Part shown: piece after piece, positions 1 through 64,000 of the stretch
Layout of the letters: each line of letters begins with the position of its first letter
Position numbering within the stretch: the first letter of the stretch is position 1
NCBI GenBank assembly: GCA_964431415.1
Contig: CAYSJS010000003.1
Coordinates: 36,422 to 100,421 of the forward strand
Length of the DNA stretch: 64,000 nt
Direction: 5' to 3'
From: an uncultured Candidatus Saccharibacteria bacterium
Lineage (GTDB): Bacteria; Patescibacteriota; Saccharimonadia; Saccharimonadales; JACDBH01
The notes under the pieces: generated by a model
Told to the model about the DNA's origin: nothing
Seen by the model: only the letters and a program-made list of their open reading frames with translations
The model's database searches: none
Position numbers and translations under genes: made by a program

Positions 1-747
1 AAATATAATGAACTTCGAATAGTGGCTATACAGCGAGATGAACCAGAACCTTACATCGGCCACGCTTCCTCGCTTTAACAGCTGTTTGTCACTTAAAGAT
101 TGTCCTGAGGAAAGCAAAAGAGTACGCTCGATGGAGTGATCACCACCCGGTACATAGTTATAGTTAAATGTTTCTAGCTTTTTCTTTGTATAGACTTGTA
201 CGCCGTCCACGCTATAAATAACTTCTTCAACCCTATTTTTGGAAGGATCGCTCAAAAGTCCAATACGTAAGCTATCCGCCGATGTCGATACCTTGCGGGG
301 GGCAAGGGTGAGTTTTTGCCCAAAGTACGAATATTCGCAGCCGTTCAATATATCACATGGCGGAGTTGTAGAAGCAAAAATAAGCTGGGGCGTACTAGCG
401 CCACTTGCTGTAGCATTTTCGTTTAACGTCATTATCAGCACGCCTGAGCTACCGGCTAAAGAAGTTGGGAAACTTCCTACCTTTTGCCAGTCTCGCGTTA
501 TATCGAAAGATGTTAATTTGGTGCAGTTATTAAGATTCGTTTCAGATTGAAAATATAATGATGCCCCACCTACCTGGTCATCCAAGTTGGCGCGAACATA
601 CATATCCAGGTTCTCAGACTGAAGCTTGGTAAGTGCACTAACCTGATTTCCGCCCACTTCACTACAATTGAGAGCAGAAATTTGGTCTGATGAACAGAAA
701 AGAAGTAAAGTACCGAATATAGCAACGAACAGTATTAAGCGCTTCAT
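1..747 (-). CDS. Secreted hypothetical protein with the C-terminus truncated by the window edge. It starts MKRLILFVAIFGTLLLFCSS (signal peptide).
   Basis: Manual translation of the minus strand from ATG at 745-747 runs open to position 1. It has a basic N-terminus followed by a hydrophobic signal-like segment. The six-frame track appears not to list ORFs that run off the window. Confidence 0.4.
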   Translation of the reverse strand, partial: MKRLILFVAIFGTLLLFCSSDQISALNCSEVGGNQVSALTKLQSENLDMYVRANLDDQVGGASLYFQSETNLNNCTKLTSFDITRDWQKVGSFPTSLAGSSGVLIMTLNENATASGASTPQLIFASTTPPCDILNGCEYSYFGQKLTLAPRKVSTSADSLRIGLLSDPSKNRVEEVIYSVDGVQVYTKKKLETFNYNYVPGGDHSIERTLLLSSGQSLSDKQLLKRGSVADVRFWFISLYSHYSKFIIF

Positions 748-785
748 GCTTATGCAATGATACCATGAAAGCCACCTGCGCTGCG

Positions 786-2060
786 CTAGTACTCTATTTC
801 GCCGTAGTTACCGATACGGATTTTTTGCCCGGGTATGATTTCTTGACGCTCCAGCTCCCTAAGAATACCCATCTTCTTTAGGATGTCTTTTAGGCGTCGT
901 TCACCCTCTTCGTCACCAAAGTTTGTGCGGGCCGCAAACTTTTCTATGCGATGTCCGGTTACGACAAAGAAACCATCGTGCTTTTCAACATGAAAGCTCT
1001 TTTCGCTTGCCGGCAATCTATACACGGGCACCTGCGGTTCGGCAGCCTTAGCTTCTGACTCTTCTACGCGAGCTTTATCCACGAGCGATTTCACTTCATA
1101 GAGCAGCTCCTTTACGCCCTGTTTGCTCTGTGCTGAAATGGCCATAAGCGCAGTTTCTGCCGGTACGAGCGACTGCAGATCACTCAAACGGTCTTTAACA
1201 ATTTCATCATCTAAACCTTCAATTTTTGTCAGCACGACGACCTGAGGCTTTTGAGTCAGGTCTGTTTTATAATCGCGCAGCTCATTCTGAATAGTGGTAT
1301 AGGCGACCGCAATATCGTCCTGGTACGCATCTATAAGGTGTATGAGCACTTTTGTGCGCTCAACATGACGTAAGAACTCATCACCCAGTCCCTTGCCTTG
1401 ACTGGCGCCTTCGATTAACCCGGGAATATCGGCAAATAAAAGCGAGCTACTGGCATCTACGTCTACTACTCCGAGGTTTGGCGTCAAAGTAGTAAAAGGA
1501 TAATTGGCAATTTCTGGTTTGGCGTTGCTGATAACACTGAGAAGCGTTGACTTGCCGGCATTCGGTAAGCCTACTAAGCCCACATCGGCAATCATACGAA
1601 GTTCAAACACTGCCTGGAGTTTTTCGCCCTTTTCACCCCGCTCTGCTACCTTGGGCGCTTGTCGCACCGAGCTGACAAAGTGCGCATTACCAAAACCGCC
1701 CTTCCCGCCAGCGGCTACCTCAAACTCCTGGCCGTCGGCCTGAAGGTCGGCAAGCTCTATTCCATCTTCAGTTAAGACAACAGTTCCTACCGGTACGGGC
1801 ACGAGCAGGTCAGTGCCGCTTTTGCCGTGCATCTTCTGTTTAAATCCTGGCTCGCCGTCCGACGCTTTGAGAGTTTTTTGAAAGCGGAACTTAGCCAACG
1901 TGTTTTGATTACGCGATGCCACCAGCACTACGCTGCCACCATTGCCGCCGTCGCCACCATCCGGGCCGCCACGGTCAACAAACTTCTCTTGACGAAAACT
2001 AGAATAACCGTCGCCACCGTTGCCTGCTTCTATTCCGACTTGAACTCTATCTACAAACAT
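786..2060 (-). CDS. obg: GTPase Obg/CgtA
   Basis: Gly-rich N-terminal Obg fold (GNGGDGYSSF...GGPDGGDGGNGGSV). G1 motif GLPNAGKSTLL, DIPGLIEGAS and the C-terminal TGS-like (DUF1967) region. Confidence 0.9.
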   Translation of the reverse strand: MFVDRVQVGIEAGNGGDGYSSFRQEKFVDRGGPDGGDGGNGGSVVLVASRNQNTLAKFRFQKTLKASDGEPGFKQKMHGKSGTDLLVPVPVGTVVLTEDGIELADLQADGQEFEVAAGGKGGFGNAHFVSSVRQAPKVAERGEKGEKLQAVFELRMIADVGLVGLPNAGKSTLLSVISNAKPEIANYPFTTLTPNLGVVDVDASSSLLFADIPGLIEGASQGKGLGDEFLRHVERTKVLIHLIDAYQDDIAVAYTTIQNELRDYKTDLTQKPQVVVLTKIEGLDDEIVKDRLSDLQSLVPAETALMAISAQSKQGVKELLYEVKSLVDKARVEESEAKAAEPQVPVYRLPASEKSFHVEKHDGFFVVTGHRIEKFAARTNFGDEEGERRLKDILKKMGILRELERQEIIPGQKIRIGNYGEIEY

Positions 2061-2139
2061 ATAGAATCATTATACCTGATTGTTGTCAAAAATACGAATA
2101 GGTCCCTAGGCCCAGTTTGGCTTGCGTTTGCATGAGCCA

Positions 2140-3258
2140 CTAGTAAATGAATTTTAGGCTGCCAACTGAAGGAACCAACCGCCAGTCAATCCTACCCCAG
2201 CCGCCGGTCGGCCGTGGGTCATCAATACTAACCTGACCGCTTGCGTTCATTTCGGATATCCAAAAACTACCGTCCTCGTTCACTACTTCGACGACCGAAA
2301 CGTGGTTACCACCCTGGTTTACCGCAACTGCACCGGGTTGCGGCACGCTGCCGACAGGCAAACCTGAGCGCTGCGCGACCACATACCAGCTATATGCATT
2401 GCCCAAGTTGTTTGGTACTGGCCGGCCGAGCTCTGCTCGACGGTTTGACACGTACCATGTACACCAGCCGTAGTCATACCCATTGCCGCCGTAAATAGCT
2501 GTCGTGCCAAACGAATAACCGACATAATAGGACGGAGCCGCTGGCGCCGCAATGCTACCGCCAGGAATCACAATTCTGTCGCCCACCTTAAGACCAGTCA
2601 CCTCGGCATCGTTAAACGCAATAATCTGCTCTTTGCTTGCACTATACTTTGTCGCTAGGCTTTCTGCCGTATCACCGCTTTTAACCGTGTATGCAATACC
2701 ATCAATGGGCGGGATGATAAGTTTTGTACCCACACGTAAAATACCGGTCGTTAAACCATTTGACCACTTGATACTGTCACTCGTGACTCCAAAACGGCTT
2801 GCCAAATCCCCGAGGCTCTCGCCAGCAGCTACCGTGTATTCTTTAATATCTGCCTTTGTCTTAATAACAGAACTGAGAATCTGCGGCTTAGGAACAACGG
2901 CAAAGTCTGCTACTTGTGACGTCAAATCCGCCGCAACCGAATCAGCTTGATTTGCGACCGATGTCGCTTCGGCAAGATTAGTCAGCCGCGCCGCATTTAC
3001 GGCTATGTCTGCTGCAGAAAGCGCATCCAATGGGTTGGCAGCCTGAGTGTCGGAGATCGGAGACGCACTATATTGCGCCGCCTTATTGTTTGGATTGTGC
3101 AAGACAAAAGCTACCGCAACGGCAACAACTGCGAGATTACCGGCCAACAGACCATAGCGAACAAGGCGCTTTTTGGTGCGCTTATTCTTTACGGACCGCG
3201 TAAGTTTCGTTCTCATTGATATGGCTGAATCGGACAAATCTGAAGGTAATTCGGCCAA
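2140..3258 (-). CDS. LysM-domain plus CHAP-domain peptidoglycan hydrolase with an N-terminal membrane anchor
   Basis: N-terminal TM (LLAGNLAVVAVAVAFVL). LysM-like stretch (YTVKSGDTAESLATKYSASKEQIIAFN). C-terminal CHAP-like block (YGWCTWYVSNRR...GNHVSVVEVVNEDGSFWISEMN) with conserved Cys and His. Confidence 0.7.
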   Translation of the reverse strand: MAELPSDLSDSAISMRTKLTRSVKNKRTKKRLVRYGLLAGNLAVVAVAVAFVLHNPNNKAAQYSASPISDTQAANPLDALSAADIAVNAARLTNLAEATSVANQADSVAADLTSQVADFAVVPKPQILSSVIKTKADIKEYTVAAGESLGDLASRFGVTSDSIKWSNGLTTGILRVGTKLIIPPIDGIAYTVKSGDTAESLATKYSASKEQIIAFNDAEVTGLKVGDRIVIPGGSIAAPAAPSYYVGYSFGTTAIYGGNGYDYGWCTWYVSNRRAELGRPVPNNLGNAYSWYVVAQRSGLPVGSVPQPGAVAVNQGGNHVSVVEVVNEDGSFWISEMNASGQVSIDDPRPTGGWGRIDWRLVPSVGSLKFIY

Positions 3259-3427
3259 ACGGGTTAGACTACGAATAGTATGTTCCTCGTTTTAATTATA
3301 TCGGCGGTTCGGTGATGAAAGTGCGCAGTAAATGCTCCTAAAATCTTGAACCGTATTAGAAATTGTACCAATACTACTTCGTCGGGTCAAGCTAGCTAAC
3401 AGGGGTAGACCCCTGTTATGGACTTTT

Positions 3428-4501
3428 TTACTGAGGGCTACAACTACTGCAGTGCGCCCGAACCGCAGCTTGATGCTCGGCAATGGTACGCGTGAAATAT
3501 GTTTTGCCGTAGTCATCACCGTCTCCGGCGACAAAATACAAATAGTCGGTGTTGGACGGATACGCTACCGCCTGCAGACCGCTTTTAGTTACATTAGAAA
3601 TTGGACCGGCGGGCAATCCGTCGTGCAAGAAAGTGTTGTAGGGTGAGTCAAAACTCGTGTCAACATACTTCGTGTCTTCACCCGCAACTGCTTGGCCGTA
3701 CAGAACTGTCACGTCAGATTGCAGCCGCATTCCTTTTTTCATCCGCAAGAAGAATACCTGGGCGGCGGTGGTGCGGTCTTCTTGGCTCGCCACTTCACGT
3801 TCCACGATCGAAGCCAAGGTGATCGCTTGATGCGTAGTGAGATTCTTGGCAGCATACGCACTCCGCAGCTCGGTAGTCAGATACTCGCCCATTTCTGCGA
3901 GCGACGCACGGATAATCGTTTCTGGCAGAGTGTCGGCTGTTTTCTGGAAAGAATCAGGGTATAGATAACCTTCTAGCGTTGCATTTGCCGGTTTATCTAC
4001 CAGTGCCGGACTACCGGCGTACAACTTTGGATCAAGCGCTCTATCTACGTCTGCAGCAGCAAAACCCTCATCAATAAATGCTTGGCGTATCTGGTCGAGT
4101 CTTTGGCCAGGCAAAATAGTAAACAAATCAACGGCCACTTCTCCCCCACTCAGCTTTTCGACAATGCTGGCCACATCTTGCGACGTACTGAGCCGGTACG
4201 TACCGGCTTGAAGCTTGTCGGTCAGTAACTTTCCGCGCACATACTGCTTAAACGCCCAGTCGGCCCGTATCACGCCTGCCTGCTTAAGAATAGTTGCTAT
4301 TTCATCAAGCGAAGAACCGCTCGGAATCGCGACTACTACTTCTTTCCCGTCACCTTCTTGAACGGCTCGTAAGTTTTGGGTATAGATCCGGCGCACCGTC
4401 ACTAACGCGCCTCCTCCCGCCACCAGTAAAACTGCCGCCGTAATGAGCAGCATTTTCTTCCAACGAAAAGCTTTATTTTTTCGGAGCGAATACCTCTTCA
4501 T
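3428..4501 (-). CDS. mltG: Endolytic murein transglycosylase MltG (YceG family)
   Basis: N-terminal TM followed by a YceG-like domain (LEGYLYPDSF, GLPAGPISN). It overlaps ruvX by 4 bp, as in the conserved alaS-yqgF-mltG neighbourhood. Confidence 0.75.
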   Translation of the reverse strand: MKRYSLRKNKAFRWKKMLLITAAVLLVAGGGALVTVRRIYTQNLRAVQEGDGKEVVVAIPSGSSLDEIATILKQAGVIRADWAFKQYVRGKLLTDKLQAGTYRLSTSQDVASIVEKLSGGEVAVDLFTILPGQRLDQIRQAFIDEGFAAADVDRALDPKLYAGSPALVDKPANATLEGYLYPDSFQKTADTLPETIIRASLAEMGEYLTTELRSAYAAKNLTTHQAITLASIVEREVASQEDRTTAAQVFFLRMKKGMRLQSDVTVLYGQAVAGEDTKYVDTSFDSPYNTFLHDGLPAGPISNVTKSGLQAVAYPSNTDYLYFVAGDGDDYGKTYFTRTIAEHQAAVRAHCSSCSPQ

Positions 4502-4926
4502 ACCGCCTCCTCAGGTGGAAGGTTAAGCCAGTCGCGCAGTATAAATGTCGCGGCTAAGCTGTCAACGTCACCTTTTTCATATGGCCTATTTTTTGCATCA
4601 AGCTCAGCTTTTGCCTGTAGTGAGGTCCCGGCTTCATCCTGAAGATGTATTGGTATTGATACGACTTTGCTGAGTTCGTCCGCAAACTGCCGGGTCGCCA
4701 AAGTTTGTGCCGTCTCTCGACCTTCAATATCACGCGGCAGCCCCACTACCAAAGCAGTTGCACCCTGCGTTTCTATGAGCTGTTTAATTACTTCAAAAAT
4801 ATCGCCGACTTTCGTACGGTCAATCGTCAGCAATGGGCTTGGCAAACGAGCCTCAAGACTTGCTACTGCAACACCAATTCGGCGGTCGCCCACGTCAAGT
4901 GCTACTACAATGTGTCCGTCCGTCAT
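4498..4926 (-). CDS. ruvX: Putative pre-16S rRNA nuclease / Holliday-junction resolvase-like YqgF
   Basis: Start VVALDVGDRRIGVAVAS and GLPRDIEGRETAQT are typical YqgF/RuvC-like motifs. Size is 142 aa. Confidence 0.85.
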   Translation of the reverse strand: MTDGHIVVALDVGDRRIGVAVASLEARLPSPLLTIDRTKVGDIFEVIKQLIETQGATALVVGLPRDIEGRETAQTLATRQFADELSKVVSIPIHLQDEAGTSLQAKAELDAKNRPYEKGDVDSLAATFILRDWLNLPPEEAV

Positions 4927-6674
4927 TTTTCTTCCGTCGGATTTACTGCCGGCTTCTCAATGGTGACGGTAATTTTTTCGGTCGACTTTGGAGTGGCATA
5001 TACCCAGAATGGGCTGTAGGTTACCGTCACTTCCTTGACACCTGTTTTGTTCTTTATGGTCTTTTCGGTGTCACCACGCTTTTTACCCTTTATTTCGTCC
5101 TTAATGGCGTTGGCATCAAGCTGCGGCCCAGCCACTACTAGCGTCTGGATGGAAAGCTGGACTTCCTGAGGACTCTTTACGGCTGTCTGCCGAATCACCG
5201 CTTGGTCAAGTCCGTCATCCAGAATGCTCTGGGTCTTGGTGTCTATCTTTGAAGCGATATTCTTTTTAATGAGTTGTCCAAGATAGTCCGATTTTACACC
5301 CAAGATAGTATATGTAGTGACCGATGTAACAGTTACTTCGCCGGTTGCTTCTTCGTTTAAAGCTGGTGCGGCAGTTATCGCGGGCGAACCTATGACTACC
5401 GTTTCGAGCAGACCTTTATAGCCATCTGCCTTGAGCTGTGAAACAAGATTGGACCTAGCCTCGGCGTCCAGTCTGCCCTTCATTTTTGCCGCCGCCGTAT
5501 CAATATCCTCTTGGCTTACTACCGTCACAATTTTGCTCGTGCCGCCGGACATTGCCGAGCCATTTAGCCTGAAGTTGCCAGAAAGCGCAGTGCTTTGAGT
5601 AGTATACGTTGCGGCCGCAACATTATAACTGTCTCCGTTTTCAGCTGCTGTCACCGGTACGTTTACCGTGCCGGACGTACAGTTAGAGCCACCGCCGGAG
5701 AATGTTCCCGCTGGCACGCTTGCTACTTCTGTGCTGACAAAGTTCTTGCCGCTCGCCGTGAATACGGTGCCTGCCGCTACGCTCCGACTCGACGAATCTT
5801 CACAGTTTTTGATGGTGATAGTTCCGCTGGCTTTTGTGCCGTTGTCTTTTTTGCCGCTTGCCGTCGTTTTTTCTGTATCGGTCTTCTTTATTTCTTTCAG
5901 CTGCGCGGGCACAACTGCCTTCTCTAAATCAAGATCCTTAGCTACGGTACTTGCCGTAAAAGCAAAGTTGGAAACATTCGTTGACGTGTCGGTAACAATG
6001 GTGATGTTTGCCTTAGGCAATACAATGGCCGCAAAAATCCAGCCACCTACCAGCAGGATAACTGCCAAAATAGCCAGGAAAAAACTCAGACGGAATCTGT
6101 CGAAGTTCGGAACCTTAAATACCTTTTTTAGTTTCGATTTTGGTTTATTTAATCCCGGGCTAACCGCTTCGTCGGCTTCGTCATCGAGCTCTATAGTTTC
6201 GGTGTCGTCATCCGGCAAGCCCTTGGAACCACCGGCCAGCTCGCCCACACTTTTTGTCCGGTCAATCTCCGGTTCTTCGGCTGTATCCTCAACGATCTCT
6301 GCGTTCTCACTATCGCCGCGTTCTGGTGCACGCGGCACCATCGGCTTACTCTGCAAGGTTGCCGCAACATGTAAACCAACCGCACCGGCAAGCGGCATCA
6401 AACCGGCTTCAGAGGTGATCAAAACAAGGCTTTTTTTTGCACTTTGCGCCGACTTTTTTAAAAGCTTCATATTGACAATGCTTTGCAGTACGGTCGCTCG
6501 TTTAGGGAGCACAAGTGCAACTATTTTTTCCGATGATGATTTAACCTTGTCAATAATAGTAGTGATTTCGTCATCGATATCTATATAGATTGTCTGTTTG
6601 CCTGAGCCGCTCATGCTGTGTTCCCTCTGAGGTTTTTCTGCTTTTGGTCGCATAAAAGCATAGTTACACAACAA
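4923..6674 (-). CDS. Hypothetical bitopic membrane protein. It has a small cytoplasmic N-domain, an acidic linker, one TM helix (FFLAILAVILLVGGWIFAAIVL) and a large Thr/Ser/Gly-rich extracytoplasmic domain.
   Basis: Long ORF translationally coupled to ruvX with a 4-bp overlap. No catalytic motif recognised. The start is uncertain; an internal Met at MSGSGKQ is possible. Confidence 0.5.
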   Translation of the reverse strand: MLCNYAFMRPKAEKPQREHSMSGSGKQTIYIDIDDEITTIIDKVKSSSEKIVALVLPKRATVLQSIVNMKLLKKSAQSAKKSLVLITSEAGLMPLAGAVGLHVAATLQSKPMVPRAPERGDSENAEIVEDTAEEPEIDRTKSVGELAGGSKGLPDDDTETIELDDEADEAVSPGLNKPKSKLKKVFKVPNFDRFRLSFFLAILAVILLVGGWIFAAIVLPKANITIVTDTSTNVSNFAFTASTVAKDLDLEKAVVPAQLKEIKKTDTEKTTASGKKDNGTKASGTITIKNCEDSSSRSVAAGTVFTASGKNFVSTEVASVPAGTFSGGGSNCTSGTVNVPVTAAENGDSYNVAAATYTTQSTALSGNFRLNGSAMSGGTSKIVTVVSQEDIDTAAAKMKGRLDAEARSNLVSQLKADGYKGLLETVVIGSPAITAAPALNEEATGEVTVTSVTTYTILGVKSDYLGQLIKKNIASKIDTKTQSILDDGLDQAVIRQTAVKSPQEVQLSIQTLVVAGPQLDANAIKDEIKGKKRGDTEKTIKNKTGVKEVTVTYSPFWVYATPKSTEKITVTIEKPAVNPTEEK

Positions 6675-6732
6675 GTATACCCGTTCGGAGCTGATTTCAC
6701 GAACAACTTATGCTGTTTTGTGAGCATGCCTG

Positions 6733-8022
6733 TCATACGCTTAGCAATCTGTTTATTCTTTCTTTTATAGAACCTGCGGGCGCGCCCGGTTTCTGCTGGT
6801 TTATAGTATCGAGACCCACACGAAGCAGTCCCATAGCCGTAATATATGTATGGTCATTAACCGCACCCGTTTTGTCGACTATCCCCACCACTTCGTCAGG
6901 CGCAATATGCTGCACGTCTGGCTTGCGGGTAAACGGCAAAGACTTATACCAGTTCGTGTTTGAAAGCTCGTCCATCAGCATGTCAAGTGACGAACCGCCG
7001 CCACAAAGCAGTATTTTATGGGGCAAATGGTCAAGATTAGAAAATTCCGCCAATCCCAGTTCTACGCCACTGAGCCACACATCAAGCGTTTTACGAAGGC
7101 TATCTTCCAGCTGCGCCTTTTTGTGTTCTGGTATTTTATGGCTGCCAACCGCCAGTTTTAGAACCTCGGCTTTATCAAAATCCACCGCAAGGTCACGTTC
7201 AATCGCACGGGTATACGCCCGCCCGCCAATGCCAAACATTTTCGTACCTTCGACGCCGCCTTCATTCACTACCGCGATGTCTGTTGTGCCGCCGCCGACA
7301 TCCATAAGTATGGCGCTCATAGAGGCATTTGGGTTATTGCCTATCACGCTCCTAGCTACGGCAAAGGGTTCTGCCGCCACCGCTAGAAGGTCAAGGTCAA
7401 GTTCGTGCGCCGTTCGCTCCAGCGCACCTATATGAATAAGCGGCGCAAAGGCTGTATACAGCTGTACCAGCACGTCCCGTCCCTGAAACCCGACTGGATT
7501 AGAGACGTTATAACCATCTATGGTTATGCCAACCAATGCACTGTTCACCAGTCTAATATCGACGTCTTTTCCGCCCAGCTCCCAAGCCAGCTGCTGCTTG
7601 GCCTTGGCCTCTGCCCGCTCCTGAACCAAGCGAATAATGCGCTCCACTTCCGGCATATCGAGTACTTTAGCGGCATCTTTACGAGTAAATTTTACCGTGG
7701 TGGTTGTGCCTTTGACTAATTCGCCCGCAATTCCTATGACCGTGGAGCGGACGCTTACGCCGGCCATCTTTTCAGCGATACTCAACGCTTCATCACAGTT
7801 CTTAACAACGCCAGCAATATCGGCGATCGCTCCGGCCTGCATATCGGCCAGTTCTTGATGAGCGCGCCCAACGCCAACAATCTCAACACTATCACCCTTG
7901 ATCCGACCGATAAGCGCCTTGACGTTTTCTGTACCGATGTCCAGAGCAACAACATGTTCGGGCAAATTTTTACCCGCCTTTTTTGCAGCGCGCAAACCTT
8001 TGAATGTGTTAAGCATATACAC
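6733..8022 (-). CDS. ftsA: Actin-like ATPase of the FtsA/PilM family, probably cell-division protein FtsA
   Basis: ALDIGTENVKALIG (phosphate-1), MDVGGGTTDIAVV (phosphate-2) and ILLCGGGS (adenosine) motifs. The length of about 429 aa fits FtsA better than PilM. No ftsZ is adjacent. Confidence 0.65.
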   Translation of the reverse strand: MYMLNTFKGLRAAKKAGKNLPEHVVALDIGTENVKALIGRIKGDSVEIVGVGRAHQELADMQAGAIADIAGVVKNCDEALSIAEKMAGVSVRSTVIGIAGELVKGTTTTVKFTRKDAAKVLDMPEVERIIRLVQERAEAKAKQQLAWELGGKDVDIRLVNSALVGITIDGYNVSNPVGFQGRDVLVQLYTAFAPLIHIGALERTAHELDLDLLAVAAEPFAVARSVIGNNPNASMSAILMDVGGGTTDIAVVNEGGVEGTKMFGIGGRAYTRAIERDLAVDFDKAEVLKLAVGSHKIPEHKKAQLEDSLRKTLDVWLSGVELGLAEFSNLDHLPHKILLCGGGSSLDMLMDELSNTNWYKSLPFTRKPDVQHIAPDEVVGIVDKTGAVNDHTYITAMGLLRVGLDTINQQKPGAPAGSIKERINRLLSV

Positions 8023-8076
8023 TTTATTGTACCATGACTTCAGTCAGATATCCCACCTGTGTGGCTAGGGACAACT

Positions 8077-8352
8077 CTAGCGCCGGCATTGACGTATCAT
8101 AAAGTCAGCCCTCCCCCGGGCAACTTCCGAAAAATCACCATCCTCACCTATAAGTACCCCGCCTCTAGCTTGACACTCTCGGCAGAGTAAAATAGCCGCA
8201 TCTACCGGCCCTTGCGATGTCCAAGTGTTACCTGCTGCCGCCGCGATGTTACAATCACCCTCTTGCATAACAAGCGGGGCTTCGTCGCCCGAGAGTAACT
8301 GATATATAACATGTTCCCGATCGGGTATGATTTCCATAACTTTACCCAGCAA
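8077..8352 (-). CDS. Small hypothetical ORF directly downstream of alaS, possibly a detached or degenerate AlaRS C-terminal (C-Ala-like) segment
   Basis: 91-aa ORF in a different frame from alaS, starting 38 bp after the alaS stop. The stretch ARGGVLIGEDGDF..ARGRADFMIRQ faintly resembles the GGKGGGRPDMAQGG motif of the AlaRS C-Ala domain. The similarity is weak. Confidence 0.25.
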   Translation of the reverse strand: MLGKVMEIIPDREHVIYQLLSGDEAPLVMQEGDCNIAAAAGNTWTSQGPVDAAILLCRECQARGGVLIGEDGDFSEVARGRADFMIRQCRR

Positions 8353-8389
8353 AAGAGAGGTTTAGCCGCGTGGGCTGCTCTCCCCTGAC

Positions 8390-10327
8390 TCACACCAGAG
8401 CGGCCTTTATTCTGCGGATGCCAGCGCTTGAAGCCTCTCCCTTGAGGATTTTAAACTGCTTGCCATCTTCGAACAGCTGCAAGGTATGATCAACGTGCGG
8501 CCCGCCGCAGATTTCAAAGCTAAACGGTCTTTCGTCTTTGGGAGACGCAGGGTCTTTCATCGAATATACTTTAACCGTTTCGCCGTAGCGATCCCCAAAC
8601 TGCCCAAGTGCGCCCATATCTTCACGGGCAACTTTGGTGGGATATTCAGCCCAAGATACTTGCAGGTCTTTGGCGATTTCGCGGTTCACAATTTCTTCAA
8701 CTTTGGCAATTTGTTCCGGAGTCACCTTTTCCGGGTGGCTAAAGTCAAAACGCAGGCGCTCTTCGGTTATGTTGCTACCGTTTTGAACGACATGGTCACC
8801 CAGCACTTCACGCAGTGCCTGATACATGAGGTGCGTCGCGGTGTGGTATTTCTTGTGCTGCATGCTATGGCCGCCCAAACCACCCTTAAAGGTCCCTTTG
8901 GCAGCTGTTTGGCTCATCAACTTCTGCTTAAGCATGTCGGCGTCAAAATCCTGATCAAAGTCATCAGCTACCTCGATGCCCCTCTTCCACGCCTCTTCTT
9001 TCGAAAGTTCCCGAGGAAAACCGTAGGTATCATACAGTTTAAAGCCATCGCCACCCATCAATATTGATTTCGTCTCAACCTTACCATCAAGAGTGTGTAC
9101 TTCGTACTTTTTCTGAACCATTTTCTCAAACTCTTTAATGCCATTTCTAAGCGTTTGACGGAAGACTTTCTCTTCTTTTGCGAGAACCTCCAGGACTTTT
9201 TCGCGGTTTTCGGCAACTTCCGGGAAATCGGCATGATACATATCGGCAATGACCGGCACCACTTCTTGCATAAAATTCTGCTCAATGCCAAGGTCAAAAG
9301 CCTTTAGGATGGCTCGGCGCATAAGCCGGCGCATCACGTAACCCTGCTCTTTGTTGCTTGGCACAACACCGTCTACCGCCAGGAATGTTGCGGCACGAAG
9401 ATGATCTGCAATGACCCGCATACTTTCCGTGTGTGACTCGTAAGATTTACCAGATAAGTTCTGGAGTTTTTCAATAATAGGCCATAACAGGCTGATCTTA
9501 AACATATCAGGGTCATTAATTGCAGCCTGGGCTATTCGCTCTAACCCTCCACCGAAATCAACATTTTGTGCCGGCAGTTTTTCAAAACCATTCTCGGTCT
9601 TTAAATATTCCATAAATACTGAGTTGCCTATTTCGATATATCTGCCGCAATCACAGTTTGGGTGGCATAATTCTCCCCATTTAGTATCATGCTCAACGCC
9701 GTCTAGCAAAAAGAAGACTTCGCTGTCTGGACCGCAAGGTTCGCCGTTCTTTACTTTTGCGGGTGCGCCATCGCGACTCCACCAGTTTTTCTCATCATAA
9801 AAGAAAATTCGTCCGTCTTGTTCGCCGACTTTATAGCCATTTTCTTCACTACCAACTTCAACTTCTTTAGCGTCAATGCCAACACCATCAAATAATCTTT
9901 TCCATATTCCAGCACTTTCTGTATCTTTTGGGACGCCATATTCTGGGAAACCAATACAACAAGTGACAAATAATTTATTAGGGTCAAGACCAATTTCTTT
10001 GGTTAAAAATTCAAAGAACCACGGTAATTGCTCTTTTTTGAAATAATCACCTAAAGACCAGTTACCTAGCATCTCAAAAAATGTTGTGTGCCTGTTATCG
10101 CCAATCTCATCGATGTCTTGAGCTCTTAGGCAAGTCTGACTATCTGTAATCCTCGTTCCTTCAGGATGTTTTTCACCTAACAAATACGGTATTAAGGGCT
10201 GCATGCCGGAACCCGTAAATAGTACCGACGGCTCATTGTAAGGCACCATTAAAGCCCTGGGCACAACAGCGTGGCCTTGTTTCTTAAAATATTCTAAATA
10301 TTTATTTCTAATTTCTTGTGCGGTCAT
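8390..10327 (-). CDS. alaS: Alanine--tRNA ligase, short form (catalytic, tRNA-recognition and editing domains; no C-Ala domain)
   Basis: N-terminal class II core (FTGSGMQPLIPY, FFEMLGNWSLGDYFK). Editing-domain zinc motif HTATHL...CGGPHV near the C-terminus. At 645 aa it is about 230 aa shorter than canonical AlaRS. Confidence 0.9.
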   Translation of the reverse strand: MTAQEIRNKYLEYFKKQGHAVVPRALMVPYNEPSVLFTGSGMQPLIPYLLGEKHPEGTRITDSQTCLRAQDIDEIGDNRHTTFFEMLGNWSLGDYFKKEQLPWFFEFLTKEIGLDPNKLFVTCCIGFPEYGVPKDTESAGIWKRLFDGVGIDAKEVEVGSEENGYKVGEQDGRIFFYDEKNWWSRDGAPAKVKNGEPCGPDSEVFFLLDGVEHDTKWGELCHPNCDCGRYIEIGNSVFMEYLKTENGFEKLPAQNVDFGGGLERIAQAAINDPDMFKISLLWPIIEKLQNLSGKSYESHTESMRVIADHLRAATFLAVDGVVPSNKEQGYVMRRLMRRAILKAFDLGIEQNFMQEVVPVIADMYHADFPEVAENREKVLEVLAKEEKVFRQTLRNGIKEFEKMVQKKYEVHTLDGKVETKSILMGGDGFKLYDTYGFPRELSKEEAWKRGIEVADDFDQDFDADMLKQKLMSQTAAKGTFKGGLGGHSMQHKKYHTATHLMYQALREVLGDHVVQNGSNITEERLRFDFSHPEKVTPEQIAKVEEIVNREIAKDLQVSWAEYPTKVAREDMGALGQFGDRYGETVKVYSMKDPASPKDERPFSFEICGGPHVDHTLQLFEDGKQFKILKGEASSAGIRRIKAALV

Positions 10328-10466
10328 ACATTTTCCTTGGTTATGCTAACAAATTACTATCATGTATATAGAAGCTACTACTTGTAGCGTACCGCGCATG
10401 CCGTTGCAGTTCCGATTAGCATTAAAATCATTCGCCCATTATAACAGAGGTAAGACTTTCGTGAAA

Positions 10467-12230
10467 CTAGTACAGTTTGTTGCGAGACAAGCCACCCCAC
10501 TCAACCACCGTAAAGCCACTACGCTTTTGAGCGCTTAAACTTTGCTTTGGCATTGCAACTGGCGTGTCATATCCGGCCATATCTAGGAAAACACGGAGCA
10601 TCGTGTCCGGCTTTGGCGTAATGGTGAGTGGTGCAAGCTGATTGAGCTGCTCGGTCGTAAACCACGTTAAGCGCACGTATTGGTTGTTCGGAATCTTCAT
10701 GCCCCAATATTCCATAAAGTCGGTTACCTCCGCTCCACGCAAGCCTTGCTCACGGAGCTGCCTTTCAATCGTAGTATGTGCGTCTTGGCGCCGTACCACC
10801 GTTCCGCTTGAAATACTTGGGTACTCTCCATGCCCTGGCCCTTCCCAAAACAGTGAGCCATATGTTCGGCCTTGTACATTTAGCAAACCACTAGGCCACG
10901 CAAACGCATTCCAGCCCGTTCTGGGATCGTACTGCGGGTCAGATATTTTAACATCAGCGCCGACTTTTACCGTAACCACCTGCGGAACGGATGGATATAA
11001 ATAGACAACCGGTTTAGCACAGCCGCCGATCGGTGCATACTCATCGCTTGTATAGATTAATATGCCGTTATTAGGACTTTGGAAAGCAAAAATGGCGTGA
11101 TTTTTTATAAAATCTTCGAGGCTCATATTGGCCTTCTTGGCATCGGCACCCACATAAAATTCTTTTGTTTCTTGGTACGCTTTTTGGACTATGGTGTTAC
11201 CAGAATCTTTAAAATGATATAGCTGCTGGCCTGTAGCGGTTTTTCCTGCCGGCACGAGATCCTGCAGTGTTACTTCTTCTCCGCGGCTTACCGAAACACC
11301 CGAGCCGCAGCCTCGCACAATACCCCCGAACTTGCCGGTCACAGTAGTGCCGTTATCCCAGATTATTCCCGCAAAATCTTCCTTTAGCGGTACATAGGTC
11401 ATGGTTATTTCGGTTGCTATGGGAGTCTGGACGCGGTAACTAATTGCCGTAAGTTTTGTGTCGGCATATGTCTTTTCTACCTTGACGAGCTTGCTCCCCC
11501 CATATGTTTTTACAACCGTCGTCTTGATGCCACTGCTATCTTTGGGCAAGCTCGTGCCAACAGTCGGCCATTCCGGAAGGGTTAATACCTCTGAATTTTC
11601 AAGCTGCAACTGTGCCGGCACGCTTAACGAATCGTAATGCTGCGTCGTGTTGATGGTTATATTTGAAGCTACTCCATCCGCAATCCTGTCGTACTCCGTT
11701 GAATACGTTTGGTTTGCATTTGGATGCAAAATTAAACTAACCTGACCAGACTCGGTTTTTTCAAAAAGGTGCGTAAACTCACCAGCGTCGTATACGCGCG
11801 CTTTAATAATAGTAACGTTACCCCGCTTGCCTACCTCGTAATATTTGACCATCTCGGCATCTTCTTTATTGTAAGTAGTATCCAAATATCCTTGGAGGGG
11901 CATTTCTTTTGGTTCTGTGTACCATGTTTCGCCAGTTGTGGGAGCGGCAAATTTCTTGAGTAACTTTTCGGTTTCCGTGTCGGCAACGATCGTCGCTTCT
12001 TTTGGTGCAGAAACCGCCGGTGTTTGCTCGCTGGTAGATGGCGCTGCCGCCTTTTCTCTGCCAAGGATAAAGTAGCCGATTATGGTTGCAGCAATAAACA
12101 GCAACACCCCAAAAATAATAATTTGTTTTTTATGAAAGCGACTTGGCTTTTTTGGCTTGGCAACCGTGCTTTCAGCGGCTGCGGAGGGCGCTTTATTTTC
12201 TTCGGTTCTTTGCAGAGATTCAGGATCCAT
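10467..12230 (-). CDS. Hypothetical membrane-anchored extracytoplasmic protein (587 aa)
   Basis: Basic and Ala-rich N-terminus, then a TM helix (IIIFGVLLFIAATIIGYFIL), then a large mixed alpha/beta domain. No recognised motif. Confidence 0.5.
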   Translation of the reverse strand: MDPESLQRTEENKAPSAAAESTVAKPKKPSRFHKKQIIIFGVLLFIAATIIGYFILGREKAAAPSTSEQTPAVSAPKEATIVADTETEKLLKKFAAPTTGETWYTEPKEMPLQGYLDTTYNKEDAEMVKYYEVGKRGNVTIIKARVYDAGEFTHLFEKTESGQVSLILHPNANQTYSTEYDRIADGVASNITINTTQHYDSLSVPAQLQLENSEVLTLPEWPTVGTSLPKDSSGIKTTVVKTYGGSKLVKVEKTYADTKLTAISYRVQTPIATEITMTYVPLKEDFAGIIWDNGTTVTGKFGGIVRGCGSGVSVSRGEEVTLQDLVPAGKTATGQQLYHFKDSGNTIVQKAYQETKEFYVGADAKKANMSLEDFIKNHAIFAFQSPNNGILIYTSDEYAPIGGCAKPVVYLYPSVPQVVTVKVGADVKISDPQYDPRTGWNAFAWPSGLLNVQGRTYGSLFWEGPGHGEYPSISSGTVVRRQDAHTTIERQLREQGLRGAEVTDFMEYWGMKIPNNQYVRLTWFTTEQLNQLAPLTITPKPDTMLRVFLDMAGYDTPVAMPKQSLSAQKRSGFTVVEWGGLSRNKLY

Positions 12231-12296
12231 GGGATTTGCTCCTTATGTATTACCATAAGCATACACCAAAGTAACGCGCCGTAACATAGACCGTTT

Positions 12297-13391
12297 TTAG
12301 ATCAATATACCGCCACCGAGAACTTTTTCTCCATCGTATATAACCGCTGACTGACCCGGAGTGAGCGCACGAATCGGATCATCAAGTTGTACTTCTATAC
12401 CATTATCCAGTGTATGCACCCGAGCGCCAATTAGTGGCGATCGATGGCGGGTGCGCACCTGCACCTTCTTTCCGTCTTTGGGCGTTTCACGTATCCAATG
12501 TACGCTGGTCATTGTAAAGTTTTCATGCCAGAGGCGCTCATCGGATATATCGGTCGTGACATAGACCTCGTTTGTCTGCATATCTTTTCCGACCACATAA
12601 AAAGGCATGCCGCCGCCGACATCAAGCCCATGTCGCTGACCAATGGTATAAAATATGGCGCCGTCATGCTGGCCAACGCGCTTGCCGTTCTGGTCTATAA
12701 TCGCACCGGGCTGCTGCGGGCCTAGTTCATGAAGCAGAAACTCTTTAATTCCTACTTTGCCGACAAAACATATGCCCATGCTTTCTTTTTTTGTGGCCGT
12801 TACCAAGCCAAACTCCTCGGCCAGACGGCGCACTTCGGGCTTGGTTAGATCCCCTAAGGGGAAAAGGGTGTGCATGAGTGCTTGCTCGGTAATTCTATAC
12901 AAGAAATATGTCTGATCTTTGTTGTCATCCTTTGCTTTTCGCATTTCTGCAGCCGCAATGCTACCATCTTCGCGTAAACTATGATGAACGCGGGCGTAAT
13001 GACCGGTCGCAATCATATCCGCCCCATCTTCAAGCGCCGCTTCTAGGAACAGTTTAAACTTAACCTCCTGATTGCACATAATATCCGGGTTGGGCGTTCT
13101 GCCCGCCTGATATTCGGCCACCATGTAGTCGACAACTTTTTGGCGGTATTCTTTTTCAAAATCATACATCTTAAACGGTATGTCGAGCTGTACCGCAACC
13201 CGCTTGGCATCAGTAAAGTCAACTTTCCATGGACAAGTAAAACCGGGCAGGTCCTGACTCCAGTTTTTCATATAGACACCCGTAACCTGATAGCCTTGCT
13301 TTTTCAGCAAGGCCGCCGTCACCGAAGAGTCAACTCCGCCAGATAGTCCAACATATACACGTTTTGACATGTCGACAGTATACCATCTCAT
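12297..13391 (-). CDS. mnmA: tRNA-specific 2-thiouridylase MnmA
   Basis: PP-loop SGGVDSSV, the catalytic-Cys region and the overall MnmA/TrmU architecture. Confidence 0.9.
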   Translation of the reverse strand: MRWYTVDMSKRVYVGLSGGVDSSVTAALLKKQGYQVTGVYMKNWSQDLPGFTCPWKVDFTDAKRVAVQLDIPFKMYDFEKEYRQKVVDYMVAEYQAGRTPNPDIMCNQEVKFKLFLEAALEDGADMIATGHYARVHHSLREDGSIAAAEMRKAKDDNKDQTYFLYRITEQALMHTLFPLGDLTKPEVRRLAEEFGLVTATKKESMGICFVGKVGIKEFLLHELGPQQPGAIIDQNGKRVGQHDGAIFYTIGQRHGLDVGGGMPFYVVGKDMQTNEVYVTTDISDERLWHENFTMTSVHWIRETPKDGKKVQVRTRHRSPLIGARVHTLDNGIEVQLDDPIRALTPGQSAVIYDGEKVLGGGILI

Positions 13392-13442
13392 CTGTTATGG
13401 GGACACTACAAGGGGCGTAGATAACGCACTGTACGTTTTAAT

Positions 13443-14375
13443 TTAATACCGCACGCGCTTTTCGGCTTGGCGCCGGAGTGTAGTCAGCTGATCCCTGCGG
13501 CCCAGCCAAAACGCAACTATAGTCATAAGCGCTGATACGGCAAGCGGCCACCAAAGCACCACCTGCCGTACCGTCGCCTTTGTTACATCTGCCGTATTGT
13601 TCTGCACTGCGCCGTTAGCAACCGCCACAACCTGCAAAAATGCCGTATTACCGTTCGCATCCGTTACCTTGACGACCACGGTATAGGTCCCGGCACTTGT
13701 GTAGGTATGTTTTACGGTAAAAAGCCCTCCCGCGCTCCGGCTTACCAAGTCGGTTGTGCCATCACCCCAGTTTACGCTTACCGCAAACGGTGCCGTACCA
13801 CCGCTGATAGAGAACGGCCATTCCAGCTCCTCGTTTGGGTTAGCTCCTCGTTTGGCAAAAAAGCTAGTCAAAGAGACACGCGGACCCGAGGCATTAAACC
13901 CGGTTTGGTTATAGGTAACTTTTACAGTATTAGAATCTGGCCCTTGCTGATCAAGTGCATCATATATACGGACAACAATGTTGTTTTCGCCGCTAAACAA
14001 GTCCACAGACAAGCTATAGCTGCCGTTAAGACACTGCGCGGAACCTACAAACACGCCGTTTGAAAATACCTTTACGAGTACATCTCCGCTACACAAGCCG
14101 CTAACTGTAATTGGTATGGCGGTCACCGTCTGACCGTTTTGAGGAGTCGTGACGGTGGGAGCCACAGAAGGTGGGTCAGCTGGTATTACCGCCTGGAGTC
14201 CTGATGATTGCGAAGCCGGACCCGGATCCGCATGCATTTTTCCTGTCATTAACGCAACACTAAGCACACTCAGCAAGCAAAACGCTATAAGTCGCATAAA
14301 ATAGAGTCTAGAGTAGGCACGAGTCATTAAACTGATTATAGCAAACCTTTTATGCTTTACTCTAGCAACACCCAA
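13443..14375 (-). CDS. Secreted PKD-domain protein with a C-terminal membrane anchor
   Basis: Signal peptide (LIAFCLLSVLSVALMTG). PKD-like block (VSVNWGDGTTD...HTYTSAGTYTVVVKVTDANGNTA). C-terminal hydrophobic helix followed by basic residues (LWWPLAVSALMTIVAFWLGRRDQ). Confidence 0.55.
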   Translation of the reverse strand: MGVARVKHKRFAIISLMTRAYSRLYFMRLIAFCLLSVLSVALMTGKMHADPGPASQSSGLQAVIPADPPSVAPTVTTPQNGQTVTAIPITVSGLCSGDVLVKVFSNGVFVGSAQCLNGSYSLSVDLFSGENNIVVRIYDALDQQGPDSNTVKVTYNQTGFNASGPRVSLTSFFAKRGANPNEELEWPFSISGGTAPFAVSVNWGDGTTDLVSRSAGGLFTVKHTYTSAGTYTVVVKVTDANGNTAFLQVVAVANGAVQNNTADVTKATVRQVVLWWPLAVSALMTIVAFWLGRRDQLTTLRRQAEKRVRY

Positions 14376-14384
14376 ATGGGGTAT

Positions 14385-15350
14385 CTAGCGGCGCTTACTG
14401 CGGCGATTTTGCAAACGATGCACCAAGATGTATCCGGCAACAACAACCGCTACAAGCAGAACCAATCCGGCAATCACCGCCCAGAGCGGAACATACCAAA
14501 AGCTCGTTTTAGCGTTTATGAGGTCATTATCTGCCGATGGCTCATAGCCCAAGCTCGCCGTTACGGTGTAGTGACCAAACCACTTTTTCTTGCCCAGAGC
14601 TGTTTCAAACTTTCGTATGCTGTTAGGCAGGACGTTAGAGCGCGGTTCTTCGTTGTTGATCTCGACATTTGCTACCACTTTGCCACGCGAATCTTTAACC
14701 TGAATTTTTCCGTACGGCTTTTCGTGCGTATCACCATCGTTCTTAAGCCTTGTGACAATGCTCACATCGCCCCCAGTAATAAACTTTTTAGTTTTACCGT
14801 TAACGGCTGCACTTATTTGCTCAAGGGCGAGATGCTGCTTTATGTCACCGGGGACATTCACTAAAAAGAGCGACCCGACGCTTGCGGTCAGGTTGACGTT
14901 TGCTTGGCTGGCGTTATCGGCAGGAACAAAACGAACCGCCCCATAATAGCCGCCCGCTGCAGCGTCTGCGGGGATAGATATGGTAATATACACATCCTTA
15001 CGCTCATTAGCGGCTATGGTAAAGTCCGGAACACTCTGAACCAGCTTCTTCAGGCTGTGACTGGAGGCGGTTGCCCCATCCAGCAGCAACTGTGGCTGCC
15101 CACTTTCGGAATCGCTGGGAATAAAATCGTTAATCAGGGCTCGAACTTTCATCGGCAAGCCGGTTGGGTTCTCTACCGTTATTCTCTCCGTGCCCGATTT
15201 GCCTTTTTCTATAGTCATTTCGTTACGAATAGGCGAAACCCGGAAGCCGTTAGCGGTTTGGTTGGTGGACTGTGCAAAAGCCGAGCCGTTCATAATTGCC
15301 AGCAATGCAAGTACGGTTAGTACGCGACCAAGTCGCTGTAACATTTTCAT
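14385..15350 (-). CDS. Signal-peptide protein with an Ig-like N-domain resembling PapD-like pilus chaperones / DUF916 cell-surface proteins, plus a C-terminal TM anchor
   Basis: Signal peptide MKMLQRLGRVLTVLALLAIMNGSAFA. FRVSPIRNEMTIEKGKSGTERITVENPTGLPMKV matches the 'RvI.p....ges.sltv.N.g..p' start of PapD_N/DUF916 domains (from memory). The C-terminus is a TM helix plus a basic tail (VIAGLVLLVAVVVAGYILVHRLQNRRSKRR). Confidence 0.45.
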   Translation of the reverse strand: MKMLQRLGRVLTVLALLAIMNGSAFAQSTNQTANGFRVSPIRNEMTIEKGKSGTERITVENPTGLPMKVRALINDFIPSDSESGQPQLLLDGATASSHSLKKLVQSVPDFTIAANERKDVYITISIPADAAAGGYYGAVRFVPADNASQANVNLTASVGSLFLVNVPGDIKQHLALEQISAAVNGKTKKFITGGDVSIVTRLKNDGDTHEKPYGKIQVKDSRGKVVANVEINNEEPRSNVLPNSIRKFETALGKKKWFGHYTVTASLGYEPSADNDLINAKTSFWYVPLWAVIAGLVLLVAVVVAGYILVHRLQNRRSKRR

Positions 15351-15472
15351 AACGATTGTAATATACCCCTAGAATTTAATGATAACGCACTTATGGTAAC
15401 AGAGAATTCGTGTCGTTGTCCATCTAAAAAGCACTAGTGGTTTTTACTACAATTACCTAGAATAGAGTTAGT

Positions 15473-16147
15473 ATGTACAGAATCGGGCACCGGAAAAAGC
15501 GCATTCGTCATCACGTTGTTGTGATTAGTTTGGTGGTTTTTGTAATCGCTGCAGTTACAGGCAGTATCTTTTGGCTTTTGCTACTCCGTTCGGACGTCAC
15601 GTATATTGAACAGACCGAACCTGGCACCCAAACGTTTGACCCAGAAGAAGCCAACAAGAATGTAAAAATAGATACCCCGCTCTATACTATGGAACTGCCA
15701 AAGGACTGGAAACAAATCAGCCAGAACAAGGACGACCGTTACGCAAGCACGGAATGGCAGTTACAGACAGGCATGTCCAACCGGTGGATCGAGTTATACA
15801 CCGACCGCATACCGCCAGAGAAAGTGTTTAATAAAATTATCCCCGTCACCATCAGCAACAACGTTATAGTTCCGGAGGCCGCTTCAGACAACTGTATTAA
15901 ATTCACCCAGTCATCCAGTACAAGCCTGATTGTGGCATCAAAATGGCAGAATGCTCCTTTCTTATGTGATTTTAGCCACTGGAACGACAATATTGTTGGT
16001 GTCTCCGAAAAGAATAAAGGTACAGTTTTCTCACTAACCGGCCCCTCGAAGGGTACGCACACATACATGTTCGTCTATACAGACAGAGGCATACCAGAAG
16101 ATTCACAGCCAATTATAACCGCGCTTTCTACACTGCGGCCAAAATAG
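15473..16147 (+). CDS. Hypothetical bitopic membrane protein (N-in, one TM, extracytoplasmic domain) embedded in the surface-protein cluster
   Basis: Basic N-terminus, then TM VVVISLVVFVIAAVTGSIFWLLLL, then a 180-aa hydrophilic domain. It is the only plus-strand gene inside the cluster. Confidence 0.45.
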   Translation: MYRIGHRKKRIRHHVVVISLVVFVIAAVTGSIFWLLLLRSDVTYIEQTEPGTQTFDPEEANKNVKIDTPLYTMELPKDWKQISQNKDDRYASTEWQLQTGMSNRWIELYTDRIPPEKVFNKIIPVTISNNVIVPEAASDNCIKFTQSSSTSLIVASKWQNAPFLCDFSHWNDNIVGVSEKNKGTVFSLTGPSKGTHTYMFVYTDRGIPEDSQPIITALSTLRPK

Positions 16148-16149
16148 TT

Positions 16150-17211
16150 TTAGTAGTTTCCGACCGCTAAGTAGGTAATGGTCGTAGCATAGTACCCAGA
16201 CGGCTGGCTGGCATTTATATTCACGATGTAACTCGCCGTAAATATGCGGTAATTGTCAGGACCACCGACGCTTGCGATCGCATCGCCGTTTTTAAAGATA
16301 TAATTATCAGGAACGGCATAATTCCCTACCGGCGATGCACTTCCCGGACCGCTCGGCTCGGCGCCTACATTGGGCGCAATATTACTGCGCAAGTTCATAC
16401 CAAACTGGTTGGTTCCCGGTAGAGAAACGCTAAGCGTACTGAGCGGGGGCAAAACATTGTTGCCTGACGTGAGCGAATTACCCAAAACACTGATCGTATA
16501 GCCGTTGTCGGCGTTGGTTGCCGCCGCAAACTGAGATGTTCCGCTTTTGGCTGTCGCCGTAGAAAGCGCCCCAAAATCAACAATCGAACCGACCGGCGCC
16601 GTACAATCATTGGTTGTGATTGTCGTCCCAACACATAAGTCAATGTAAGGCGGAACGGTTGTCGAAATGGTCAAATCGCCCAAAATTGCATAGGCGATAC
16701 CGGCGGCATCAGTCAGGGCCCCTCCGGCGCTCGCGCCCGAAAATATTTGTAACCGCACGTACTGCGAACCTACGTTGTCGGGGTTTTCTACGCCCCCTAG
16801 TTCGAACCGAAAGCTCGTGGCATTAACCGCGCTTGGCGGGCGAGAAAGCACTATTTTATGCGCATTAGTCATAGGAATGTCTTTAAAAAAGTCGTTAGTG
16901 CCCGACTGCGAAAGTATGGTTGCAGAGCTAATATCAAAACCGCTCGGCACCGTACAAGACGTGCCTGGGAAAGGGTCGTTTTCGCAAAATTCAATTTCTA
17001 CTGATCCGATCGTGGTCGTAGAAATCGTATCAAAACCTATCTCATATGTTACGCCCACATGCCCGGCAACACTGTCAGACAATTTGACATATCTATTGGG
17101 TAAGGTGCTCGAAAAAGCACCGGTATGCGTAAGCGGTCTTACTGTCATAAGTAAGACCGCTAAGCCTAAGATGAGCAGGCTCTTTTTGTGATCACCTACA
17201 CGTAGACGCAT
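16150..17211 (-). CDS. Secreted Thr/Ser/Gly-rich protein, paralog 1 of 3, with two SCPU/Csu-pilin-like repeats
   Basis: Signal peptide. Two Cys pairs (FCENDPFPGTSC; LCVGTTITTNDC). QFGMNL motif. C-terminus ...FTASYIVNINASQPSGYYATTITYLAVGNY-COOH is clearly homologous to the C-termini of the next two ORFs. Confidence 0.5.
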   Translation of the reverse strand: MRLRVGDHKKSLLILGLAVLLMTVRPLTHTGAFSSTLPNRYVKLSDSVAGHVGVTYEIGFDTISTTTIGSVEIEFCENDPFPGTSCTVPSGFDISSATILSQSGTNDFFKDIPMTNAHKIVLSRPPSAVNATSFRFELGGVENPDNVGSQYVRLQIFSGASAGGALTDAAGIAYAILGDLTISTTVPPYIDLCVGTTITTNDCTAPVGSIVDFGALSTATAKSGTSQFAAATNADNGYTISVLGNSLTSGNNVLPPLSTLSVSLPGTNQFGMNLRSNIAPNVGAEPSGPGSASPVGNYAVPDNYIFKNGDAIASVGGPDNYRIFTASYIVNINASQPSGYYATTITYLAVGNY

Positions 17212-17238
17212 GTAACCGCCTTTCCCTTTATTTAGGGC

Positions 17239-18405
17239 CTAGTAAACACCGGTCGCGATAAAGGTAAAGGTAGAGGTATAGACACCGGATTTGGTCGTGG
17301 TTGAGGATTTGCCTACAAAATCAACGGTAGTCGCCGCTTCAGTGGTTGGGCCGGCTGTCGTTACGATAGTATCCCCGTAAGTAACTGCCAGGTTGGTCGA
17401 GTCGAAGCTGTGGTTACCGGCAGCGCAAGCGTATCCAGCGTCAACAGTATGACCCGACCCTGCCGTAGCCGAGAGACCGAACTGTTCAACCGATGCTGTG
17501 GTAGAATCTGCCGTACACGATCCAGATCCTGAGCCTATTGCGGCAATCGTGTTCGCTCCAGAGGTCAGTGTGCCCGTTGCTTTAGCGCGAACCGTCACAC
17601 CAGTAGTTGCGTTACTTGCAATGCCCAGCTTTGCAGTAAGCGGCGTTGTTGCATTGGTTGAAGTGAGGTAAGCGGTGGTAGTGCTAGACAGCACGCCGAA
17701 TGAGTCACCAAGCACCATACCGGCCACGGAACCACCAGCACAGTTAGCGCCCGTGGTGTACACACAGAAGGTCAATGTTTCCTGAACCTTAGCGGTCACG
17801 GTGATCTGCGCAGCAGTAGAGAGCGCAACACCGCCTTCATCAACATGAGTTGCACCCGTGTCTGGGTTTGCAACGGTATAGCTCGTAGCACCGGCAGTTA
17901 CAGAGTACGTGTAGATACGTGCATAAAACGTACCAACTGCGCTTGTTGGGTTCTGTACGTTATTGATCGTAAAGTCGGCAACAGTCGCATTAGTAAAAGA
18001 CACGCCGGTTGCCTGAGTGAGTAGTAGGGTGCGACCTGAGTTTGCGGATGCGGCCGTCCATGTCTGTGTATTCATCGGAGTTGTGTTCATAGTGACAGAC
18101 GGCGAGCCACCAACAGTAAAGTTGGTCGGAGCAGTACAGGTCGTGTCGCCAATAATAGGTGAGTTGGCACAAAAGTCTATAACGATACCGCGACCGGTAT
18201 AAGTTGAAGTGGTGGTAAATTTCACATTATAAGAGGTAGTAGCCGTACTTCCAGCGTTACTAGAATTGCTCATTTGGATCGAACGTGACGTGACCTGGCC
18301 TGCCGAGGCAGCTTGCGGTCTTAGTGCCAGCACAGGCACCAGGGCAAGTACCACTGCCGAAGCGACGTAGGCGATCCGCTTGAGTAAGCGAGTCAAAATT
18401 AACAT
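17239..18405 (-). CDS. Secreted Thr/Ser/Gly-rich protein, paralog 2 of 3 (SCPU/Csu-pilin-like)
   Basis: Signal peptide (VASAVVLALVPVLAL). Cys pairs FCANSPIIGDTTC and FCVYTTGANC. EQFGLSA motif. C-terminus KSGVYTSTFTFIATGVY-COOH. Confidence 0.5.
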   Translation of the reverse strand: MLILTRLLKRIAYVASAVVLALVPVLALRPQAASAGQVTSRSIQMSNSSNAGSTATTSYNVKFTTTSTYTGRGIVIDFCANSPIIGDTTCTAPTNFTVGGSPSVTMNTTPMNTQTWTAASANSGRTLLLTQATGVSFTNATVADFTINNVQNPTSAVGTFYARIYTYSVTAGATSYTVANPDTGATHVDEGGVALSTAAQITVTAKVQETLTFCVYTTGANCAGGSVAGMVLGDSFGVLSSTTTAYLTSTNATTPLTAKLGIASNATTGVTVRAKATGTLTSGANTIAAIGSGSGSCTADSTTASVEQFGLSATAGSGHTVDAGYACAAGNHSFDSTNLAVTYGDTIVTTAGPTTEAATTVDFVGKSSTTTKSGVYTSTFTFIATGVY

Positions 18406-18517
18406 ATCATAATTTCCTTTTTATTTTTTATCTATACAGTTGAAATTTAGCATAATCAGTATACGCTTGCAAACAGATATTATGCGTAGTTATCCACAGG
18501 TTACGTTAAACGCACAG

Positions 18518-19312
18518 TTAGTAGCCGGCAGTAGCCACTAAAACGTGATTCATCGTGTACAAGCCAGACGGCGTTGTATTGGCAATGTTTAAAATATACG
18601 AAATCGTAAAGTCTGTACGCCCACTACTCTTGGTCGACTGCGCAATGATATCCCCATTGGCATATTTGTAAGAGTTAGCCGTGTTATAACCGCTTGCCGC
18701 CGCACCATAGCTAAATGTTCCATCTGGTATCTGTACCGGCGCCGAGCCAAAAGAAGTGCTCGGCAGACAAAGTGCACAGGTGTTGGCCATAAGATTTATA
18801 CCAAACTGCTCGGTCCCGACCGCAGAAGCGGTTGCCGTCCCGGGCGATGCCATGGTATGGCCGTTGTATGTTGGCCCAACAGAGGCGTTGCGCACCACAT
18901 ACCCACTGGAAACATACGCTTTTACATAAAATGTAGCCGTGCCCTGCGACGTCGAAGCGACCGACTGCTGACCCAGCGCAACTGTCGAGCCGTTTACTAC
19001 AAATTCTATGTACTCATCACGCGGTGTTATTGGACCGGCCTCGGCTGCGTAATTGGTGCTGGCAGCACCTCCCACACCTAGCGCACCCGTACTTCCGTTA
19101 GCCGAATAGTTTGGGCTGCTCAGATTATTTTCACCACCAGTCCCAAAGGAGTATTCATAGGTAGAATAGCTCGGCGATGACGACGTCTGCGCCCACGCCG
19201 CGCTTGGTACCAATGCAGCCAAAAAGACCACAAGGAGCGCTCGCCAAAATGTTTTGATTACTCTTTTACTCATACCGTAGTGACTATTATATAGCGCTTT
19301 TGCTTCTTGCAC
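18518..19312 (-). CDS. Secreted Thr/Ser/Gly-rich protein, paralog 3 of 3 (single SCPU/Csu-pilin-like domain)
   Basis: Signal peptide (RALLVVFLAALVPSAAWA). CALC pair. EQFGINL motif. C-terminus FTISYILNIANTTPSGLYTMNHVLVATAGY-COOH aligns residue-by-residue with paralog 1. Confidence 0.5.
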   Translation of the reverse strand: MQEAKALYNSHYGMSKRVIKTFWRALLVVFLAALVPSAAWAQTSSSPSYSTYEYSFGTGGENNLSSPNYSANGSTGALGVGGAASTNYAAEAGPITPRDEYIEFVVNGSTVALGQQSVASTSQGTATFYVKAYVSSGYVVRNASVGPTYNGHTMASPGTATASAVGTEQFGINLMANTCALCLPSTSFGSAPVQIPDGTFSYGAAASGYNTANSYKYANGDIIAQSTKSSGRTDFTISYILNIANTTPSGLYTMNHVLVATAGY

Positions 19313-19409
19313 ACCTCTTTTGCTTAAAAATCAAGATAGAGCAAAGCCTTGATAACGCTTACGTTTTTAAGCCAGACCCTGTATTATACATCTAAAGAAT
19401 AGACAACCC

Positions 19410-20422
19410 ATGAACCAAGATCCTTCTTCACTTGAAAGCAATAGCCTCGAGACCCCGGAACCGATTCAACCCGGTACGCTGCCCGGTTCTGGTGCTAATT
19501 CGGAAGCTCCTGCGCCTGCACCGTCCGATACGGGTGTAGTAGATCCAGATGCGCCAAAAAATGGAGCAAACGGTCCGAAAGAGAGGCTGCTCGGTCGCCT
19601 GCTAGGGAAACTAAATATCTATTCGGTGCTCTTAATCGTCGTTATGCTCATTTTAGTCGTAGCGACTATTCTTGCTCTCAGGCAAAACAGAATTTCAACC
19701 AACAAGAGCGCCCTCAAAACCCAGGAGCTTACCCAGGAAGCCATCGATAAACTGGCAGAAACCTCACCCACTGTCGGCAGCGCATCCGAAACCCTAAACA
19801 TCGCTTCAAATGCCATATTTAATGGCAGTATTCTCGTTAAGGGCGGGATAGACGTTGCCGGCGGACTAAAAATAGGTAGTGCCCTCTCGTTGCCCACAAT
19901 TAGCGTTGGCGATACGGCGACTGTCGAACTCTTGGCCGCAAAAAGAATAACAGTTGCCGGTGACACCGCCGTTCAAGGCAAAATGACCATCCAAAACGGT
20001 TTAAGTGTCATTGGTGGCGGCACATTTAGTGGACCACTTTCTGCTTCCCAGGTAACAACAGACAAATTGCAGCTGAATGGCGATCTGCAACTCACCCAGC
20101 ACATCGACCCGAACGGCGTATCGCCAAGCCGAACCAATGGCAGCGCACTAGGCGGCGGCGGTACTGCATCCGTAAGCGGCACCGATACAGCCGGAACAGT
20201 TGTAATTAATACAGGCAACAGCGCGCCCGCTGGTTGTTTTGTAACCATTAACTTTACAAAAGCTTTCACGGGTACCCCGCACGTCGTTATTTCGCCCTCC
20301 AGCTCAACTGCCGCAACGCTCAATTACTACACCAACCGTAGCACCGGCAACTTTAGTATCTGTAGTGCTGGCGACCCACCAGACAACACCGCCAACATTA
20401 CTTTCGACTACATCGTCATTGA

Positions 20423-20426
<4 letters not shown>
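19410..20426 (+). CDS. Membrane-anchored protein with a Gly-rich beta-solenoid-like repeat ectodomain
   Basis: Acidic and Pro-rich N-terminus, then TM (IYSVLLIVVMLILVVATILAL). Repeats of the type GSILVKGGIDVAGGLKIGSALSLPTISVGD / ITVAGDTAVQGKMTIQNGLSVIGGGTFSG are reminiscent of bactofilin or other beta-helix repeats. It is divergent from the paralog operon. Confidence 0.45.
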
Positions 20427-22846
<2,420 letters not shown>

Positions 22847-22850
<4 letters not shown>

Positions 22851-24277
22851 TTCTTAAGCTCCACCATACTTTTTGCCCGAAGGCTTTCTTTTACCTTTTC
22901 GTAGTTCGTCTCGTCAACAGGAGCAGCAAGTTCCTTTATGCTCTTTTTTAGGAGTGCCACATCTATCATCTCACCCTCTTGGGCGTTTAAGATCAGGTCT
23001 AGCATCAACTGCTGGCCGTAGATGGTATATGACTCTCCGGGTGCCTGCTTCAGTATCTCAATCAGGCGCTTACCCATTTCTAGGTCTTTTTTGGTCGCCA
23101 GAGCCATTTCAGATCCGAAATGCGAAAATTCCTGAGCCTGTCTGTACGATGCGACCACTCGCATAGCCTGAGACGCAAGCTGCTTTTGCCGTTCGTTCTG
23201 CCCGCGTCCGCCCACACGGGTCACGCTAAGCCCAACACTCAAAGCAGGCCGGAGCCCATCCCTAAAAATATCCATATCAAGTATCCACTGACCATCGGTA
23301 ATAGACATTATGTTTGTCGGCAAAAACGCCGTTATGTCACCTGCCGTAGCAAGTACAAGCGGCAGACAGGTGAGTGTTTTGTGGTTTGTCTTCAGCTTGC
23401 CGGCTCGTTCTAGAAGCGAAGAGTGAACATAGAACATATCACCTGGGAAGGAGTCGCGGCCAGGGCTGGTGCCGGAAAGCAGCGAAATTTCGCGGTACGC
23501 CTGTGCATGACTAGTCATGTCATCATATACAATCAGAACATTTCGGTCGCACTTTTGCCACAAATATTCGGCCATAGAACAGCCAACATATGGAGCAAGG
23601 TAACTCATGATCAACGATTCAAACATGGTAGAAACAATAACAATGGCGTTTTTAAGCGCATCGTTTGCGCGCAGCCGTTCGAGCAGAGTTTCTACATCAC
23701 TCCGCCGCTTTGCTATTAAGACATACACCACAACGACATCGGTATCTTTTTGGTTAATAACCAGTTGCGTGGCAAGGGTCGACTTACCCGACTTACTGTC
23801 GCCCAAGACTGCAATACGCTGTCCATGAGCCAAGGGGAATAACGAGTCAACCACAGTCACACCGGTAACAAGCTGCGTATTTATTATTTCACGCTGATAC
23901 AAACTCGGTGCCGTATGAAAGACCGGCCACACCGCATCGGCCGCAATTGGACCCTGTCCATCAAGTGGCTCACCCGTTACGGTAATTACTCTGCCCACAA
24001 AGTCCTTGCCTACTTTTGCTACCAGCTCCGGATGCTGCAAAACCGCCACCATGCCCACCGTAATCTCGGCCACGCTGAGCAGGAGTACGATTACCTCGTT
24101 TTCATATATCTGGTGCACATAGCCTTTGCTGCCATCTTCAAACAGAATCAGTGCATGCACATTCACCGAACTGAGACCGCGCACTGTTATAAGAAACTTA
24201 TCAACAGCAATAACTTCACCGACATCGTTACCCATTTCTACGAGTCTCTCGAAGTGAACATTGGCACTCACACTCAT
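22847..24277 (-). CDS. atpA: F-type ATP synthase alpha subunit (divergent)
   Basis: P-loop [18 protein letters not shown] and an alpha/beta-type fold. Position is between delta and gamma. Confidence 0.85.
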
Positions 24278-24834
24278 GACTGCGCCCTCAGACTCGCACC
24301 AAGTGCAGCTTTATTGTCTTCGAAATGTTTCTTGAAGCTAAAGTCAAAATACTTGTTGGTGGTACGAAAAATGCAGCCCGCAGCAATGCTCGGCCGAAGT
24401 CCTAGCTGTAAAAGTACATGCGGATGTGCTTCCTGCCGGAACCAGGCGGTAATCTTCATCAAAAAATCCGGCTTCGGATCCACTGCAAAGCTCGCATGTA
24501 CAATAGGCGCGCGGCTGCGCAGTTGAGACAAAAACTCCACAAGCTGCGTACGGTCCTCTTCGCGCAGCACATTGAGATTATTCTCGGCAAGGAGTGCGTT
24601 AAGCTGCGCACTCAGCTGGGGAACAGTCTGTGTAGTAGCGCCTTTTATGGCCGCTTGGGCGAAAAAAGCCACTATTCCGTCCACTTCGCGGCTCAAGCGC
24701 GAAACATCTGCCTTGGTGATTACCTGAATCGGAAGTTTAAGCACTACCGGAGCCGGCACCGCCATTTCGCTGCGCAAGCGCTCCCGTACTATATCGGCAG
24801 CAGAGCGAGTGTGTTGACTAGAATCAGGCGCCAC
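24274..24834 (-). CDS. atpH: F-type ATP synthase delta (OSCP) subunit, divergent
   Basis: Position between b and alpha. 186 aa. C-terminal FAVDPKP...[28 protein letters not shown] resembles the OSCP C-terminus. The start probably lies further downstream (MAVPAPVV). Confidence 0.55.
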
Positions 24835-25441
24835 TACGGATGTCCTCTACCATCGTCGTCTTATTCGCTTCCATCTCGCCCAAGATATATTCCAGCTGAT
24901 CACTGAGGTCAATTTCGTTCCCTACCGCATCAAGCACATAATGGTTCACAATCTCCGCCATATGATCTTCGAATCGTTTAACGAGCCGCTCACGTTCCGC
25001 CTCAAACTCCTTTTCAAGATTGGCATGCAGCACTTGCCGCTCTTCTTCTATAGCAGACTGCGTCTTGGCGATGGAATTAATAGCGAGCTGTTTAGCGTCG
25101 TCTATTGACTGCTCATACTTACTAAATTCTTCTTGAAGGGTTTTGGTGATCTCTCCCTTCATATATTCATTTAGTTGCGAGGTAGTCAGTCGCAGATCCT
25201 GCTGCAAAAACATAGCGTTTTCGCCGATTATCTTTTCAAAATGGAGTCGCGCACGGTTACGAAGCTCCTCACGAAATTCGTCGTTAAATATCCGCTCCAC
25301 ATCCTTTTCGGCGGCTTCGGTATATACTTCGCTCTCGCTCTTTGCTTTTTTGTGCCCGCCCAAAGAGTAAGCTACCCAGCAAAAGGCCGCCGCCACGCTT
25401 AAGAGCGAACCAACTACTAGTGCCAACCCCCATGTATTCAT
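24824..25441 (-). CDS. atpF: F-type ATP synthase b subunit
   Basis: Single N-terminal TM (WGLALVVGSLLSVAAAFCWVAY) followed by a long charged coiled-coil. It is the first gene of the atp block. Confidence 0.6.
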   Translation of the reverse strand: MNTWGLALVVGSLLSVAAAFCWVAYSLGGHKKAKSESEVYTEAAEKDVERIFNDEFREELRNRARLHFEKIIGENAMFLQQDLRLTTSQLNEYMKGEITKTLQEEFSKYEQSIDDAKQLAINSIAKTQSAIEEERQVLHANLEKEFEAERERLVKRFEDHMAEIVNHYVLDAVGNEIDLSDQLEYILGEMEANKTTMVEDIRSGA

Positions 25442-25472
25442 TTTTGTTACTTCCCCACCTGTCCCATTCCGC

Positions 25473-26318
25473 TTATAGTTTCAATAGTAAATATACCGCA
25501 ATTACGCTAATCACGAAAACGGTAAGGCTCAAAAAGTAGACTCCTGTGACACTTTTTACAATACTTTTCCTGCTGAGCGGATTGCGTCCGATCGAAATAA
25601 TACCGCTTTTTATACCAGCATAGAGTATAACGCCGGCTATAAGCGTGCCGACTGCAAAAATAATGGTGCTTAAATATAGACGCAGTGCACTGACCGCTTT
25701 TCCGGCAATTGCTTCGGCAGCCCGATTAAGAAGCAATGGCGCACCGTTATCGCTCTTTGCAAGCGGATTGCGGGCAACCGCAATTTCTACCGATATAGTG
25801 CCTAAATTAATGGGGCGCTGACCGCCCTTGCCGTCCGTAAGCGAAGCGGTACTGAGTACGTTATGGACGCCGTCAAAACTTGTCACTGCACGACCTAAGA
25901 TATTACGCTGCTGGTCGGTTGCCTTCATGCCTATGCCGCTGATGGCAGAAAGCGTTACATAGTCTGACGCGCTAATAGCACCTTCTTGGTCACTAACAAG
26001 TACGTCGTACTTGCCTGACGTAGCGACAAATATCTGCTTATTTTCCGCCGAAACCGTTATTGGGGAGTCATTGGGGTTAACAACAACGCCCAATATATTG
26101 CTTATTTTAGTCGTATCGATAGGAACAACCTTCGACGCATCTTTTTCGTCGAGGCCCACAATCATGCCGCGCCTCAAGGTTTGGTCACTCGCATAGGCTC
26201 TGGTGACACTTTGCGCCGAAAGAACACCGGTGAGTTTAACCGCAATAAGCAAGCTCAAACCAAATACCGCGGCAAACCTCTTAAGACTCAAGATGCTCCG
26301 GATTTTTTGTAAGCTCAT
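25473..26318 (-). CDS. Membrane protein with an N-terminal TM/signal, an extracytoplasmic domain of about 190 aa, and a C-terminal two-helix hairpin that resembles an F-ATPase c-subunit but lacks the carboxylate
   Basis: C-terminus AVGTLIAGVILYAGIKSGIISIGRNPLSRKSIVKSVTGVYFLSLTVFVISVIAVYLL is compared with c-subunit GLGALGAGIGNG...IARQPEL...FIGVALVEALPIIG. There is a Gly-rich helix 1 and an R-N/Q-P loop, but no Glu/Asp in helix 2. It sits where atpB/atpE would be expected. Confidence 0.4.
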   Translation of the reverse strand: MSLQKIRSILSLKRFAAVFGLSLLIAVKLTGVLSAQSVTRAYASDQTLRRGMIVGLDEKDASKVVPIDTTKISNILGVVVNPNDSPITVSAENKQIFVATSGKYDVLVSDQEGAISASDYVTLSAISGIGMKATDQQRNILGRAVTSFDGVHNVLSTASLTDGKGGQRPINLGTISVEIAVARNPLAKSDNGAPLLLNRAAEAIAGKAVSALRLYLSTIIFAVGTLIAGVILYAGIKSGIISIGRNPLSRKSIVKSVTGVYFLSLTVFVISVIAVYLLLKL

Positions 26319-26349
26319 GTTCTACATAGTATACCGCTTATGTGCGATA

Positions 26350-27519
26350 TCATACAACAGAGATACGCGAGGCAGTACGGGAGAGTTCCGAAAGGGTTTT
26401 AACAAATTGCCGCACGTCTTCTTCGCTCGTGTCCCTGCCCATAGTGATCCGAAGACTGGAACGCGCTTCTTCATCAGTCAGTCCAATGGCGCGTAGCACG
26501 TGCGACGGTTCTTCGCTGCTAGCACTGCACGCCGAACCAACTGCCACCATAAAACCCTTTTCATCAAGCGCCATCATAAGCCGCTCGTTATCTTCGCCGG
26601 GAAGAGTTATGTGAATATTGTTCGGAACGCGATGCGACCGACTCCCGTTTATGTGCACAGAGGGGATGGTTTCTTCCAGCAGATCATAAGCCAACGACTG
26701 CAACCCCATCATTCGTTTCGATTCTGATTCTTTTAGGTCATGCGCGTCTTCGAGTGCGGTTGCCAGGCCAACTATATTTGTAACACTCTCCGTACCACTG
26801 CGAAGAGACCGCTCTTGCCCGCCGCCATGTATGAGCGGCGTGAGCTGCACACCGGTTTTTACGTATAGTACTCCACTCGCCTTCGGCCCATATATTTTGC
26901 CGCCATTGAGCGTCATAAGGTCTACACCAAGCGTATTAACAAGCACGTGCAAATAGTTCGGTGCTTGCGCCGCATCGGTGTGTAAATAAAGCGGCAAGGT
27001 GTTGCCGGCTTTGACCCGCTCCCGCACAATCTCTTTGATAATTTTTGCTATTTCCGCAATTGGCTGCACGGTTCCAATTTCGTTATTCACATACATAACA
27101 CTTACCAAAACCGTCCGGTCATCGATGGATTTTTGCAGTTCGTCTAAGTCAATCCGTCCATCCGGCTTAACATTTACAACTTTATTCGGAAACAATGCCG
27201 CTGCCCGCAGAACCGCTTCGTGCTCTACCGCACTAACCACGCAGTTCGCATCCGGAAACTGCTGCATTACCCCCAGAACAGCTAGGTTATCCGACTCCGT
27301 GCCGCCGGCAGTAAAAATTACTTCGCCTGGCCGCGCTCCGATTATTTTTGCCACGCTCGCCCGGGCACCATCTACCGCTTCTCGTACTTTTTGCGCAGCC
27401 AGATACTGTGCCGAAGGATTATAAAACTGTACAGAAAAATAAGGTTCCATTGCCTCTTTAACGTGCGTGCTCATAGGTGTTGCCGCCGCATGGTCAAGGT
27501 AAATGGATACTGGTTTCAT
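26350..27519 (-). CDS. Cysteine desulfurase (class V aminotransferase, NifS/IscS type)
   Basis: IYLDHAAATP start, FTAGGTESDNLA, a PLP-lysine region and the C-terminal active-site Cys loop (VGSACSASSEEPSHVL). Confidence 0.85.
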   Translation of the reverse strand: MKPVSIYLDHAAATPMSTHVKEAMEPYFSVQFYNPSAQYLAAQKVREAVDGARASVAKIIGARPGEVIFTAGGTESDNLAVLGVMQQFPDANCVVSAVEHEAVLRAAALFPNKVVNVKPDGRIDLDELQKSIDDRTVLVSVMYVNNEIGTVQPIAEIAKIIKEIVRERVKAGNTLPLYLHTDAAQAPNYLHVLVNTLGVDLMTLNGGKIYGPKASGVLYVKTGVQLTPLIHGGGQERSLRSGTESVTNIVGLATALEDAHDLKESESKRMMGLQSLAYDLLEETIPSVHINGSRSHRVPNNIHITLPGEDNERLMMALDEKGFMVAVGSACSASSEEPSHVLRAIGLTDEEARSSLRITMGRDTSEEDVRQFVKTLSELSRTASRISVV

Positions 27520-27567
27520 ACTGTGTAGTAGTATACCTTACATCTGTTTTAGGAAAGCCAAAAAGTA

Positions 27568-27942
27568 TTAGAGATAGGCAGCGTACAACTCGGTACGTAT
27601 TTTGTTTTCATAAATCTTCGTTGCCTGCAGCAGACGCTCAGCTTCTTCAAGCGAAACACTCTGGTATGACTGACCATCCTGCGCCTTTAGTATGCCGGTA
27701 GGACGTATATCATAACGGGTAGTCTTATAGCGCAGCTGTTTTTTATTATCCAGCCACTCTTCATGCCAAACCCATGTATGCTCATCAAGACAAAAGAACT
27801 CACGCTTACCGCCTTTTGGCATCGGGCCGAATATTGCTCCGCCGATTTTTGCCTCACGGCGAATAAGGCTCCGATATAGTTCCGCGCCTTGATCTTCCGC
27901 GCGCTGGGTTCTAGCGCCACTAAGCAGCTTTTGGAAAATCAT
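27568..27942 (-). CDS. Hypothetical small protein (124 aa)
   Basis: ORF on the same strand as its neighbours with protein-like composition. No motif recognised. Confidence 0.35.
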   Translation of the reverse strand: MIFQKLLSGARTQRAEDQGAELYRSLIRREAKIGGAIFGPMPKGGKREFFCLDEHTWVWHEEWLDNKKQLRYKTTRYDIRPTGILKAQDGQSYQSVSLEEAERLLQATKIYENKIRTELYAAYL

Positions 27943-28444
27943 GTTCTTCTCCTTGCGGCACAGATGCCGTAATCATACGCTCTTTGGCCTCGTCGGCAGA
28001 TATAGCTGACCCATTTACGGCAGCACGAATAGCGCTCAGATCTACTACATTAGCAGCAACCGTTGGCTCGACCGCTGCTTCTTCGCGTGCAAGTTCATGG
28101 ACCATGCTATCAAGCAGGTGTTGGTCAATTTCTACCTCAGAATCTAGTATAGTTGGAGCCAGCTGCTCAGCTTGCTGAGCGGGTTCTGGTGTAGTGTGCT
28201 GCAAAGTTGCCTCTGTAGGCCACTCTGACTGCTTCTCTTCTATAAGCTCAGCGTACCGGGTCCTAAAGATATGCTGGACCTTATGGCGGGATTTGCTCCG
28301 CTCTGCGGCACGGGTAAACCCGACAGCCCTCTCCACATCGAAGTTCGAGCGTGAAACAATCGACACCCTATGCTGAGGCAGAGACCGTACGGTCTCTTTC
28401 AATACGTCGTGTGTGAATGGTCCCAATGAACCAAAAGGTCTCAT
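27920..28444 (-). CDS. Hypothetical protein (174 aa)
   Basis: ORF between tatD and the previous hypothetical, overlapping the latter by 23 bp. No motif recognised. Confidence 0.35.
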   Translation of the reverse strand: MRPFGSLGPFTHDVLKETVRSLPQHRVSIVSRSNFDVERAVGFTRAAERSKSRHKVQHIFRTRYAELIEEKQSEWPTEATLQHTTPEPAQQAEQLAPTILDSEVEIDQHLLDSMVHELAREEAAVEPTVAANVVDLSAIRAAVNGSAISADEAKERMITASVPQGEEHDFPKAA

Positions 28445-29247
28445 AGCAGATTAAACAATTCCTTTGCATTTACAGTGGTGGCCGCGGCCAACTTTTCTAA
28501 GCTCTCGTTACGGAGTTCACTTAAAAATTCCCCTGTCACTCGAACATACTTTGACTCGCAGATTTTACCACGGAACGGTTTTGGTGTCAAGAAAGGAGCA
28601 TCCGTTTCCAGAAGCAATTTTTCAAGCGGCACGGCTCTTGCTGCCGCGAGCTGCTCCTCGTTTTTAGTAAATGTCATAATACCATTAAGCCCCACATATA
28701 GACCTCTTTTGAGTATTTGTTCGAGATCATTTGTAGAACTGCTAAAACTGTGTACCACCCCTTTTAGTCCGTCATATGAGTCGAATATCGGCCAAAAGTC
28801 ATCAAATGCTTCCCGTACATGAAAAATGAGCGGTTTTGCATACTCTTTGGCCACATCAAGCTGAAAGCGAAGTAGCTTAATTTGATCTTCTTTAGGTGAA
28901 TGCTCGTAGTAATAGTCCAGTCCTATTTCGCCTATCGCCACCACTTTAGGACTGCCCGCTAGGTCGCGGAACGACTGCAGAGCAGCGTGATCGTGCACAT
29001 ACTGCGCGCCTTCGTGCGGGTGCAATCCAATCGCCGCCCACACATTTTCATGACGGGCGGCAAATTCTACCGCCATACGGCTATCTTCTAAGGTACAGCC
29101 AACAACAATTAACCGGGTAACGCCCGCAAGGGCAGCGTCTTGAATGACTTTTTCCGGGTCCAGCGGAAAATCCACAAAGTGTATATGACAATGCGTATCA
29201 ACCAGTTCAATTCCATCCGAACCTTGCGGGGCGCTGCTGTTAGCCAT
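28441..29247 (-). CDS. tatD: TatD-family metal-dependent hydrolase / DNase
   Basis: VDTHCHI at the N-terminus, GLHPHE and the TatD TIM-barrel His/Glu/Asp pattern. It overlaps the upstream ORF by 4 bp. Confidence 0.85.
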   Translation of the reverse strand: MANSSAPQGSDGIELVDTHCHIHFVDFPLDPEKVIQDAALAGVTRLIVVGCTLEDSRMAVEFAARHENVWAAIGLHPHEGAQYVHDHAALQSFRDLAGSPKVVAIGEIGLDYYYEHSPKEDQIKLLRFQLDVAKEYAKPLIFHVREAFDDFWPIFDSYDGLKGVVHSFSSSTNDLEQILKRGLYVGLNGIMTFTKNEEQLAAARAVPLEKLLLETDAPFLTPKPFRGKICESKYVRVTGEFLSELRNESLEKLAAATTVNAKELFNLL

Positions 29248-29255
29248 ACTAGCCT

Positions 29256-30716
29256 TTACTTATTACCGCTTTTAGCCGGTTCAAGTTCAATCTTCGGAAA
29301 TAGCACCGCTTTTGGCGGCTGCAACAGTCCTTCGGCAAAAATATTCTTGATCGCTTGAGCCGTGTCTGGCAGGAAAGGTACCAGCAGCTCTGCAATCTCA
29401 AGCAGATCGCTCACCATATTCGCTAGTACTTCACGCAGATGCTCGGCATCGTTTTCTTTCGCAATCACCCACGGCTTTTGCTCGTCAATATATTGGTTAA
29501 GCCCGCGGACTTGCTCCCACACACTGTCCAAAGCTCTGTCAAACCTAAACTCAGCCAATGACTCGTGGTACACGGCCGCATCATGTTCGGAGGCAGGAAT
29601 ATCGCCAATGAGGCCATTCTGATACTTCTCGATCATGACTGCCGTACGCTGCACGGCATTGCCGAGCTCATTGCCCAGTTCATTGTTATAAGCCCGATTA
29701 AACTCTTCCCAGGTAAAATCGCCGTCGCCATAACTTGGCACATGACGCAGGAAGAAATAGCGGAATGCGTCAACACCGTATGTTTTGACAATTTCATGCG
29801 GATTAATCACATTACCGAGACTTTTACTTATCTTTTGTCCGGACACATTCACAAAACCATGCACATACAGGTTTTTTGGCAGCGGCAGCCCGAGCCCAAG
29901 CAGAATTCCCGGCCATATAGCCGCATGAAAGCGAATAATGTCTTTACCAATAACCTGAACATTGGACGGCCAAAAATCTTTAAAGTCTTTATGTTCCGGG
30001 TAGCCAAGCACCGTTATATAGTTTAATAGCGCCTCGAACCACACATACATCACCTGCTTCGGATCGCCCGGCACCGGTATTCCCCATTTAATTTTGCTCT
30101 TTGGCCGCGAAATACTAATATCTTCCAAACCATCCTTCAGTACGGCCAAAATTTCATTCCGCTTCGTTTCCGGAACGATATTAAAGGACCCGTTCTCTAT
30201 GGCTTTTAGTATGGCATCGGTGTATTTACTAAGTTTAAAGAAGTAATTTTCTTCCTCTATTTTTTCGTACGGTCTTTTATGGTTTGGGCATATGCCTTCG
30301 TTTTCCTTCACGACCGTTTCTGTAAAGAACGCTTCGTCGCCAACACAATACCAACCGGTATAACTCGACTTATAGATATCTTTGCTGAGGTTTTTCCAGA
30401 CTATCTGTGCGCGCTGCTCGTGGCCTTTGTCGGTTGTGCGTATAAAGCGGTCGTTGGAAATTCCAAGCGTCATCGCAAGCTCGCGGAACTTTGCGGAATT
30501 CTGATCAGCAAGCTCCTGCGGGGTTATTTTTAATTCTTTCGCCTTTTCTTCGATCTTACCGCCGTGTTCATCCGTCCCCGTGCTGAAGATAACAGCATTT
30601 CCCTGCTGACGGGCATAGCGTGCCAGCACGTCGGCGAGCGTTATTTCAAGCCCAAAGCCAATATGCGGTTCGCCGTTTATATAAGGGATTGATGTCGTAA
30701 TAAAATAGTTAGTCAT
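29256..30716 (-). CDS. metG: Methionine--tRNA ligase (short form)
   Basis: HIGH-region variant IPYINGEPHIGFG, KISKSLGN (KMSKS) and Cys knuckles. 486 aa. Confidence 0.9.
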   Translation of the reverse strand: MTNYFITTSIPYINGEPHIGFGLEITLADVLARYARQQGNAVIFSTGTDEHGGKIEEKAKELKITPQELADQNSAKFRELAMTLGISNDRFIRTTDKGHEQRAQIVWKNLSKDIYKSSYTGWYCVGDEAFFTETVVKENEGICPNHKRPYEKIEEENYFFKLSKYTDAILKAIENGSFNIVPETKRNEILAVLKDGLEDISISRPKSKIKWGIPVPGDPKQVMYVWFEALLNYITVLGYPEHKDFKDFWPSNVQVIGKDIIRFHAAIWPGILLGLGLPLPKNLYVHGFVNVSGQKISKSLGNVINPHEIVKTYGVDAFRYFFLRHVPSYGDGDFTWEEFNRAYNNELGNELGNAVQRTAVMIEKYQNGLIGDIPASEHDAAVYHESLAEFRFDRALDSVWEQVRGLNQYIDEQKPWVIAKENDAEHLREVLANMVSDLLEIAELLVPFLPDTAQAIKNIFAEGLLQPPKAVLFPKIELEPAKSGNK

Positions 30717-30927
30717 TATGCTCCTCGTTTTCTGTAATTAGTGTGCTAAATAAATGTAAGAGATAGAAAATACGTGCCCTAGCGGGGCATGAGCATCATA
30801 ACATTTTCGACACGTATTCGTTTCATAGATATAAGTATACACTCCTCATCTGTTAACGCCAATATTTCACGGCTTACGCCTAGTGCTTGCTTAGCACCAC
30901 ATGCATGTTGCGGTTTTTGGCGTTCCA

Positions 30928-32196
30928 TTACAGATTAAAATCCTTAATGAACCGCACCAACACCGCATTCGTCCAGCCAAAACCGACTTGCGACGGATAC
31001 ACGCCTTCAACCGGCTTCTTTTTGGTATTTACGACGTTGTATTTTTCCAAAAAGACGCCATGTTCATTAAACCAGTCGAGGTTCGTCTTAACCCAGCGAA
31101 CGGCGATTCGCTTTGCCTCTTCTTCGTACCCGTACCGCCTGAGCCCTTCGACAACAATATAGTGAAGCGGCGCCCAACCATTTGGGTATGCCCACTGCGC
31201 CTTCAGAGATCCGAAAATTAGTGTCGTATCTATGAGCGGACGGGTTGTAGTAGTAAGCCCACCTTGCTTTTCGAACTTGGCAAGATTATCCACCAGGCGC
31301 GCAGCTTGCTCTTTGCTCGCCATACCCGCCCACATCGTGTAGTAGCCGGCCAGCGACCATACATCGCCCAATACTTTGCGTTCGTAGTTGTAGTCAAAAA
31401 AGAAACCCCTAATTTTTCCCCACATTAGTTGATTCATGGCCCTTTTACGTTTATTGGCGCGCCGTTCCCATTCGTCTGCACGCTTAACCTTGCCTGCGAT
31501 CATCGCCGCGCGAGCAAAATCGGTCTCGTACTTATACAGCAGCGCATTTAGATCAACCGGCAGAAAGTCGAGGCATTTACGCTCAAAACGCGTCGTCATA
31601 TCCCAACCGCTTTCCGCCTCTGCGAGGTCATGCAGCACATTCACGTCATAGTAGCGGCTCAGGCCGTTATACACATTGTGCCACTGCGGATGTGCCGTGT
31701 TCATCCAAACACTTTCATATTCTTCCAGTGCTACCGCCATATGCTCTTTGAGCCAGTCAGTATCCTTTTGGTAGGTATCGTACACATGAAAAATAAAGCT
31801 CGTGAGAAGCGGTGGCTGGGAGCGGCTCGTAAAATACATGCGGCTCGCGTTAGGGATTACATGAAAACGTTTGAAAAGGTAAATAAGATTTTCGAGCATT
31901 CCCTCCACTAAAGACTGGTGTTTCGTATCAGTAAAACCAAGTGCTGTAAAATAGCTGTCCCAGTAATATTGCTCTTCAAACTGGAACCGAGAGGCCGGAT
32001 CCGCTGACGGCACAATATACGTAAAAGGCAAACCAACAAGTGTGCCGTGATCTTCGGTATGATGTCTGGTTAATTGCGTCCAGTAGGCGTCAATAAAAGC
32101 CAGGGCTCGGTCCCGCGTGCCATGGGGAATATATGAAACAGTACGGTTTAATTTATCTAAAATTGCCTGTGCCAGTGGGAGCTTCTTGAGGGCCAT
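30928..32196 (-). CDS. Alpha,alpha-trehalase-like glycoside hydrolase (GH37-like)
   Basis: Trehalase signature-like EEQYYWDSYF, RSQPPLL and a C-terminal GFGWTNAV motif. Confidence 0.7.
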   Translation of the reverse strand: MALKKLPLAQAILDKLNRTVSYIPHGTRDRALAFIDAYWTQLTRHHTEDHGTLVGLPFTYIVPSADPASRFQFEEQYYWDSYFTALGFTDTKHQSLVEGMLENLIYLFKRFHVIPNASRMYFTSRSQPPLLTSFIFHVYDTYQKDTDWLKEHMAVALEEYESVWMNTAHPQWHNVYNGLSRYYDVNVLHDLAEAESGWDMTTRFERKCLDFLPVDLNALLYKYETDFARAAMIAGKVKRADEWERRANKRKRAMNQLMWGKIRGFFFDYNYERKVLGDVWSLAGYYTMWAGMASKEQAARLVDNLAKFEKQGGLTTTTRPLIDTTLIFGSLKAQWAYPNGWAPLHYIVVEGLRRYGYEEEAKRIAVRWVKTNLDWFNEHGVFLEKYNVVNTKKKPVEGVYPSQVGFGWTNAVLVRFIKDFNL

Positions 32197-32423
32197 TCCC
32201 CCACTCTAACACGACGCTTACTGGCAGATGCAAGTCTAATATATTGTCCTTAAATGCCAAAGCGAGCAGTGTTGACAGTGGTATGGAGCGAGCTGTATGT
32301 CATGCCGAAAAGCCGCGACGGTTGCCGCCGCTTCAGCTTCTTTTTTGGTGTTTAGGGCCAGTTTTTCGGCACACGGCAAAGGCTTTTCTTGTTCCATACC
32401 ACATATTCTATCAGCTCCGCATT

Positions 32424-32467
32424 CTAAAAAATGTCCTGCCGCAAACTTAATCTTCGCGGCAGGACAT
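32424..32467 (-). terminator. Rho-independent terminator on the minus strand
   Basis: Perfect 12-bp inverted repeat ATGTCCTGCCGC / GCGGCAGGACAT (32431-32442 and 32456-32467) with a 12-nt loop. On the minus strand it is followed by TTTTTT (A-run at 32425-32430 on the plus strand). It lies about 230 nt upstream of the trehalase start. Confidence 0.55.
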
Positions 32468-32872
32468 GTTGATGACGCCAAAATCTAGGCTTTAGCTTTT
32501 TTTGGCTTTTTTACTTCTTTTCGACCTTTGTCTTTACTCATTACCGTTCCCCTTATGCTTATCTAGCCATACCTAGTATGTATCAGGAAGTATTTGATTT
32601 CAAGCGGCTCATTACCTCATTGGTAAACTAATAAGGAAGCAGCCTTCTTATCCAGTGACCACTCGTCCCTGAATTAATACATTCAGTGTCACCTTCTTTT
32701 TTGGGGCTGCTTCCTTTGTACCTCCTGACTAAAAAGTCAGTACTATAAGTTTGCCTGTTTGCATATACCGATGCTGTGAGGATTATTACAAAGCTTATGT
32801 TTTACTGGTAAAATTTGACATAAGTGGTATAATTATAAGACTCATCAAAATAAGATGAGAGCACAAATACGA

Positions 32873-33271
32873 GGGGCTGAATGCTTCGACATTTGGATTT
32901 ACAAGTTGGGTCGTGTCAGGTCGCTTGCTCAGCGTCATAGGGCAAAATTAATAAATGCAACAGCATCTATTCGCAATGCTAGAGCTACTGTAGCAGCTAT
33001 GCTGCAACGCAGTAACTTTACGCTTGCACCACAATTTGCTTAATAGCTAATTGGACTATTCGCTCGACATCAGATAAAGCGTCTTAGTCTTATATCATCT
33101 GGTTGCTTACGAGCCCTTACCTTAAGCTCGTACTAAGACAAGTGAGGTCGCTGCATTTTGTTATTTTGGATATTTTATAGACAAAGTGCCTAAGATTTTA
33201 AAATAGCCTAAACCTGTAGAGCGCCAACAAGTAACTGAATGGACGCGGTTTCAACACCGCCAGCTCCACCA
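32873..33271 (+). ncRNA. ssrA: tmRNA (SsrA)
   Basis: 5' end GGGGCUGAAUGCUUCGAC matches the tmRNA consensus GGGGCUGAUUCUGGAUUCGAC. 3' end GGACGCGGUUUCAACACCGCCAGCUCCACCA matches the tRNA-like T-arm and acceptor (GGGGCUG pairs with CAGCUCC). The internal tag reading frame ends ...NFTLAPQFA followed by a double stop taa-tag. Confidence 0.8.
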
Positions 33272-33399
33272 TTCTTCGCTCATTATAAATAATGAGCTAC
33301 GAATGGCAGGCCATTTGCCATAGGCGGCTTGCCATTTTTAGCTCAGGCGAAGAATGCCCTCCATAGCCTTTAGGCGACGGATGGGCTACTATTCTCTTC

Positions 33400-33639
33400 A
33401 TGAACTATGTCTATATTCTAAAAAGCATTAACTACGACCAGATATATATTGGCCAAACAGCGGATCTACAAAGAAGACTAAAAGATCACAACTCCGGCAA
33501 AACCAGTCATACGTCAAAGTTTAAACCATGGAACATTATAAGTTACTGTGCATTTTCTACTAAGGAAAAAGCGCTTGGATTTGAAAAGTATTTAAAAACT
33601 TCATCTGGCAAAGCTTTTATGCGCAAACGTCTATTATAA
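33400..33639 (+). CDS. Small GIY-YIG nuclease-family protein
   Basis: N-terminal YVYILKSINYDQIYIGQTADLQRRLKDHN is a GIY-(x10)-YIG motif with the conserved Arg. 79 aa. It lies immediately 3' of the tmRNA gene. Confidence 0.7.
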   Translation: MNYVYILKSINYDQIYIGQTADLQRRLKDHNSGKTSHTSKFKPWNIISYCAFSTKEKALGFEKYLKTSSGKAFMRKRLL

Positions 33640-33664
33640 ATACCAGCGTGAATCTGCAAAAGAA

Positions 33665-33700
33665 AATGACCCCGTCTTCTATACAACGGGGTCATTTTTA
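33665..33700. terminator. Bidirectional rho-independent terminator
   Basis: GACCCCG...CGGGGTC stem (33667-33673 and 33687-33693) flanked by an A-run upstream and TTTTT downstream. It lies between the convergent GIY-YIG and MFS genes. Confidence 0.7.
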
Positions 33701-33712
33701 TACAAGCCAGTT

Positions 33713-35029
33713 CTAATGCATGCCGACGGGGGCCGCAGCACCATCATCCTGGTGCAGAACGTGCTTAGCCGGTTTATAGAAGACGTTAAATACCAGTGCG
33801 CCAACAATAATAGTTGAACCGCCAACCAATACCGGCACATTGACGCCCAGAGTTGCGATATAGCCGGCAATAATAGCCGGGATCGACTGTGCAAGAGCCT
33901 GAACGCTGGCTTCGATTCCGAGCACTTCACCCTGGATCTTTTTGTCGGCAGAAAGGCTCACTAGCGCCGATACGTTAGCCATAGTCAGACCGTTAAATAT
34001 GGCAATGAGAGGCGCTACCATCAAGAGCTGTGCGGTATTATTCGGCAGCAGCTGCATGAACAAAGCTATACCATTCCCGAGCAAACTGATACGCAAAATC
34101 TGGTAGTTCTTAAAGCGCTTTGCAAGTATCGGCGTAAGCACAGCCTGGGTTACCGCTATACAAATACCAATGTACGCAAAGAAGTCACCGACGTTATTAA
34201 CTTTAAACCCAAGCTTTTCGATAAGCAGAATCTGGAAGAAGGTTGTAAAGAACGTAAAGCCGCCCCAGAACAAAAATTCCGATGCAAATATAATACGCAA
34301 ACTTGGGTGCGCTGCAGCTTTTCTGATGTTTTCGATTGACTTGCCCCAAGCCATTTTGAGCTTAGCGTTAATATGCTGGTGGGTTTCTGGCAGAATAAAC
34401 AGAACGAGCAGAGTGTTAACAACGCTTAAGATTGCCGCAAACCAAAATGGAACAGCCGGACCAAACCAATGCGGCGTCGTAAACAAACCAAAGAAGCTCG
34501 TGCCCGGTGCTGCCAGGCGGGCGCCAAGATATGGCCCAGCCACAAACCCGATACCAAACGCCGCACCTATAAGCGCAAAGTTTGTGGTACGTTTTTCGGG
34601 CGGACTCACATCGGCTATTACCGCACGCGCAACACTTAAGTTACCGCCCGTTATGCCGTCCATTGCCCGGGCAAAGAAGAGCAGGGGTATGTTTTTAGTA
34701 ATGATACCGATAGCAAAAAGAGCGTACCCAACTGCCGTTCCAAAAAGACTGAAACTCAAGATCGACTTACGACCGTAGCGGTCACTCAACTGCCCTAAGA
34801 TAGGCGTTGCCAAAAACTGCATCAGCGGATAAATTGCCGTCAGCCACCCGAGCATGATTAATGAACCTTTAAAGCTATACCCGGCCGGTTCAAAAATACG
34901 AAAAATAAGCTGCGGCAAGACCGGCATTAAGATGCTCACCCCAAGCACATCAAGGAAAATAGTCGAAATAACTATAGGAAGCGCCCGATGCTCTAGACGC
35001 GAATTAAGTTTACTTTTTGTTTGCTTCAT
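33713..35029 (-). CDS. MFS transporter (drug:H+ antiporter-like, 12 TM)
   Basis: Multiple TM helices and an MFS motif-A-like loop (GQLSDRYGRKS). It overlaps the marR-family gene end by 4 bp. Confidence 0.85.
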   Translation of the reverse strand: MKQTKSKLNSRLEHRALPIVISTIFLDVLGVSILMPVLPQLIFRIFEPAGYSFKGSLIMLGWLTAIYPLMQFLATPILGQLSDRYGRKSILSFSLFGTAVGYALFAIGIITKNIPLLFFARAMDGITGGNLSVARAVIADVSPPEKRTTNFALIGAAFGIGFVAGPYLGARLAAPGTSFFGLFTTPHWFGPAVPFWFAAILSVVNTLLVLFILPETHQHINAKLKMAWGKSIENIRKAAAHPSLRIIFASEFLFWGGFTFFTTFFQILLIEKLGFKVNNVGDFFAYIGICIAVTQAVLTPILAKRFKNYQILRISLLGNGIALFMQLLPNNTAQLLMVAPLIAIFNGLTMANVSALVSLSADKKIQGEVLGIEASVQALAQSIPAIIAGYIATLGVNVPVLVGGSTIIVGALVFNVFYKPAKHVLHQDDGAAAPVGMH

Positions 35030-35032
35030 GAC

Positions 35033-35494
35033 TTATATTTCCTTACATACAGTCGTTACTTTAATAAATATCTTTTCCAGCAGCTCGTTTAACTTCTGCA
35101 TATCCTTTTCGTCCAGATCCGCGAAGAAAGGCTCGTACTCTTTCAGGAGTATCTTCATGGCGTTCTGAGCAAATAGCCTGCCCGTTTCACTCAACACGAC
35201 AACATGATTACGCCGATTTTCCGGATCAACCTCGACAGAAAGTAAGCCTTGGTCGTTGAGAAGCCGTATTTGGCGACTCACGGCTGCCTCTGTTTGGTTG
35301 AGCCAACCGGCAATGTTGGTCTGCAATACCCCTTCGCTGTGTTTATATAGCATCCAGAGAATTTTGAACTGCGACATGCCATATCCGTACGAATCTTGCA
35401 GTGTACGGTCGGCTACACGACCCAGCACTGTGCTTAAACGATGTATGTTTGTTGCAACTTCCGACAGGTCAGACATGGCGCACCTTTTTAACAT
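35033..35494 (-). CDS. MarR-family transcriptional regulator
   Basis: Winged-helix region (MSQFKILWMLY...TNIAGWLNQTEAAVSRQIRLLNDQGLL...DPENRRN). The true start is likely MSDLS at 35474-35476. Confidence 0.8.
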   Translation of the reverse strand: MLKRCAMSDLSEVATNIHRLSTVLGRVADRTLQDSYGYGMSQFKILWMLYKHSEGVLQTNIAGWLNQTEAAVSRQIRLLNDQGLLSVEVDPENRRNHVVVLSETGRLFAQNAMKILLKEYEPFFADLDEKDMQKLNELLEKIFIKVTTVCKEI

Positions 35495-35513
35495 GTTAAA
35501 GTTAACATGTTAA
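35487..35513. promoter_or_regulatory. Putative MarR operator: two copies of the perfect palindrome TTAACATGTTAA separated by 3 bp
   Basis: TTAACATGTTAA at 35487-35498 and 35502-35513, at or immediately upstream of the marR-MFS operon start. Confidence 0.55.
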
Positions 35514-35587
35514 GTATCAGGGTGTCAACAATAATGTCCGATTATATACACTTGTAGTTATTTTTACACCAAAAAAGGGCAGGGGCT

Positions 35588-36412
35588 TTAGCTGGCTGAC
35601 CGCCAACATTCATATAGCCTGTGCCAATCTTCTAGCGACAGGTTTTGAGCCCGCAAATTTCCGTCTACACCCGCCTGTTCAAGCAGCTCATCTGCCGCCT
35701 GCTTTGAAAGCTGTAATCCCCCGCTCAAAGAACTTCTTAGCTTCTTTCGCCTTTCCGAAAAACCGGCTTTGACCAGTCTAAAAAATACCTGGGTATCTAC
35801 ACCCTTAAAAAGCGGTTCTCGGCGATACTCGAGCATCAATACTTGCGAGTCTACCTTTGGAGGCGGCGTAAATAATGCGGCCGGTACTACGGGGCCAAGC
35901 CCTACTTTGCAATAAAACTGCGTTGTTATACTCAGCAAACTTGTCTGCCCGGGGCGGGCACACACTCGCTCTGCCACTTCTTTCTGTACCAAAAGCGCTG
36001 CCGATGTGAACGGATTTGGGCTCTCGCACATACGCCTCAGCAGGTTACTAGTCAGATAATATGGTATGTTGGCAACCACCTTATAGCCGCGCGGTAGCTG
36101 GGTAAAGTCAAAATCAAGAATGTCACCGTTAATGACCTCTAGGTTTTCATCCGGAACCCGAAATGGCAGTTCAGTCGCCAATACGTCGTCAAACTCAACC
36201 GCGACTACTTTTGTGGCAACCTTGCATAGCTCTTTTGTAAGCGTACCAAGCCCCGGCCCAACCTCGAGCACCACATCACCCGGCTCCACCTGCGCAGAAG
36301 CAACTATAGCACTGAGGGCCTCATGGTCCTGCAGCCAGTGTTGTCCTAAACTCTTTTTTGGTCTTTCTTCGCTCATCGTATGTATTTCATAGTGTATAGC
36401 ATCCCCCGCCAA
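35588..36412 (-). CDS. rsmA: 16S rRNA (adenine1518/1519-N6)-dimethyltransferase RsmA/KsgA
   Basis: KKSLGQHWL start, SAM motif VLEVGPGLGTLT and NIPY motif. Confidence 0.9.
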   Translation of the reverse strand: MAGDAIHYEIHTMSEERPKKSLGQHWLQDHEALSAIVASAQVEPGDVVLEVGPGLGTLTKELCKVATKVVAVEFDDVLATELPFRVPDENLEVINGDILDFDFTQLPRGYKVVANIPYYLTSNLLRRMCESPNPFTSAALLVQKEVAERVCARPGQTSLLSITTQFYCKVGLGPVVPAALFTPPPKVDSQVLMLEYRREPLFKGVDTQVFFRLVKAGFSERRKKLRSSLSGGLQLSKQAADELLEQAGVDGNLRAQNLSLEDWHRLYECWRSAS

Positions 36413-36429
36413 AACGGCGAACTAAAAAA

Positions 36430-37716
36430 CTACCACCAATGCTTCACGACCCAGGAATTATATGCCGCTTCCCAGCTACCGTAGCGGGTGATTGCATAAT
36501 TAGAACACCACTTCATCTGCGTTACTGCGCTCGTCTGCCAGTCCGCTCCGGCCGAAGCCATCTTTATACCCGGCGTCGCCTGACACAAACCATAACCCGT
36601 GGAGGTGTTAGAAATCGCTCCTGCAAACGGTTCCTCAAAATATGGCGGGCACGTTTTCTGACCCTGGAAACGCGTCGGGCACCACATACCGTTCTCACGG
36701 TTAATAATGTAATACACATACGGGAAATCACTGTCGGCAATACCCGCCGCCCGCATGACTGCCTCTTTATCTGAAGGAATTTGCACCGCTTGGCCTCGCG
36801 CCACCACTTGCTTGACCGGTTCCTGAATGATTACTTCCTGAATTATCTTCCGGCCCACTTCGACGCCGTTTTTAAGCTCAATCTGGTACGTTACCGACTT
36901 TTTACCGGCACTTCCACTCTGGCGAACCGCACTCGTACCAAACGACAAACTCGTATCCATCACCGTCTCGGTAGGCATAGGGATGGTGACCTCCTCAGTC
37001 ACTACCTGCGTGCCATTACGCGTCACAAACACAAGCGTAGAAGGTGTAAGTTCCGTATCAAGCCCCGGCAGTACCGTATCGTCAGCGGCAAGTTTTACTT
37101 GTTTTTCGTCCAATAGTTCTTTAACTGTTTTTGCATGGGTGCGTACCGCCAAACTCGTCCCATATAAGTTTAAGTTCGCTGGTGTTGCGCGTGAAATAAT
37201 TACCTTGTTGCCAATGCTCCCGTCTTTCAAAAAGTCATCGCTCGGCCCTGTCGTAACAATGTCTTCTGCATACAGTCTTGCCCCAGTCTGCTCGGCCATG
37301 CTGCGCGGCGTCAGAGCCGCACTTAAGCCAAGCATCTTCGTGTCACCGTCGTACACCACTACCGGTGCCGCACGGTACACATTAACCCGAAAATTATCTT
37401 CTTCAATCTTGGTGTCTAAACTCGGCTCTACCACGTCACCTTCGTTGACGGATATCATTTCTTTCTCAAGAAAATCGCCCACCGTTTCTTCTCTTGTAGG
37501 CAAGGTGCTGGTTTTGCGGTCGGCATATAAAATTACTACTTTGGCATCAGAAATTGCAGCGTCTCGGCCGGTCAGAGAGAAAAACAAAATGGCCGAAAAA
37601 GCGCACACCGTTACAGCCGCGCCCATACCGAGCAAGCGCGGATGTGCGTGCAGATGCTTATCTATTTTACGCAGGCGGCGGCGAAGTAAAAACCGGTATC
37701 GTTTTATGCGATGCAC
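36430..37716 (-). CDS. YabE/RpfB-like cell-wall protein: N-terminal TM, DUF348-like repeats, a G5 domain and a C-terminal Trp/Cys-rich lysozyme-like (3D/Rpf-like) domain
   Basis: N-terminal TM. A G5-like stretch (TVMDTSLSFGTSAVRQSGSAGKKSVTYQIELKNGVEVGRKIIQEVII). C-terminal ...MKWCSNYAITRYGSWEAAYNSWVVKHWW. Adjacency to ksgA mirrors the yabE-ksgA pairing of Firmicutes. Confidence 0.55.
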   Translation of the reverse strand: MHRIKRYRFLLRRRLRKIDKHLHAHPRLLGMGAAVTVCAFSAILFFSLTGRDAAISDAKVVILYADRKTSTLPTREETVGDFLEKEMISVNEGDVVEPSLDTKIEEDNFRVNVYRAAPVVVYDGDTKMLGLSAALTPRSMAEQTGARLYAEDIVTTGPSDDFLKDGSIGNKVIISRATPANLNLYGTSLAVRTHAKTVKELLDEKQVKLAADDTVLPGLDTELTPSTLVFVTRNGTQVVTEEVTIPMPTETVMDTSLSFGTSAVRQSGSAGKKSVTYQIELKNGVEVGRKIIQEVIIQEPVKQVVARGQAVQIPSDKEAVMRAAGIADSDFPYVYYIINRENGMWCPTRFQGQKTCPPYFEEPFAGAISNTSTGYGLCQATPGIKMASAGADWQTSAVTQMKWCSNYAITRYGSWEAAYNSWVVKHWW

Positions 37717-37768
37717 TCTTTCCTCCCGAGCCGATGAAGCGTTAAAGTCTTCATCCTCAGATATATTA

Positions 37769-38251
37769 TTATAACAAACTTGGGGTAACGGGCGGCTGAT
37801 AGCGTCTTAGGGCGTACTTTGCCGCTTCGTCAATGTTCGCCTTGTGCGCCTCGCCAAGCGGCACCCACTGGTACGTAAATATTTCAGCAAGCTGCTTTTT
37901 TACTTCTGGTTTTTCGGTTATATGTACCGCATAGAACTCGCCAATATAATAAAAACCAAACCGCCGAATTGTTTTTTTGCCAAGTGGTATCAAACTCGAC
38001 TCGGGCACTGTAATGCCGACTTCTTCACTTAGTTCGCGCACTGCACAAGCACGCAGCGTCTCGCCCGGCTTGCAGCCGCCGCCCGGTAAGCTGTAGTCAT
38101 TCGTACTTATCCAGCCGCGGACCAATAGCACATTTCCTTCATAGACAACCAAAACCCTGCTCCGCTGCCGCGAAAACCTAAAATACACATGCCAAAACGG
38201 AATAAGCACATAAAAAATACACTGTCCTATTAAACCCCAGATTGCTTTCAT
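37769..38251 (-). CDS. NUDIX hydrolase
   Basis: NUDIX box GGGCKPGETLRACAVRELSEEVGI. Confidence 0.75.
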   Translation of the reverse strand: MKAIWGLIGQCIFYVLIPFWHVYFRFSRQRSRVLVVYEGNVLLVRGWISTNDYSLPGGGCKPGETLRACAVRELSEEVGITVPESSLIPLGKKTIRRFGFYYIGEFYAVHITEKPEVKKQLAEIFTYQWVPLGEAHKANIDEAAKYALRRYQPPVTPSLL

Positions 38252-40434
38252 GATAATTTCTCTAAAGGCGCAAATGCAACGTTTAACTTTCTCATTCCTT
38301 TTGTCTGGAACAAAACGGCTACATTATCTCCATCCACTTCCATCACCGTCCCCATTCCGAATACTTGATGCTTGACCCTATCCCCCTCGTGCAGCTCGGG
38401 CACATAGCGGGGCTCGTCACTTAAAACCTGTTTCTCGCCCGAAGTAAAAGCGCCAGGAGTCGGCAGGGGCGTCATAGTTGCCTTGTCGCCCTCGATCTCA
38501 GACAAAAACCGGCTTGGCGGGTTATGCTGCATGCCCCCATACAAGACGCGGGCGGAAGCATACAACAAATACAGCTCCTCGCGGGCGCGTGTCATACCTA
38601 CATACATAAGGCGGCGCTCTTCTTCCATTTCGCTTGCATCATAGAGCGCCCTGCTATGCGGCAGAACCGTTTCTTCTAATCCCACCATAAACACCACGGG
38701 GAACTCCAGCCCTTTTGCTGCATGAAGAGTCATGAGTGTGACGGCATTACTATTAAAGTCGGTCGTATCAAGGTCACTCACCAAACTCACTTCCTCTAAG
38801 AAACCATCCAGTCCTACATCCTGATACGCCTTGGCTACTGAAATAAGTTCTTTTACGTTTTCGACGCGGGATTCACCCTGCAAACTGCCGTCTTCTAGAT
38901 ATGCGTGGTAATCTATCCGCCTTATTAGGCTGTCGATAATTCCGGACACCGCCGTATCGTTCATAAGCTCTCGGTATTGGATAATTATGTCCGCAAGATC
39001 ACTAAAGCCTTGCTTGGCTTTGGGTGTAAGTCCCGGACAATCGCGCACTTGCTCGAGCCCGCTTAAAATACCGCCGCACACTTTTGCCCACTCTGAAAAT
39101 GCCGTCAGAGACTTCGGCCCCAGTCCTCGTGCCGGTACATTCGCAATTCTTTCAAAACTCACCGTATCTTCGGGCTGAAAAACAACCCGCAAGTAGGCAA
39201 CGATATCTTTAATTTCTTTGCGGTCATAAAAGCGCACACCGCCAACAACCCGGTACGGGATTCCATACCGTACAAACATTTCTTCGACCGAACGGCTCTG
39301 CGCATTGGTGCGGTACAAAACCGCAAAATCGTTGTAGCGCCGCTTTCCCATATCCACTAAAGTCTGTATCCGCCTAATGATAGCTTCGCCCTCTGCCCGC
39401 TCACTCTGTGTTTGCAGAATTTGCACCGGCAGGCCGTTTCCTGCATCGGTCCACAACTTTTTATCTGACCGCTGGGTGTTTTTGGTAATCACCGCATGTG
39501 CTGCATCCAAGATCGACTTAGTACTCCGGTAGTTTTGTTCCAGCTTAATAACCGTAACCTTCGGATGATCTGAGCCAAAGTTTAAAATGTTCCGAAAATC
39601 CGCGCCTCTCCAGCTATAAATCGATTGCCAGTCGTCGCCAACTACGGCAATGTTGTTGTTTTTGTTGGTAAGCAACCGCACCAACTTATACTGCGCCGCA
39701 TTCGTGTCTTGGTACTCGTCGATCATAACGTACGAGAACTGCCGATGCCACTTCTCGCGAATCGTCTCATGTTGCTGCAGCATGTGCACGGTTTTTAGAA
39801 TGAGGTCATCAAAGTCTAGACCGCCGGCGTCTTTGAGGATTTTTTCATACAGCGGATACACTTTTGCGGCAGCTTCTTGCGCAGGCATTGACGCAAGCGA
39901 TGCATACTCCGACGGTCCCACCAAGTCATTTTTTGCCGTGCTAATAAGGTTGGCTATAGTTCGGGCTGGGAAAGCTTTGTCATCTATATGGAGCTGACGA
40001 ATCGCTTGCTTGATGGCACTCGTGCGGTCACTTTCATCAAAAATAACGAAATTTCTAGGTATTCCACTATGCTCACCATCTTGCCGCAGCAATCGTACGC
40101 AAATCGAATGGAAGGTGCCCATGTACGGCATAAAACTCCGGTTGTCGGCACGCTCACCTAATAAATGAGCCACACGTTCGCGCATTTCTTTGGCAGCCTT
40201 ATTGGTGAAGGTAACCGCCAAGATGTTATAGGGCGTCGCTAAATGGTTGGCGATTATGTACGCAATGCGGTGAGTTAGAGTTTTAGTTTTTCCGCTTCCT
40301 GCACCAGCCTGAATCAGCAGTGGACCCTCTGTGGTCTGTACCGCTCTGCACTGCTCCGGATTCAGACCGCGCAGCAAATAACTGGTGTCAGCCGTAGTTT
40401 CGTCCGCCCAAGGATCAGTAATAGGATTTTCCAT
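38248..40434 (-). CDS. pcrA: ATP-dependent DNA helicase PcrA/UvrD (SF1)
   Basis: Walker A AGAGSGKTKTLTHRIAYI, DEYQDTN (motif II), and motifs III-VI including VGMTRAREEL. Confidence 0.9.
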   Translation of the reverse strand: MENPITDPWADETTADTSYLLRGLNPEQCRAVQTTEGPLLIQAGAGSGKTKTLTHRIAYIIANHLATPYNILAVTFTNKAAKEMRERVAHLLGERADNRSFMPYMGTFHSICVRLLRQDGEHSGIPRNFVIFDESDRTSAIKQAIRQLHIDDKAFPARTIANLISTAKNDLVGPSEYASLASMPAQEAAAKVYPLYEKILKDAGGLDFDDLILKTVHMLQQHETIREKWHRQFSYVMIDEYQDTNAAQYKLVRLLTNKNNNIAVVGDDWQSIYSWRGADFRNILNFGSDHPKVTVIKLEQNYRSTKSILDAAHAVITKNTQRSDKKLWTDAGNGLPVQILQTQSERAEGEAIIRRIQTLVDMGKRRYNDFAVLYRTNAQSRSVEEMFVRYGIPYRVVGGVRFYDRKEIKDIVAYLRVVFQPEDTVSFERIANVPARGLGPKSLTAFSEWAKVCGGILSGLEQVRDCPGLTPKAKQGFSDLADIIIQYRELMNDTAVSGIIDSLIRRIDYHAYLEDGSLQGESRVENVKELISVAKAYQDVGLDGFLEEVSLVSDLDTTDFNSNAVTLMTLHAAKGLEFPVVFMVGLEETVLPHSRALYDASEMEEERRLMYVGMTRAREELYLLYASARVLYGGMQHNPPSRFLSEIEGDKATMTPLPTPGAFTSGEKQVLSDEPRYVPELHEGDRVKHQVFGMGTVMEVDGDNVAVLFQTKGMRKLNVAFAPLEKLS

Positions 40435-40523
40435 CTAGTTGGAGCTCGTATATTTTCCGGTTTGCATCATGTCATTGTAGCAGAAACCAGGTATAGTCGC
40501 TGCCGCACCGTTTCTTACAGCGT

Positions 40524-41492
40524 TTACTTAATAAATTCGTAAGGCAAAGTAAGGCTGGTTTTTATCACTTCAGCATCTATCAAAAGATATGCGCCAATAA
40601 GAAGGAGAAGAATCACCAAAAACACAACACCAACACCGCCGCGTCTTTTTGGCTTGGAGCTGTCGTGAGCAAGCGGCACGAAATACTTTTTACTATCTAT
40701 GAGTTCCTGAAGGGCAGCATCGCGTTTTGCCTGCTCCTCCAATGCCTTTTGATCAAGCTTTGGTTTTTCTGAAGCTTCAGCCAGCGCATCAACGCTAGCC
40801 GACTCCGAACCTTCGCTCCCAGCGTCTGCAGCAGCACCCGTGGCTTCCTGAGTAGCTTCTGGAGCTTCCGGCGTGTCTGACGTTGACTGAGCGCTATCTA
40901 CATCTGTATCGGGATCGGCATCTTCGCCAGATACATCCTTTTGAGCGACCTCCTCAGCGTCTTCATTCTGCTCTATTTCGCTTGGGATGCTCGTGCTTGA
41001 AGAAGCTTTCTCTTCCGGCGCCGTACTCGGCAGCGCACTACCCTTGCCTGTAGTAACTGTAACGGCAGTATTTGCTGTAGAGTCTACAATCTGGAGTTTT
41101 TTTGTTTCTTTCTTGGGTTTTATGGCCGCTTCTTCTGCCTCTTTAGCTTCAAGCTCGGGCGCAGTCTCGGTAAAGTTAACGACGTTGTTTTCCGGCTCAA
41201 CCTGTCCTAGAAAAGTCTCATCTTCTTCGGTTAGCGGCTTAATAACTTTGCGCGTTACAGAAGGCGCAGCAAGCGGCTTCACTGCAGTTTTTTGATCGTT
41301 GCTGTCCGGCAGCACAGAGGTATCTCGTACGGTTATGGCCTGACCTACCACGGGACGCGAAGTACTGAGAGGCTTTGCCTTACCCGGTTTTGCCACATCA
41401 AATACTTTGGCGTTATCTATGGACTTAGGCCTGCCCGCTCCCATTTTATTCCTCGGCCCCGATCTCGCGGCGCAGACGATATGCTGCATCAA
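40524..41492 (-). CDS. Hypothetical acidic low-complexity protein with a C-terminal TM anchor
   Basis: Ala/Glu/Asp/Ser-rich. C-terminal GVGVVFLVILLLLIGAYLL. The true start is probably the internal Met (MGAGRPK, about 41444), which avoids overlap with tpiA. Confidence 0.4.
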   Translation of the reverse strand: MMQHIVCAARSGPRNKMGAGRPKSIDNAKVFDVAKPGKAKPLSTSRPVVGQAITVRDTSVLPDSNDQKTAVKPLAAPSVTRKVIKPLTEEDETFLGQVEPENNVVNFTETAPELEAKEAEEAAIKPKKETKKLQIVDSTANTAVTVTTGKGSALPSTAPEEKASSSTSIPSEIEQNEDAEEVAQKDVSGEDADPDTDVDSAQSTSDTPEAPEATQEATGAAADAGSEGSESASVDALAEASEKPKLDQKALEEQAKRDAALQELIDSKKYFVPLAHDSSKPKRRGGVGVVFLVILLLLIGAYLLIDAEVIKTSLTLPYEFIK

Positions 41493-42243
41493 CGATACCG
41501 CTAAACATATGATAGTTCACGCTGGCACCGCCCACCAAAACGCCGTCAATACCGGGCACTTCCAAATACCCGCGTGTCACGTCCGGCGTCACGCTGCCGC
41601 CATATAAAACACGTACTTTTTCGGCTGCTTTCACGCCGTACAGCTCAGAAATATTGTGACGTATGACTCTTTCCGCTTTCATTACATCTTCGGGTGTAGC
41701 GCGCATGTGATGCATCGGGTCGCCATCGCTCAACGCCCAAACCGGTTCATAGGCTATCACAACCTTGTCCAGATCACTTGCCGTCAGCCCCCGAAGCGCA
41801 GTAACCACTTGGTCATGAAGAACGCGGCGCGTATGGCCGGCTAAGCGTTCGGCCTTTGTTTCGCCAACACAAAGAATCGGCATGATGTCGTTTCGAACAG
41901 CCGACTCGACTTTTTCAGCTACTTCTTTTAAGCTCTCGCCGAATATATGCCGCCGCTCTGAATGGCCAATAATCGCATAGTGAACTAGGTCGTGCAGCAT
42001 GGCATAACTTACTTCGCCCGTAAACGCTCCCTCATCCTTATAATATGCATTTTGAGCTGCCAGCCGGAATTTACGCCGGTCTATCTGGACGGAAAGCGGC
42101 TGCAAAACCAGCATGCTCGGCGCAAGCACCACTTCTATATCACGGTAGATTTTTATACGTTCCTGCAAGCGATGTACGAGAATACTCGCCTGCATCGTAT
42201 TCAGATGCATCTTCCAATTTCCAACGATCAGCATTTTACGCAT
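41446..42243 (-). CDS. tpiA: Triosephosphate isomerase
   Basis: VGNWKMH start, catalytic His/Glu context (AIIGHSERR) and YGGS near the C-terminus. Confidence 0.9.
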   Translation of the reverse strand: MRKMLIVGNWKMHLNTMQASILVHRLQERIKIYRDIEVVLAPSMLVLQPLSVQIDRRKFRLAAQNAYYKDEGAFTGEVSYAMLHDLVHYAIIGHSERRHIFGESLKEVAEKVESAVRNDIMPILCVGETKAERLAGHTRRVLHDQVVTALRGLTASDLDKVVIAYEPVWALSDGDPMHHMRATPEDVMKAERVIRHNISELYGVKAAEKVRVLYGGSVTPDVTRGYLEVPGIDGVLVGGASVNYHMFSGIVDAAYRLRREIGAEE

Positions 42244-42340
42244 GCGACCTTCCTTCTTGTGCTAGGGGAGAGCAGCCCACACATCCGGCCTTGCCGGTGC
42301 ATGGCGCGATGAGAGGGGATATTCCCCTCTCATAAGCGCA

Positions 42341-42388
42341 AGCGCTCAGATGCATCTTCCAGTTACCAACGATCAGCATTTTACGCAT
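42341..42388. repeat. Imperfect direct duplicate of the tpiA 5' end (about 45 bp including the start-codon region) in the pgk-tpiA intergenic spacer
   Basis: cagatgcatcttccagttaccaacgatcagcattttacgcat (42341-42388) versus cagatgcatcttccaatttccaacgatcagcattttacgcat (42196-42243). A 9-bp perfect hairpin GAGAGGGGA-TAT-TCCCCTCTC lies between the two copies at 42311-42331. Confidence 0.6.
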
Positions 42389-42394
42389 ATATGA

Positions 42395-43753
42395 TTATTT
42401 CTTATTACTCTTATGCTTTATTGTACTACTTTTTGAGGATTTTTTACCCTGCAATGCGGCTACGCCGGGCAGTTCCTTACCCTCCATGAGCTCTAAACTA
42501 GCGCCGCCACCAGTCGATACATGATGAAACGCCTTGGTGAGTCCGCGCTCTTCTACATACGAAACAGTGTCCCCGCCGCCAACTAAAGAAAAAGGTCTAT
42601 TGCCAAATTGCCCCGTTAAGGCCTCGACAATTAGCTCAGTACCATGCGCAAACGGGCCAACCGGATCATTATTTTTGCCGTCCGTTTCGGTTACGCCCAT
42701 CGTACCGTTCCAGACTACCGTCTGTGCAAGCTGCGCACCGCCCGCTATAAATGAACCGGAAAACGGTCCAATATCCAAAATAAGTTCATCCTTCGCTACC
42801 ATCGTTGATTCATGCTTTGGCTGGCCCGGGTAGCTTTCTATGTCGGCAATAACGTGCGCATCCCAATCTACAATCCGCGTTTGTTTTGGATCTTTTATAT
42901 CAGTTGCAACCACACCATCCTGCGGCAAATAGAACACAAATGGCCGGCTTTTAGCGGCCGTCTTGGCTTTTTCGATTATTTCTTTGGCTAGTGGCACATC
43001 ACCGGTATCGGCTAAGCTCTTGCCGATCTCTATACCTTCGGCAAGCAAAAATGTGTTGGCCATGGCACCGCCTATTGCAATAAAGTCAGCTATATCTATG
43101 AATTTTTCGATTACTTTGATTTTGTCGGTTATTTTGGCACCGCCGATAATCGCCATCAATGGGCGCTTTGGCTCGCTCATAACATTAGTAATCGTGTCTA
43201 CTTCTTTTTCGAGGAGCAGGCCGGCAACGCTGGGTAAAAACTGCGTAATTGCATCGGTCGAAGCATGCGCCCGATGGACCACACCAAACGCGTCCTGAAC
43301 AAATACTTCGCCATACGATGCCAGTTGTTTCGCAAACTCAGAGTCGTTTTTTTCCTCCTCGGGGTAGAACCGGAGATTTTCGAGCAATAATATATCACCC
43401 ACTGCAAGTGATTTTGCTGCAAGAGCGGTGTCACTGCCCAGACAGTCGGCAGCAAAATGGACGTTCTTTTTGAGCAGATTACTTAAACACCTGGCGACCG
43501 GCTCTAGACTATACCGCGGGTCGGTTTTACCTTCCGGCCTGCCTAAGTGAGACATGAGTACTAAGCTGCAGCCTTGTTCCAGCAGATACAGCAGTGTCGG
43601 GATACTTTCTGTTATGCGATAATCGCTCACCACCTTGCCGTTTTCTAGCGGCACGTTGTAATCAACCCGAACAAGTACTCTTTTATTCTTAAGATCTATA
43701 TCTTTAACGGTTTTTTTGTCAAACGCCACCAGCCCGCCCCTTTTTAGAAACAA
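42395..43753 (-). CDS. pgk: Phosphoglycerate kinase with a short Lys/Ser-rich C-terminal tail
   Basis: N-terminal RVDYNVPL and a C-terminal GGGAS region. At 452 aa it is about 50 aa longer than typical. Confidence 0.9.
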   Translation of the reverse strand: MFLKRGGLVAFDKKTVKDIDLKNKRVLVRVDYNVPLENGKVVSDYRITESIPTLLYLLEQGCSLVLMSHLGRPEGKTDPRYSLEPVARCLSNLLKKNVHFAADCLGSDTALAAKSLAVGDILLLENLRFYPEEEKNDSEFAKQLASYGEVFVQDAFGVVHRAHASTDAITQFLPSVAGLLLEKEVDTITNVMSEPKRPLMAIIGGAKITDKIKVIEKFIDIADFIAIGGAMANTFLLAEGIEIGKSLADTGDVPLAKEIIEKAKTAAKSRPFVFYLPQDGVVATDIKDPKQTRIVDWDAHVIADIESYPGQPKHESTMVAKDELILDIGPFSGSFIAGGAQLAQTVVWNGTMGVTETDGKNNDPVGPFAHGTELIVEALTGQFGNRPFSLVGGGDTVSYVEERGLTKAFHHVSTGGGASLELMEGKELPGVAALQGKKSSKSSTIKHKSNKK

Positions 43754-43827
43754 TACGTATATTACTAGAGACTAGTATAGGCATAAGCGTCTTAAAAAGA
43801 AATAGCCCCGCTTTTTAACAACCGAGA

Positions 43828-43876
43828 TAAAAAAAACCGCCTGAACTTATCTTTTTGAAAGTCAGGCGGTTTTTTA
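43828..43876. terminator. Bidirectional rho-independent terminator downstream of pyk
   Basis: CCGCCTGA(A)CTT ... AAGTCAGGCGG stem flanked by A8 upstream and T6 downstream. Confidence 0.65.
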
Positions 43877-43889
43877 AAAATCGGGCGCA

Positions 43890-45332
43890 CTATTCCATAA
43901 CGCGAACTTTGATGGTGTCGGTTGTGCCGACCACACCTGGATACCGTCCGGAGCAAGAAACAATAACATCGCCCGCCGAAAGCACACGGTTGGTGTGCAG
44001 CCAGTTTGTCAGCTTTTCTGCAGCCAAGCGGTCTACCGGACGCACATAGCTCTTGCATGCATAGACAATTGCAAGCTGGTTAGCAACGCGAACATCGCTT
44101 GTTACCGCAATCAACGGAATTTCTACACGCTTGCTAGAAATCTCAAGAGCAGTTGCGCCAGAGCGGGTTTCTGCCACAATAGCATCCGCCTTGATATCGT
44201 TCGCCAGTCTAAGTACGGCGGCCGAGATAGCCTGCTGACGAGTATATACTTTGTCGATCGTTTCATCCTTGAAGCTCACCCGTACAGGGGCGTTTTGCTC
44301 GGTATACAGAATCACGCGCTTCATTACTTTGATCGCTTCCATAGGATAGCGGCCATTTGCCGTCTCATCGCTGAGCATCACGCAGTCGGCGCCGATCAAA
44401 ACCGCGGTAGCCACGTCGGAAACTTCAGCTCGAGTCGGCTCGGGAGCTTCGGTCATGCTAAAGAGCATTTGAGTAGCGACAATTGTCGGTTTGGCATGCT
44501 TAATACCAAGTCCGATAAGCTGGCGCTGGATAATAGGAACGCTCTCTGGCGGCGTTTCCACGGCAAGATCGCCGCGGGCTACCATAATCACATCGGTTTC
44601 TTCTACGATCTCTTGCATGTGCTCAACAGCCGAACGCGTTTCTACCTTTACAATCACCTTCGCGTTCATGTTGAGGTTCTTCATGATTTTGCGAAGATTC
44701 TTTACATCATCCGCGGTCTGCACGAAGCTCTGCGCTACATAGTCAATGTCCTGGGTAGAACAAAACGCCAGGTCTTCTTTGTCTTTTTTGGTGATCACAT
44801 CACCGCCAAAGTCCGTATCCGGCAGGTTAATACCCTTGCGCTTTAGCAAGATGCCGTCGTTTTCAACCCGAACATGTACGATACCCTCGGACACGCTGGT
44901 AACGATAGTTTTGACCTTGCCGTCATAAATGTACAAGCGTTCACCGCGCTTTACCTTCTTGCTTAGGTCGTACTGCATTGGTACGATACCGTCTTTTTCG
45001 TAATTGGCATTGTAGCCGATGCGCAGACTCTGACCTTCGGTCACATTAATAATGCCATCAAAGTCGCCAAGACGAATTTTTGGACCCTGTAAGTCGGCAA
45101 TTATAGCAATCGGCTTGCCATACTCGCGGCTTGCTTTACGAATCCACTTAATCTGACGACCTCGTTCTTCGTATGAACCATGGCTAAAGTTCAAACGAAT
45201 TCCGTTTGCACCGGCTTTAATGGCACTTAGAATCGCTTCGTATGAGTCAGTAGCCGGCCCCACCGTTGCAATGATCTTTGTTCGTTTGTATTGGCCAAGC
45301 TGCCCGCCTGGAACTTTGCGTGTTACGTCCAT
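43890..45332 (-). CDS. pyk: Pyruvate kinase
   Basis: KIIATVGPAT..., NFSHGS and MVARGDL motifs. 480 aa. Confidence 0.9.
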   Translation of the reverse strand: MDVTRKVPGGQLGQYKRTKIIATVGPATDSYEAILSAIKAGANGIRLNFSHGSYEERGRQIKWIRKASREYGKPIAIIADLQGPKIRLGDFDGIINVTEGQSLRIGYNANYEKDGIVPMQYDLSKKVKRGERLYIYDGKVKTIVTSVSEGIVHVRVENDGILLKRKGINLPDTDFGGDVITKKDKEDLAFCSTQDIDYVAQSFVQTADDVKNLRKIMKNLNMNAKVIVKVETRSAVEHMQEIVEETDVIMVARGDLAVETPPESVPIIQRQLIGLGIKHAKPTIVATQMLFSMTEAPEPTRAEVSDVATAVLIGADCVMLSDETANGRYPMEAIKVMKRVILYTEQNAPVRVSFKDETIDKVYTRQQAISAAVLRLANDIKADAIVAETRSGATALEISSKRVEIPLIAVTSDVRVANQLAIVYACKSYVRPVDRLAAEKLTNWLHTNRVLSAGDVIVSCSGRYPGVVGTTDTIKVRVME

Positions 45333-45489
45333 GGTTTTCCTTACTATTTATTATACGCTTATGCTTACATTAAAAAACAAAGGTACGTTCCCTGTAATAA
45401 AGGGATCTTTTTTAAATTTTTGAAGATTAGTATCAGAGCATGTGACGATCTCTGTCGCTATGTCAAAGAAACATTTTATACAGCACATG

Positions 45490-45564
45490 TGGTGATCCCA
45501 AGGAGAGTCGAACTCCTCTTGCTGGGATGAAAACCCAGTGTCCTAACCGATAGACGATGGGACC
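45490..45564 (-). tRNA. tRNA-Glu (anticodon UUC), CCA encoded
   Basis: Reverse complement GGTCCCATCGTCTATCGGTTAGGACACTGGGTTTTCATCCCAGCAAGAGGAGTTCGACTCTCCTTGGGATCACCA folds as a cloverleaf. The anticodon loop TTTTCAT gives UUC. Confidence 0.85.
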
Positions 45565-45741
45565 TCCACATGAACTCTATCCGCTTTAAATGTTCTGAAC
45601 GACCAATCCTCTTTATCGCCCTCACGAGGAAGGCTGATAGTAGGCATAGAAAGAAATCTTCACTTGCCTTGATAGGATAATCTTCAGCTTTGCATTTTAC
45701 CATAACAGATACAAAACGTCCACCCATGTTTCGCCCCTAAA

Positions 45742-45782
45742 CAAAAGCTCGCTTCTCTCATATAAGAGAAGCGAGCTTTTTA
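45742..45782. terminator. Bidirectional rho-independent terminator downstream of the LPXTG protein gene
   Basis: Perfect 13-bp stem AGCTCGCTTCTCT-catata-AGAGAAGCGAGCT flanked by AAAA and TTTTT. Confidence 0.7.
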
Positions 45783-45859
45783 AGTTTGAGCGGTCAGTCA
45801 CGACGCTGATTTGTGATCTAGACCTTAGCGTAGCACAAAAGTGCTCTTTACGCTAGTGC

Positions 45860-46876
45860 TTAGTTCGTTCCGCGAAGTGCACGCATGCGGTACAAGAATG
45901 CACCGATGAATGAAACACCGAGGAAGATAGCGATCGTACTGCCAGCACCGGTTTTTGGCAGCTCGGTTGGAGGAGTTACAGGCTTTTTAACAAAGCTGAT
46001 AACGCTCGCACACTTGTCGCTTGTCTTAGAAACCGTCTTACCATCCACAGTAAAGTTGGTAGTTACTTTTACATTCTTTGAGTTGTTAAGATCTGTGTAG
46101 GTGTGGTCGGCGGTTGCAACATCATCTTTCTTTACGCCATCACCGAAGTCATAGCTTACGTTCTTGAAGGTAGCACCGTTTGCTGCAGTGTAGTTAACGC
46201 TAAAGCGGAACTTGTTGTCAGCGAGTTTGGTAACCGTCAAAAGGTCACAGCTGTAGATTGGGGTAACCGGCGCCTTCTTAACATGAATCTTAACTTTTAC
46301 ACTTATGTAAGCGCGATATTCAAAACAACCAGGAACGATACCGTTATACCCAAGAGTAGCGTTATCCATAATGTTGCCTGTTAATGTGTAAGGAACATTC
46401 CATTGTGGTGCATTGGTCGTCATTGCCTGGCTTACATATTCAAGACTAATTTCTTGCCCCTGGCATGTAATGAACACATTGTCTGTTGCGAGTGCAGAGT
46501 TGTCTGCCTTCACTGAAGCTAAGATTTCTTGGCTCTTTGCATATCCGGTGTTTTTAAAATCAACATCAACCTTCGTGTTCTTTGCTACACCAACACCATC
46601 ATTGTTTGCACCGTTTAATTCGGTAGGGTTGGTATTGTGAACATAAAACCACAAGTCAACAGTTTGGTCTTCAGTACATGCTTCTGTCGTATCTGGACCG
46701 TTTGCATCTGTAATTCTTAAAAAGTTCTTTTCTTCGCCGATTCCATTTACACCAGAACCATTGTTAAACACAACAGCTGGAGCAGCGGAAACCATTGCTG
46801 TACCGATAACGAAAGTTGCAGCAAGTAAGCTTAGTGAGCTTACGAGAGCCTTTACTTTTGTACTAATGAATTTCAT
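45860..46876 (-). CDS. Sortase-anchored (LPXTG) cell-surface protein
   Basis: N-terminal signal peptide. C-terminal LPKTG, then a hydrophobic segment (AGSTIAIFLGVSFIGAFLY), then a basic tail RMRALRGTN, which is the classical sorting signal. Confidence 0.65.
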   Translation of the reverse strand: MKFISTKVKALVSSLSLLAATFVIGTAMVSAAPAVVFNNGSGVNGIGEEKNFLRITDANGPDTTEACTEDQTVDLWFYVHNTNPTELNGANNDGVGVAKNTKVDVDFKNTGYAKSQEILASVKADNSALATDNVFITCQGQEISLEYVSQAMTTNAPQWNVPYTLTGNIMDNATLGYNGIVPGCFEYRAYISVKVKIHVKKAPVTPIYSCDLLTVTKLADNKFRFSVNYTAANGATFKNVSYDFGDGVKKDDVATADHTYTDLNNSKNVKVTTNFTVDGKTVSKTSDKCASVISFVKKPVTPPTELPKTGAGSTIAIFLGVSFIGAFLYRMRALRGTN

Positions 46877-46898
46877 CTCATATTCTCCTTAATCTTAA

Positions 46899-48362
46899 TT
46901 ACTTACAAATTACTTGACCATCACCATTTGAATCGCCAAGGTTAGTGTAAGGCGTCTTGTTCATTGGGTCTGCTAAAATTGCAGCCCGCGCAGCAGCAGT
47001 AATGCGTCTGAAGAACTTTATGACACCAAAACCGCCTTCGTTTCGTGGTTCGTCTAAGTCACATACATCTACGTCATAGTACTGTTCAGCTTGTGTAGTA
47101 GTTGTCGCTTCTTGGGTAGTTGTAGTTGAAACTATAGTAATTGGAGGCAAAGTAGTAGGTGCTGAAGTAACAACTACAGTAGTGCTTGAGCGTGGTGTAG
47201 TACCTGTGTTAGGAGTTGTCCCAGTGTTTGGTGTAGTACCTGTGTTAGGCGTTGTTCCAGTATTTGGAGTTGTACCGCCGACGGTTGTATCAGGGTTGCC
47301 CGGTACATCTGTTGGAGTACCGGTTGATTCTGTTGGATTCCCTGGGGCATCTGGAGTACTTGGCGAAGATGGAGCCTGGCCTCTTCCGCCGCCAACACTT
47401 GTGCTACTTGCGCCCGCAGGTCCTTGTTCTGTCGTGCTAGTTGCACTTCCACCAGGCAAGCTAGTTGTTGAACCTGCAGGAATATTACCGCTAGTTGAAG
47501 GGTTAACAGCAATCGTGGTTGACGCATTTGGATCAACATCAACCTTGTGCGGTGCACCGGTAACAATTTCAGTCGCGCTGGTCAGGTTTGACCAACCTTG
47601 GATATAGAGCTTGCTGCTGCCCCTTCGTGCGAGCACAGAAGTAAATCCGTCTATACCTTCTACAGTTGCGTTGAGACTAAACTCAACACCACTGAGAACA
47701 TCACCTTCGGCAATAACTTCTTTATGAACGCGCATGCCAATGATTTCGTTTGTCTCTGGGTCGCGAACAGCTTCGAAAACTGTAACTTTATCACCCTGTC
47801 TAGCAAAGGTTCCGTTATAGCGTGCTGTTTGAACGGCAACACTGTAAGCCTCTGCACAATCTTCACGTGCAGCTGCTTCACCTTCGTTATTGTAGCGAGC
47901 TACCAAGTTCTGGAAAGCGGCCAAGTAATCACGGTCGGGGTTTACACCTTCACCGTCAGTTGCTGGCTCGCCAGCTGCAGCCATAAAAGCAGCGAGAGAG
48001 GAGAAGTCGCCACTGTGGCTTAATGGACCATCTTGGTCAAACAGTTCATCAATAAATTCTTTTGGATCGGTGCCGTCATACATTGGCAAGAATGCTTCTG
48101 AATCGTACTGATCACCTACGGATGCAGCAGAAGCGTGTACGAACGTATCACAGCCGCTTTCGCTGGAAGGCATCGTTGGTACGGTAGCTCTTTCTTGACG
48201 CTCACCGCTATTTGAGGCGAGAGCAAAACCACCATAGCCCAGCGCACCAACAGCAGCAAAAGCCGCCGTTGCTCGCAATAGAGCATTTGGACGTACGCTA
48301 CCAGCATCTGTATTCGCCGGTGCAGATATTGCATTCATATTTACAACTTCAGACATCTTCAT
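46899..48362 (-). CDS. Secreted or membrane-anchored protein with a Thr/Pro-rich mucin-like linker containing GTTPNT x5 tandem repeats
   Basis: N-terminal hydrophobic segment (AAFAAVGALGYGGFALA). A Pro/Thr/Gly-rich central region with an exact GTTPNT repeat. The conserved C-terminal end shows no LPXTG. Confidence 0.5.
   Translation of the reverse strand: MKMSEVVNMNAISAPANTDAGSVRPNALLRATAAFAAVGALGYGGFALASNSGERQERATVPTMPSSESGCDTFVHASAASVGDQYDSEAFLPMYDGTDPKEFIDELFDQDGPLSHSGDFSSLAAFMAAAGEPATDGEGVNPDRDYLAAFQNLVARYNNEGEAAAREDCAEAYSVAVQTARYNGTFARQGDKVTVFEAVRDPETNEIIGMRVHKEVIAEGDVLSGVEFSLNATVEGIDGFTSVLARRGSSKLYIQGWSNLTSATEIVTGAPHKVDVDPNASTTIAVNPSTSGNIPAGSTTSLPGGSATSTTEQGPAGASSTSVGGGRGQAPSSPSTPDAPGNPTESTGTPTDVPGNPDTTVGGTTPNTGTTPNTGTTPNTGTTPNTGTTPRSSTTVVVTSAPTTLPPITIVSTTTTQEATTTTQAEQYYDVDVCDLDEPRNEGGFGVIKFFRRITAAARAAILADPMNKTPYTNLGDSNGDGQVICK
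47194..47283. repeat. 18-nt (6-codon) tandem repeat, about 5 copies, encoding (GTTPNT)n
   Basis: ggtgtagtacctgtgtta / ggagttgtcccagtgttt units alternate on the plus strand inside the 46899..48362 CDS. Confidence 0.7.
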
Positions 48363-48504
48363 TCCTCCTACTTATAATCTCTTAGACACGTTATGTACTT
48401 TGTAACACTTTTAGCGTAACTATGAAAGCATAAGCTTTTACAAAATACAAATACGTTATTTATGATATCATAGATTAATTATTTTGTCAACATTATTGAG
48501 TAAT

Positions 48505-49272
48505 TTATCTTACTTGTGCAAGCACCATACTCAATACTTCATCCACGTGTCTGTCCACGACATAATCAGGTGCTTGAGCATCTAAAACGTAACTGCCAGT
48601 GATTGCTCCCGCGGCTTCAAAACGCGCTAGTCTTTGGTTATGAGCATCTTCTAACCAAGCATTTACCCGCTGGAGTTGTGTAGAGTTGTCAGTGTTCACT
48701 TCCCAAACTCCCCCTAGCGAAAGTTTGCCGACATTGGCTGGAATAGAGCGCTCCGATGGATGGTTTACCTTCAATGCCACCACATCCGCTCTTTCGTTGA
48801 AGGCGTCCGGCAATGGTACCCGTTCCAGATCACCAACAACAATAGCAAGACCGGTGTCGCATAGTTCGTCCAGCGACGGCTCACTATCTTCGCCCGTCAA
48901 CGTGACAATATCGAAACGATCAAATGACGGCATAATATCTTGAATTCCTTGAGCGATCGAGCGGCCGGCCTGACGTTTCATACCCGCTACCACCGGATGA
49001 TCACCTTTATTTTGCTCGTCAAGAACAATCCTTACCAATAACGGCGTCATAGGAAGCACCTTGCGCACCTGCTCAACACCTAGATATTCAGCCATCGGCG
49101 ATGAAAGATCGATTTGGTGTGCGCCATGGCGAAGTGGATCAAAATCCACACTTCCCACGTCCAGTCCCACAGAAGCAACTGTTTCATGCGGAAATTTATG
49201 CACACCGCCTGAATGACGAAAATGCGCTTCAAGGTCTTCTATTTGGTTGCGTGTGTTCGGGAAACGAACCAT
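48505..49272 (-). CDS. DUF58-family protein, the partner of a MoxR ATPase
   Basis: Positioned immediately 3' of the MoxR gene. The segment VGSVDFDPLRHGAHQIDL resembles the DUF58 G.G.EF..LR.Y..GD motif. The start is probably internal, because the ORF overlaps MoxR by 34 bp. Confidence 0.55.
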   Translation of the reverse strand: MVRFPNTRNQIEDLEAHFRHSGGVHKFPHETVASVGLDVGSVDFDPLRHGAHQIDLSSPMAEYLGVEQVRKVLPMTPLLVRIVLDEQNKGDHPVVAGMKRQAGRSIAQGIQDIMPSFDRFDIVTLTGEDSEPSLDELCDTGLAIVVGDLERVPLPDAFNERADVVALKVNHPSERSIPANVGKLSLGGVWEVNTDNSTQLQRVNAWLEDAHNQRLARFEAAGAITGSYVLDAQAPDYVVDRHVDEVLSMVLAQVR

Positions 49273-50330
49273 GACGCTCTCTCCTTTTCTGTCGCGCGGA
49301 CACTATCAAGAAGACTGTTAAACACAGCATGCGGGTCTTCTCTTACTTCGGTGGCACCTATATGAGCAACCATCTGGAACTTAAGTGCTTGTAGCGCGGT
49401 AGCTGCATTAATAACACTGCTTCCGCTCATAATAGCGAGAGCGCCTGCAATTCGCTTTATCTGCACAGCAGGACGACCAACAGCTTCTTTTATGCCACAC
49501 TCAGTCAAAAGATCGTGTGAGACTCTTACCATATGACCGATTCTAGTGAATTCTTCAGGCGAGACACCTATAGCCTCTGCTTGCATGCGATATCGCTGTA
49601 ACATTGTTGTATCTGTCACCGTTTTTATATCCTTGGGATTGCCTATCTCGCCTCTAAGTGCAGCGCCGATGATAGCGTTCTTTGTATTTGGATTATTGCC
49701 CATATCCACGCCAATACCCATACGCGAAACAAGCGCCGAACTCATGGGGTAAACCGTACGGTCGGTGCCGCGCGGATTAATTGCTAAGGCTGCAAAAATT
49801 AATTTTCTAAGCGCGACAATACCAGTGTTATTAACGATTTCCGAGCCCTCAAGAGCTCTGAATATTGCGCCAACAGCAGTGGGGTTAGCACGGTTTATTT
49901 CGTCAGCAATAACAACCTGAGTATCTGGGGTTAAAATACCTTCATATTCTATAGTTGTTGTCTCAGAACGTTCGGCGCCATCGGCCTCTTTTACGGCTTT
50001 ATCAGAAATATGTGTTCCACCGGTCATTTCTTTGCCAGTTAGGTCTGATTGTGGCGGAATAAAGGCACGACCATTTTCGCCGATACCGTCAATAAGCCGA
50101 TGCCCATGATCAAGCAGAACCGACTTACCGCCACCCGGGGGCCCTAGCAGTACCACCGGCAACCCAGAAATAGTTGCGGCAACATATCCGGCGATAGCCT
50201 CGTCTTCACCTACAAGTGCCCGTGACACTTGTTTGTACGCTCTTTCATAGTATTCCGCAGCGCTGGTGTTATAGTCACTATTCGGTACTACAGGTAACTG
50301 GCTAAACTGATTTTCGTGTGAAGTACTCAT
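49239..50330 (-). CDS. MoxR-family AAA+ ATPase
   Basis: Walker A LLGPPGGGKSVLL and DEINRANPTAVGAIFRALEG, the MoxR AAA_3 signature. Confidence 0.85.
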   Translation of the reverse strand: MSTSHENQFSQLPVVPNSDYNTSAAEYYERAYKQVSRALVGEDEAIAGYVAATISGLPVVLLGPPGGGKSVLLDHGHRLIDGIGENGRAFIPPQSDLTGKEMTGGTHISDKAVKEADGAERSETTTIEYEGILTPDTQVVIADEINRANPTAVGAIFRALEGSEIVNNTGIVALRKLIFAALAINPRGTDRTVYPMSSALVSRMGIGVDMGNNPNTKNAIIGAALRGEIGNPKDIKTVTDTTMLQRYRMQAEAIGVSPEEFTRIGHMVRVSHDLLTECGIKEAVGRPAVQIKRIAGALAIMSGSSVINAATALQALKFQMVAHIGATEVREDPHAVFNSLLDSVRATEKERASWFVSRTHATK

Positions 50331-50332
50331 GG

Positions 50333-51436
50333 TTATCTCCTTACTCTCTTACCGATAAGCGGCAAGCGGTTTATAAAACGATGCGTAGTCTTAGTGTTTC
50401 TTACTGTCAAATCACGAGCTCTAGGAAGTGCAGTGTTAAAAGTTGTTGTCAGTTTTGGTCTGGTCATTTTCCAACGTATAGCTGCTGCAAGGCTTAACGC
50501 GCCAACTATCATACGACCAACCCCGTTACCTTCTTGCTTCGCCTTCCGCGGCGTTGCGTCTAATTTTTCGGCAACTACGTTTAGATCCTCTTTAAGTCCA
50601 TCTTCGGTAGAAAAGCTTTCAGCGTCAAAATAGTTCCCACCGGTCAGTTCAGCAAGTTCTTTAAATTTATTAGCGTATTCGCCATCACCCGAAACGTCAA
50701 AGATAAATAGTGGCGTAGCAGCTGTTCCGAGTTGCGCTTCTGAGACAAGGCCCGAAAAGTCGTTGCCATTAGTCACTATAGCTACTCCGGTAAAAGGTAC
50801 TTCTTCTCCTGATAAAGCTGCACTGCGATCCAGCTGAGCATTTCCAACAGCAGTCTGGAACGCTTCAGCCATAGGCGCATGACCAATAGGTGTTGTCAGA
50901 ATAGCCTCCGATAAACTCTTCGGCTCAACAAGACCTTCGGAAGCTACTAACGCCTCCGCATCAGAGTGTATAAGTTGCGTTTCAATACCACCAACAACCG
51001 AACTTACAGACAGCGCAGGCATCTCGTTTTCGAGCATTGTAGCACCGGATCGATCCACGACTACCTGCAGAGTAGAAGGTGTTACTACCGGTTTATCAAA
51101 GTTGATCCACAAACTTGCGTTAGTCGCCCCAACGAGGCCTCCCCCAACAGCCGCCAACGATATAAGCGCACGCGGTATCTTTTGGCGTGCTTTTGGTGCA
51201 TTTTCCCCAGCTACCTGACCCCATATAGCTGTCAGGGAGTCACGATTACGATCTATACGAGTAAGCGACCGATACTCCATTGCGGCGCCTACCATGGCAC
51301 ATGCACCAGTCACGGCCATAAGCGATGGTACAGGATGGGCATTCACCAGTTCGGCCGCATGCTGAAAAGCATTAGACTCACTGGCTGCGAGTACCGCGCC
51401 CTGTACTAACTGAGATCGTTGCATCAATTCAGACAT
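50333..51436 (-). CDS. von Willebrand factor A (vWA) domain protein, BatA-like
   Basis: VVVDRSGATM is a MIDAS-like DxSxS variant. It has a TM segment and a C-terminal ELTGGNYFDA motif, and it is the first gene of the vWA-MoxR-DUF58 triad. Confidence 0.55.
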   Translation of the reverse strand: MSELMQRSQLVQGAVLAASESNAFQHAAELVNAHPVPSLMAVTGACAMVGAAMEYRSLTRIDRNRDSLTAIWGQVAGENAPKARQKIPRALISLAAVGGGLVGATNASLWINFDKPVVTPSTLQVVVDRSGATMLENEMPALSVSSVVGGIETQLIHSDAEALVASEGLVEPKSLSEAILTTPIGHAPMAEAFQTAVGNAQLDRSAALSGEEVPFTGVAIVTNGNDFSGLVSEAQLGTAATPLFIFDVSGDGEYANKFKELAELTGGNYFDAESFSTEDGLKEDLNVVAEKLDATPRKAKQEGNGVGRMIVGALSLAAAIRWKMTRPKLTTTFNTALPRARDLTVRNTKTTHRFINRLPLIGKRVRR

Positions 51437-51486
51437 GACAGTATACTATCATGTTTTTGCAAAAAAAGCAAGTACTTATGCTTATT

Positions 51487-53634
51487 TTAATTCTTAACTT
51501 CTACCGTACTGCGGGGTAAAGAGAACCCGAAGGTACTCCCCTTGCCCTCTTCACTTTCAAAAATTATGCTGCCGCCCTGTGCCACAACAACTTTTTTCGC
51601 CATAAACAGCCCGAGACCGGTGCCATCCGGACGCGCTTTTTTAGCATTTCCTGCCCGATAAAACTTCGTAAATAAGTGGTGCTGCTCACTCTTTGGCACA
51701 CCAAGACCATCATCTATCACCTTGTATTCAATCGCTTTGTCGGAAGCACGAAGCTCTACGCGGATATGTCCGCCTGACGGCGTGTAATAGATGGCGTTGT
51801 CCATAAAGTTCATAATCACTTGACGGGTTTTCATTTCGTCTATGTTTAGCATCGGGAAGTCAGACGGCTTTTCGTATGTTAGCTCAAGATCATGCATTTT
51901 TGCCGTTTCTTTAAGCTGACTCACCTCTGCCTCAACTACATCCGCTAACTGAGTAGGTGCAGCCTGAATGACAAATTTACCCGTCCGCAACCGGGATACA
52001 TTCAAGAGGTCGGCGATCAAGTAGACCATGCGTTGACTGCTGCCATATGCTTGTTCCAAAAGATCACGCTGGTCGGCGGTAATTTTGCCCGCATCGCCGT
52101 CAAGTACCATGCTCACATAGCCTTTTACAGAGGTGAGCGGCGTGCGTAGCTGGTGTGAAGCCATGCTGATAAACTCGTCTTTTGCCTCATCGAGCGCCTT
52201 CAGTTTTTCGTTTGTCTTCCGCAGCTCCTTGGTGGCATCGGCCACTTTTTGCTGCAGCGTACTGTTAAACTGCTGAATTTCTTCAAAGCTAATAGCGTTT
52301 TGTATCGCAATACTTAACTCGTTCGCACACAGGACCATAATTCTCTTATCTTGATCGTTATACGGGTTACCGCTTTTTTTAGGGCCTACGAGAATCATGT
52401 TGTTCATTGACTTCTGCTTAGAGTCAACCACACCCACGGCAACAGATATATTTTTGTCATCGAAAGCTTGCTTTAAATCATGTTCATTTGCAGCAATATC
52501 GTCTATTGAAAGCACTGTCGTACGTGAAGTAAACCTGTTTTTTATGAGAGCATAGTCACTGGTTGAAATATCTAAGAATTTAGTTCCAATCTCTCTTCTT
52601 TTTGTCTCGTTCGTAACGACAAATACGCAGTATTCTGCTTTCAAGTTTCCCGAAATAACACGTGCAACTTTATTTAAAAGAACATTCAAATCAATTGTAG
52701 TAACTAGCACACCATTGAGTTGATCCATAAAGATTTGGGGATCATAGTTGTCTCGATAAAATATCCGGTCGCTTATCCGGTCAAAAAAGTTTCTAAGCGG
52801 CTGCAGGGTCAAAGAAAGAAAGACGGCGGCACCTACATACACAACCCTATGCATGTTATCTACGTTATTACTACCAAGAAAGTATGACGCCGCACCAAAA
52901 ACAACCGCACCATACATTACACCGATAGCAGACAATGTAAGGATGTACCCTACCGATCTCGCCACCACAAGCCTAATGTCGAACAGTCTGTGCTTTACGA
53001 TTGCATATGCCACCATCCCTACAAGCGCAAGCGAGAATACTGGACCAAAGCGTGAACTAGACCAGTCGTTCACGAATAACGGTACAAGTACGTTTGAAAT
53101 TACTGCAAAGAATGCATATATAAACACTCCGGAAGAGACAAGTATGACCTGTTGTCTTTGTCTGGCATCTGCAGCGTGTTTAATTTGCGATGCCATCACA
53201 TAAACCAGCAAGATAAGTGCGAGTGAGGCGTAAAGAATAAAACTTAAATATAAACCTTCAGTTTCTATTGTTGTCTCAGTTACCGAACTTATAAAATAGT
53301 TGGTGAAAACAACTGGGATAAGCAAAACTGTAAAAATCATATAAGCACGCATGGGCAGACTTCGTACTATTTTGTTTTCTTTAGGAAAATAAGAGACAAA
53401 GCTCAGCAACCCGCAAGCCGTTAATATGCCCCCCAGAAAAACAAGTCTTGTAAGTAGTAAACTAGTCGGACGAATACCCGACAAATAGTTAAAAACCGTC
53501 CATGAGGTGGTAGCAAACGCAAGAAAGGCAAAAAGCTGATTAACCTTTTGCCTAGGGTTTCGAGACAAAATGATCAACGCAAGTAGAACTATTAGAGCGC
53601 CGCACAGTATAATCAAGACTAAATCAAGCAGCAT
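51487..53634 (-). CDS. Sensor histidine kinase with a multi-pass (about 7-8 TM) N-terminal membrane domain, a central GAF/PAS-like region, and HisKA plus HATPase_c domains
   Basis: H-box SHQLRTPLTSVKGY. N, G1 and G2 boxes (MNFMDNAIYYT, DDGLGV, GTGLGL). An N-terminal 350 aa of hydrophobic helices. Confidence 0.8.
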   Translation of the reverse strand: MLLDLVLIILCGALIVLLALIILSRNPRQKVNQLFAFLAFATTSWTVFNYLSGIRPTSLLLTRLVFLGGILTACGLLSFVSYFPKENKIVRSLPMRAYMIFTVLLIPVVFTNYFISSVTETTIETEGLYLSFILYASLALILLVYVMASQIKHAADARQRQQVILVSSGVFIYAFFAVISNVLVPLFVNDWSSSRFGPVFSLALVGMVAYAIVKHRLFDIRLVVARSVGYILTLSAIGVMYGAVVFGAASYFLGSNNVDNMHRVVYVGAAVFLSLTLQPLRNFFDRISDRIFYRDNYDPQIFMDQLNGVLVTTIDLNVLLNKVARVISGNLKAEYCVFVVTNETKRREIGTKFLDISTSDYALIKNRFTSRTTVLSIDDIAANEHDLKQAFDDKNISVAVGVVDSKQKSMNNMILVGPKKSGNPYNDQDKRIMVLCANELSIAIQNAISFEEIQQFNSTLQQKVADATKELRKTNEKLKALDEAKDEFISMASHQLRTPLTSVKGYVSMVLDGDAGKITADQRDLLEQAYGSSQRMVYLIADLLNVSRLRTGKFVIQAAPTQLADVVEAEVSQLKETAKMHDLELTYEKPSDFPMLNIDEMKTRQVIMNFMDNAIYYTPSGGHIRVELRASDKAIEYKVIDDGLGVPKSEQHHLFTKFYRAGNAKKARPDGTGLGLFMAKKVVVAQGGSIIFESEEGKGSTFGFSLPRSTVEVKN

Positions 53635-53809
53635 GCGCTATCTCACGCTTATGGTTATGTTGCATAGTCTAAGTATAAGCTTTTTTATTTTTTTTTAACA
53701 ACAAAAACAAAATCATATTAACTTGCAGTTATGATGGACTTGGGAATATTATGTGTAGCAATGTGCAGCTAATAAAAATAAATATCCGCAACAACACGAA
53801 AGGTCGCTG

Positions 53810-54715
53810 ATGATTGCCAGGTTCCCGGACTTTTCTACAATAAGAATCGAGCATAAAGAAGAAATAAATAATTTTACGTTTAATTTTGAGCCCTACTCTG
53901 ACTCCAGTTTTGTAAATCTTTTTGCCTGGAATGTTGATAACTCGGCGAGCCTAAGCTGGTTAAACGGTAATTTGATAATCAGACTACCGGATTATATTGA
54001 AAAGGGTCGCTATGTTTACTCACTTATCGGGATAAATGACCTCGACACTACTGTAGAAACGCTTCTCTCTTACTTTCCCCTACTAAGCCTTGTCCCACAG
54101 ATCGTAATAAATAACTTAAAGAGCCCGGAAAAGTACGCAATCGCTGAGGACAGAGACAATTTCGATTATTTATATAAAATAGATGATCTTGCATCGCTCC
54201 AGGGTTCAGAGTATAGAAAAAAAAGACAGAAGGTAAACCGAACCCACGAGACACTAAAAGATCGCCTTGAGCTCAGCACTCAAACGCACATAAACAATGC
54301 CCTGAGAAAAGAAATGGAAGACGTATTAGCAAGATGGCAAGTCCAAACCGAACAACCAATAGATAGGATAGAGCTTGAAGGAATGGCATTAAGGAGATTG
54401 TTGGATCATTTTTACTTTTTCGACCTGCATATAACCACCTGCCGGATTGACGGTAGGCTTGAGGGTTTTTCCATAAACGAGGTGCTCGACGAAGCATTTT
54501 CAATCTGTCATTTCGAAAAATCAATCACAAGCGAACACGACGGAACGGGATCGGTACTTATAAACCACGCAGCCAAATCACTCTCCCCACTTTCAACAAT
54601 AGTGAACTGGGAACAGGATTTGGGAATACCTGGACTAAAAAAATCTAAACTTTCCTATAAGCCTATTAAGTACCATCGAAAATACTGGATCAGTAGAGGC
54701 GAAGCGATCCAATAG
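53810..54715 (+). CDS. DUF2156-like protein (MprF C-terminal / FemAB-like acyltransferase-fold family)
   Basis: N-terminal FNFEPYSDSSFVNLFAWN and the overall size are typical of DUF2156. This is from memory of the family. Confidence 0.45.
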   Translation: MIARFPDFSTIRIEHKEEINNFTFNFEPYSDSSFVNLFAWNVDNSASLSWLNGNLIIRLPDYIEKGRYVYSLIGINDLDTTVETLLSYFPLLSLVPQIVINNLKSPEKYAIAEDRDNFDYLYKIDDLASLQGSEYRKKRQKVNRTHETLKDRLELSTQTHINNALRKEMEDVLARWQVQTEQPIDRIELEGMALRRLLDHFYFFDLHITTCRIDGRLEGFSINEVLDEAFSICHFEKSITSEHDGTGSVLINHAAKSLSPLSTIVNWEQDLGIPGLKKSKLSYKPIKYHRKYWISRGEAIQ

Positions 54716-54728
54716 ACAATAAAACCGT

Positions 54729-55523
54729 CTAATACTCTACGACAGGCAGCTTGAAACCTATCAAGTCCATTAGGTTCTTAAAATTTTCATCAATAGGTAT
54801 TACTAGTGGCTTAGATACAACACCTAGTTCTTCTTCTTCAGTCGTAAAGGTGTCTCTGCCCAGCAGTGGCTCGGTAGCAAAACCATTTCTTTGAAGAGAC
54901 CTTACTTGTTTGCTGTTCGCCGTCGCTATTACTATCGTCCTCCCTACTTCAGAGTCTTCCCTAATAAGCTTGCTATAAAGCTCAAGATAGGCAAGCTGCG
55001 CACTGTTCAGGTAGTTGTACGGCGGCATAGGATCATCAGGGTGAATTCTAAAGTTAGTTTCAGCACATAAAGATTTACGGAGGTCGATTCCTTGAGCAGC
55101 GTAATATCCAAGAAAATCTGCCGCACTAAAGTTTCCTAGCTCAATTAAACTATCAATGGTATAGATACCGGTTCTATTTGCCTCGATTACTTCTTCATCA
55201 CTTACATCGGAGAGCCGAGTGGTGGTAGCGGCATGTACAACTCGTTTTTGCCCTTCTCGCGTGTCAATAAGTAGAAGTATCTCCTGGGCAGCATCATACT
55301 CAGGATCAAGATCTGCAACCTCTGGGAAATAGCTAGCCTCATGGGTACGAGAGATATTGGCATAAGGATGCAACGGATTTATCCATGCAGCCACTACTTG
55401 GTCAGGAAATTGTTCTGCGGTTCGCTCAACCACTTCGGCTTCTAATGATGCAAGTTCTTCGGGATCGAGAAAATAGTTTGGCTCCACTTGCAAACCGTTC
55501 GGGTACTCTCCATTTACAGACAT
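54729..55523 (-). CDS. Hypothetical cytoplasmic protein (264 aa)
   Basis: Long ORF with protein-like composition and no motif recognised. It forms a two-gene unit with the next ORF. Confidence 0.4.
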   Translation of the reverse strand: MSVNGEYPNGLQVEPNYFLDPEELASLEAEVVERTAEQFPDQVVAAWINPLHPYANISRTHEASYFPEVADLDPEYDAAQEILLLIDTREGQKRVVHAATTTRLSDVSDEEVIEANRTGIYTIDSLIELGNFSAADFLGYYAAQGIDLRKSLCAETNFRIHPDDPMPPYNYLNSAQLAYLELYSKLIREDSEVGRTIVIATANSKQVRSLQRNGFATEPLLGRDTFTTEEEELGVVSKPLVIPIDENFKNLMDLIGFKLPVVEY

Positions 55524-55528
55524 AGCTA

Positions 55529-56353
55529 TTACTCCTTAGCCCCTTTATTTAACTTAAACCTATTGAGCGCCCTTTTCCCCAGACCAGCTAAACAGCCAAG
55601 TGCAGCGAAAGTAGGAACTGCAACTTTTGGTTCTGTAATATTGGTTGCACCCTCCGCAATAAGCACGCCCTGAACAGCAACTGCACCCGTAAGCATCACA
55701 CTTGCCATCATACCCCTTTTTATATTTTCTCTTTTTGTCCGCTCGGGCTCTTCTCTATGGGTTGCAGCCAGCATCGCAGGCACGCCAATGTAGTTAGATA
55801 TTACTGCCTTACCTAATACGCCCAGACGTCTGGACCTATCGATTCTTTTATCTATTTCATCGTTGATTTTTCTTAAAAACTTACTTTCATTACGCTCAAG
55901 CACATCAGCTACTGCATAAACGCCCGCCCCTTCAGTAAGCAAGGTTGATCCCGCAAGATATCCTACACTCATAGGTACACTGCCGGTTCCTTTAAGAATT
56001 GCAAGAAAACCACCATACCTAACTGGTCCAGCTCCCAGTTCTACCGCAATTGCAGCTTTTCTAGCCACATTCTTCAACTTGGACCATTTTTCAATGTCGG
56101 AGGAAACAGGTGATGCTACTCCCACAATATTGCTCTCACGCTCACCGTCAGAATGGTCAAGAGAAGAATCGTTAACACCTCCTACAGTACCTTCATTCAC
56201 CAATATGATATTTACAGACTCGCCACCCCATAACGGAGCCTCAGAAAGCTCAGCAGCTGCTACAATACCGTCAGACTCAGCGCCAGTAAAGACAGGTTCT
56301 TGCAATTCGTTTTCTTCAATAAAGAGTCGCGGATGGACAGGATCATTGTTCAT
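55529..56353 (-). CDS. Hypothetical protein (274 aa) with a Gly/Ala-rich C-terminal half and possible membrane association
   Basis: Long ORF with no motif recognised. Hydrophobic stretches occur in the C-terminal part. Confidence 0.4.
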   Translation of the reverse strand: MNNDPVHPRLFIEENELQEPVFTGAESDGIVAAAELSEAPLWGGESVNIILVNEGTVGGVNDSSLDHSDGERESNIVGVASPVSSDIEKWSKLKNVARKAAIAVELGAGPVRYGGFLAILKGTGSVPMSVGYLAGSTLLTEGAGVYAVADVLERNESKFLRKINDEIDKRIDRSRRLGVLGKAVISNYIGVPAMLAATHREEPERTKRENIKRGMMASVMLTGAVAVQGVLIAEGATNITEPKVAVPTFAALGCLAGLGKRALNRFKLNKGAKE

Positions 56354-56428
56354 AGTTTATATATTATACACTATTTTATGTTTTTGTAAAGTGTTTTTTG
56401 AATACGCTCTCAGTGTATACTAAACATT

Positions 56429-56797
56429 ATGACGAAAATTGCAATTGTTGAAGATGATGTTGCTATCGCCCAGATGTACGGCATTAAGTTTGAATCCGAG
56501 GGTTATATTGTCCAAACAGCAGAAAATGGTCGCCTCGGTTTAGAACTTATCGAAAAGATGCGGCCCGACATTGTGCTGCTTGACCTCATGATGCCCGAAA
56601 TGAATGGCGACGAAATGCTTGCTAAAATGCGCGCTACCGACTGGGGCAAAGACATTAAAGTTATTATCCTGACTAACATGGGCGAACAAGAAGCGCCCGA
56701 GATCTTAAGAACACTAAATGTTTCGGCATTCGTCGTGAAAGCCGACTTCACGCCAAAGCAAGTAGCCGAACTAGTAAAAGCTAAGTTAGCAGCATAG
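56429..56797 (+). CDS. Stand-alone response-regulator receiver (CheY-like) protein
   Basis: KIAIVEDD start, phospho-acceptor Asp context IVLLDLMMP, and the conserved T/K (IILTN...K). Confidence 0.85.
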   Translation: MTKIAIVEDDVAIAQMYGIKFESEGYIVQTAENGRLGLELIEKMRPDIVLLDLMMPEMNGDEMLAKMRATDWGKDIKVIILTNMGEQEAPEILRTLNVSAFVVKADFTPKQVAELVKAKLAA

Positions 56798-56801
56798 GTA
56801 T

Positions 56802-58097
56802 ATGAAAGCAGCTATTGTTGGCTACGCTACCGAGGGAATTACCTCCGCGGCATACTGGCATAAAAAAGGGTATGAGGTAACAGTCTGCGATCAAAACGCT
56901 GAGCTCAAAGTGCCGGATGTGTATCAAAAGAAGTTGGGCGATGAATACCTTAGTGGACTGGGTGAGTATGACGTTATCGTGCGCTCGGCAGGCATCCACC
57001 CCCGCCTACTGCTTGCTCAAAATCCAGGAATCGAAACAAAAATTACGACTAACATCGAGGAATTCCTGCGGGTTTCGCCTACCAGAAATCTCATAGGTGT
57101 CACTGGCACCAAAGGAAAAGGTACTACCTCAACGTTAATAACAAAGATGCTAAGCGAAGCGGGCTATACGACTCACCTGGTCGGTAATATTGGGCAACCT
57201 CCCCTGGAGCTCATCGAAACCATTACGCCAGACGACTGGGTAGTGCTTGAGATCTCTAGCTTCCAGCTCGAAAATTTTAAAGGCCCATCACCCCATATAG
57301 CCGTCTGTCTAATGGTTGTTCCGGAGCACCTGAACTGGCACGCTTCTATGGACGAATATACCGCCGCCAAAGGCAATCTCTTCCGCTACCAGACCGAGAG
57401 CGACTACGCCATTTACTTTGCAGAAAATGACACCTCGGCTCGCATCGCTGGCAGCGGCAAAGCCAAGCAGCTGCCGTACTTCCGCCAGCCCGGTGCGTAT
57501 GTACATGAAGATTATATTGAAATCGAAGATGTAAAAGTGTGCAAAGTGTCGGAGATTAAGCTTCGCGGTAAACATAACTGGCAGAACGCCTGCGCAGCCG
57601 TTACAGCCGTCTGGCAGGTAACACCCGATGTTGAGGCGATACAAAAGGTATTAAAAACATTTAGCGGGCTAGAGCATCGTATTGAGTTTGTGCGCGAGCT
57701 GGACGGCGTTTCTTATTTTGACGACTCATTTGCGACAACTCCAGAAACATCCATTGCAGCCATGCAGGCCTTTAGCGAGCCAAAAGTTGTTATCCTTGGC
57801 GGATCAGACAAGGGCATACCACTCGATCCAATTGCTGATGAAGTAATAAAAAGTAACGTCAAACGGGTTATCGCCATCGGCGACATGGGAGCGGTTATTG
57901 AAAAGTTACTTAAAGATCGCAAATTTGATGCCATTACAACAGGTATAACTACCATGACCGAAATGGTTGCCGAGGCCAGACGCTTTGCTGCACCGGGTGA
58001 TGTCGTGTTACTTTCCACCGGCTGTGCGAGTTTTGGACTTTTTAAAGATTACAAAGACCGCGGCAATCAGTTTAAAGCTGCTGTTCAAGCATTGTAG
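56802..58097 (+). CDS. murD: UDP-N-acetylmuramoyl-L-alanine--D-glutamate ligase
   Basis: GVTGTKGKGTTSTL P-loop and the Mur ligase middle and C-terminal domains. Confidence 0.9.
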   Translation: MKAAIVGYATEGITSAAYWHKKGYEVTVCDQNAELKVPDVYQKKLGDEYLSGLGEYDVIVRSAGIHPRLLLAQNPGIETKITTNIEEFLRVSPTRNLIGVTGTKGKGTTSTLITKMLSEAGYTTHLVGNIGQPPLELIETITPDDWVVLEISSFQLENFKGPSPHIAVCLMVVPEHLNWHASMDEYTAAKGNLFRYQTESDYAIYFAENDTSARIAGSGKAKQLPYFRQPGAYVHEDYIEIEDVKVCKVSEIKLRGKHNWQNACAAVTAVWQVTPDVEAIQKVLKTFSGLEHRIEFVRELDGVSYFDDSFATTPETSIAAMQAFSEPKVVILGGSDKGIPLDPIADEVIKSNVKRVIAIGDMGAVIEKLLKDRKFDAITTGITTMTEMVAEARRFAAPGDVVLLSTGCASFGLFKDYKDRGNQFKAAVQAL

Positions 58098-58731
58098 CAA
58101 GCCGGCTTAAGAGCGCCCGCTCGGGCTGAATCACTAACACGTCTTTCCCGGCAAGCCGCATAATGAGCCCATCTATCCAGTGATAATGCGTACAGCCAAG
58201 CACCAGCACGTCGACCCCAGCGGATAGCGCTTCCTGGACACCTCTTTCTACCTCATCAAGGTTTACCCTGTTCTCTTCAATCATAAGTGCCCACTGACTA
58301 CAGTCCGGCTCCACTATTTTCTTCCCTTGGGCATAGGTCTCTACCAGCCACGCATATCGCTTGCTGCGCAAGGTAGCGGGCGTTGCAAAAACCCCGATCA
58401 CCCCAGTTTTTGTAGCTTCCGCCGCCGGTTTGATCATCGGTTCGGTTGCGATTAACGGAACGTGTATAACAGCACGAAGCTCTTCAATACAATTGGTCGA
58501 AACGGTATTGCACGCAATTACAATCACCTCACAGCCGGCCTGAGCCATGTCTTCTAGTATTGGACGCACCAGCGTAAAGAGCTGCTCCGGGGTCTTGGTC
58601 CCATACGGCAGATTGTCCCGGTCCTCTCGCAAGAGCACCTCGCAGTCCGGAAAAGCTTTTTCGATTGCCCGTGCGACCGACAACCCTCCTACACCCGAGT
58701 CGAATACGCCTATTTTGGTTGGGCGGTTCAT
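58072..58731 (-). CDS. murI: Glutamate racemase
   Basis: IGVFDSGVGGLSV start. Two catalytic Cys contexts (IACNT, LGCTHY). Confidence 0.9.
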   Translation of the reverse strand: MNRPTKIGVFDSGVGGLSVARAIEKAFPDCEVLLREDRDNLPYGTKTPEQLFTLVRPILEDMAQAGCEVIVIACNTVSTNCIEELRAVIHVPLIATEPMIKPAAEATKTGVIGVFATPATLRSKRYAWLVETYAQGKKIVEPDCSQWALMIEENRVNLDEVERGVQEALSAGVDVLVLGCTHYHWIDGLIMRLAGKDVLVIQPERALLSRLATMLEQQL

Positions 58732-59618
58732 TTTTTTATAGATTCCCGGGCCGCCCGGATAACATTATCAAAGAGTGCGCATACCGTAAGCGGACCAACG
58801 CCGCCTTTGGTGGGCGTTATCGTAAGGTCGTCCCTCTCGTACACTTCACTTGCCACGTCACCCACTGTTTTACCATCTTCGCTTGCCACCCCGGCATCCA
58901 CGACTACGGCTTTTTGCTTAATCATATCCGGAAAAAGTAGGGCCGGACTGCCTGCCGCAGTGATAATAATGTCGGCGTTTAGGCATTCGGCCTTTAAATC
59001 TTCGGTGGAGCGGTCGGCCACATTAACAGTATGCCCTGCAGAAAGCAGTATTTTTTCGAGCGGCTTGCCTACCAGCTTGCCTCTCCCAATGAGCAATATC
59101 GACTTGCCTTGCAGCTCAACGTTATAACCGGCAAGTAGCCACATTATGGCAAGAGGCGTAGCGGGTTCGTAGATTGCTTTAGCACCCAATGCATCGACGT
59201 CTTTTACAGGCTCTACCATACTGACTATTTGCTCGGTTTCAGACGGATCTTCTAACGGCAGCTGAACAATTATGGCATGCACATTTGGGTCGGCATTTAA
59301 CTTTTGGATTGTCCGGGCCGCATCTTTTTGCAGTACCCGATGCACCGATACGTCAATCAGTATGTCTGCGCCATATTGACGCTTGAGCCGCATATATACT
59401 TCTATGACCGGGTTTTCTACGGTTACTACAATTGCCAAATGCGGCTGTATCTTGTGCTCTTGACGAAGCGCCCGTACTTGCGCCGCCTGCCGCTCTTTAA
59501 TAAAGCCCGCTATTTCTTTGCCGTTTAATAATTTCATCTTGTAAGCTAGTATACCGTGCCTGACTTGTTTTATCACTATCTGTACTCTGTAAAAAACCTG
59601 ATACAATAAAGTAAACAT
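58728..59618 (-). CDS. folD: Bifunctional methylene-THF dehydrogenase / methenyl-THF cyclohydrolase
   Basis: LNGKEIA start. A YMRLKRQ-type K/R motif and the GRGKLVGKP NAD(P)-binding loop. Confidence 0.9.
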   Translation of the reverse strand: MFTLLYQVFYRVQIVIKQVRHGILAYKMKLLNGKEIAGFIKERQAAQVRALRQEHKIQPHLAIVVTVENPVIEVYMRLKRQYGADILIDVSVHRVLQKDAARTIQKLNADPNVHAIIVQLPLEDPSETEQIVSMVEPVKDVDALGAKAIYEPATPLAIMWLLAGYNVELQGKSILLIGRGKLVGKPLEKILLSAGHTVNVADRSTEDLKAECLNADIIITAAGSPALLFPDMIKQKAVVVDAGVASEDGKTVGDVASEVYERDDLTITPTKGGVGPLTVCALFDNVIRAARESIKK

Positions 59619-59643
59619 AAGAGTTTTAGGTGCGTAACAAAGT

Positions 59644-61575
59644 ATGATGATCCGTTCGCCTCAAGAACTGAGCCAGTCAATAAAATCTGCCATCGACCAC
59701 CGAGCGGTTCTTTTTTCACACATAATTTTGGCCCTCACCATCACATTTCACACCCTGCTTGCGCCCGACTCAGGCTCGTTTGAGCGAATAAGCGCCATAG
59801 CTATGAGTTTGGGTGTTTCCGTACTTATTGTCTTCCGCGTATTTGACCTCGCAAAAATAAATAACCATCCAAAGACTTATCTGCTCGGTTATTACACCTT
59901 AATATTCTTCGGCTATGTGCTGCTCAGTGACGCTGCCACCCCATATGCCATTGGCGTGTTTTTAGTCGTATTCTTAACCAACCTGTATTACGGCAGCCGC
60001 GGTGTGCTCTTTACGATCGGCTTTTTTGGGGTAATGACCGCCGTAAAATATGTGTATCTGCTACAGACAACAGAGTTCACGCTTGCCGATAAGTTAAATG
60101 TGGTTGTTGGCTTCTTTATTTTTACCGCGATCGCAAGCTTCTTTATTAATGTACAAAAAGTGTTTGACTGGGACCGCGCGCAGCTGCATGCGACTGTCAA
60201 AGAGGCTTTTGTGGAACAAAAACGTCTGCGCGCACTCATTAACAACATGACAGAAAGCGTACTGGTACTAGACAAAGAAGGCATTATCCGGCTCTATAAC
60301 GCTGCCGCGCTCGCACTTTTTAACACCAATAATAGCCTGAGTGACAAGCCACTGGACGGCTTTATTAAACTTGAGGAAGAAAATGGCAAAATTATTACTG
60401 CCATAGACTTACTCCCAAAAGATACCAAGCCTATTATCCGAAACGACATCCGCATTCGCTACAGCAGCGATGACACCGCTTCGCTGAGTATTGTCGCAAC
60501 CCCTATCCGCTCCACATTTGGCCAGGAGCGAGACGAAGAGGGATATGTATTAACCATGCGCGACATTACCCACGAAAAGTCCCTGGAAGAAGAGCGTGAT
60601 GAATTTATTTCCGTCATATCGCACGAGCTACGCACTCCGGTAACCGTGGCTGAGGCAGGCGTTTCTAATGCCCTGCTTCTCGCACAAAAAATGCCAAACG
60701 CCGAAAAGCTGACAAAATCACTACAAACGGCCCATGACCAGTCCGTATTTCTGGCTAATATGCTGAACGACCTCACCACCTTTGCACGCGCCGAAAAGGG
60801 TACGCTTGAAATGAACCTAGAAGAATTTAATCCACGCGAGTTGCTCGAAAACCTTAAGGGCGACTATATTGCCGCCGTTCAGGCCAAGGGCATGAATATA
60901 AAAACCGCATCCGACCCTTCAACTCCGCTCGTTATGGCGTCGAATCGGTTGTATATAAGAGAAATACTGCAAAACTTTATAACAAATGCGATCAAATACA
61001 GCGACAAAGGCACGATAACTTTAAGTGCAAAGGCACGTGACAAAGGGATCCTTTATAGCGTTAGCGACGAAGGCATAGGCATCTCGACCAGTGATCAAAA
61101 GAAGATATTTCAGAAGTTTTTCCGTACCGAAGATTATCGCACTCGCTCAACAAACGGCACCGGACTGGGCCTGTACATCGTTAAAAAACTCGCCAAGATC
61201 CTCGATGCCAGTTTCGAAGTACAGAGCGAGGTTGGCAAAGGGTCTACTTTTTCTCTCTACGTCCCGGATAAGAGCAGTGTACTTGCTGCCAAAAAAGCCG
61301 CCGATGCCGCACCCGTGCCGACTGTCCACAAAATGCCCACCAACACCCCTGCGCCTTCTTCGCAGCCCTCGACTCTTCCTCCCGCCCCCGCACTGCCAAT
61401 TACCCAAGTAACACCTCGTCACCCCGATCCCCAGCCCACCTTAACTCCCCCCATCCCCACCCCCGAGCCGGTAGTGACGGCTTCGCAGCCCACCCCTGCA
61501 ACTTCTGTTGCACCCGCGGCTCCAAGTCTACCGCCTACACCCACCCCAAACCCCACCTTGCAAAAACAGGGGTAA
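59644..61575 (+). CDS. Sensor histidine kinase with an N-terminal polytopic membrane domain, PAS, HisKA and HATPase_c domains, and a Pro-rich C-terminal tail
   Basis: H-box SHELRTPVTVAEAG. N, G1 and G2 boxes (NFITNAIKYS, DEGIGI, GTGLGL). A PAS-like stretch (LINNMTESVLVLDKEGIIRLYN). The last 80 aa are low-complexity P/T/S-rich. Confidence 0.8.
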   Translation: MMIRSPQELSQSIKSAIDHRAVLFSHIILALTITFHTLLAPDSGSFERISAIAMSLGVSVLIVFRVFDLAKINNHPKTYLLGYYTLIFFGYVLLSDAATPYAIGVFLVVFLTNLYYGSRGVLFTIGFFGVMTAVKYVYLLQTTEFTLADKLNVVVGFFIFTAIASFFINVQKVFDWDRAQLHATVKEAFVEQKRLRALINNMTESVLVLDKEGIIRLYNAAALALFNTNNSLSDKPLDGFIKLEEENGKIITAIDLLPKDTKPIIRNDIRIRYSSDDTASLSIVATPIRSTFGQERDEEGYVLTMRDITHEKSLEEERDEFISVISHELRTPVTVAEAGVSNALLLAQKMPNAEKLTKSLQTAHDQSVFLANMLNDLTTFARAEKGTLEMNLEEFNPRELLENLKGDYIAAVQAKGMNIKTASDPSTPLVMASNRLYIREILQNFITNAIKYSDKGTITLSAKARDKGILYSVSDEGIGISTSDQKKIFQKFFRTEDYRTRSTNGTGLGLYIVKKLAKILDASFEVQSEVGKGSTFSLYVPDKSSVLAAKKAADAAPVPTVHKMPTNTPAPSSQPSTLPPAPALPITQVTPRHPDPQPTLTPPIPTPEPVVTASQPTPATSVAPAAPSLPPTPTPNPTLQKQG

Positions 61576-61626
61576 TTTGTTAAAATCTTCTTTGTCACTT
61601 CCGGGTGGATCAATGGATTATAATAG

Positions 61627-61920
61627 ATGTTTTATTTTTACGTGCTTTTATCTCGTGAGGATAATACCTATTACTACGGCTCAACAAATGATTTGACACG
61701 TAGAGTTCACGAACACAATACCGGCAAGGTGCAATCCACCGTGTATAGACAACCATTAAAGTTGCTATACTATGAGGCGTACGAAGTAATGCGACAAGCA
61801 AGACTTCGCGAAAAACAAGTGAAAGCAAGTGGAAGTATCCGAAAAGCTTTACACGAAAGAATCAATCCCGTAATCCGTACGAGGGGCCAGCCCGGCCTCC
61901 CGCAGGGAAGCCGACGTTAG
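61627..61920 (+). CDS. Small GIY-YIG nuclease-family protein, second copy
   Basis: FYFYVLLSREDNTYYYGSTNDLTRRVHEHN is a GIY-YIG motif. Its 3' end overlaps the first copy of a 37-bp direct repeat, and it lies immediately upstream of tRNA-Lys. Confidence 0.7.
   Translation: MFYFYVLLSREDNTYYYGSTNDLTRRVHEHNTGKVQSTVYRQPLKLLYYEAYEVMRQARLREKQVKASGSIRKALHERINPVIRTRGQPGLPQGSRR
61877..61913. repeat. 37-bp direct repeat, copy 1 (gtacgaggggccagcccggcctcccgcagggaagccg)
   Basis: Identical to 61981-62017. It contains an internal imperfect hairpin (CCGGCCTCCC-gcag-GGGAAGCCGG). An extended imperfect match (ccgtaatcc / ccagtaacc) precedes both copies. Confidence 0.85.
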
Positions 61921-61980
61921 AGGAAAGTTAACTATTGCCCTAACGTAAGTACATTAACTAACCACAGTACCCAGTAACCT

Positions 61981-62017
61981 GTACGAGGGGCCAGCCCGGC
62001 CTCCCGCAGGGAAGCCG
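61981..62017. repeat. 37-bp direct repeat, copy 2, abutting the 5' end of tRNA-Lys
   Basis: Perfect match to 61877-61913. The spacer between copies is 67 bp. Confidence 0.85.
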
Positions 62018-62093
62018 GGCCAGTAGCTCAGCTGGTTAGAGCGTCTGCCTCTTAAGCAGAATGTCGTGGGTTCAAGTCCCACCTGGCCCTCCA
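62017..62093 (+). tRNA. tRNA-Lys (anticodon CUU), CCA encoded
   Basis: GGGCCAGTAGCTCAGCTGGTTAGAGCGTCTGCCTCTTAAGCAGAATGTCGTGGGTTCAAGTCCCACCTGGCCCTCCA folds as a cloverleaf. The anticodon loop CTCTTAA gives CUU. Confidence 0.85.
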
Positions 62094-62107
62094 TAACTAT
62101 ATGCACC

Positions 62108-62131
62108 AGGACCTCTTTTGAGGTCTTTTTG
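62108..62131 (+). terminator. Rho-independent terminator after tRNA-Lys
   Basis: GACCTC-tttt-GAGGTC followed by TTTTT. Confidence 0.55.
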
Positions 62132-62144
62132 TTACAATAAAATT

Positions 62145-62381
62145 ATGAAAAACAAAAAAACCATTATTGTAGGATTAATTATGGTTTTACTCCTACTTGG
62201 TTGGCTTGTACCTCTGGGCAGCTATACGACTACAAGAGGATGTCCTGTAGACCCAACGCCTACTGAAAGACTTCATTTGATTTTCGGGGATACTATTCAA
62301 GAAATAAAGGACGGTGATGTTGAGCCACCACCAAACGTCGGCTGTTCTATGAATACTAAATACGTACTTTATTTTCTTTAA
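62145..62381 (+). CDS. Small membrane/secreted hypothetical protein (78 aa from ATG; the track's TTG start at 62118 lies inside the terminator hairpin)
   Basis: MKNKKTIIVGLIMVLLLLGWLV has signal/TM-like character. No motif recognised. Confidence 0.35.
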   Translation: MKNKKTIIVGLIMVLLLLGWLVPLGSYTTTRGCPVDPTPTERLHLIFGDTIQEIKDGDVEPPPNVGCSMNTKYVLYFL

Positions 62382-62423
62382 ATAAAGTTGCAATAGGAAC
62401 CACGATGGCCCTCCATACCGCTT

Positions 62424-62876
62424 ATGCTTAAAGCTCCTCTGTTTTGGGGAGTTTTTTATTGTTATGATATTTGCATGGCAATTATAAATATTCGGCTACT
62501 TGCAAAAATCTTTGTATTAAACGACAAGGGCGAGATTTTACTACTTCAAAGAAGTCGTACCGATGATAGACGTCCACTCGGGTGGGACTTACCTGGCGGC
62601 AATGTTGAATATAACGAAGACCCCAATGAGGCCGTCGTGCGAGAGCTTCAAGAAGAGGCTGGGCTTACCGCGTCCAATGTACAGGTGTTTTATGTCGGAA
62701 CAGAAACAGAAGACCACTATATCGTTACACTACTTTACAAAGCCACGGCTGAAGCGACGGACATAAAGCTAAGCTTTGAACATGAGCAATACAGGTGGAT
62801 AAAGCCTGAGGAAATTACGGATTTTGAAATGCCGAAAAAATATGTGACTTCTGCCCTAATGCTTGCTGAGCGATAA
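62424..62876 (+). CDS. NUDIX hydrolase (start probably at MAIINIRLL, about 62475)
   Basis: NUDIX box GGNVEYNEDPNEAVVRELQEEAGL. Confidence 0.75.
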   Translation: MLKAPLFWGVFYCYDICMAIINIRLLAKIFVLNDKGEILLLQRSRTDDRRPLGWDLPGGNVEYNEDPNEAVVRELQEEAGLTASNVQVFYVGTETEDHYIVTLLYKATAEATDIKLSFEHEQYRWIKPEEITDFEMPKKYVTSALMLAER

Positions 62877-62922
62877 TTTTAGTCCCGATAAGCCCCTCCG
62901 CGTTCGTTCTAACCACAATGCT

Positions 62923-63417
62923 TTAAGATTTTTTGTTAGCTCTACGCAGGCTAATTACTTTTATACACACAAGGGTAAGGGCAACAATCATAATGTTCAG
63001 CAGCACTCTCTGTATGATTCTTCCTGATGGGTTCTGACACGTATAAGCTGTCGAAGGAATGTTGCACTTTTGATAATTGAATCCACTCAGCAAAGCAAGC
63101 ACTGCCCAGACAATTGGCATGATGCCGGCAATTAAATACAACCTAAGAAGGCTATTAAAGTTACGCTGAAGAATATACTTTCTAGCTAACCACGCGACAA
63201 ACACCAAAACCGCGATATACAAAAACATGTCTACGGGATAGAGGCTTGTTTGAGGATAAAAGGCTTGATCGCCCCCTCCCCTTTTCACCCGAGCCCACTG
63301 CCCACCGTAACTCACGAATACTGGAAAAACAAAGGATTGGAGATTGATTAAAATTAATGCTGCAAGCCCAAATATATAAACCACTATTCTTTTAGAGTTC
63401 TTTGTAGAATTACTCAT
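62923..63417 (-). CDS. Hypothetical polytopic membrane protein (4-5 TM)
   Basis: Hydrophobic helices throughout the ORF and no motif recognised. Confidence 0.45.
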   Translation of the reverse strand: MSNSTKNSKRIVVYIFGLAALILINLQSFVFPVFVSYGGQWARVKRGGGDQAFYPQTSLYPVDMFLYIAVLVFVAWLARKYILQRNFNSLLRLYLIAGIMPIVWAVLALLSGFNYQKCNIPSTAYTCQNPSGRIIQRVLLNIMIVALTLVCIKVISLRRANKKS

Positions 63418-63629
63418 GTATAGCGCAATTATAACAGAGATAATTAACCAAGCAGACTACAGTTGCGATAGCGTCTACTATGGCCCTCTGATAAGTACTG
63501 GTTTTCTGGGATATTCTTTGGAATATCGACGACAGTTTGGATGATGATAAACCCTTACATGCTATTTTTTACAAAGATATTCATGTTTTACCCTTGTATA
63601 TAAAAATATAAATTCTACACTTTCTCACT

Positions 63630-64000
63630 ATGAGAAAAAGTGTCACTCAAGAGTTTGATTTCGGCTGCGGCATTGCCTGCTTCGCGTTTGCGCTCGGCTT
63701 AACGTACCAACAAGCCGTCGCTCATCTGGGCGAAATACAGGCAAATAGCACCCGGTTCTGGGTTAAAGATCTTACGGCCGCGTTAAACAATTCGGGCAAG
63801 AACTATACGGCTAGGCACATAAAGCCCCGCCTCAGAAGTAAGATCTACGAAGAAGGAACAATTATCTTAATAAGGAGGTCCGGCCGGTACCCGAGCGGCC
63901 ACTATTTGATCCGCCATAGCGATCATTGGATGGATCCATGGATCAACTTACCGCACGACAAGGATATACGAAACGCCCAGTCTGGATTTAGAAAAAGACT
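63630..64000 (+). CDS. Putative papain-like / C39-like cysteine peptidase-domain protein (C-terminus beyond the window)
   Basis: Manual translation from ATG 63630 gives MRKSVTQEFDFGCGIACFAFALGL... The stretch FGCGIAC resembles the catalytic-Cys motif of C39 bacteriocin-processing-type peptidases. The ORF is open to the window end. Confidence 0.35.
   Translation, partial: MRKSVTQEFDFGCGIACFAFALGLTYQQAVAHLGEIQANSTRFWVKDLTAALNNSGKNYTARHIKPRLRSKIYEEGTIILIRRSGRYPSGHYLIRHSDHWMDPWINLPHDKDIRNAQSGFRKR

What the first reader, a model, noticed from the sequence alone, without database searches (positions are those of the whole stretch)
13443..19312. Candidate undescribed surface-fibre system: three tandem SCPU/Csu-pilin-like paralogs plus a membrane-anchored PapD/DUF916-like protein in a monoderm-type genome
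Seen in sequence:
- Three consecutive minus-strand genes (16150-17211, 17239-18405, 18518-19312) encode signal-peptide proteins that are extremely rich in Thr/Ser/Gly/Ala/Asn.
- They are unmistakable paralogs. Each has a closely spaced Cys pair upstream of an FG motif (QFGMNL / EQFGLSA / EQFGINL).
- Each ends in a nearly superimposable C-terminal strand finishing on a free Tyr: ...PSGYYATTITYLAVGNY, ...KSGVYTSTFTFIATGVY, ...PSGLYTMNHVLVATAGY.
- Two of the three carry the Cys-pair unit twice, i.e. tandem domains.

From memory:
- The Pfam SCPU ('spore coat protein U' / CsuA/B sigma-fimbrial) domain has the same landmarks: an N-terminal Cys pair, an FG motif, and a C-terminal '...aGtYtDtvtvtVtY' strand.
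- Chaperone-usher subunits use a C-terminal aromatic/carboxylate strand to dock in the PapD-like chaperone cleft.

Neighbouring gene:
- The adjacent gene (14385-15350) encodes a signal-peptide protein whose N-domain begins FRVSPIRNEMTIEKGKSGTERITVENPTGLPMKV, the Arg-containing first strand typical of PapD_N/DUF916 Ig-like domains.
- Unlike a periplasmic chaperone, it ends in a TM helix plus a basic tail. That is the architecture of DUF916/DUF3324 partners in Gram-positive WxL-type surface loci.

What is missing:
- No usher-sized beta-barrel gene, no sortase gene and no LPXTG motif occur in the cluster.

Inference: a chaperone-assisted, usher-independent, donor-strand-type polymer or surface complex adapted to a single-membrane envelope, possibly relevant to attachment or episymbiosis. 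I am not aware of a described system of this kind.
Basis: partly seen in the sequence, partly recalled or inferred. Interest (0 to 1): 0.85.

Follow-up and report, generated by a model that had tools for sequence, protein, structure and literature searches.

The report
Pam pilus operon of a Saccharibacterium

The parts
18518..19312 (-). PamT: single-domain tip pilin. It has only the truncated Ig-like C domain and no donor linker. The real start is probably Met14 at 19273.
   Evidence: NCBIfam NF058579 CPR_pilus_PamT scores 282.7 bits against a cut-off of 240. It aligns only to the C domain of the other two pilins. A Gly/Pro-rich segment replaces the linker.
17239..18405 (-). Two-domain shaft pilin in the PamA/PamB-like position (388 aa). 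This family varies in copy number among relatives.
   Evidence: NF058581 Pam pilin C domain scores 62.9 bits against a cut-off of 55. It is a full-length paralog of pil353: E 7e-21 and hhalign 100% over 335 columns. Related loci carry 0-5 copies.
17779..17814 (-). Inferred donor (linker) strand of the 388-aa pilin, AAQITVTAKVQE (residues 198-209).
   Evidence: The family consensus ALST..i.vTakVqE.l.FC is conserved. In the solved homologues the linker strand is the donor strand. This assignment is an inference.
16150..17211 (-). Two-domain pilin in the PamE position (353 aa). It is single-copy and almost always lies immediately upstream of the chaperone. It is the likely base or adaptor subunit that receives the PamR strand.
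   Evidence: NF058581 scores 159.4 bits. The AlphaFold model has pLDDT 95.7, with an N beta-sandwich at mature residues 9-145, an unpaired linker at 146-157 and a C domain at 158-321. pil353-chaperone-PamR are adjacent in 68 of 74 loci.
16645..16680 (-). Inferred donor (linker) strand of the 353-aa pilin, GDLTISTTVPPY (residues 178-189).
   Evidence: In the monomer model this segment has no paired strand and lower pLDDT (81-85). VPPYLxFC is at least 80% conserved in 76 orthologues. V154, P155, P156 and C161 are invariant or nearly so in A2.
15473..16147 (+). Opposite-strand gene embedded in the cluster (224 aa, N-terminal TM segment), function unknown. It is lineage-specific and probably not a core Pam component.
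   Evidence: It occupies this position only in the closest relatives L001-L003 and in near-identical contigs L081-L083. It has no Pfam, NCBIfam or PHROG family.
14385..15350 (-). Membrane-anchored Pam chaperone (PamC/PamD type). It has a signal peptide, two Ig-like domains with a flexible loop before the last strand of domain 1, then a C-terminal TM helix (about 14388-14486) and a basic tail.
13443..14375 (-). PamR: RbmA-like protein with two Ig/FnIII-PKD domains and a C-terminal TM helix. It is the proposed terminator and membrane anchor. The real start is probably Met17 at 14327.
   Evidence: NF058578 CPR_pilus_PamR scores 374.6 bits against a cut-off of 300. Pfam finds PKD_4 and Glucodextran_B Ig-like domains. 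Its role is taken from the preprint.
14169..14201 (-). Inferred N-terminal donor strand of mature PamR, GLQAVIPADPP (residues 59-69).
   Evidence: The consensus of 86 orthologues is GLqGtIs.pPP, which resembles the pil353 linker LTISTTVPP. The preprint's AlphaFold complexes insert the PamR N-terminus into PamE. This assignment is an inference.
19410..20426 (+). Conserved, divergently transcribed neighbour (338 aa, N-terminal TM anchor, Gly/Thr-rich beta-rich ectodomain). This is the 'tail fibre-like protein' of the published neighbourhood analysis. Whether it belongs to the pilus system is unknown.
   Evidence: It is divergent from PamT in 51 of 51 loci. It gives only weak Pfam hits to Bactofilin (E 0.0045) and H_lectin (E 0.084) and no PHROG hit. 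The preprint places a tail fibre-like gene centrally in the pam neighbourhood.

Best explanation
**What it is**
The region is a pam (CPR-type pilus) operon of an uncultured Saccharibacterium, in the common minimal form with one chaperone.

**How it most likely works**
1. All products are exported by Sec.
2. The TM-anchored two-Ig-domain chaperone (14385-15350) caps the open groove of each pilin's C-terminal truncated Ig domain with one of its own strands.
3. PamT (18518-19312) has a groove but no donor strand, so it starts the fibre at the distal tip.
4. The two-domain pilins then add one by one: the 388-aa shaft type first, then the 353-aa PamE-position type. Each inserts its inter-domain linker strand into the groove of the previous subunit (donor-strand exchange).
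5. PamR (13443-14375) inserts its conserved N-terminal strand into the last pilin. Its C-terminal TM helix ties the fibre to the cytoplasmic membrane.
6. No usher, sortase or ATPase is involved.
7. The fibre probably mediates contact with the host bacterium.

**What is shown and what is inferred**
- Shown here: orthology, the predicted folds and the co-conservation of the genes.
- Shown elsewhere by cryo-EM, for homologous pilins: filament formation by linker-strand exchange.
- Inferred: the chaperone action, the order of assembly and the PamR termination step.
For: - NCBIfam equivalog and domain hits are above their cut-offs for PamT, PamR and both pilins.
- The preprint describes the same parts list and a cryo-EM donor-strand filament.
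- The pilin model has an N beta-sandwich, an unpaired linker and a C domain.
- The linker and the QFG / C-terminal strand are the most conserved segments.
- PamT aligns to the C domain only.
- The mature N-terminus of PamR is conserved and resembles the pilin linker.
- The chaperone model matches the fimbrial chaperones CfaA, EcpB, SafB, CupB2 and FimC, and also WxLIP. It has a low-confidence loop before the last strand of domain 1.
- The gene order is conserved: 47 of 50 spanning loci are complete, and pil353-chaperone-PamR are adjacent in 68 of 74.
- Homologues come only from Saccharibacteria/Patescibacteria.
- The cluster has no LPXTG motif and no usher.
Against: - There is no experimental evidence for this organism.
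- I could not run multimer predictions, so chaperone-pilin and pilin-pilin strand insertion are untested for these sequences.
- The chaperone, order-of-assembly and terminator roles rest on AlphaFold complexes in a preprint, not on experiments.
- No NCBIfam Pam model matched the chaperone.
- I could not decide whether the chaperone is PamC-type or PamD-type. Two clades exist, and their positions are swapped in L058.
- An opposite-strand gene splits the cluster into two transcription units.
- Promoter and terminator scans found no more sites than in shuffled sequence.
Confidence: 0.82

Rival explanations
1. It is a WxL-type, non-filamentous cell-surface complex. The TM-anchored DUF916-like protein would simply hold the secreted Thr/Ser-rich proteins on the envelope by completing their beta-sandwich, as proposed for WxLIP and WxL proteins in Firmicutes. 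No polymer would form.
For: - The chaperone family is a sequence-level relative of WxLIP: 92 of 92 members hit PF06030.
- The only tblastn hits in the plasmid collection are DUF916 proteins.
- The architecture runs parallel: a small domain-only protein, larger proteins ending in the same domain, and a TM-anchored two-Ig protein.
Against: - The subunits are not WxL domains. There is no PF13731 hit, and hhalign against a WxL sequence or profile gives at most 10%.
- Orthologous pilins form filaments in cryo-EM.
- The conserved linker, PamT and PamR fit a polymer with a tip and a terminator.
Confidence: 0.08
2. It is a degenerate archaic (sigma/Csu, SCPU-domain) chaperone-usher pilus that lost its usher.
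For: - The C-terminal aromatic strand, Cys pairs and FG motif are superficially similar.
- The chaperone fold resembles the CU chaperones.
Against: - 0 of 3 window proteins and 0 of 84 relatives hit PF05229 or any fimbrial Pfam family at E <= 1.
- CsuA/B ranks 51st, behind many generic Ig-like domains.
- hhalign of the pilin profile against FimA gives 0.4%, and the chaperone profile against FimC gives 0.3%.
- The subunits have two domains with an internal donor strand.
- The chaperone is TM-anchored and related to WxLIP.
Confidence: 0.03
3. It is a sortase-type Gram-positive pilus or a covalently wall-linked adhesin set.
Against: - None of the seven cluster proteins has an LPXTG-like sorting signal, apart from a non-terminal LPGSG in tf338.
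- The cluster holds no sortase-like gene.
- The pilins end in a free aromatic residue, not in a TM segment with a basic tail.
Confidence: 0.02

Closest known systems
Pam pilus system of Ca. Mycosynbacter amalyticus (Troman et al. 2026, bioRxiv 10.64898/2026.03.03.709456; NCBIfam NF058578, NF058579, NF058581)
   Same: - It has the same parts: the PamT tip pilin, two-domain pilins with the Pam C domain, a TM-anchored PapD-like chaperone, and the RbmA-like PamR with a TM helix.
- It has no usher.
- It has the same neighbourhood: ATP synthase genes and a tail-fibre-like gene.
- It comes from the same class, Saccharimonadia.
   Different: - This locus has one chaperone and two two-domain pilins (353 and 388 aa). 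M. amalyticus has two chaperones (PamC, PamD) and three such pilins (PamA at 55 kDa, PamB, PamE).
- No second pilin-plus-chaperone module exists anywhere in the window.
- An extra opposite-strand gene (15473-16147) is inserted here.
- The single-chaperone form is the majority among relatives: 44 of 50 loci.
WxL clusters of Firmicutes (WxLIP = DUF916 + DUF3324 + TM helix; Hassan et al. 2023, PMC10599100; PDB 9i1y)
   Same: - The chaperone is a sequence and structure relative of WxLIP over both domains, and it has the same C-terminal TM anchor.
- WxLIP is predicted to donate a strand that completes the partner's beta-sandwich.
- Both clusters combine a domain-only small protein with larger proteins that carry the same domain at the C-terminus.
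   Different: - The partner proteins are not WxL domains.
- No polymer has been reported for WxL proteins.
- The window protein itself scores 21 bits on PF06030, below the gathering score of 27.3.
- No member reaches DUF3324 (PF11797) at E <= 0.01.
Classical and alternate chaperone-usher pili (Pap/Fim, CFA/I)
   Same: - The principle is the same: donor-strand complementation and exchange.
- There is a tip subunit with no donor strand and a terminator subunit.
- The pilins have a conserved C-terminal aromatic strand.
   Different: - There is no usher and no outer membrane.
- The chaperone is membrane-anchored and shows no detectable sequence relation to FimC (0.3%) or to PapD_N.
- The pilins have two domains, and the donor strand is internal rather than N-terminal.
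Archaic Csu pili / SCPU domain (PF05229)
   Different: There is no sequence match to PF05229. The Pam pilins have two domains and an internal donor strand, there is no usher, and the chaperone family is different.

Membership tests
Pam pilus system (CPR-type) | PamT tip pilin (NCBIfam equivalog NF058579) | tested here: met
   18518-19312 scores 282.7 bits against a cut-off of 240, covering profile positions 9-241 of 241.
Pam pilus system (CPR-type) | PamR RbmA-like terminator/anchor with a C-terminal TM helix (NF058578) | tested here: met
   13443-14375 scores 374.6 bits against a cut-off of 300. The C-terminal hydrophobic segment and basic tail are visible in the sequence.
Pam pilus system (CPR-type) | Two-domain pilins: N beta-sandwich, linker strand, C-terminal truncated Ig domain (NF058581) | tested here: met
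   The two pilins score 159.4 and 62.9 bits against a cut-off of 55. The model shows an N domain, an unpaired linker and a C domain at pLDDT 95.7.
Pam pilus system (CPR-type) | PapD/FimC-like chaperone carrying a C-terminal TM helix | tested here: met
Pam pilus system (CPR-type) | Conserved operon context next to ATP synthase and a tail-fibre-like gene; restricted to CPR | tested here: met
   47 of 50 spanning loci are complete, and tf338 is divergent from PamT in 51 of 51. Named homologues are Saccharibacteria/Patescibacteria.
Pam pilus system (CPR-type) | Polymerisation by insertion of the linker strand into the neighbouring subunit's C domain | not testable with these tools
   No multimer prediction was available. 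Indirect support comes from the conserved linker and from the unpaired linker in the monomer model.
SCPU / Csu archaic chaperone-usher pilins (PF05229) | Match to the SCPU profile | tested here: not met
   No hit at E <= 1 for the three window proteins or for 84 family members.
SCPU / Csu archaic chaperone-usher pilins (PF05229) | Specific structural similarity to CsuA/B | tested here: inconclusive
SCPU / Csu archaic chaperone-usher pilins (PF05229) | Usher and soluble periplasmic chaperone encoded with the subunits | tested here: not met
   The cluster has no usher-sized gene, and the chaperone is TM-anchored.
Classical chaperone-usher chaperones (PapD_N PF00345 / PapD_C) | Sequence membership | tested here: not met
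   0 of 92 family members hit PapD families at E <= 0.01. hhalign against FimC gives probability 0.3%.
Classical chaperone-usher chaperones (PapD_N PF00345 / PapD_C) | Two-Ig-domain chaperone fold | tested here: met
WxL cluster (WxLIP plus WxL proteins) | WxLIP: DUF916 + DUF3324 + TM helix | tested here: met
WxL cluster (WxLIP plus WxL proteins) | At least two WxL-domain (PF13731) proteins in the cluster | tested here: not met
   There are no PF13731 hits. hhalign of the Pam pilin profiles against a WxL sequence or profile gives at most 10%, over signal-peptide columns only.
Sortase-dependent Gram-positive pili | C-terminal LPXTG sorting signal and a pilus sortase | tested here: not met
   The pilins, chaperone and PamR have no LPXTG. 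The cluster has no sortase family hit. The rest of the window was not scanned for sortases.

The most novel reading that the evidence does not exclude
Pam chaperones and the Firmicute WxL-interacting proteins (DUF916-DUF3324-TM) may form one ancient superfamily of membrane-anchored donor-strand chaperones of single-membrane bacteria. If so, WxL clusters and Pam operons would be two descendants of one usher-free, chaperone-assisted surface-assembly pathway.

- The layouts run parallel: a domain-only subunit, larger subunits with the same domain at the C-terminus, and a TM-anchored chaperone.
- WxL proteins might then also be assembled, or even polymerised, by strand exchange.
- The chaperone homology is well supported here.
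- Extending it to the subunits and to the mechanism is not supported at the sequence level and remains open.
- The Pam preprint text does not mention WxL or DUF916.
Probability: 0.3. Interest if true: 0.6.

Novelty: already known. Interest (0 to 1): 0.27.

Why it matters
Saccharibacteria and other CPR bacteria live attached to host bacteria, and the fibres that make first contact are central to that lifestyle. This locus shows that the recently solved Pam pilus exists in a further uncultured lineage, in its simplest form: one chaperone, a tip subunit, two pilins and a terminator.

The comparison of 80 genomes suggests that this five-gene core is the rule, and that the two-chaperone operon of the model organism is the exception.

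The chaperone also proves to be a sequence relative of the WxL-interacting proteins of enterococci, lactobacilli and Listeria. That link could help explain how those virulence-associated surface clusters are put together.

Tried and rejected
- **PDB sequence searches.** Searches with the pilins, the chaperone and both family profiles found nothing meaningful. The Pam structures are not in this PDB copy.
- **Full-length Foldseek of the pilin against PDB.** It gave only low-TM (about 0.2) matches to two-domain adhesins and integrins. This was uninformative because the inter-domain geometry differs.
- **SCPU and fimbrial membership.** Rejected.
- **A second Pam module elsewhere in the window.** None found by phmmer against all six-frame ORFs.
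- **N domain as a duplicate of the C domain.** Rejected.
- **WxL domain as a relative of the Pam C domain.** Rejected at the sequence level. The WxL profile was shallow, with 20 Paenibacillus sequences.
- **PapD-family sequence membership of the chaperone.** Rejected.
- **tblastn of the chaperone against plasmids.** It gave only E about 1 hits. They served as a lead to a real WxL cluster, not as evidence in themselves.
- **Promoter and terminator scan.** Counts were no higher than in shuffled sequence (10 vs 8.1 +/- 3.0, and 13 vs 8.7 +/- 2.9), so I make no operon-structure claim.
- **PHROGs.** No family for the tail-fibre-like neighbour, orf224 or the 587-aa protein.
- **PamC versus PamD assignment.** Not possible, because the M. 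amalyticus sequences could not be retrieved.

Full report
**1. Observation**

- 13443-14375 (310 aa)
- 14385-15350 (321 aa)
- 16150-17211 (353 aa)
- 17239-18405 (388 aa)
- 18518-19312 (264 aa)

Two plus-strand genes also belong to the picture. One is embedded in the cluster at 15473-16147 (224 aa). The other is a divergent neighbour at 19410-20426 (338 aa). The flanks are housekeeping genes: alaS and mnmA on one side, ATP synthase subunits on the other.

The three Thr/Ser/Gly/Ala/Asn-rich proteins (47-59% of residues) are genuine paralogs.
- The 353- and 388-aa proteins align end to end (27% identity, E 7e-21).
- The 264-aa protein aligns only to their C-terminal about 150 residues (E 8e-11).
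- Profile-profile probabilities between the three families are 98.6-100%.
- The QFG motif and the C-terminal ...G.Y strand are present in all three, and both are conserved across dozens of orthologues.

Two details in the finding are wrong.
- In the 264-aa protein the Cys pair lies after the EQFG motif, not before it.
- The two larger proteins are not tandem repeats of one domain. N and C halves share no detectable similarity, and the C-domain model matches once per protein.

**2. Identity**

Pfam gives nothing for the three paralogs, and in particular no SCPU hit. NCBIfam release 20 identifies the system directly.

| Gene | NCBIfam model | Score (bits) | Cut-off (bits) |
|---|---|---|---|
| 18518-19312 | CPR_pilus_PamT | 282.7 | 240 |
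| 13443-14375 | CPR_pilus_PamR | 374.6 | 300 |
| 16150-17211 | CPR_Pam_pilin_C | 159.4 | 55 |
| 17239-18405 | CPR_Pam_pilin_C | 62.9 | 55 |

These models derive from a 2026 preprint. It solved cryo-EM structures of two pilins, PamA and PamB, from Ca. Mycosynbacter amalyticus.
- Each linker inserts into the next subunit's C domain, which is donor-strand exchange.
- The operon also encodes PamE (a third two-domain pilin) and PamT (a single-domain tip pilin with no linker).
- It encodes PamC and PamD, which are PapD/FimC-like chaperones with a C-terminal TM helix.
- It encodes PamR, which is RbmA-like, has a TM helix and is the proposed terminator and anchor.
- There is no usher.
- ATP synthase genes and a "tail fibre-like" gene are conserved neighbours.

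The window matches this description part for part.

**3. Own structural tests**

The chaperone-like protein gave a confident model from a 92-sequence alignment (pLDDT 91.8). It has two beta-sandwich domains, a low-confidence loop just before the last strand of domain 1, and a long C-terminal helix.

The 353-aa pilin model has pLDDT 95.7.
- The N-terminal sandwich covers mature residues 9-145.
- An unpaired segment at 146-157 has reduced confidence.
- The C domain covers residues 158-321.
- pTM is 0.60, which fits two domains with no fixed mutual orientation in the monomer.

**4. Co-conservation**

A scan of species-representative genomes returned 80 loci, almost all labelled Saccharibacteria or Saccharimonadales. 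The best is only 66% identical, so this species is not among the representatives. I classified the ORFs of these loci with the window proteins as queries.
- 47 of the 50 loci that span the region carry PamT, the pil353-type pilin, the chaperone and PamR between the tail-fibre-like gene and mnmA.
- pil353-type, chaperone and PamR are directly adjacent in 68 of 74 loci.
- The tail-fibre-like gene is divergent from PamT in 51 of 51 loci.
- 44 of 50 loci have one chaperone and 5 have two.
- The pil388-type pilin varies from 0 to 5 copies. The pil353-type pilin is a single copy.

This fits a variable shaft and a conserved base (PamE-position) subunit. The opposite-strand 224-aa gene occupies this position only in the closest relatives (L001-L003, L081-L083), so it is not a core part.

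**5. Sequence predictions of the donor-strand model**

- The linker is among the most conserved segments in both two-domain families: VPPYLxFC in one and ALST..i.vTakVqE.l.FC in the other.
- PamT has a Gly/Pro-rich stretch at that position.
- PamR orthologues share a conserved mature N-terminus, GLqGtIs.pPP. It resembles the pil353 linker LTISTTVPP, as expected if PamR caps the last pilin by strand insertion.
- All three pilin families keep a C-terminal aromatic residue.
- The chaperone keeps an Arg in its first strand (SPVR) and an invariant Arg in GGYYGAVRF. These might anchor the pilin carboxylate as Arg8 and Lys112 of PapD do. I could not check the geometry.

**6. Relation to known families**

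- **SCPU/Csu.** Membership is not met. None of 84 relatives hits PF05229 at E <= 1. The pilin profile against FimA gives 0.4%.
- **PapD-like chaperones.** The chaperone has no detectable sequence relation to them. No member hits PapD_N, and hhalign against FimC gives 0.3%.
- **WxLIP.**
  - 92 of 92 family members hit PF06030, best E 4.5e-10.
  - The only tblastn hits in the plasmid collection are annotated DUF916 proteins.
  - The family profile aligns with a bona fide Paenibacillus WxLIP over both domains: 97.3%, E 2.7e-11, 242 columns.
  - The WxLIP literature predicts that a disordered hairpin of DUF916 becomes a strand that completes the WxL beta-sandwich. That is the same principle.
- **WxL domain.** The Pam pilins are not WxL domains, so the locus is not a WxL cluster.
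- **Literature.** The preprint text contains no mention of WxL, DUF916 or Csu. Only one paper in the library, a 2013 review, holds both "WxL" and "donor strand".

**7. Verdict**

The finding is real, and the mechanistic inference was largely right. The system is already described and already carries curated models, so this is an ordinary instance of a known, though very recently discovered, system.

Two things go beyond the preprint text, and both are modest.
- The single-chaperone T-(shaft)n-E-chaperone-R core is the common form.
- By sequence, the chaperone belongs to the WxLIP superfamily.

Three things remain unresolved.
- Whether the chaperone is of the PamC or the PamD type. Two clades exist, and their positions are swapped in L058.
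- What the tail-fibre-like neighbour does.
- Direct evidence for strand insertion with these sequences.

Noticed in passing
window 19410-20426 (+): A 338-aa protein with an N-terminal TM anchor is divergently transcribed from PamT in 51 of 51 related loci. It gives only weak Pfam hits to Bactofilin (E 0.0045) and H_lectin (E 0.084), and no PHROG hit, although the preprint calls it 'tail fibre-like'. It may be an unrecognised component or adhesin of the system.
   Followed up: partly
window 15473-16147 (+): A 224-aa gene with an N-terminal TM segment sits on the opposite strand between the PamE-position pilin and the chaperone. It is found there only in the closest relatives (L001-L003, L081-L083) and has no family assignment.
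   Followed up: partly
P0161 residues 49-163 (homologue of window 16150-17211, N domain): 12 of 84 pil353-family members give borderline hits to Pfam DUF2808 in the N-terminal sandwich domain (best 25.1 bits against a gathering score of 25.3). DUF2808 is a family of unknown function. This may hint at a relative of the Pam pilin N domain outside CPR.
   Followed up: partly
L026-L029, L043, L058: Loci with two chaperones show two clades (40-44% vs 27-31% identity to the window chaperone). In L058 the clade that resembles the window's chaperone lies at the end of the operon, not between pil353 and PamR. Position therefore does not define the PamC or PamD type.
   Followed up: partly
L062, L068 and others: The pil388-type shaft pilin gene varies from 0 to 5 tandem copies between species, while the pil353-type pilin stays single-copy. 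This suggests diversification of the exposed shaft.
   Followed up: no
L023, L031, L045, L069, L074, L075, L077, L078: A second ORF with similarity to PamR lies downstream of alaS in several loci. It may be only a shared PKD/Ig domain and was not examined.
   Followed up: no
L008, L027, L046; P0077, P0171: Some records with the same Saccharibacteria-type synteny are labelled Limnocylindria, Pseudomonadota or Verrucomicrobiae. These are probably mis-binned or mislabelled MAG contigs, not evidence for Pam pili outside CPR.
   Followed up: no
window 10467-12230 (-): A 587-aa protein with an N-terminal TM segment lies between mnmA and alaS. It has no Pfam, NCBIfam or PHROG family and is present in only a minority of related loci (for example L003, L011, L036, L053, L054, L067).
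   Followed up: no
window 1-64000: About 40 of the 45 ORFs of at least 250 aa lie on the minus strand. GC skew is negative in nearly every 2-kb bin, which fits a single replichore with strongly co-oriented genes.
   Followed up: no

What the first reader, a model, noticed from the sequence alone, without database searches (positions are those of the whole stretch)
14385..15350. Membrane-tethered PapD-like/DUF916-like protein as a possible monoderm 'chaperone'
The protein has a cleavable-looking signal peptide (…AIMNGSAFA|QST…). It ends with a hydrophobic helix plus RLQNRRSKRR, so its Ig-like N-domain would be held on the outer face of the membrane.

The conserved Arg in the first beta-strand (FRVSPIRNE) is the residue that PapD-type chaperones use to clamp the subunit C-terminal carboxylate, if the homology holds. 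Anchoring instead of periplasmic solubility is what one would expect in an organism without an outer membrane.
Basis: partly seen in the sequence, partly recalled or inferred. Interest (0 to 1): 0.6.

Follow-up and report, generated by a model that had tools for sequence, protein, structure and literature searches.

The report
Membrane-anchored pilus chaperone of Saccharibacteria

Summary

The gene sits in a Pam pilus operon (PamT, two Pam pilins, this gene, PamR). NCBIfam recognises that operon, and it is syntenic in 80 of 80 Saccharibacteria loci. A 2026 bioRxiv preprint (Troman et al.) proposes membrane-anchored PapD/FimC-like chaperones, PamC and PamD, for this system, based on AlphaFold and Foldseek.

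- **DUF916-like: true homology.** Profile-profile comparison with Firmicutes WxLIPs gives 96-98% probability, and the best PDB fold matches are the E. faecium WxLIP crystal structures.
- **PapD-like: fold level only.** Foldseek matches CfaA, CsuC, YadV and EcpB, but there is no Pfam PapD hit and hhalign probability is below 1%.
- **Arg clamp: unproven.** R42 is conserved in 60 of 61 orthologs and in 6 of 6 copies of a longer paralog found in some related genomes. R37 is not conserved. No alignment places R42 on PapD R8, and K112 has no basic counterpart.
- **Pilin C-termini.** Pam pilins end in an aromatic residue in 223 of 227 cases, which fits C-terminus recognition.

The chaperone function is inferred. 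No experiment has tested it.

The parts
14385..15350 (-). Target gene: 321-aa Pam-operon membrane-anchored chaperone-like protein, a WxLIP homolog at the PamC/PamD position
   Evidence: The ORF is listed and has 334 homologs. It lies between the PamE-like pilin and PamR in 80 of 80 loci. The model has pLDDT 87.7.
15273..15350 (-). Sec signal peptide, residues 1-26, with cleavage at AFA|Q
   Evidence: The sequence shows an AXA site. A26 and Q27 are at least 90% conserved. A hydrophobic segment spans residues 7-25.
14847..15263 (-). N-terminal Ig-like domain, residues 30-168, DUF916/WxLIP_PGBD-like. It contains the GFRVSPIR first strand with conserved R42, the invariant GGYYGAVRF strand, and a lower-confidence loop plus strand (144-166, NV-L-ASVGSL-LV-VPG) that is the candidate donor strand.
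   Evidence: PF06030 hits are. hhalign of the N-domain against WxLIP gives 96.9% probability, E 1.9e-10. Conservation is. pLDDT is 62-73 for residues 141-160.
14490..14846 (-). C-terminal Ig-like domain, residues 169-287, the DUF3324-equivalent position, with invariant N204, G206, H209, P212, G214, N232, L241, P242, R246 and F248
   Evidence: Seven strands are predicted. It aligns collinearly with WxLIP domain 2 within the ectodomain alignment. It is not significant on its own and has no PF11797 hit.
14388..14489 (-). Transmembrane helix and cytoplasmic basic tail, residues 288-321 (...HRLQNRRSKRR)
   Evidence: Helix 289-320. Hydropathy. P288 is invariant. Ortholog tails end in R or K.
13443..14375 (-). 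PamR: RbmA-like membrane-anchored protein, the proposed pilus terminator and anchor. It starts 9 nt downstream of the target.
   Evidence: NF058578 scores 374.6 bits against a cut-off of 300. Its proposed role is described in the preprint.
16150..17211 (-). Pam pilin (PamE-like) with a Pam_pilin_C domain, ending ...AVGNY
   Evidence: NF058581 gives E 6.3e-47. It is present in 76 of 80 loci directly upstream of the chaperone.
17239..18405 (-). Pam pilin (PamA/PamB-like) with a conserved linker strand (GG-ALSTA--ITVTAKV), ending ...ATGVY
   Evidence: NF058581 gives E 3.5e-17.
18518..19312 (-). PamT, the proposed tip pilin, ending ...ATAGY
   Evidence: NF058579 scores 282.7 bits against a cut-off of 240. 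The model has pLDDT 80, and its best PDB fold matches are the CsuA/B, CsuE, CfaB and PapG pilin domains.
19410..20426 (+). Conserved divergent neighbour: a membrane-anchored 'tail-fibre-like' protein with weak bactofilin and H-lectin similarity
   Evidence: Pfam hits are weak. It is present in 53 of 80 loci at this position. The preprint notes it as central to the neighbourhood.

Best explanation
The gene encodes the membrane-tethered chaperone of a Pam pilus operon in a Saccharibacterium, a monoderm CPR bacterium.

Proposed mechanism:
1. The protein is exported by Sec and its signal peptide is cleaved at AFA|Q.
2. Its two Ig-like domains then sit on the outer face of the cytoplasmic membrane, held by the C-terminal helix with the basic tail in the cytoplasm.
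3. It captures newly exported Pam pilins, whose C-terminal Ig-like domain lacks a strand.
4. It completes that fold by inserting a strand of its own. The best candidate is the flexible loop plus last strand of domain 1, residues about 146-166.
5. This keeps the pilins assembly-competent until the linker strand of the next pilin displaces it by donor-strand exchange.
6. The pilus therefore grows at the membrane without an usher, and PamR terminates and anchors it.

In evolutionary terms the protein is a homolog of the Firmicutes WxL-interacting proteins (DUF916-DUF3324-TM). It is not a detectable sequence relative of PapD/FimC, which it resembles only in fold and presumed mode of action.

Shown here: gene, topology, fold, operon context and WxLIP homology. 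Inferred: pilin binding, which strand is donated, and the chaperone role.
For: - Operon identity: NCBIfam PamR (374 bits), PamT (282 bits) and Pam_pilin_C on the neighbours.
- Synteny: PamT, pilins, PamE-like pilin, this gene, PamR, mnmA in 80 of 80 Saccharibacteria loci.
- Fold: the AF2 model has pLDDT 87.7, with two beta-sandwiches and a TM helix.
- Foldseek against PDB: top hits are E. faecium WxLIP 9i1y and 9i25 (E 2.5e-11, TM-score normalised to target length (TMt) 0.48-0.54). Next come the chaperones CfaA (E 8.5e-9, TMt 0.55), CsuC, YadV and EcpB.
- Homology: hhalign against six Firmicutes WxLIPs gives 97.9% probability full length. It gives 95.9% (E 6.4e-9) without the signal peptide and TM, and 96.9% for the N-domain alone.
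- Pfam: PF06030 hits 61 of 61 members.
- Clients: the PamT model best matches chaperone-usher pilins. Cryo-EM of PamA and PamB shows donor-strand exchange. Pilin-family ORFs end in Y or F in 223 of 227 cases.
- Candidate donor segment: residues 141-160 have the lowest confidence in the ectodomain (pLDDT 62-73) and are followed by a conserved amphipathic strand.
- Published proposals: WxLIP is predicted to insert a strand into WxL and is crystallised bound to WxL (9i25). The preprint proposes the same role for PamC and PamD from AlphaFold complexes.
Against: - No experiment or complex model was available here. The tools return no coordinates, so which strand is donated and whether R42, R140 or R246 face a cleft is untested.
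- There is no sequence-level link to PapD-like chaperones.
- The Pam pilin C-domain shows no detectable homology to WxL domains (at most 0.5% probability), so homology on the chaperone side need not mean the same client-binding mode.
- Orthology to M. amalyticus PamC versus PamD could not be checked, because those sequences were not obtainable.
- NCBIfam 20.0 has no model that hits this protein.
- The preprint's own chaperone assignment is purely computational.
Confidence: 0.7

Rival explanations
1. It is a stable WxLIP-like anchor or adaptor rather than a transient chaperone. In this reading it permanently holds a Pam subunit or the pilus base at the membrane or cell wall by strand complementation, as WxLIP is proposed to hold WxL proteins on the surface. 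It may also bind peptidoglycan.
For: - Whole-ectodomain homology to WxLIPs, and the best structural matches are WxLIP and the WxLIP-WxL complex.
- WxLIP is described as binding and stabilising WxL on the surface, not as a recycling chaperone.
- It has the same signal peptide, two Ig domains and TM architecture.
Against: - The operon already has a dedicated predicted anchor, PamR, immediately downstream.
- The clients are donor-strand-exchange pilins that polymerise, so the complementing strand must be released.
- There are no WxL-domain proteins nearby, and Pam pilins are not detectably WxL-like.
- The WxLIP NQxDKxxxYFDLK motif is absent from this family.
Confidence: 0.18
2. It is a bona fide member of the PapD/FimC chaperone family that has acquired a membrane anchor. 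In this reading R42 is the direct R8 equivalent and clamps the pilin C-terminal carboxylate together with a K112 equivalent.
For: - Fold similarity to CfaA, CsuC, YadV and EcpB.
- R42 lies in the first strand and is conserved in 60 of 61 orthologs and in 6 of 6 copies of the longer paralog.
- R140 is invariant in the orthologs.
- Pilins end in a conserved aromatic residue, as expected if the C-terminus is recognised.
- The non-significant hhalign alignment is collinear, strand for strand.
Against: - No PF00345 or PF02753 match in any of the 61 members.
- hhalign probability is 0.13-0.9% against 13 classical chaperones, whole or by domain.
- In that alignment R8 falls opposite M45 and K112 opposite L163.
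- R140 becomes K, R or Q in the longer paralog.
- The closest sequence relatives, the WxLIPs, have no basic residue at the R42 position.
- There is no usher gene in the operon.
Confidence: 0.07
3. It is a generic Ig-like surface protein, such as an adhesin or a host- or cell-wall-binding protein, that is merely co-located with the pilus genes and has no role in assembly.
For: Two-Ig-domain proteins of many functions (RbmA, CEP192 SPD-2, hydin, transglutaminase C-domains) also score E 1e-7 to 1e-10 in Foldseek. The second WxLIP domain has been proposed to bind host surfaces.
Against: - The position between the pilin and PamR is invariant in 80 of 80 loci, with a 9-nt gap to PamR.
- The non-chaperone Foldseek hits have much lower TM-scores (TMt 0.1-0.33) than WxLIP and the chaperones (0.45-0.56).
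- Core motifs are invariant across the family, whereas a diversifying adhesin would be expected to vary.
Confidence: 0.05

Closest known systems
PamC / PamD, putative membrane-anchored chaperones of the Pam pilus of Ca. Mycosynbacter amalyticus (Troman et al., bioRxiv 10.64898/2026.03.03.709456)
   Same: - It sits in the same operon type, with PamT, Pam pilins, PamR and adjacent ATP synthase genes.
- It has a signal peptide, two beta-sandwich domains with FimC/PapD-like fold, and a C-terminal TM helix.
- It has the same proposed usher-less donor-strand mechanism.
   Different: - This is a different Saccharibacterium. Direct sequence comparison with WP_260763277.1 and WP_260763284.1 was not possible.
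- This window has only one such gene, whereas M. amalyticus has two.
- Six of 80 related loci carry a second, longer paralog with a Cys-bounded insert. That may correspond to the PamD 'extra hairpin', in which case the target would be PamC-like in type although it occupies the PamD position.
- The preprint does not mention DUF916 or WxL homology.
WxL-interacting protein (WxLIP; DUF916/PF06030 + DUF3324/PF11797 + TM helix) of Enterococcus, Lactobacillus, Listeria, Lactococcus and Bacillus; PDB 9i1y, 9i25
   Same: - It is homologous in sequence: hhalign 95.9-97.9% probability, and PF06030 hits 61 of 61 members.
- WxLIP structures are the best structural matches.
- The architecture is identical: signal peptide, two Ig domains, TM helix and basic tail.
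- Both are found in monoderms.
- WxLIP is predicted to donate a beta-strand to complete its partner's sandwich.
   Different: - The partners are Pam pilins that polymerise, not WxL-domain proteins. No WxL genes are nearby and there is no Pam-pilin/WxL homology.
- It lacks the NQxDKxxxYFDLK insert.
- Domain 2 does not reach PF11797.
- The family has its own invariant motifs: GGYYGAVRF, R42 and R246.
Chaperone-usher periplasmic chaperones (PapD, FimC; alternate and archaic CfaA, EcpB, CsuC)
   Same: - Two-Ig-domain fold: Foldseek E 8.5e-9 to 1e-6, TMt 0.45-0.56.
- The clients have a chaperone-usher pilin-like incomplete Ig fold and a conserved C-terminus.
- The presumed mechanism is donor-strand complementation and exchange.
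   Different: - No detectable sequence homology.
- It is membrane-anchored rather than soluble.
- There is no usher and no outer membrane.
- R8 and K112 equivalents are not demonstrable.

Membership tests
Pam pilus chaperone (PamC/PamD) | Encoded in a pam operon next to Pam pilins and PamR | tested here: met
   NCBIfam PamR, PamT and Pam_pilin_C hit the neighbours. Synteny holds in 80 of 80 loci.
Pam pilus chaperone (PamC/PamD) | N-terminal Sec signal peptide and C-terminal transmembrane helix | tested here: met
   AXA site and hydrophobic segments at residues 7-25 and 282-315. Helix 289-320 in the model.
Pam pilus chaperone (PamC/PamD) | Two beta-sandwich domains with structural similarity to FimC/PapD-type chaperones | tested here: met
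   The model has pLDDT 87.7. Foldseek hits CfaA, CsuC, YadV and EcpB with probability 1.00.
Pam pilus chaperone (PamC/PamD) | Sequence orthology to WP_260763277.1 (PamC) or WP_260763284.1 (PamD) | not tested
   The M. amalyticus sequences were not retrievable with the remaining caps. No NCBIfam model hits either chaperone type.
Pam pilus chaperone (PamC/PamD) | Binds the pilin C-terminal domain by strand complementation | not testable with these tools
   No multimer prediction or coordinates are available. In the preprint this rests only on AlphaFold complexes.
WxLIP (DUF916-DUF3324-TM) | DUF916 / PF06030 domain | tested here: met
   The target alone is sub-threshold (21.1 bits against 27.3, E 3.3e-4). 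However, 61 of 61 family members hit, with best E 1.9e-9. hhalign of the N-domain against true WxLIPs gives 96.9% probability, E 1.9e-10.
WxLIP (DUF916-DUF3324-TM) | DUF3324 / PF11797 second domain | tested here: inconclusive
   No PF11797 hit at E <= 1, and the C-domain alone is not significant. Domain 2 nevertheless aligns collinearly, with shared motifs, inside the significant ectodomain alignment.
WxLIP (DUF916-DUF3324-TM) | Clustered with at least two WxL-domain proteins | tested here: not met
   The neighbours have no WxL Pfam hit. Pam pilin C-domains against a WxL alignment give at most 0.5% probability.
WxLIP (DUF916-DUF3324-TM) | Conserved N-terminal NQIDKxxxYFDLK motif | tested here: not met
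   The motif corresponds to an 11-residue segment that is absent from the CPR family.
Chaperone-usher periplasmic chaperone (PapD/FimC) | PapD_N (PF00345) and PapD_C (PF02753) sequence domains | tested here: not met
   No hit in the target or in any of the 61 members. hhalign probability is 0.13-0.9%.
Chaperone-usher periplasmic chaperone (PapD/FimC) | Invariant cleft residues R8 and K112 that anchor the subunit C-terminal carboxylate | tested here: inconclusive
   R42 (60/61) and R140 (61/61) are conserved basic residues in the first and sixth strands of domain 1. The only alignment is non-significant and puts R8 opposite M45 and K112 opposite L163. No coordinates were available for superposition.
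Chaperone-usher periplasmic chaperone (PapD/FimC) | Soluble periplasmic protein working with an outer-membrane usher | tested here: not met
   It has a C-terminal TM anchor. None of the conserved families mapped at these loci is an usher.

The most novel reading that the evidence does not exclude
The Pam pilus chaperones of CPR bacteria and the WxL-interacting proteins of Firmicutes form one homologous family of membrane-tethered, strand-donating partner proteins. This would point to an ancient, usher-less monoderm way of holding or assembling incomplete Ig-fold surface proteins. The homology itself is shown here. The Pam preprint does not mention this link, and neither of the two library papers read in full does. 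If the mechanism is shared, WxL clusters could be reinterpreted as donor-strand systems. The CPR-specific conserved arginines R42 and R246, together with the invariant aromatic pilin C-terminus, could then be an independently evolved analogue of the PapD R8/K112 carboxylate clamp.
Probability: 0.45. Interest if true: 0.55.

Novelty: already known. Interest (0 to 1): 0.33.

Why it matters
The Pam pilus is the first donor-strand-exchange pilus described in a monoderm, usher-less setting. Its filaments were found to be important for host interaction in a cultivated Saccharibacterium. The anchored chaperone is the key to how such a pilus can be built without an outer membrane.

For this window the gene is an ortholog of a component that has already been proposed, so the finding itself is not new. 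The useful additions are threefold:
- A firm sequence-level link to the WxLIP family of Gram-positive bacteria. Crystal structures exist for that family, so there are experimental templates for the Pam chaperone.
- A corrected candidate residue set for mutagenesis: R42, R246 and the 146-166 loop and strand, rather than R37.
- The observation that one chaperone type is universal in these operons and a second type is optional.

Tried and rejected
- **PDB sequence search.** A profile of the family against PDB gave no meaningful hit at E <= 10. The WxLIP structures were found only by fold search.
- **Second chaperone (PamC) in the window.** BLASTP and an HMM of the family found nothing. The only other protein with a signal peptide and a C-terminal TM is 45860-46876. 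It is an LPKTG sortase substrate with PKD-like similarity, not a chaperone.
- **PamT structure from locus sequences.** I redid it with database homologs.
- **FimC homolog search.** It returned only sequences at least 74% identical to FimC, so the profile was poor. I added five E. coli K-12 paralogous chaperones. Profile comparison was still non-significant.
- **Are Pam pilins WxL-like?** Foldseek of PamT shows chaperone-usher pilins and no WxL chain in the top 50. hhalign against six WxL proteins gives at most 0.5% probability, and the positive controls worked. Rejected at the sensitivity available.
- **Donor-strand motif comparison.** Comparing the chaperone segment 150-166 with the pilin linker strands showed only a generic amphipathic beta pattern. 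This is not used as evidence.
- **Promoter and terminator scan.** Counts were close to those in shuffled sequence: 9 promoter-like sites against 7.4 expected and 11 terminator-like sites against 6.2. One -35/-10-like site at 15422-15393 (-) lies upstream of the gene.
- **Not possible here.** Superposing the model on PapD or CsuC, and measuring cleft geometry, because no coordinates are returned.
Full report
**1. Observation**

The finding's coordinates are exact. Window 14385..15350 (-) is an ATG-initiated ORF of 321 aa.

The N-terminus, MKMLQRLGRVLTVLALLAIMNGSAFA|QST, has a basic n-region, a hydrophobic core (residues 7-25 by Kyte-Doolittle hydropathy) and an A-F-A cleavage motif. A26 and Q27 are at least 90% conserved among 61 orthologs.

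The C-terminus is a hydrophobic segment (282-315) that AlphaFold2 models as helix 289-320. It is followed by HRLQNRRSKRR. Orthologs end in R or K in 67 of 86 cases. After signal peptide cleavage the protein should therefore be a type I membrane protein, with its ectodomain outside and a short basic tail inside.

The gene is real. It has 334 database homologs with E <= 1e-3, the best at 1e-204. Where a source name is given, the homologs are almost all labelled Saccharibacteria or Saccharimonadales.

**2. What it is: context**

NCBIfam (release 20.0, June 2026) identifies the neighbours as a CPR "Pam pilus system":
- 13443-14375 (-) is PamR (NF058578, 374.6 bits, cut-off 300).
- 16150-17211 (-) and 17239-18405 (-) carry the Pam pilin C-domain (NF058581).
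- 18518-19312 (-) is PamT (NF058579, 282.7 bits, cut-off 240).

The target lies 9 nt upstream of PamR.

I fetched 80 related loci from species-representative genomes and mapped the window's proteins onto them. The order is essentially fixed: atpD, atpC, a divergent "tail-fibre-like" gene, PamT, pilin(s), PamE-like pilin, this gene, PamR, mnmA, alaS. This gene is present in 80 of 80 loci, PamR in 77 and the PamE-like pilin in 76.

Seventy-four loci have a single copy of this gene. Six have a second, longer paralog (348-389 aa) with a Cys-bounded insert in domain 2. The window has one copy only.

**3. Literature**

A bioRxiv preprint (Troman et al., 10.64898/2026.03.03.709456) solved cryo-EM structures of PamA and PamB filaments from Ca. 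Mycosynbacter amalyticus. It showed donor-strand exchange between pilins.

From AlphaFold and Foldseek, the authors proposed that two operon proteins, PamC and PamD, are FimC/PapD-like chaperones. [quoted passage not shown]

That evidence is computational only. The preprint contains no occurrence of "WxL" or "DUF916".

**4. Tests of the interpretation**

*(a) DUF916.* The target alone hits PF06030 (WxLIP_PGBD, formerly DUF916) below threshold: 21.1 bits against 27.3, E 3.3e-4. All 61 aligned family members hit it at E <= 0.01, with the best at 1.9e-9.

I retrieved six genuine Firmicutes "DUF916 and DUF3324 domain-containing" proteins, each encoded next to WxL-domain genes. I compared their profile with the family profile:

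| Comparison (hhalign) | Probability | E-value |
|---|---|---|
| Full length | 97.9% | 6e-13 |
| Signal peptide and TM removed (205 columns) | 95.9% | 6.4e-9 |
| N-domain alone | 96.9% | 1.9e-10 |
| Second domain alone | not significant | - |

The second domain aligns collinearly inside the ectodomain alignment, with matching motifs: TRLKNDGD with VNLQND, LPNSIRKF with APNSNF, and GHYT with GDYH. The DUF916-like call is therefore real homology that extends over the whole architecture.

*(b) Structure.* The AF2 model (61-sequence alignment, mean pLDDT 87.7, pTM 0.70) has two beta-sandwiches and the TM helix. Foldseek against the PDB gave:
- The E. faecium WxLIP crystal structures first: 9i1y, and 9i25 bound to a long WxL protein (E 2.5e-11 to 1e-10, TM-score normalised to target length (TMt) 0.47-0.54).
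- Then the chaperone-usher chaperones CfaA (E 8.5e-9, TMt 0.55), CsuC, YadV and EcpB.
- Other two-Ig-domain proteins (RbmA, CEP192, hydin, transglutaminases) at similar E-values but much lower TM-scores (0.1-0.33).

*(c) PapD at sequence level.* There is no PF00345 or PF02753 hit in any member. hhalign against FimC alone gives 0.3%. Against an alignment of 13 classical chaperones it gives 0.13%. That alignment comprises FimC orthologs plus E. coli YadV, ElfD, YcbF, YehC and YraI. Domain-wise comparisons stay below 1%, and the same is true for WxLIPs against the chaperones. The PapD-like label therefore holds for fold and presumed mechanism, not for family membership.

*(d) The arginine.* In FRVSPIRNE, R37 is variable (39 R, 12 K, 10 other) and R42 is conserved (60/61). 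R42 is also basic in all six copies of the longer paralog (NPRRDY), as is R246 (QTRRF). R140, in the invariant GGYYGAVRF, becomes K, R or Q there.

R42 lies in the split first strand, roughly where R8 lies in PapD. The only available alignment is non-significant and puts FimC R8 opposite M45 and K112 opposite L163. Firmicutes WxLIPs have no basic residue at the R42 position. No coordinates are returned by the tools, so cleft geometry could not be examined.

There is one piece of indirect support for C-terminus recognition. The pilin-family ORFs of these loci end in an aromatic residue as the very last residue in 223 of 227 cases. By family this is PamT 54/55, PamE-like 74/76 and PamA/B-like 95/96. 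PamR and the chaperone do not show this.

*(e) The clients.* A model of PamT (pLDDT 80) best matches chaperone-usher pilins: the CsuA/B pilus 7zl4, CsuE, CfaB and the PapG pilin domain. E-values are 7e-3 to 1.3e-2 and probabilities 0.96-0.99. No WxL chain appears among the top 50. hhalign of the Pam pilin C-domains against six WxL proteins gives at most 0.5%, while the internal controls give 98.7-99.9%. The chaperone side is therefore homologous to WxLIP, but the client side is not detectably homologous to WxL.

**5. Mechanism**

*Shown:* export signal, membrane anchor, two-Ig ectodomain, operon membership and WxLIP homology.

*Inferred:* the ectodomain binds newly exported pilins by donating a strand into their incomplete C-terminal Ig domain, and the next pilin's linker strand later displaces it.

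The best candidate for the donated element is the lowest-confidence ectodomain segment (residues 141-160, pLDDT 62-73) together with the conserved strand NV-L-ASVGSL-LV-VPG. This sits where chaperone-usher chaperones have the F1-G1 loop and G1 strand, and where WxLIP has the hairpin predicted to insert into WxL.

I put 0.7 on this chaperone reading. I put 0.18 on a more static WxLIP-like anchor role. PamR, the predicted anchor, sits next door, and polymerising pilins require the complementing strand to be released. Both points argue against a static role.

**6. Comparison and novelty**

The protein is a member of the Pam chaperone class by context, topology and fold. Orthology to PamC versus PamD is unresolved. 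It occupies the PamD position, between the PamE-like pilin and PamR. However, it lacks the insert that distinguishes the longer paralog, and that insert may be the "additional hairpin" described for PamD.

It is a divergent homolog of WxLIP but fails two WxLIP cluster criteria. It has no WxL partners and no NQIDK motif. It is not a PapD-family member by sequence.

Because the central claim is already published and the operon is already modelled in NCBIfam, I rate novelty as "already known" and interest as modest.

The Pam preprint does not mention it, and neither of the two library papers read in full does. A library search for "WxLIP" returned four papers, none of them about CPR bacteria. The session also refined the candidate residues.

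The publication behind PDB entries 9i1y and 9i25 was not in the searchable library. I cannot exclude that it already draws a chaperone analogy.

Noticed in passing
window 45860-46876 (-): A 338-aa secreted protein ends in LPKTG, a hydrophobic helix and a basic tail. This is a classical sortase-anchoring signal, with weak PKD- and BppU-Ig-like similarity. It is consistent with a Gram-positive-type envelope in this Saccharibacterium.
   Followed up: partly
window 15473-16147 (+): A 224-aa ORF with an N-terminal TM segment lies on the opposite strand, between the PamE-like pilin and the chaperone. Homologs were found in only 5 of 80 related loci. In the three closest relatives (L001-L003) it lies at this position; in L010 and L061 it lies elsewhere in the operon. 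In most genomes the pilin and chaperone genes are adjacent. Its function is unknown.
   Followed up: partly
window 16150-19312 (-) and loci L001-L080: Pam pilin-family proteins end with an aromatic residue (Y or F) as the very last amino acid in 223 of 227 ORFs. The residue at -2 is usually G or A. This suggests the free C-terminus is functionally recognised.
   Followed up: yes
loci L026, L028, L029, L030, L050, L059: A second, longer chaperone paralog (348-389 aa) has a Cys-bounded insert of about 25 residues in domain 2 and the motifs GVNPRRDY and GAGSYYGAIKY. It is present in only 6 of 80 loci. It may correspond to the PamC/PamD split described for M. amalyticus.
   Followed up: partly
window 18518-19312 (-), PamT residues about 41-100: The proposed tip pilin has a conserved but low-confidence N-terminal extension (pLDDT below 50). 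It contains repeated NY-x-A-x-G-like motifs and two conserved Cys in orthologs. The tip pilin is said to lack a donor strand, so the role of this segment is unexplained.
   Followed up: no
window 19410-20426 (+): A membrane-anchored 338-aa protein has a disordered N-terminus, one TM segment, a bactofilin-like beta-helical region and a weak H-type-lectin match. It is transcribed divergently from PamT and conserved at this position in 53 of 80 loci. The Pam preprint calls it 'tail fibre-like'.
   Followed up: partly
locus L088, about 13140-15830: In a related Saccharibacteria contig, genes for a reverse transcriptase (RVT_1) and a bAvd accessory protein lie between mnmA and alaS, next to the pam operon. 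Together they resemble a diversity-generating retroelement. These genes are not present in this window.
   Followed up: no
window 10467-12230 (-): A 587-aa protein with a single N-terminal TM segment and no Pfam or NCBIfam match lies between mnmA and alaS. Homologs were found at this position in only 6 of 80 related loci.
   Followed up: no

What the first reader, a model, noticed from the sequence alone, without database searches (positions are those of the whole stretch)
33272..33639. Small GIY-YIG nuclease gene inserted immediately 3' of the tmRNA gene
A 79-aa ORF with a canonical GIY-(10)-YIG-R motif (YVYILKS...IYIGQTADLQRRLKDHN) begins 128 bp after the tmRNA CCA end. The spacer carries hairpins and a 9-bp inverted repeat (ATTCTTCGC at 33271-33279 and GCGAAGAAT at 33347-33355).

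tmRNA 3' ends are classical integration sites for mobile elements. Free-standing GIY-YIG ORFs are typical homing-endonuclease-like selfish genes.

A second copy of the same kind of ORF sits beside tRNA-Lys (see separate finding), which makes chance unlikely.
Basis: partly seen in the sequence, partly recalled or inferred. Interest (0 to 1): 0.6.

Follow-up and report, generated by a model that had tools for sequence, protein, structure and literature searches.

The report
Mini nuclease element behind tmRNA gene
A roughly 370-bp insert, made of a folded leader and a tiny 79-aa nuclease gene, starts exactly at the last base of the tmRNA gene. It belongs to a widespread family, not found described in the literature I could search, that nearly always sits at the 3' ends of tRNA-type genes.

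Summary
An intact tmRNA gene (32873-33271) is followed 128 bp later by an intact 79-aa GIY-YIG ORF (33400-33639), across a strongly structured spacer.

- **It is an insertion.** The closest host relative and about 37 of 39 related Saccharibacteria tmRNA loci have only a terminator right after CCA.
- **It is not a classical homing endonuclease.** The protein is a single-domain nuclease of the Slx1/UPF0213 lineage. Its closest characterised analogues are the Ssn ssDNA nucleases. No relative was found on phages or plasmids.

The main result concerns the family. In 71 of 80 related loci, from about eight phyla, the gene lies 77-381 bp downstream of a same-strand tRNA (19 anticodons) or tmRNA (17 loci). 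Six more loci retain a tRNA 3' fragment.

The leader is a conserved set of hairpins with compensatory changes. Its stems pair with the tRNA's own CCA. Gene-less copies of the leader sit behind other tRNAs, including two near-identical copies in one genome.

My best reading is an old, slowly mobile element specific for tRNA 3' ends, run by a hairpin-recognising GIY-YIG nuclease. The mechanism is inferred, not shown. No description was found in Rfam or in the searchable literature.

The parts
32873..33271 (+). tmRNA (ssrA) gene, intact, ending in the encoded CCA (33269-33271). It is the target and anchor of the element.
   Evidence: Rfam RF00023, 83.7 bits, model positions 1-374 of 374. It is 70% identical to the tmRNA of the closest relative L082.
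33272..33399 (+). 128-nt structured leader of the element. It begins at the first base after CCA.
   Evidence: Fold z=-6.8. The same architecture occurs in 69 of 72 related loci. It is 78-84% identical to the leaders of L173 and L174, although their tmRNAs are only 57% identical to the window's. No Rfam family matches it.
33270..33279 (+). Stem S1, left arm CATTCTTCGC (the CA of the tmRNA CCA plus the first 8 nt of the element). It pairs with 33347-33356.
   Evidence: 10 of 10 complementary. The complement is present with at most 2 mismatches in 69 of 72 loci, against 5.9 expected, with many compensatory variants.
33269..33306 (-). Inverted copy of the B-type hairpin, read on the minus strand (CCATTC-GTAG-CTC...GAG-CGAAG-AATGG). 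Its outer stem uses the tmRNA CCA.
   Evidence: Covariance model R1 scores 16.7 bits, E=0.018, on the minus strand. Equivalent minus-strand hits lie at the junction in at least 15 other loci.
33301..33315 (+). 'Guide' GAATGG (33301-33306), complementary to CCA plus TTC at the junction, overlapping the mini-hairpin AATGGCAGGCCATT (33302-33315).
   Evidence: T[TA]C followed by the reverse complement of (last 3 tRNA nt + first 3 element nt) is exact in 33 of 72 loci (control 1.6). With at most 1 mismatch it occurs in 63 of 72 (control 22.6). It covaries with the junction, including L068 where the tRNA ends in CAC.
33347..33356 (+). Stem S1, right arm GCGAAGAATG.
33356..33386 (+). Hairpin B (GCCCTCC-ATAG-CC-TTTA-GG-CGACG-GATGGGC). 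It has a 7-bp outer stem, a conserved non-Watson-Crick internal loop and a variable inner stem. It ends 13 nt before the start codon.
   Evidence: R1 scores 41.8 bits, E=6e-9. On alignment A2 of 36 loci, 89% of cells are paired and 9 of 12 pairs show compensatory change. The covariation score is 0.35 against 0.16 in shuffles (0 of 500 as high) and at most 0.13 when the partners are slid.
33400..33639 (+). 79-aa single-domain GIY-YIG nuclease gene of the Slx1/UPF0213/Ssn-like lineage.
   Evidence: Pfam E=6.8e-19. Invariant Y16, G18, R26, H30, E62 and nearly invariant Y3, Y5. AlphaFold pLDDT 95.7. Best folds are UPF0213 and Slx1. Family dN/dS is 0.03-0.14.
33663..33698 (.). 13-bp perfect hairpin followed by a T-run. 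It is the first terminator after the tmRNA on the + strand, is probably the displaced tmRNA terminator, and is shared with the convergent MFS gene.
   Evidence: Inverted repeat I8. No terminator-like site lies between the tmRNA and the ORF. Empty sites in relatives carry such a hairpin directly after CCA.

Best explanation
Positions 33272 to about 33640 are one copy of a small element that lodges at the 3' end of tRNA-type genes. It has two parts.

1. A 128-nt leader of hairpin modules. The leader starts at the base after the tmRNA CCA, and its stems base-pair with that CCA.
2. A gene for a minimal 79-aa GIY-YIG nuclease of the Slx1/UPF0213 lineage.

**Shown**
- The gene and the tmRNA are intact.
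- The segment is absent from most related tmRNA loci, including the closest host relative.
- Relatives of the gene sit behind tRNA or tmRNA genes in 71 of 80 loci.
- The leader hairpins are conserved, with compensatory changes.
- Gene-less leader copies sit behind other tRNAs.
- The protein is under purifying selection.

**Inferred**
- By analogy with the Ssn nucleases, the protein recognises its own hairpins as single-stranded DNA and nicks next to them.
- Copies are placed at new tRNA ends when the element's internal GNNTGG segment pairs with the target's CCA.
- The gene has no promoter of its own and is expressed by read-through from the tmRNA promoter.
- Hairpin B, which in many relatives contains the ribosome-binding site, limits translation.
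- The element moves rarely and is otherwise inherited vertically, much like REP/RAYT systems.
For: **Identity**
-.

**Insertion**
- 37-38 of 39 related tmRNA 3' flanks are a terminator only. The R1 module model hits only the one locus that also has the gene.
- The closest host relative L082 is empty.
- Leader and protein are more similar to L173 and L174 (leader 78-84% nt, protein 68-71% aa) than the host tmRNA (57%) or KsgA (53-56%) are.

**Family linkage**
- 67 loci by ARAGORN plus 4 tmRNAs by Rfam have a same-strand tRNA or tmRNA ending 77-381 bp upstream.
- From the density of other tRNAs in the same loci I expect about 0.5 of 80.
- Six 'exceptions' keep a tRNA 3' fragment ending in CCA against the module.

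**Leader**
-.

**DNA-level action**
- The B-type hairpin occurs in both orientations, so one copy has the motif only on the non-transcribed strand's complement.

**Mobility**
- Solo modules follow about 10 of 41 other tRNAs.
- A 129-nt module with 128 identical bases follows two different tRNA-Ser genes in L007, starting right after CCA.
- Secondary and decayed copies exist.
- The tRNA identity switches between related clades.

**Function retained**
- dN/dS is 0.03-0.14.

**Expression**
- No promoter-like or terminator-like site lies in the leader on the + strand.
- An SD-like AGGAGG lies in the 3' arm of hairpin B in 29 of 72 loci.

**Precedent**
- SsnA is a 94-aa single-domain GIY-YIG that binds a hairpin repeat flanking its own gene and cuts ssDNA upstream of it (PMC11893778).
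Against: - No biochemical or transposition data exist for this family. Nuclease specificity, the ssDNA substrate and the copying mechanism are all analogy.
- The published Ssn-related motif has no match near any of the 80 genes or in the window.
- Membership of the Ssn family (cd10448) could not be tested.
- The right boundary of the element is undefined, and no clear target-site duplication was seen in the window.
- Clades largely follow taxonomy, position is stable within genera such as Bradyrhizobium and the Sphingomonadales, and there are no phage or plasmid copies. These points fit a domesticated host gene about as well as a mobile one.
- High leader conservation could reflect functional constraint rather than recent transfer.
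- The 80 family loci were selected for presence of the gene, so they say nothing about how often the gene is absent.
Confidence: 0.55

Rival explanations
1. It is a domesticated host gene rather than a mobile element. On this reading the Slx1-like nuclease has a cellular role tied to tRNA or tmRNA loci. One option is processing replication-transcription conflict or R-loop structures at highly transcribed RNA genes. Another is cleaving the tRNA-mRNA co-transcript at the leader hairpins. Its position behind a tRNA serves expression or function.
For: - Strong purifying selection.
- Clades follow taxonomy, and the position is stable across Bradyrhizobium, the Sphingomonadales and a Saccharibacteria sub-lineage.
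- No phage or plasmid copies.
- Likely co-transcription with the RNA gene.
- Eukaryotic Slx1 acts at stalled forks, and a TrmH fusion led earlier authors to suggest an RNA role for prokaryotic Slx1 homologues (PMC1564403).
Against: - The gene is absent from most close relatives, including the nearest one, so it is dispensable.
- The tRNA partner changes between related lineages, and 19 anticodons plus tmRNA are used.
- Gene-less modules are copied to other tRNA ends.
- Displaced tRNA 3' fragments accompany secondary copies.
- One B-type hairpin is oriented so that it exists only on the strand that is not in the tRNA transcript, which argues against a purely RNA-level role.
- SsnA does not bind RNA.
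Confidence: 0.2
2. It is a classical free-standing GIY-YIG homing endonuclease gene. The enzyme would make a double-strand cut in empty tmRNA or tRNA alleles, and its gene would be copied in by recombinational repair, as phage T4 SegB does in a tRNA gene cluster.
For: - GIY-YIG domain.
- Presence/absence polymorphism at a highly conserved target with a precise junction.
- Weak similarity to the group I intron endonuclease model (E=3.7e-4).
- SegB precedent (PMC2330249).
Against: - Only 79 aa, with no DNA-binding domain. Known GIY-YIG homing enzymes need one.
- Below the model cut-off (20.6 against 56 bits).
- The fold matches Slx1/UPF0213 (TM 0.71) much better than I-TevI (TM 0.48-0.53, E about 0.2).
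- No phage or plasmid relatives.
- The conserved 128-nt hairpin leader, the solo modules and the pairing with CCA have no counterpart in homing endonuclease genes.
- Long vertical persistence.
Confidence: 0.12
3. It is the remnant of an integrase-mediated genomic island or prophage that once integrated at the tmRNA 3' end.
For: - tmRNA and tRNA 3' ends are classical integration sites for tyrosine integrases (PMC4383910, listed).
- Some related loci (L030, L077) show duplicated tmRNA or tRNA 3' ends with other DNA inserted between the RNA gene and the GIY element.
Against: - No integrase or other island gene lies nearby. The next gene is a conserved MFS transporter that is 82% identical in the empty-site relative.
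- The insert is only about 370 bp.
- It starts after the CCA rather than inside the RNA gene.
- No repeat of the tmRNA 3' end lies at the distal side in the window.
- The same compact architecture recurs in 70 or more unrelated loci.
Confidence: 0.02

Closest known systems
Ssn nucleases and their NTS/SRM hairpin repeats (SsnA of Neisseria meningitidis; Chenal et al. 2025, PMC11893778)
   Same: - A single-domain GIY-YIG protein of 80-100 aa.
- The gene is accompanied, and sometimes flanked on both sides, by its own conserved hairpin repeats.
- Repeats also occur away from the gene.
- Wide but patchy distribution across phyla.
- The authors themselves note the likeness to an insertion sequence.
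   Different: - The hairpins here differ. They are bipartite, with a G[AT]AG/CGAAG internal loop, and have no match to the published SRM consensus.
- They are anchored to, and pair with, the CCA end of tRNA or tmRNA genes. That paper never mentions tRNA.
- Copy numbers are low, not hundreds per genome.
- Membership of cd10448 and ssDNA cleavage are untested.
REP/REPIN-RAYT systems (REPtrons) and GTAG/CGTC-tagged REPs (PMC3733652)
   Same: - A single-copy nuclease gene associated with short palindromic repeats.
- The repeats occur in inverted pairs and as gene-less copies.
- Mostly vertical inheritance with occasional copying inside the genome.
   Different: - The enzyme is a GIY-YIG nuclease, not an HUH/Y1 transposase.
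- Repeats are not scattered through intergenic regions. They sit at tRNA 3' ends.
IS200/IS605 transposons (TnpA)
   Same: - Hairpin ends.
- Strictly site-specific insertion next to a short target sequence.
- The target is recognised by base pairing with an element-internal guide next to a hairpin. This last point is from my own knowledge, not tested here.
   Different: - No TnpA or TnpB.
- The chemistry would have to be hydrolytic nicking plus host repair or replication, not covalent Y1 strand transfer.
- Nothing about the mechanism is shown here.
UPF0213 (YhbQ, BH0048, EF2693) and eukaryotic Slx1 nuclease domain
   Same: They give the best sequence and fold matches: 1zg2 at E=1e-12 and Slx1 at TM 0.71, rmsd 1.5-1.9 A. 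Both are minimal GIY-YIG cores without the C-terminal Asn of the UvrC/I-TevI lineage.
   Different: - Only 32-36% identity.
- Slx1 needs a RING domain and Slx4.
- None of the sources I read or retrieved reports tRNA linkage or hairpin leaders for UPF0213 genes.
Free-standing GIY-YIG homing endonucleases (T4 SegB and others; I-TevI)
   Same: GIY-YIG chemistry, a selfish-looking presence/absence pattern, and SegB lying among tRNA genes (PMC2330249).
   Different: - These are multi-domain enzymes with DNA-binding modules.
- They are borne by phages or introns.
- They belong to a different structural lineage.
- They have no hairpin leader.
Integrase-mediated islands at tRNA/tmRNA genes
   Same: The same class of target genes, with occasional displaced 3' fragments.
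   Different: No integrase, a size of about 370 bp, and insertion after the CCA rather than within the gene.

Membership tests
GIY-YIG nuclease superfamily | Match to the GIY-YIG domain profile above the curated threshold | tested here: met
   PF01541, 68.4 bits against a cut-off of 22.6, E=6.8e-19.
GIY-YIG nuclease superfamily | Conserved catalytic residues: Tyr of GIY, Tyr of YIG, Arg, His, Glu | tested here: met
   Y3 and Y5 nearly invariant; Y16, G18, R26, H30, E62 invariant in 24 sequences.
GIY-YIG nuclease superfamily | GIY-YIG alpha/beta fold | tested here: met
   AlphaFold pLDDT 95.7, three strands plus helices. The top PDB matches are all GIY-YIG domains.
Slx1/UPF0213 lineage (Dunin-Horkawicz et al. 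2006) | Closer in sequence and fold to Slx1/UPF0213 than to UvrC/I-TevI; minimal domain without auxiliary domains; no conserved C-terminal Asn | tested here: met
   - 1zg2 at E=1e-12 and Slx1 at E=1e-8 by sequence.
- Slx1 TM 0.71 against I-TevI TM 0.48-0.53 by fold.
- 79 aa in total.
- No conserved Asn after E62 in the alignment.
- The criterion is taken from PMC1564403.
Ssn family (cd10448, site-specific ssDNA nucleases) | Single-domain GIY-YIG protein of about 80-150 aa | tested here: met
   79 aa, with the domain covering residues 1-71.
Ssn family (cd10448, site-specific ssDNA nucleases) | Gene accompanied by conserved hairpin repeats in its flanks | tested here: met
   Conserved hairpin modules lie upstream in 69 of 72 loci and on both sides in about 7.
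Ssn family (cd10448, site-specific ssDNA nucleases) | Flanking repeats fit the published SRM consensus HGTCWYN(0-2)YYVSBRHN(0-5)WNVSBRGN(0-2)RNCYNB | tested here: not met
   No match within 400 bp of any of the 80 genes, and none in the window.
Ssn family (cd10448, site-specific ssDNA nucleases) | Assignment to CDD model cd10448, or significant similarity to N. meningitidis SsnA | not testable with these tools
   No CDD library and no SsnA sequence were available. The paper's supplements are not held.
Ssn family (cd10448, site-specific ssDNA nucleases) | Cleaves ssDNA next to its hairpin; no activity on dsDNA or RNA | not testable with these tools
   This needs biochemistry.
GIY-YIG homing endonucleases (I-TevI/Seg type) | Catalytic domain joined to a DNA-binding domain that gives target specificity | tested here: not met
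   The ORF ends 8 residues after the domain.
GIY-YIG homing endonucleases (I-TevI/Seg type) | Match to the intron-endonuclease model, or closest fold being I-TevI | tested here: not met
   TIGR01453 at 20.6 bits against a cut-off of 56. I-TevI ranks 9-11 with E about 0.2-0.5.
GIY-YIG homing endonucleases (I-TevI/Seg type) | Presence/absence polymorphism at a conserved target site | tested here: met
   Filled in the window, L127 and L172-174; empty in L082 and about 37 other relatives.
GIY-YIG homing endonucleases (I-TevI/Seg type) | Residence in phage genomes, introns or inteins | tested here: not met
   No tblastn match in 50,697 phage records. The gene is free-standing in a chromosomal intergenic position.
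Integrase-type genomic island at tmRNA | Tyrosine integrase gene and a direct repeat of the tmRNA 3' end at the far boundary | tested here: not met
   - The neighbours are the MFS, MarR and KsgA genes.
- No such repeat lies in 32700-33800.
REPtron / IS200-IS605 | HUH/Y1 transposase (RAYT or TnpA) | tested here: not met
   The only ORF in the element is the GIY-YIG gene.

The most novel reading that the evidence does not exclude
The leader plus the 79-aa nuclease, together with its gene-less copies, is a previously unrecognised class of bacterial mobile element.

- A minimal GIY-YIG nuclease would act as the only element-encoded mobility protein.
- An element-encoded guide (GNNTGG, next to a mini-hairpin) would pair with the CCA end of tRNA or tmRNA genes in single-stranded DNA and set the insertion point.

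If so, this is a tRNA-end-specific, nucleic-acid-guided insertion system spread over many phyla. A sister family (window 61627-61920) would do the equivalent at tRNA 5' ends.
Probability: 0.3. Interest if true: 0.9.

Novelty: new variant of a known kind. Interest (0 to 1): 0.72.

Why it matters
**Biology**
- tRNA and tmRNA genes are the classic landing sites for integrase-driven islands. This would be a second, mechanistically unrelated and much smaller kind of element using the same sites.
- Its recognition logic is readable in the sequence: the stems covary with the target's last bases.
- It gives the newly described single-domain hairpin-binding GIY-YIG nucleases (Ssn) a concrete genomic behaviour to test. 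They would be the mobilising enzyme of an insertion element, which the Ssn authors only raised as an idea.

**Tools**
- It supplies dozens of natural enzyme/hairpin pairs with differing stems. These are of interest as ssDNA-specific, possibly guide-programmable nucleases.

**Annotation**
- Small 'GIY-YIG family protein' ORFs and odd structured trailers behind tRNA genes can be recognised as one unit.
- tmRNA genes of this lineage are missed by ARAGORN.

Tried and rejected
- **ARAGORN on the window** found no tmRNA. Rfam did. ARAGORN also missed about 40 of 43 tmRNAs in relatives, so I built an nhmmer profile instead.
- **Exact-sequence look-up of the ORF:** not on record.
- **Published SRM motif of the Ssn paper:** no match. 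Supplements with SsnA sequences are not held, so the direct comparison with SsnA failed.
- **Metagenome scan with the exact 27-nt tmRNA 3' end:** 0 hits. I replaced it with a KsgA-anchored scan.
- **tblastn against phages and plasmids:** no match.
- **Rfam at permissive E-values over the leader:** only noise, namely miRNA and sRNA models far below their thresholds.
- **The decamer GCCCTCCATA.** It occurs in the leader (33356), at the tRNA-Lys 3' end (62086) and at 62408, which looked like a link between the two loci. With one mismatch allowed the count is not unusual: 4 found, and 28 of 100 shuffles do as well. In the leader it is simply the 5' arm of hairpin B. I rejected it as a link.
- **First 'guide' test.** It used a pattern off by one base and found nothing. 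The corrected test is.
- **G-T versus A-C counts in hairpin B,** intended to infer the folding strand: 5 against 6, uninformative.
- **Literature searches** for any description of tRNA- or tmRNA-linked small GIY-YIG genes or tRNA-end hairpin repeats: none found. The library lacks most subscription journals, so this is not proof of absence.
Full report
**1.

Rfam places an intact tmRNA at 32873-33271 (+): 83.7 bits, full model, ending GCTCCACCA. ARAGORN does not see it. The only sizeable ORF that follows is 33400-33639 (+), 79 aa, starting 128 nt after the CCA. It matches Pfam GIY-YIG at E=6.8e-19.

The reported inverted repeat is real and is one base longer than stated: 33270-33279 / 33347-33356, 10 of 10 complementary. 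It therefore includes the CA of the CCA. The spacer folds to -61 kcal/mol, z=-6.8 against shuffles.

**2. The protein**

- An alignment with 22 database relatives and the window's second GIY-YIG ORF shows invariant Y16, G18, R26, H30 and E62, and nearly invariant Y3 and Y5. This is the GIY-YIG catalytic set.
- A profile search of PDB sequences finds UPF0213 BH0048 (E=1e-12) and Slx1 (E=1e-8).
- The AlphaFold model is confident (pLDDT 95.7).
- It superposes on Slx1 nuclease domains with TM 0.71 and rmsd 1.5-1.9 A. I-TevI reaches only TM about 0.5 at E about 0.2.
- It is 79 aa with nothing beyond the catalytic core, and it scores far below the cut-off of the intron-endonuclease model.

By the criteria of Dunin-Horkawicz et al. 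(PMC1564403) this is the Slx1-like minimal lineage, not the homing-endonuclease lineage.

**3. The gene family is tied to tRNA and tmRNA 3' ends**

A scan of one genome per species returned at least 575 relatives, of which I kept the best 80. By record title they come from about eight phyla:

- Patescibacteria, including Saccharibacteria
- Alpha- and Gammaproteobacteria
- Desulfobacterota
- Dependentiae
- Verrucomicrobiota
- Acidobacteriota
- Latescibacterota
- Fibrobacterota

In 67 loci ARAGORN finds a tRNA or tmRNA on the same strand ending 83-381 bp upstream of the start codon. Rfam adds four tmRNAs that ARAGORN missed. The total is 71 of 80, covering 19 different anticodons and 17 tmRNAs.

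From the density of the other 41 tRNAs in the same 1.25 Mb, I expect about 0.5 of 80 by chance.

Six of the nine exceptions still have a tRNA or tmRNA 3' fragment ending in CCA directly against the leader. So does a second copy in L057.

**4. The leader is a conserved, modular structure that incorporates the CCA**

Across phyla the spacer starts right after CCA with NNCTTCGC.

- **Stem S1.** The complement of 'CA plus the first 8 nt' recurs further on in 69 of 72 loci, against 5.9 expected. It has many compensatory versions, such as TTCTTCGC/GCGAAGAA, GCCTTCGC/GCGAAGGC, GTCTTCGT/ACGAAGAC and AATTTCAC/GTGAAATT.
- **Hairpin B** follows S1 directly. It has a 7-bp outer stem, a conserved G[AT]AG/CGAAG internal loop and a variable inner stem-loop. 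On 36 loci, 89% of cells pair and 9 of 12 pairs show changes on both sides. The covariation score is 0.35, against 0.16 in shuffles (0 of 500 as high) and at most 0.13 in slid controls.
- **Inverted copy.** A covariance model of hairpin B (R1) hits the window at 33347-33386 (+, 41.8 bits). It also hits the minus strand at 33269-33306. The first hairpin of the leader is therefore an inverted copy of the same motif, and its outer stem is CCATTC/GAATGG. That stem is built from the tmRNA's CCA.
- **Guide segment.** The element-internal segment T[TA]C plus the reverse complement of (last 3 tRNA nt + first 3 element nt) is exact in 33 of 72 loci (control 1.6). It tracks the junction even where the tRNA ends in CAC.

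Because the motif occurs in both orientations, at least one copy is meaningful only on a DNA strand that is not in the tRNA transcript. This points to recognition at the DNA level. No Rfam family covers the leader.

**5. It is an insertion, and its history differs from the host's**

I sampled relatives without regard to the nuclease by anchoring on the neighbouring KsgA gene. This gave 80 metagenome loci with 54-80% KsgA identity.

- A tmRNA profile finds the RNA gene in 43 of them, 39 with the 3' flank present.
- All but one or two show a terminator hairpin and T-run directly after CCA.
- Only L127 has the leader and gene. R1 hits occur only there.

The closest host relative, L082, is collinear with the window. 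Its identities to the window are MFS 82%, the neighbouring 29256-30716 gene 80%, KsgA 72% and tmRNA 70%. It has an empty site: CCA|ATCAAAGTGCCCGAC...GTCGGGCTTTTTG.

The closest relatives of the element are L172-L174.

- Protein identity to the window is 68-75%.
- L173 and L174 are tmRNA-linked. L172's contig starts within the tmRNA 3' end, which is followed by the same leader.
- For L173 and L174, leader identity is 78-84% nt.
- Their hosts are more distant than L082: tmRNA 57%, KsgA 53-56%.

The window's terminator at 33663-33698 is plausibly the original tmRNA terminator pushed downstream.

**6. Signs of copying, and signs of long residence**

*Copying*
- About 10 of the 41 other tRNAs in the family loci carry gene-less modules starting right after their 3' ends.
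- In L007, two different tRNA-Ser genes (74% identical) are followed by a 129-nt module with one difference between the copies. Similarity stops after it.
- Some loci have modules on both sides of the gene, with 7-13 nt of the tRNA end repeated (L015, L068). Others have tandem arrays (L028, L034) or decayed second copies (L017, L071).

*Long residence*
- dN/dS is 0.03-0.14 in unsaturated pairs.
- A neighbour-joining tree groups the proteins largely by taxon, with the same tRNA partner inside a clade and switches between clades.
- There is no relative in 50,697 phage or 72,556 plasmid records.

Together this resembles REP/RAYT-type systems, which are rarely mobile and mostly vertical, more than an aggressive selfish gene.

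**7. How it probably works (inference)**

The nearest characterised analogue is SsnA. It is a 94-aa single-domain GIY-YIG that binds a hairpin repeat flanking its own gene and nicks ssDNA upstream of it. It has no activity on dsDNA or RNA (PMC11893778).

I propose the following, all untested:

1. This nuclease recognises its B-type hairpins on single-stranded DNA of either strand.
2. The GNNTGG segment pairs with a tRNA's CCA to fix the insertion point.
3. Host replication or repair completes the copying.

Expression is probably by read-through from the tmRNA promoter. No promoter-like or terminator-like site lies in the leader on the + strand. In 29 of 72 loci the 3' arm of hairpin B carries an AGGAGG-like ribosome-binding site, which suggests translational restraint.

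The many C-GAA-G and C-GCA-G loops and G-A mismatches recall very stable DNA mini-hairpins. That comparison is from my own knowledge and is only a lead.

**8. The second ORF**

ORF 61627-61920 is 37% identical to the first and belongs to a different subfamily.

- Its relatives lie immediately 5' of a same-strand tRNA. The partner is tRNA-Lys(CTT) in the window's own species and in a 66%-identical relative. It is tRNA-Arg(GCG) in another relative.
- In the tRNA-Arg case the stop codon lies inside the tRNA, and an 11-nt copy of the tRNA 5' end sits upstream of the ORF.
- Its 47-nt repeats (61867-61913 and 61971-62017) contain a minus-strand hairpin CGTC-GG-CTTCCC-TGC-GGGAGG. This resembles the Neisseria NTS and contains a copy of the tRNA-Lys 5' end, GGGCCAG.

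Two different minimal GIY-YIG families in one 64-kb window thus abut tRNA-type genes, one at the 3' end and one at the 5' end.

**9. Novelty and caveats**

I found no description of tRNA- or tmRNA-linked minimal GIY-YIG genes or of this leader in Rfam 15 or in the searchable literature. The Ssn paper does not mention tRNA. The library is incomplete, so prior description cannot be excluded.

I file this as a new variant of a known kind: a hairpin-associated single-domain GIY-YIG nuclease.

Open points:
- Membership of cd10448 is untested, and the published SRM motif is not met.
- The right boundary of the element, the vector of spread between lineages and every mechanistic step remain open.

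Noticed in passing
window 61627-62093; L161-L171: The second GIY-YIG ORF (61627-61920) belongs to a subfamily whose genes lie immediately 5' of a same-strand tRNA. The partner is Lys-CTT in the window, L161-164, L167 and L168, and Arg-GCG in L169-171.

In L169 and L171 the ORF's stop codon is inside the tRNA, and an 11-nt copy of the tRNA 5' end (GCACCCGTAGC) lies about 95 nt upstream of the ORF. This looks like direct repeats around a roughly 350-bp insert.

The window's 47-nt repeats (61867-61913, 61971-62017) carry an NTS-like minus-strand hairpin and a copy of the tRNA-Lys 5' end.
   Followed up: partly
window 62084-62095 and 62406-62417: The last 10 nt of tRNA-Lys plus 2 nt (TGGCCCTCCATA) are repeated exactly 322 bp downstream. 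The two copies bracket a small ORF with no Pfam match (62118-62381, 87 aa, hydrophobic N-terminus). This could be the scar or att pair of a miniature insertion at the tRNA-Lys 3' end.
   Followed up: no
window 32873-33271; L081-L160: ARAGORN fails on the tmRNA of this Saccharibacteria lineage. It missed the window's gene and about 40 of 43 relatives found by an nhmmer profile. The window's apparent tag is long (ATASIRNARATVAAMLQRSNFTLAPQFA, read from the Rfam alignment and the ORF frame).
   Followed up: partly
window 30928-35029 compared with L082 2035-5535: Relative to the closest relative L082, the tmRNA (with its GIY element) is inverted between the MFS gene and the 29256-30716 homologue. 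A trehalase gene (30928-32196) and an 81-aa ORF are also present on the other side of it. The locus has been rearranged as well as invaded.
   Followed up: partly
L030 9661-10000; L077 3000-3400: In these loci the last 17-20 nt of the tmRNA or tRNA are duplicated, and about 180-250 bp of other DNA sits between the intact RNA gene and the duplicated end that carries the GIY leader. A different element seems to have inserted later at the same RNA gene end.
   Followed up: no
L028 9440-9930; L034 1-205: In Terracidiphilus (Acidobacteria) loci, five or more tandem copies of the leader module precede the GIY gene. These arrays resemble BIME/REP clusters.
   Followed up: no
L007 9579-9707 and 10416-10544: Two different tRNA-Ser genes in one Babeliales genome are followed by the same 129-nt gene-less module, with 1 mismatch between the copies. 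Two tRNA-Leu genes in the same locus carry related modules, so five tRNAs within 6 kb are occupied.
   Followed up: yes
alignment A2 (hairpin B), e.g. window 33362-33379: The conserved internal loop covaries in a non-Watson-Crick way. CGTAG...CGAAG in most loci becomes CATAG...CGACG in the window, L023, L049, L063 and L073 (G-A replaced by A-C). This suggests a specific three-dimensional motif rather than a simple bulge.
   Followed up: no
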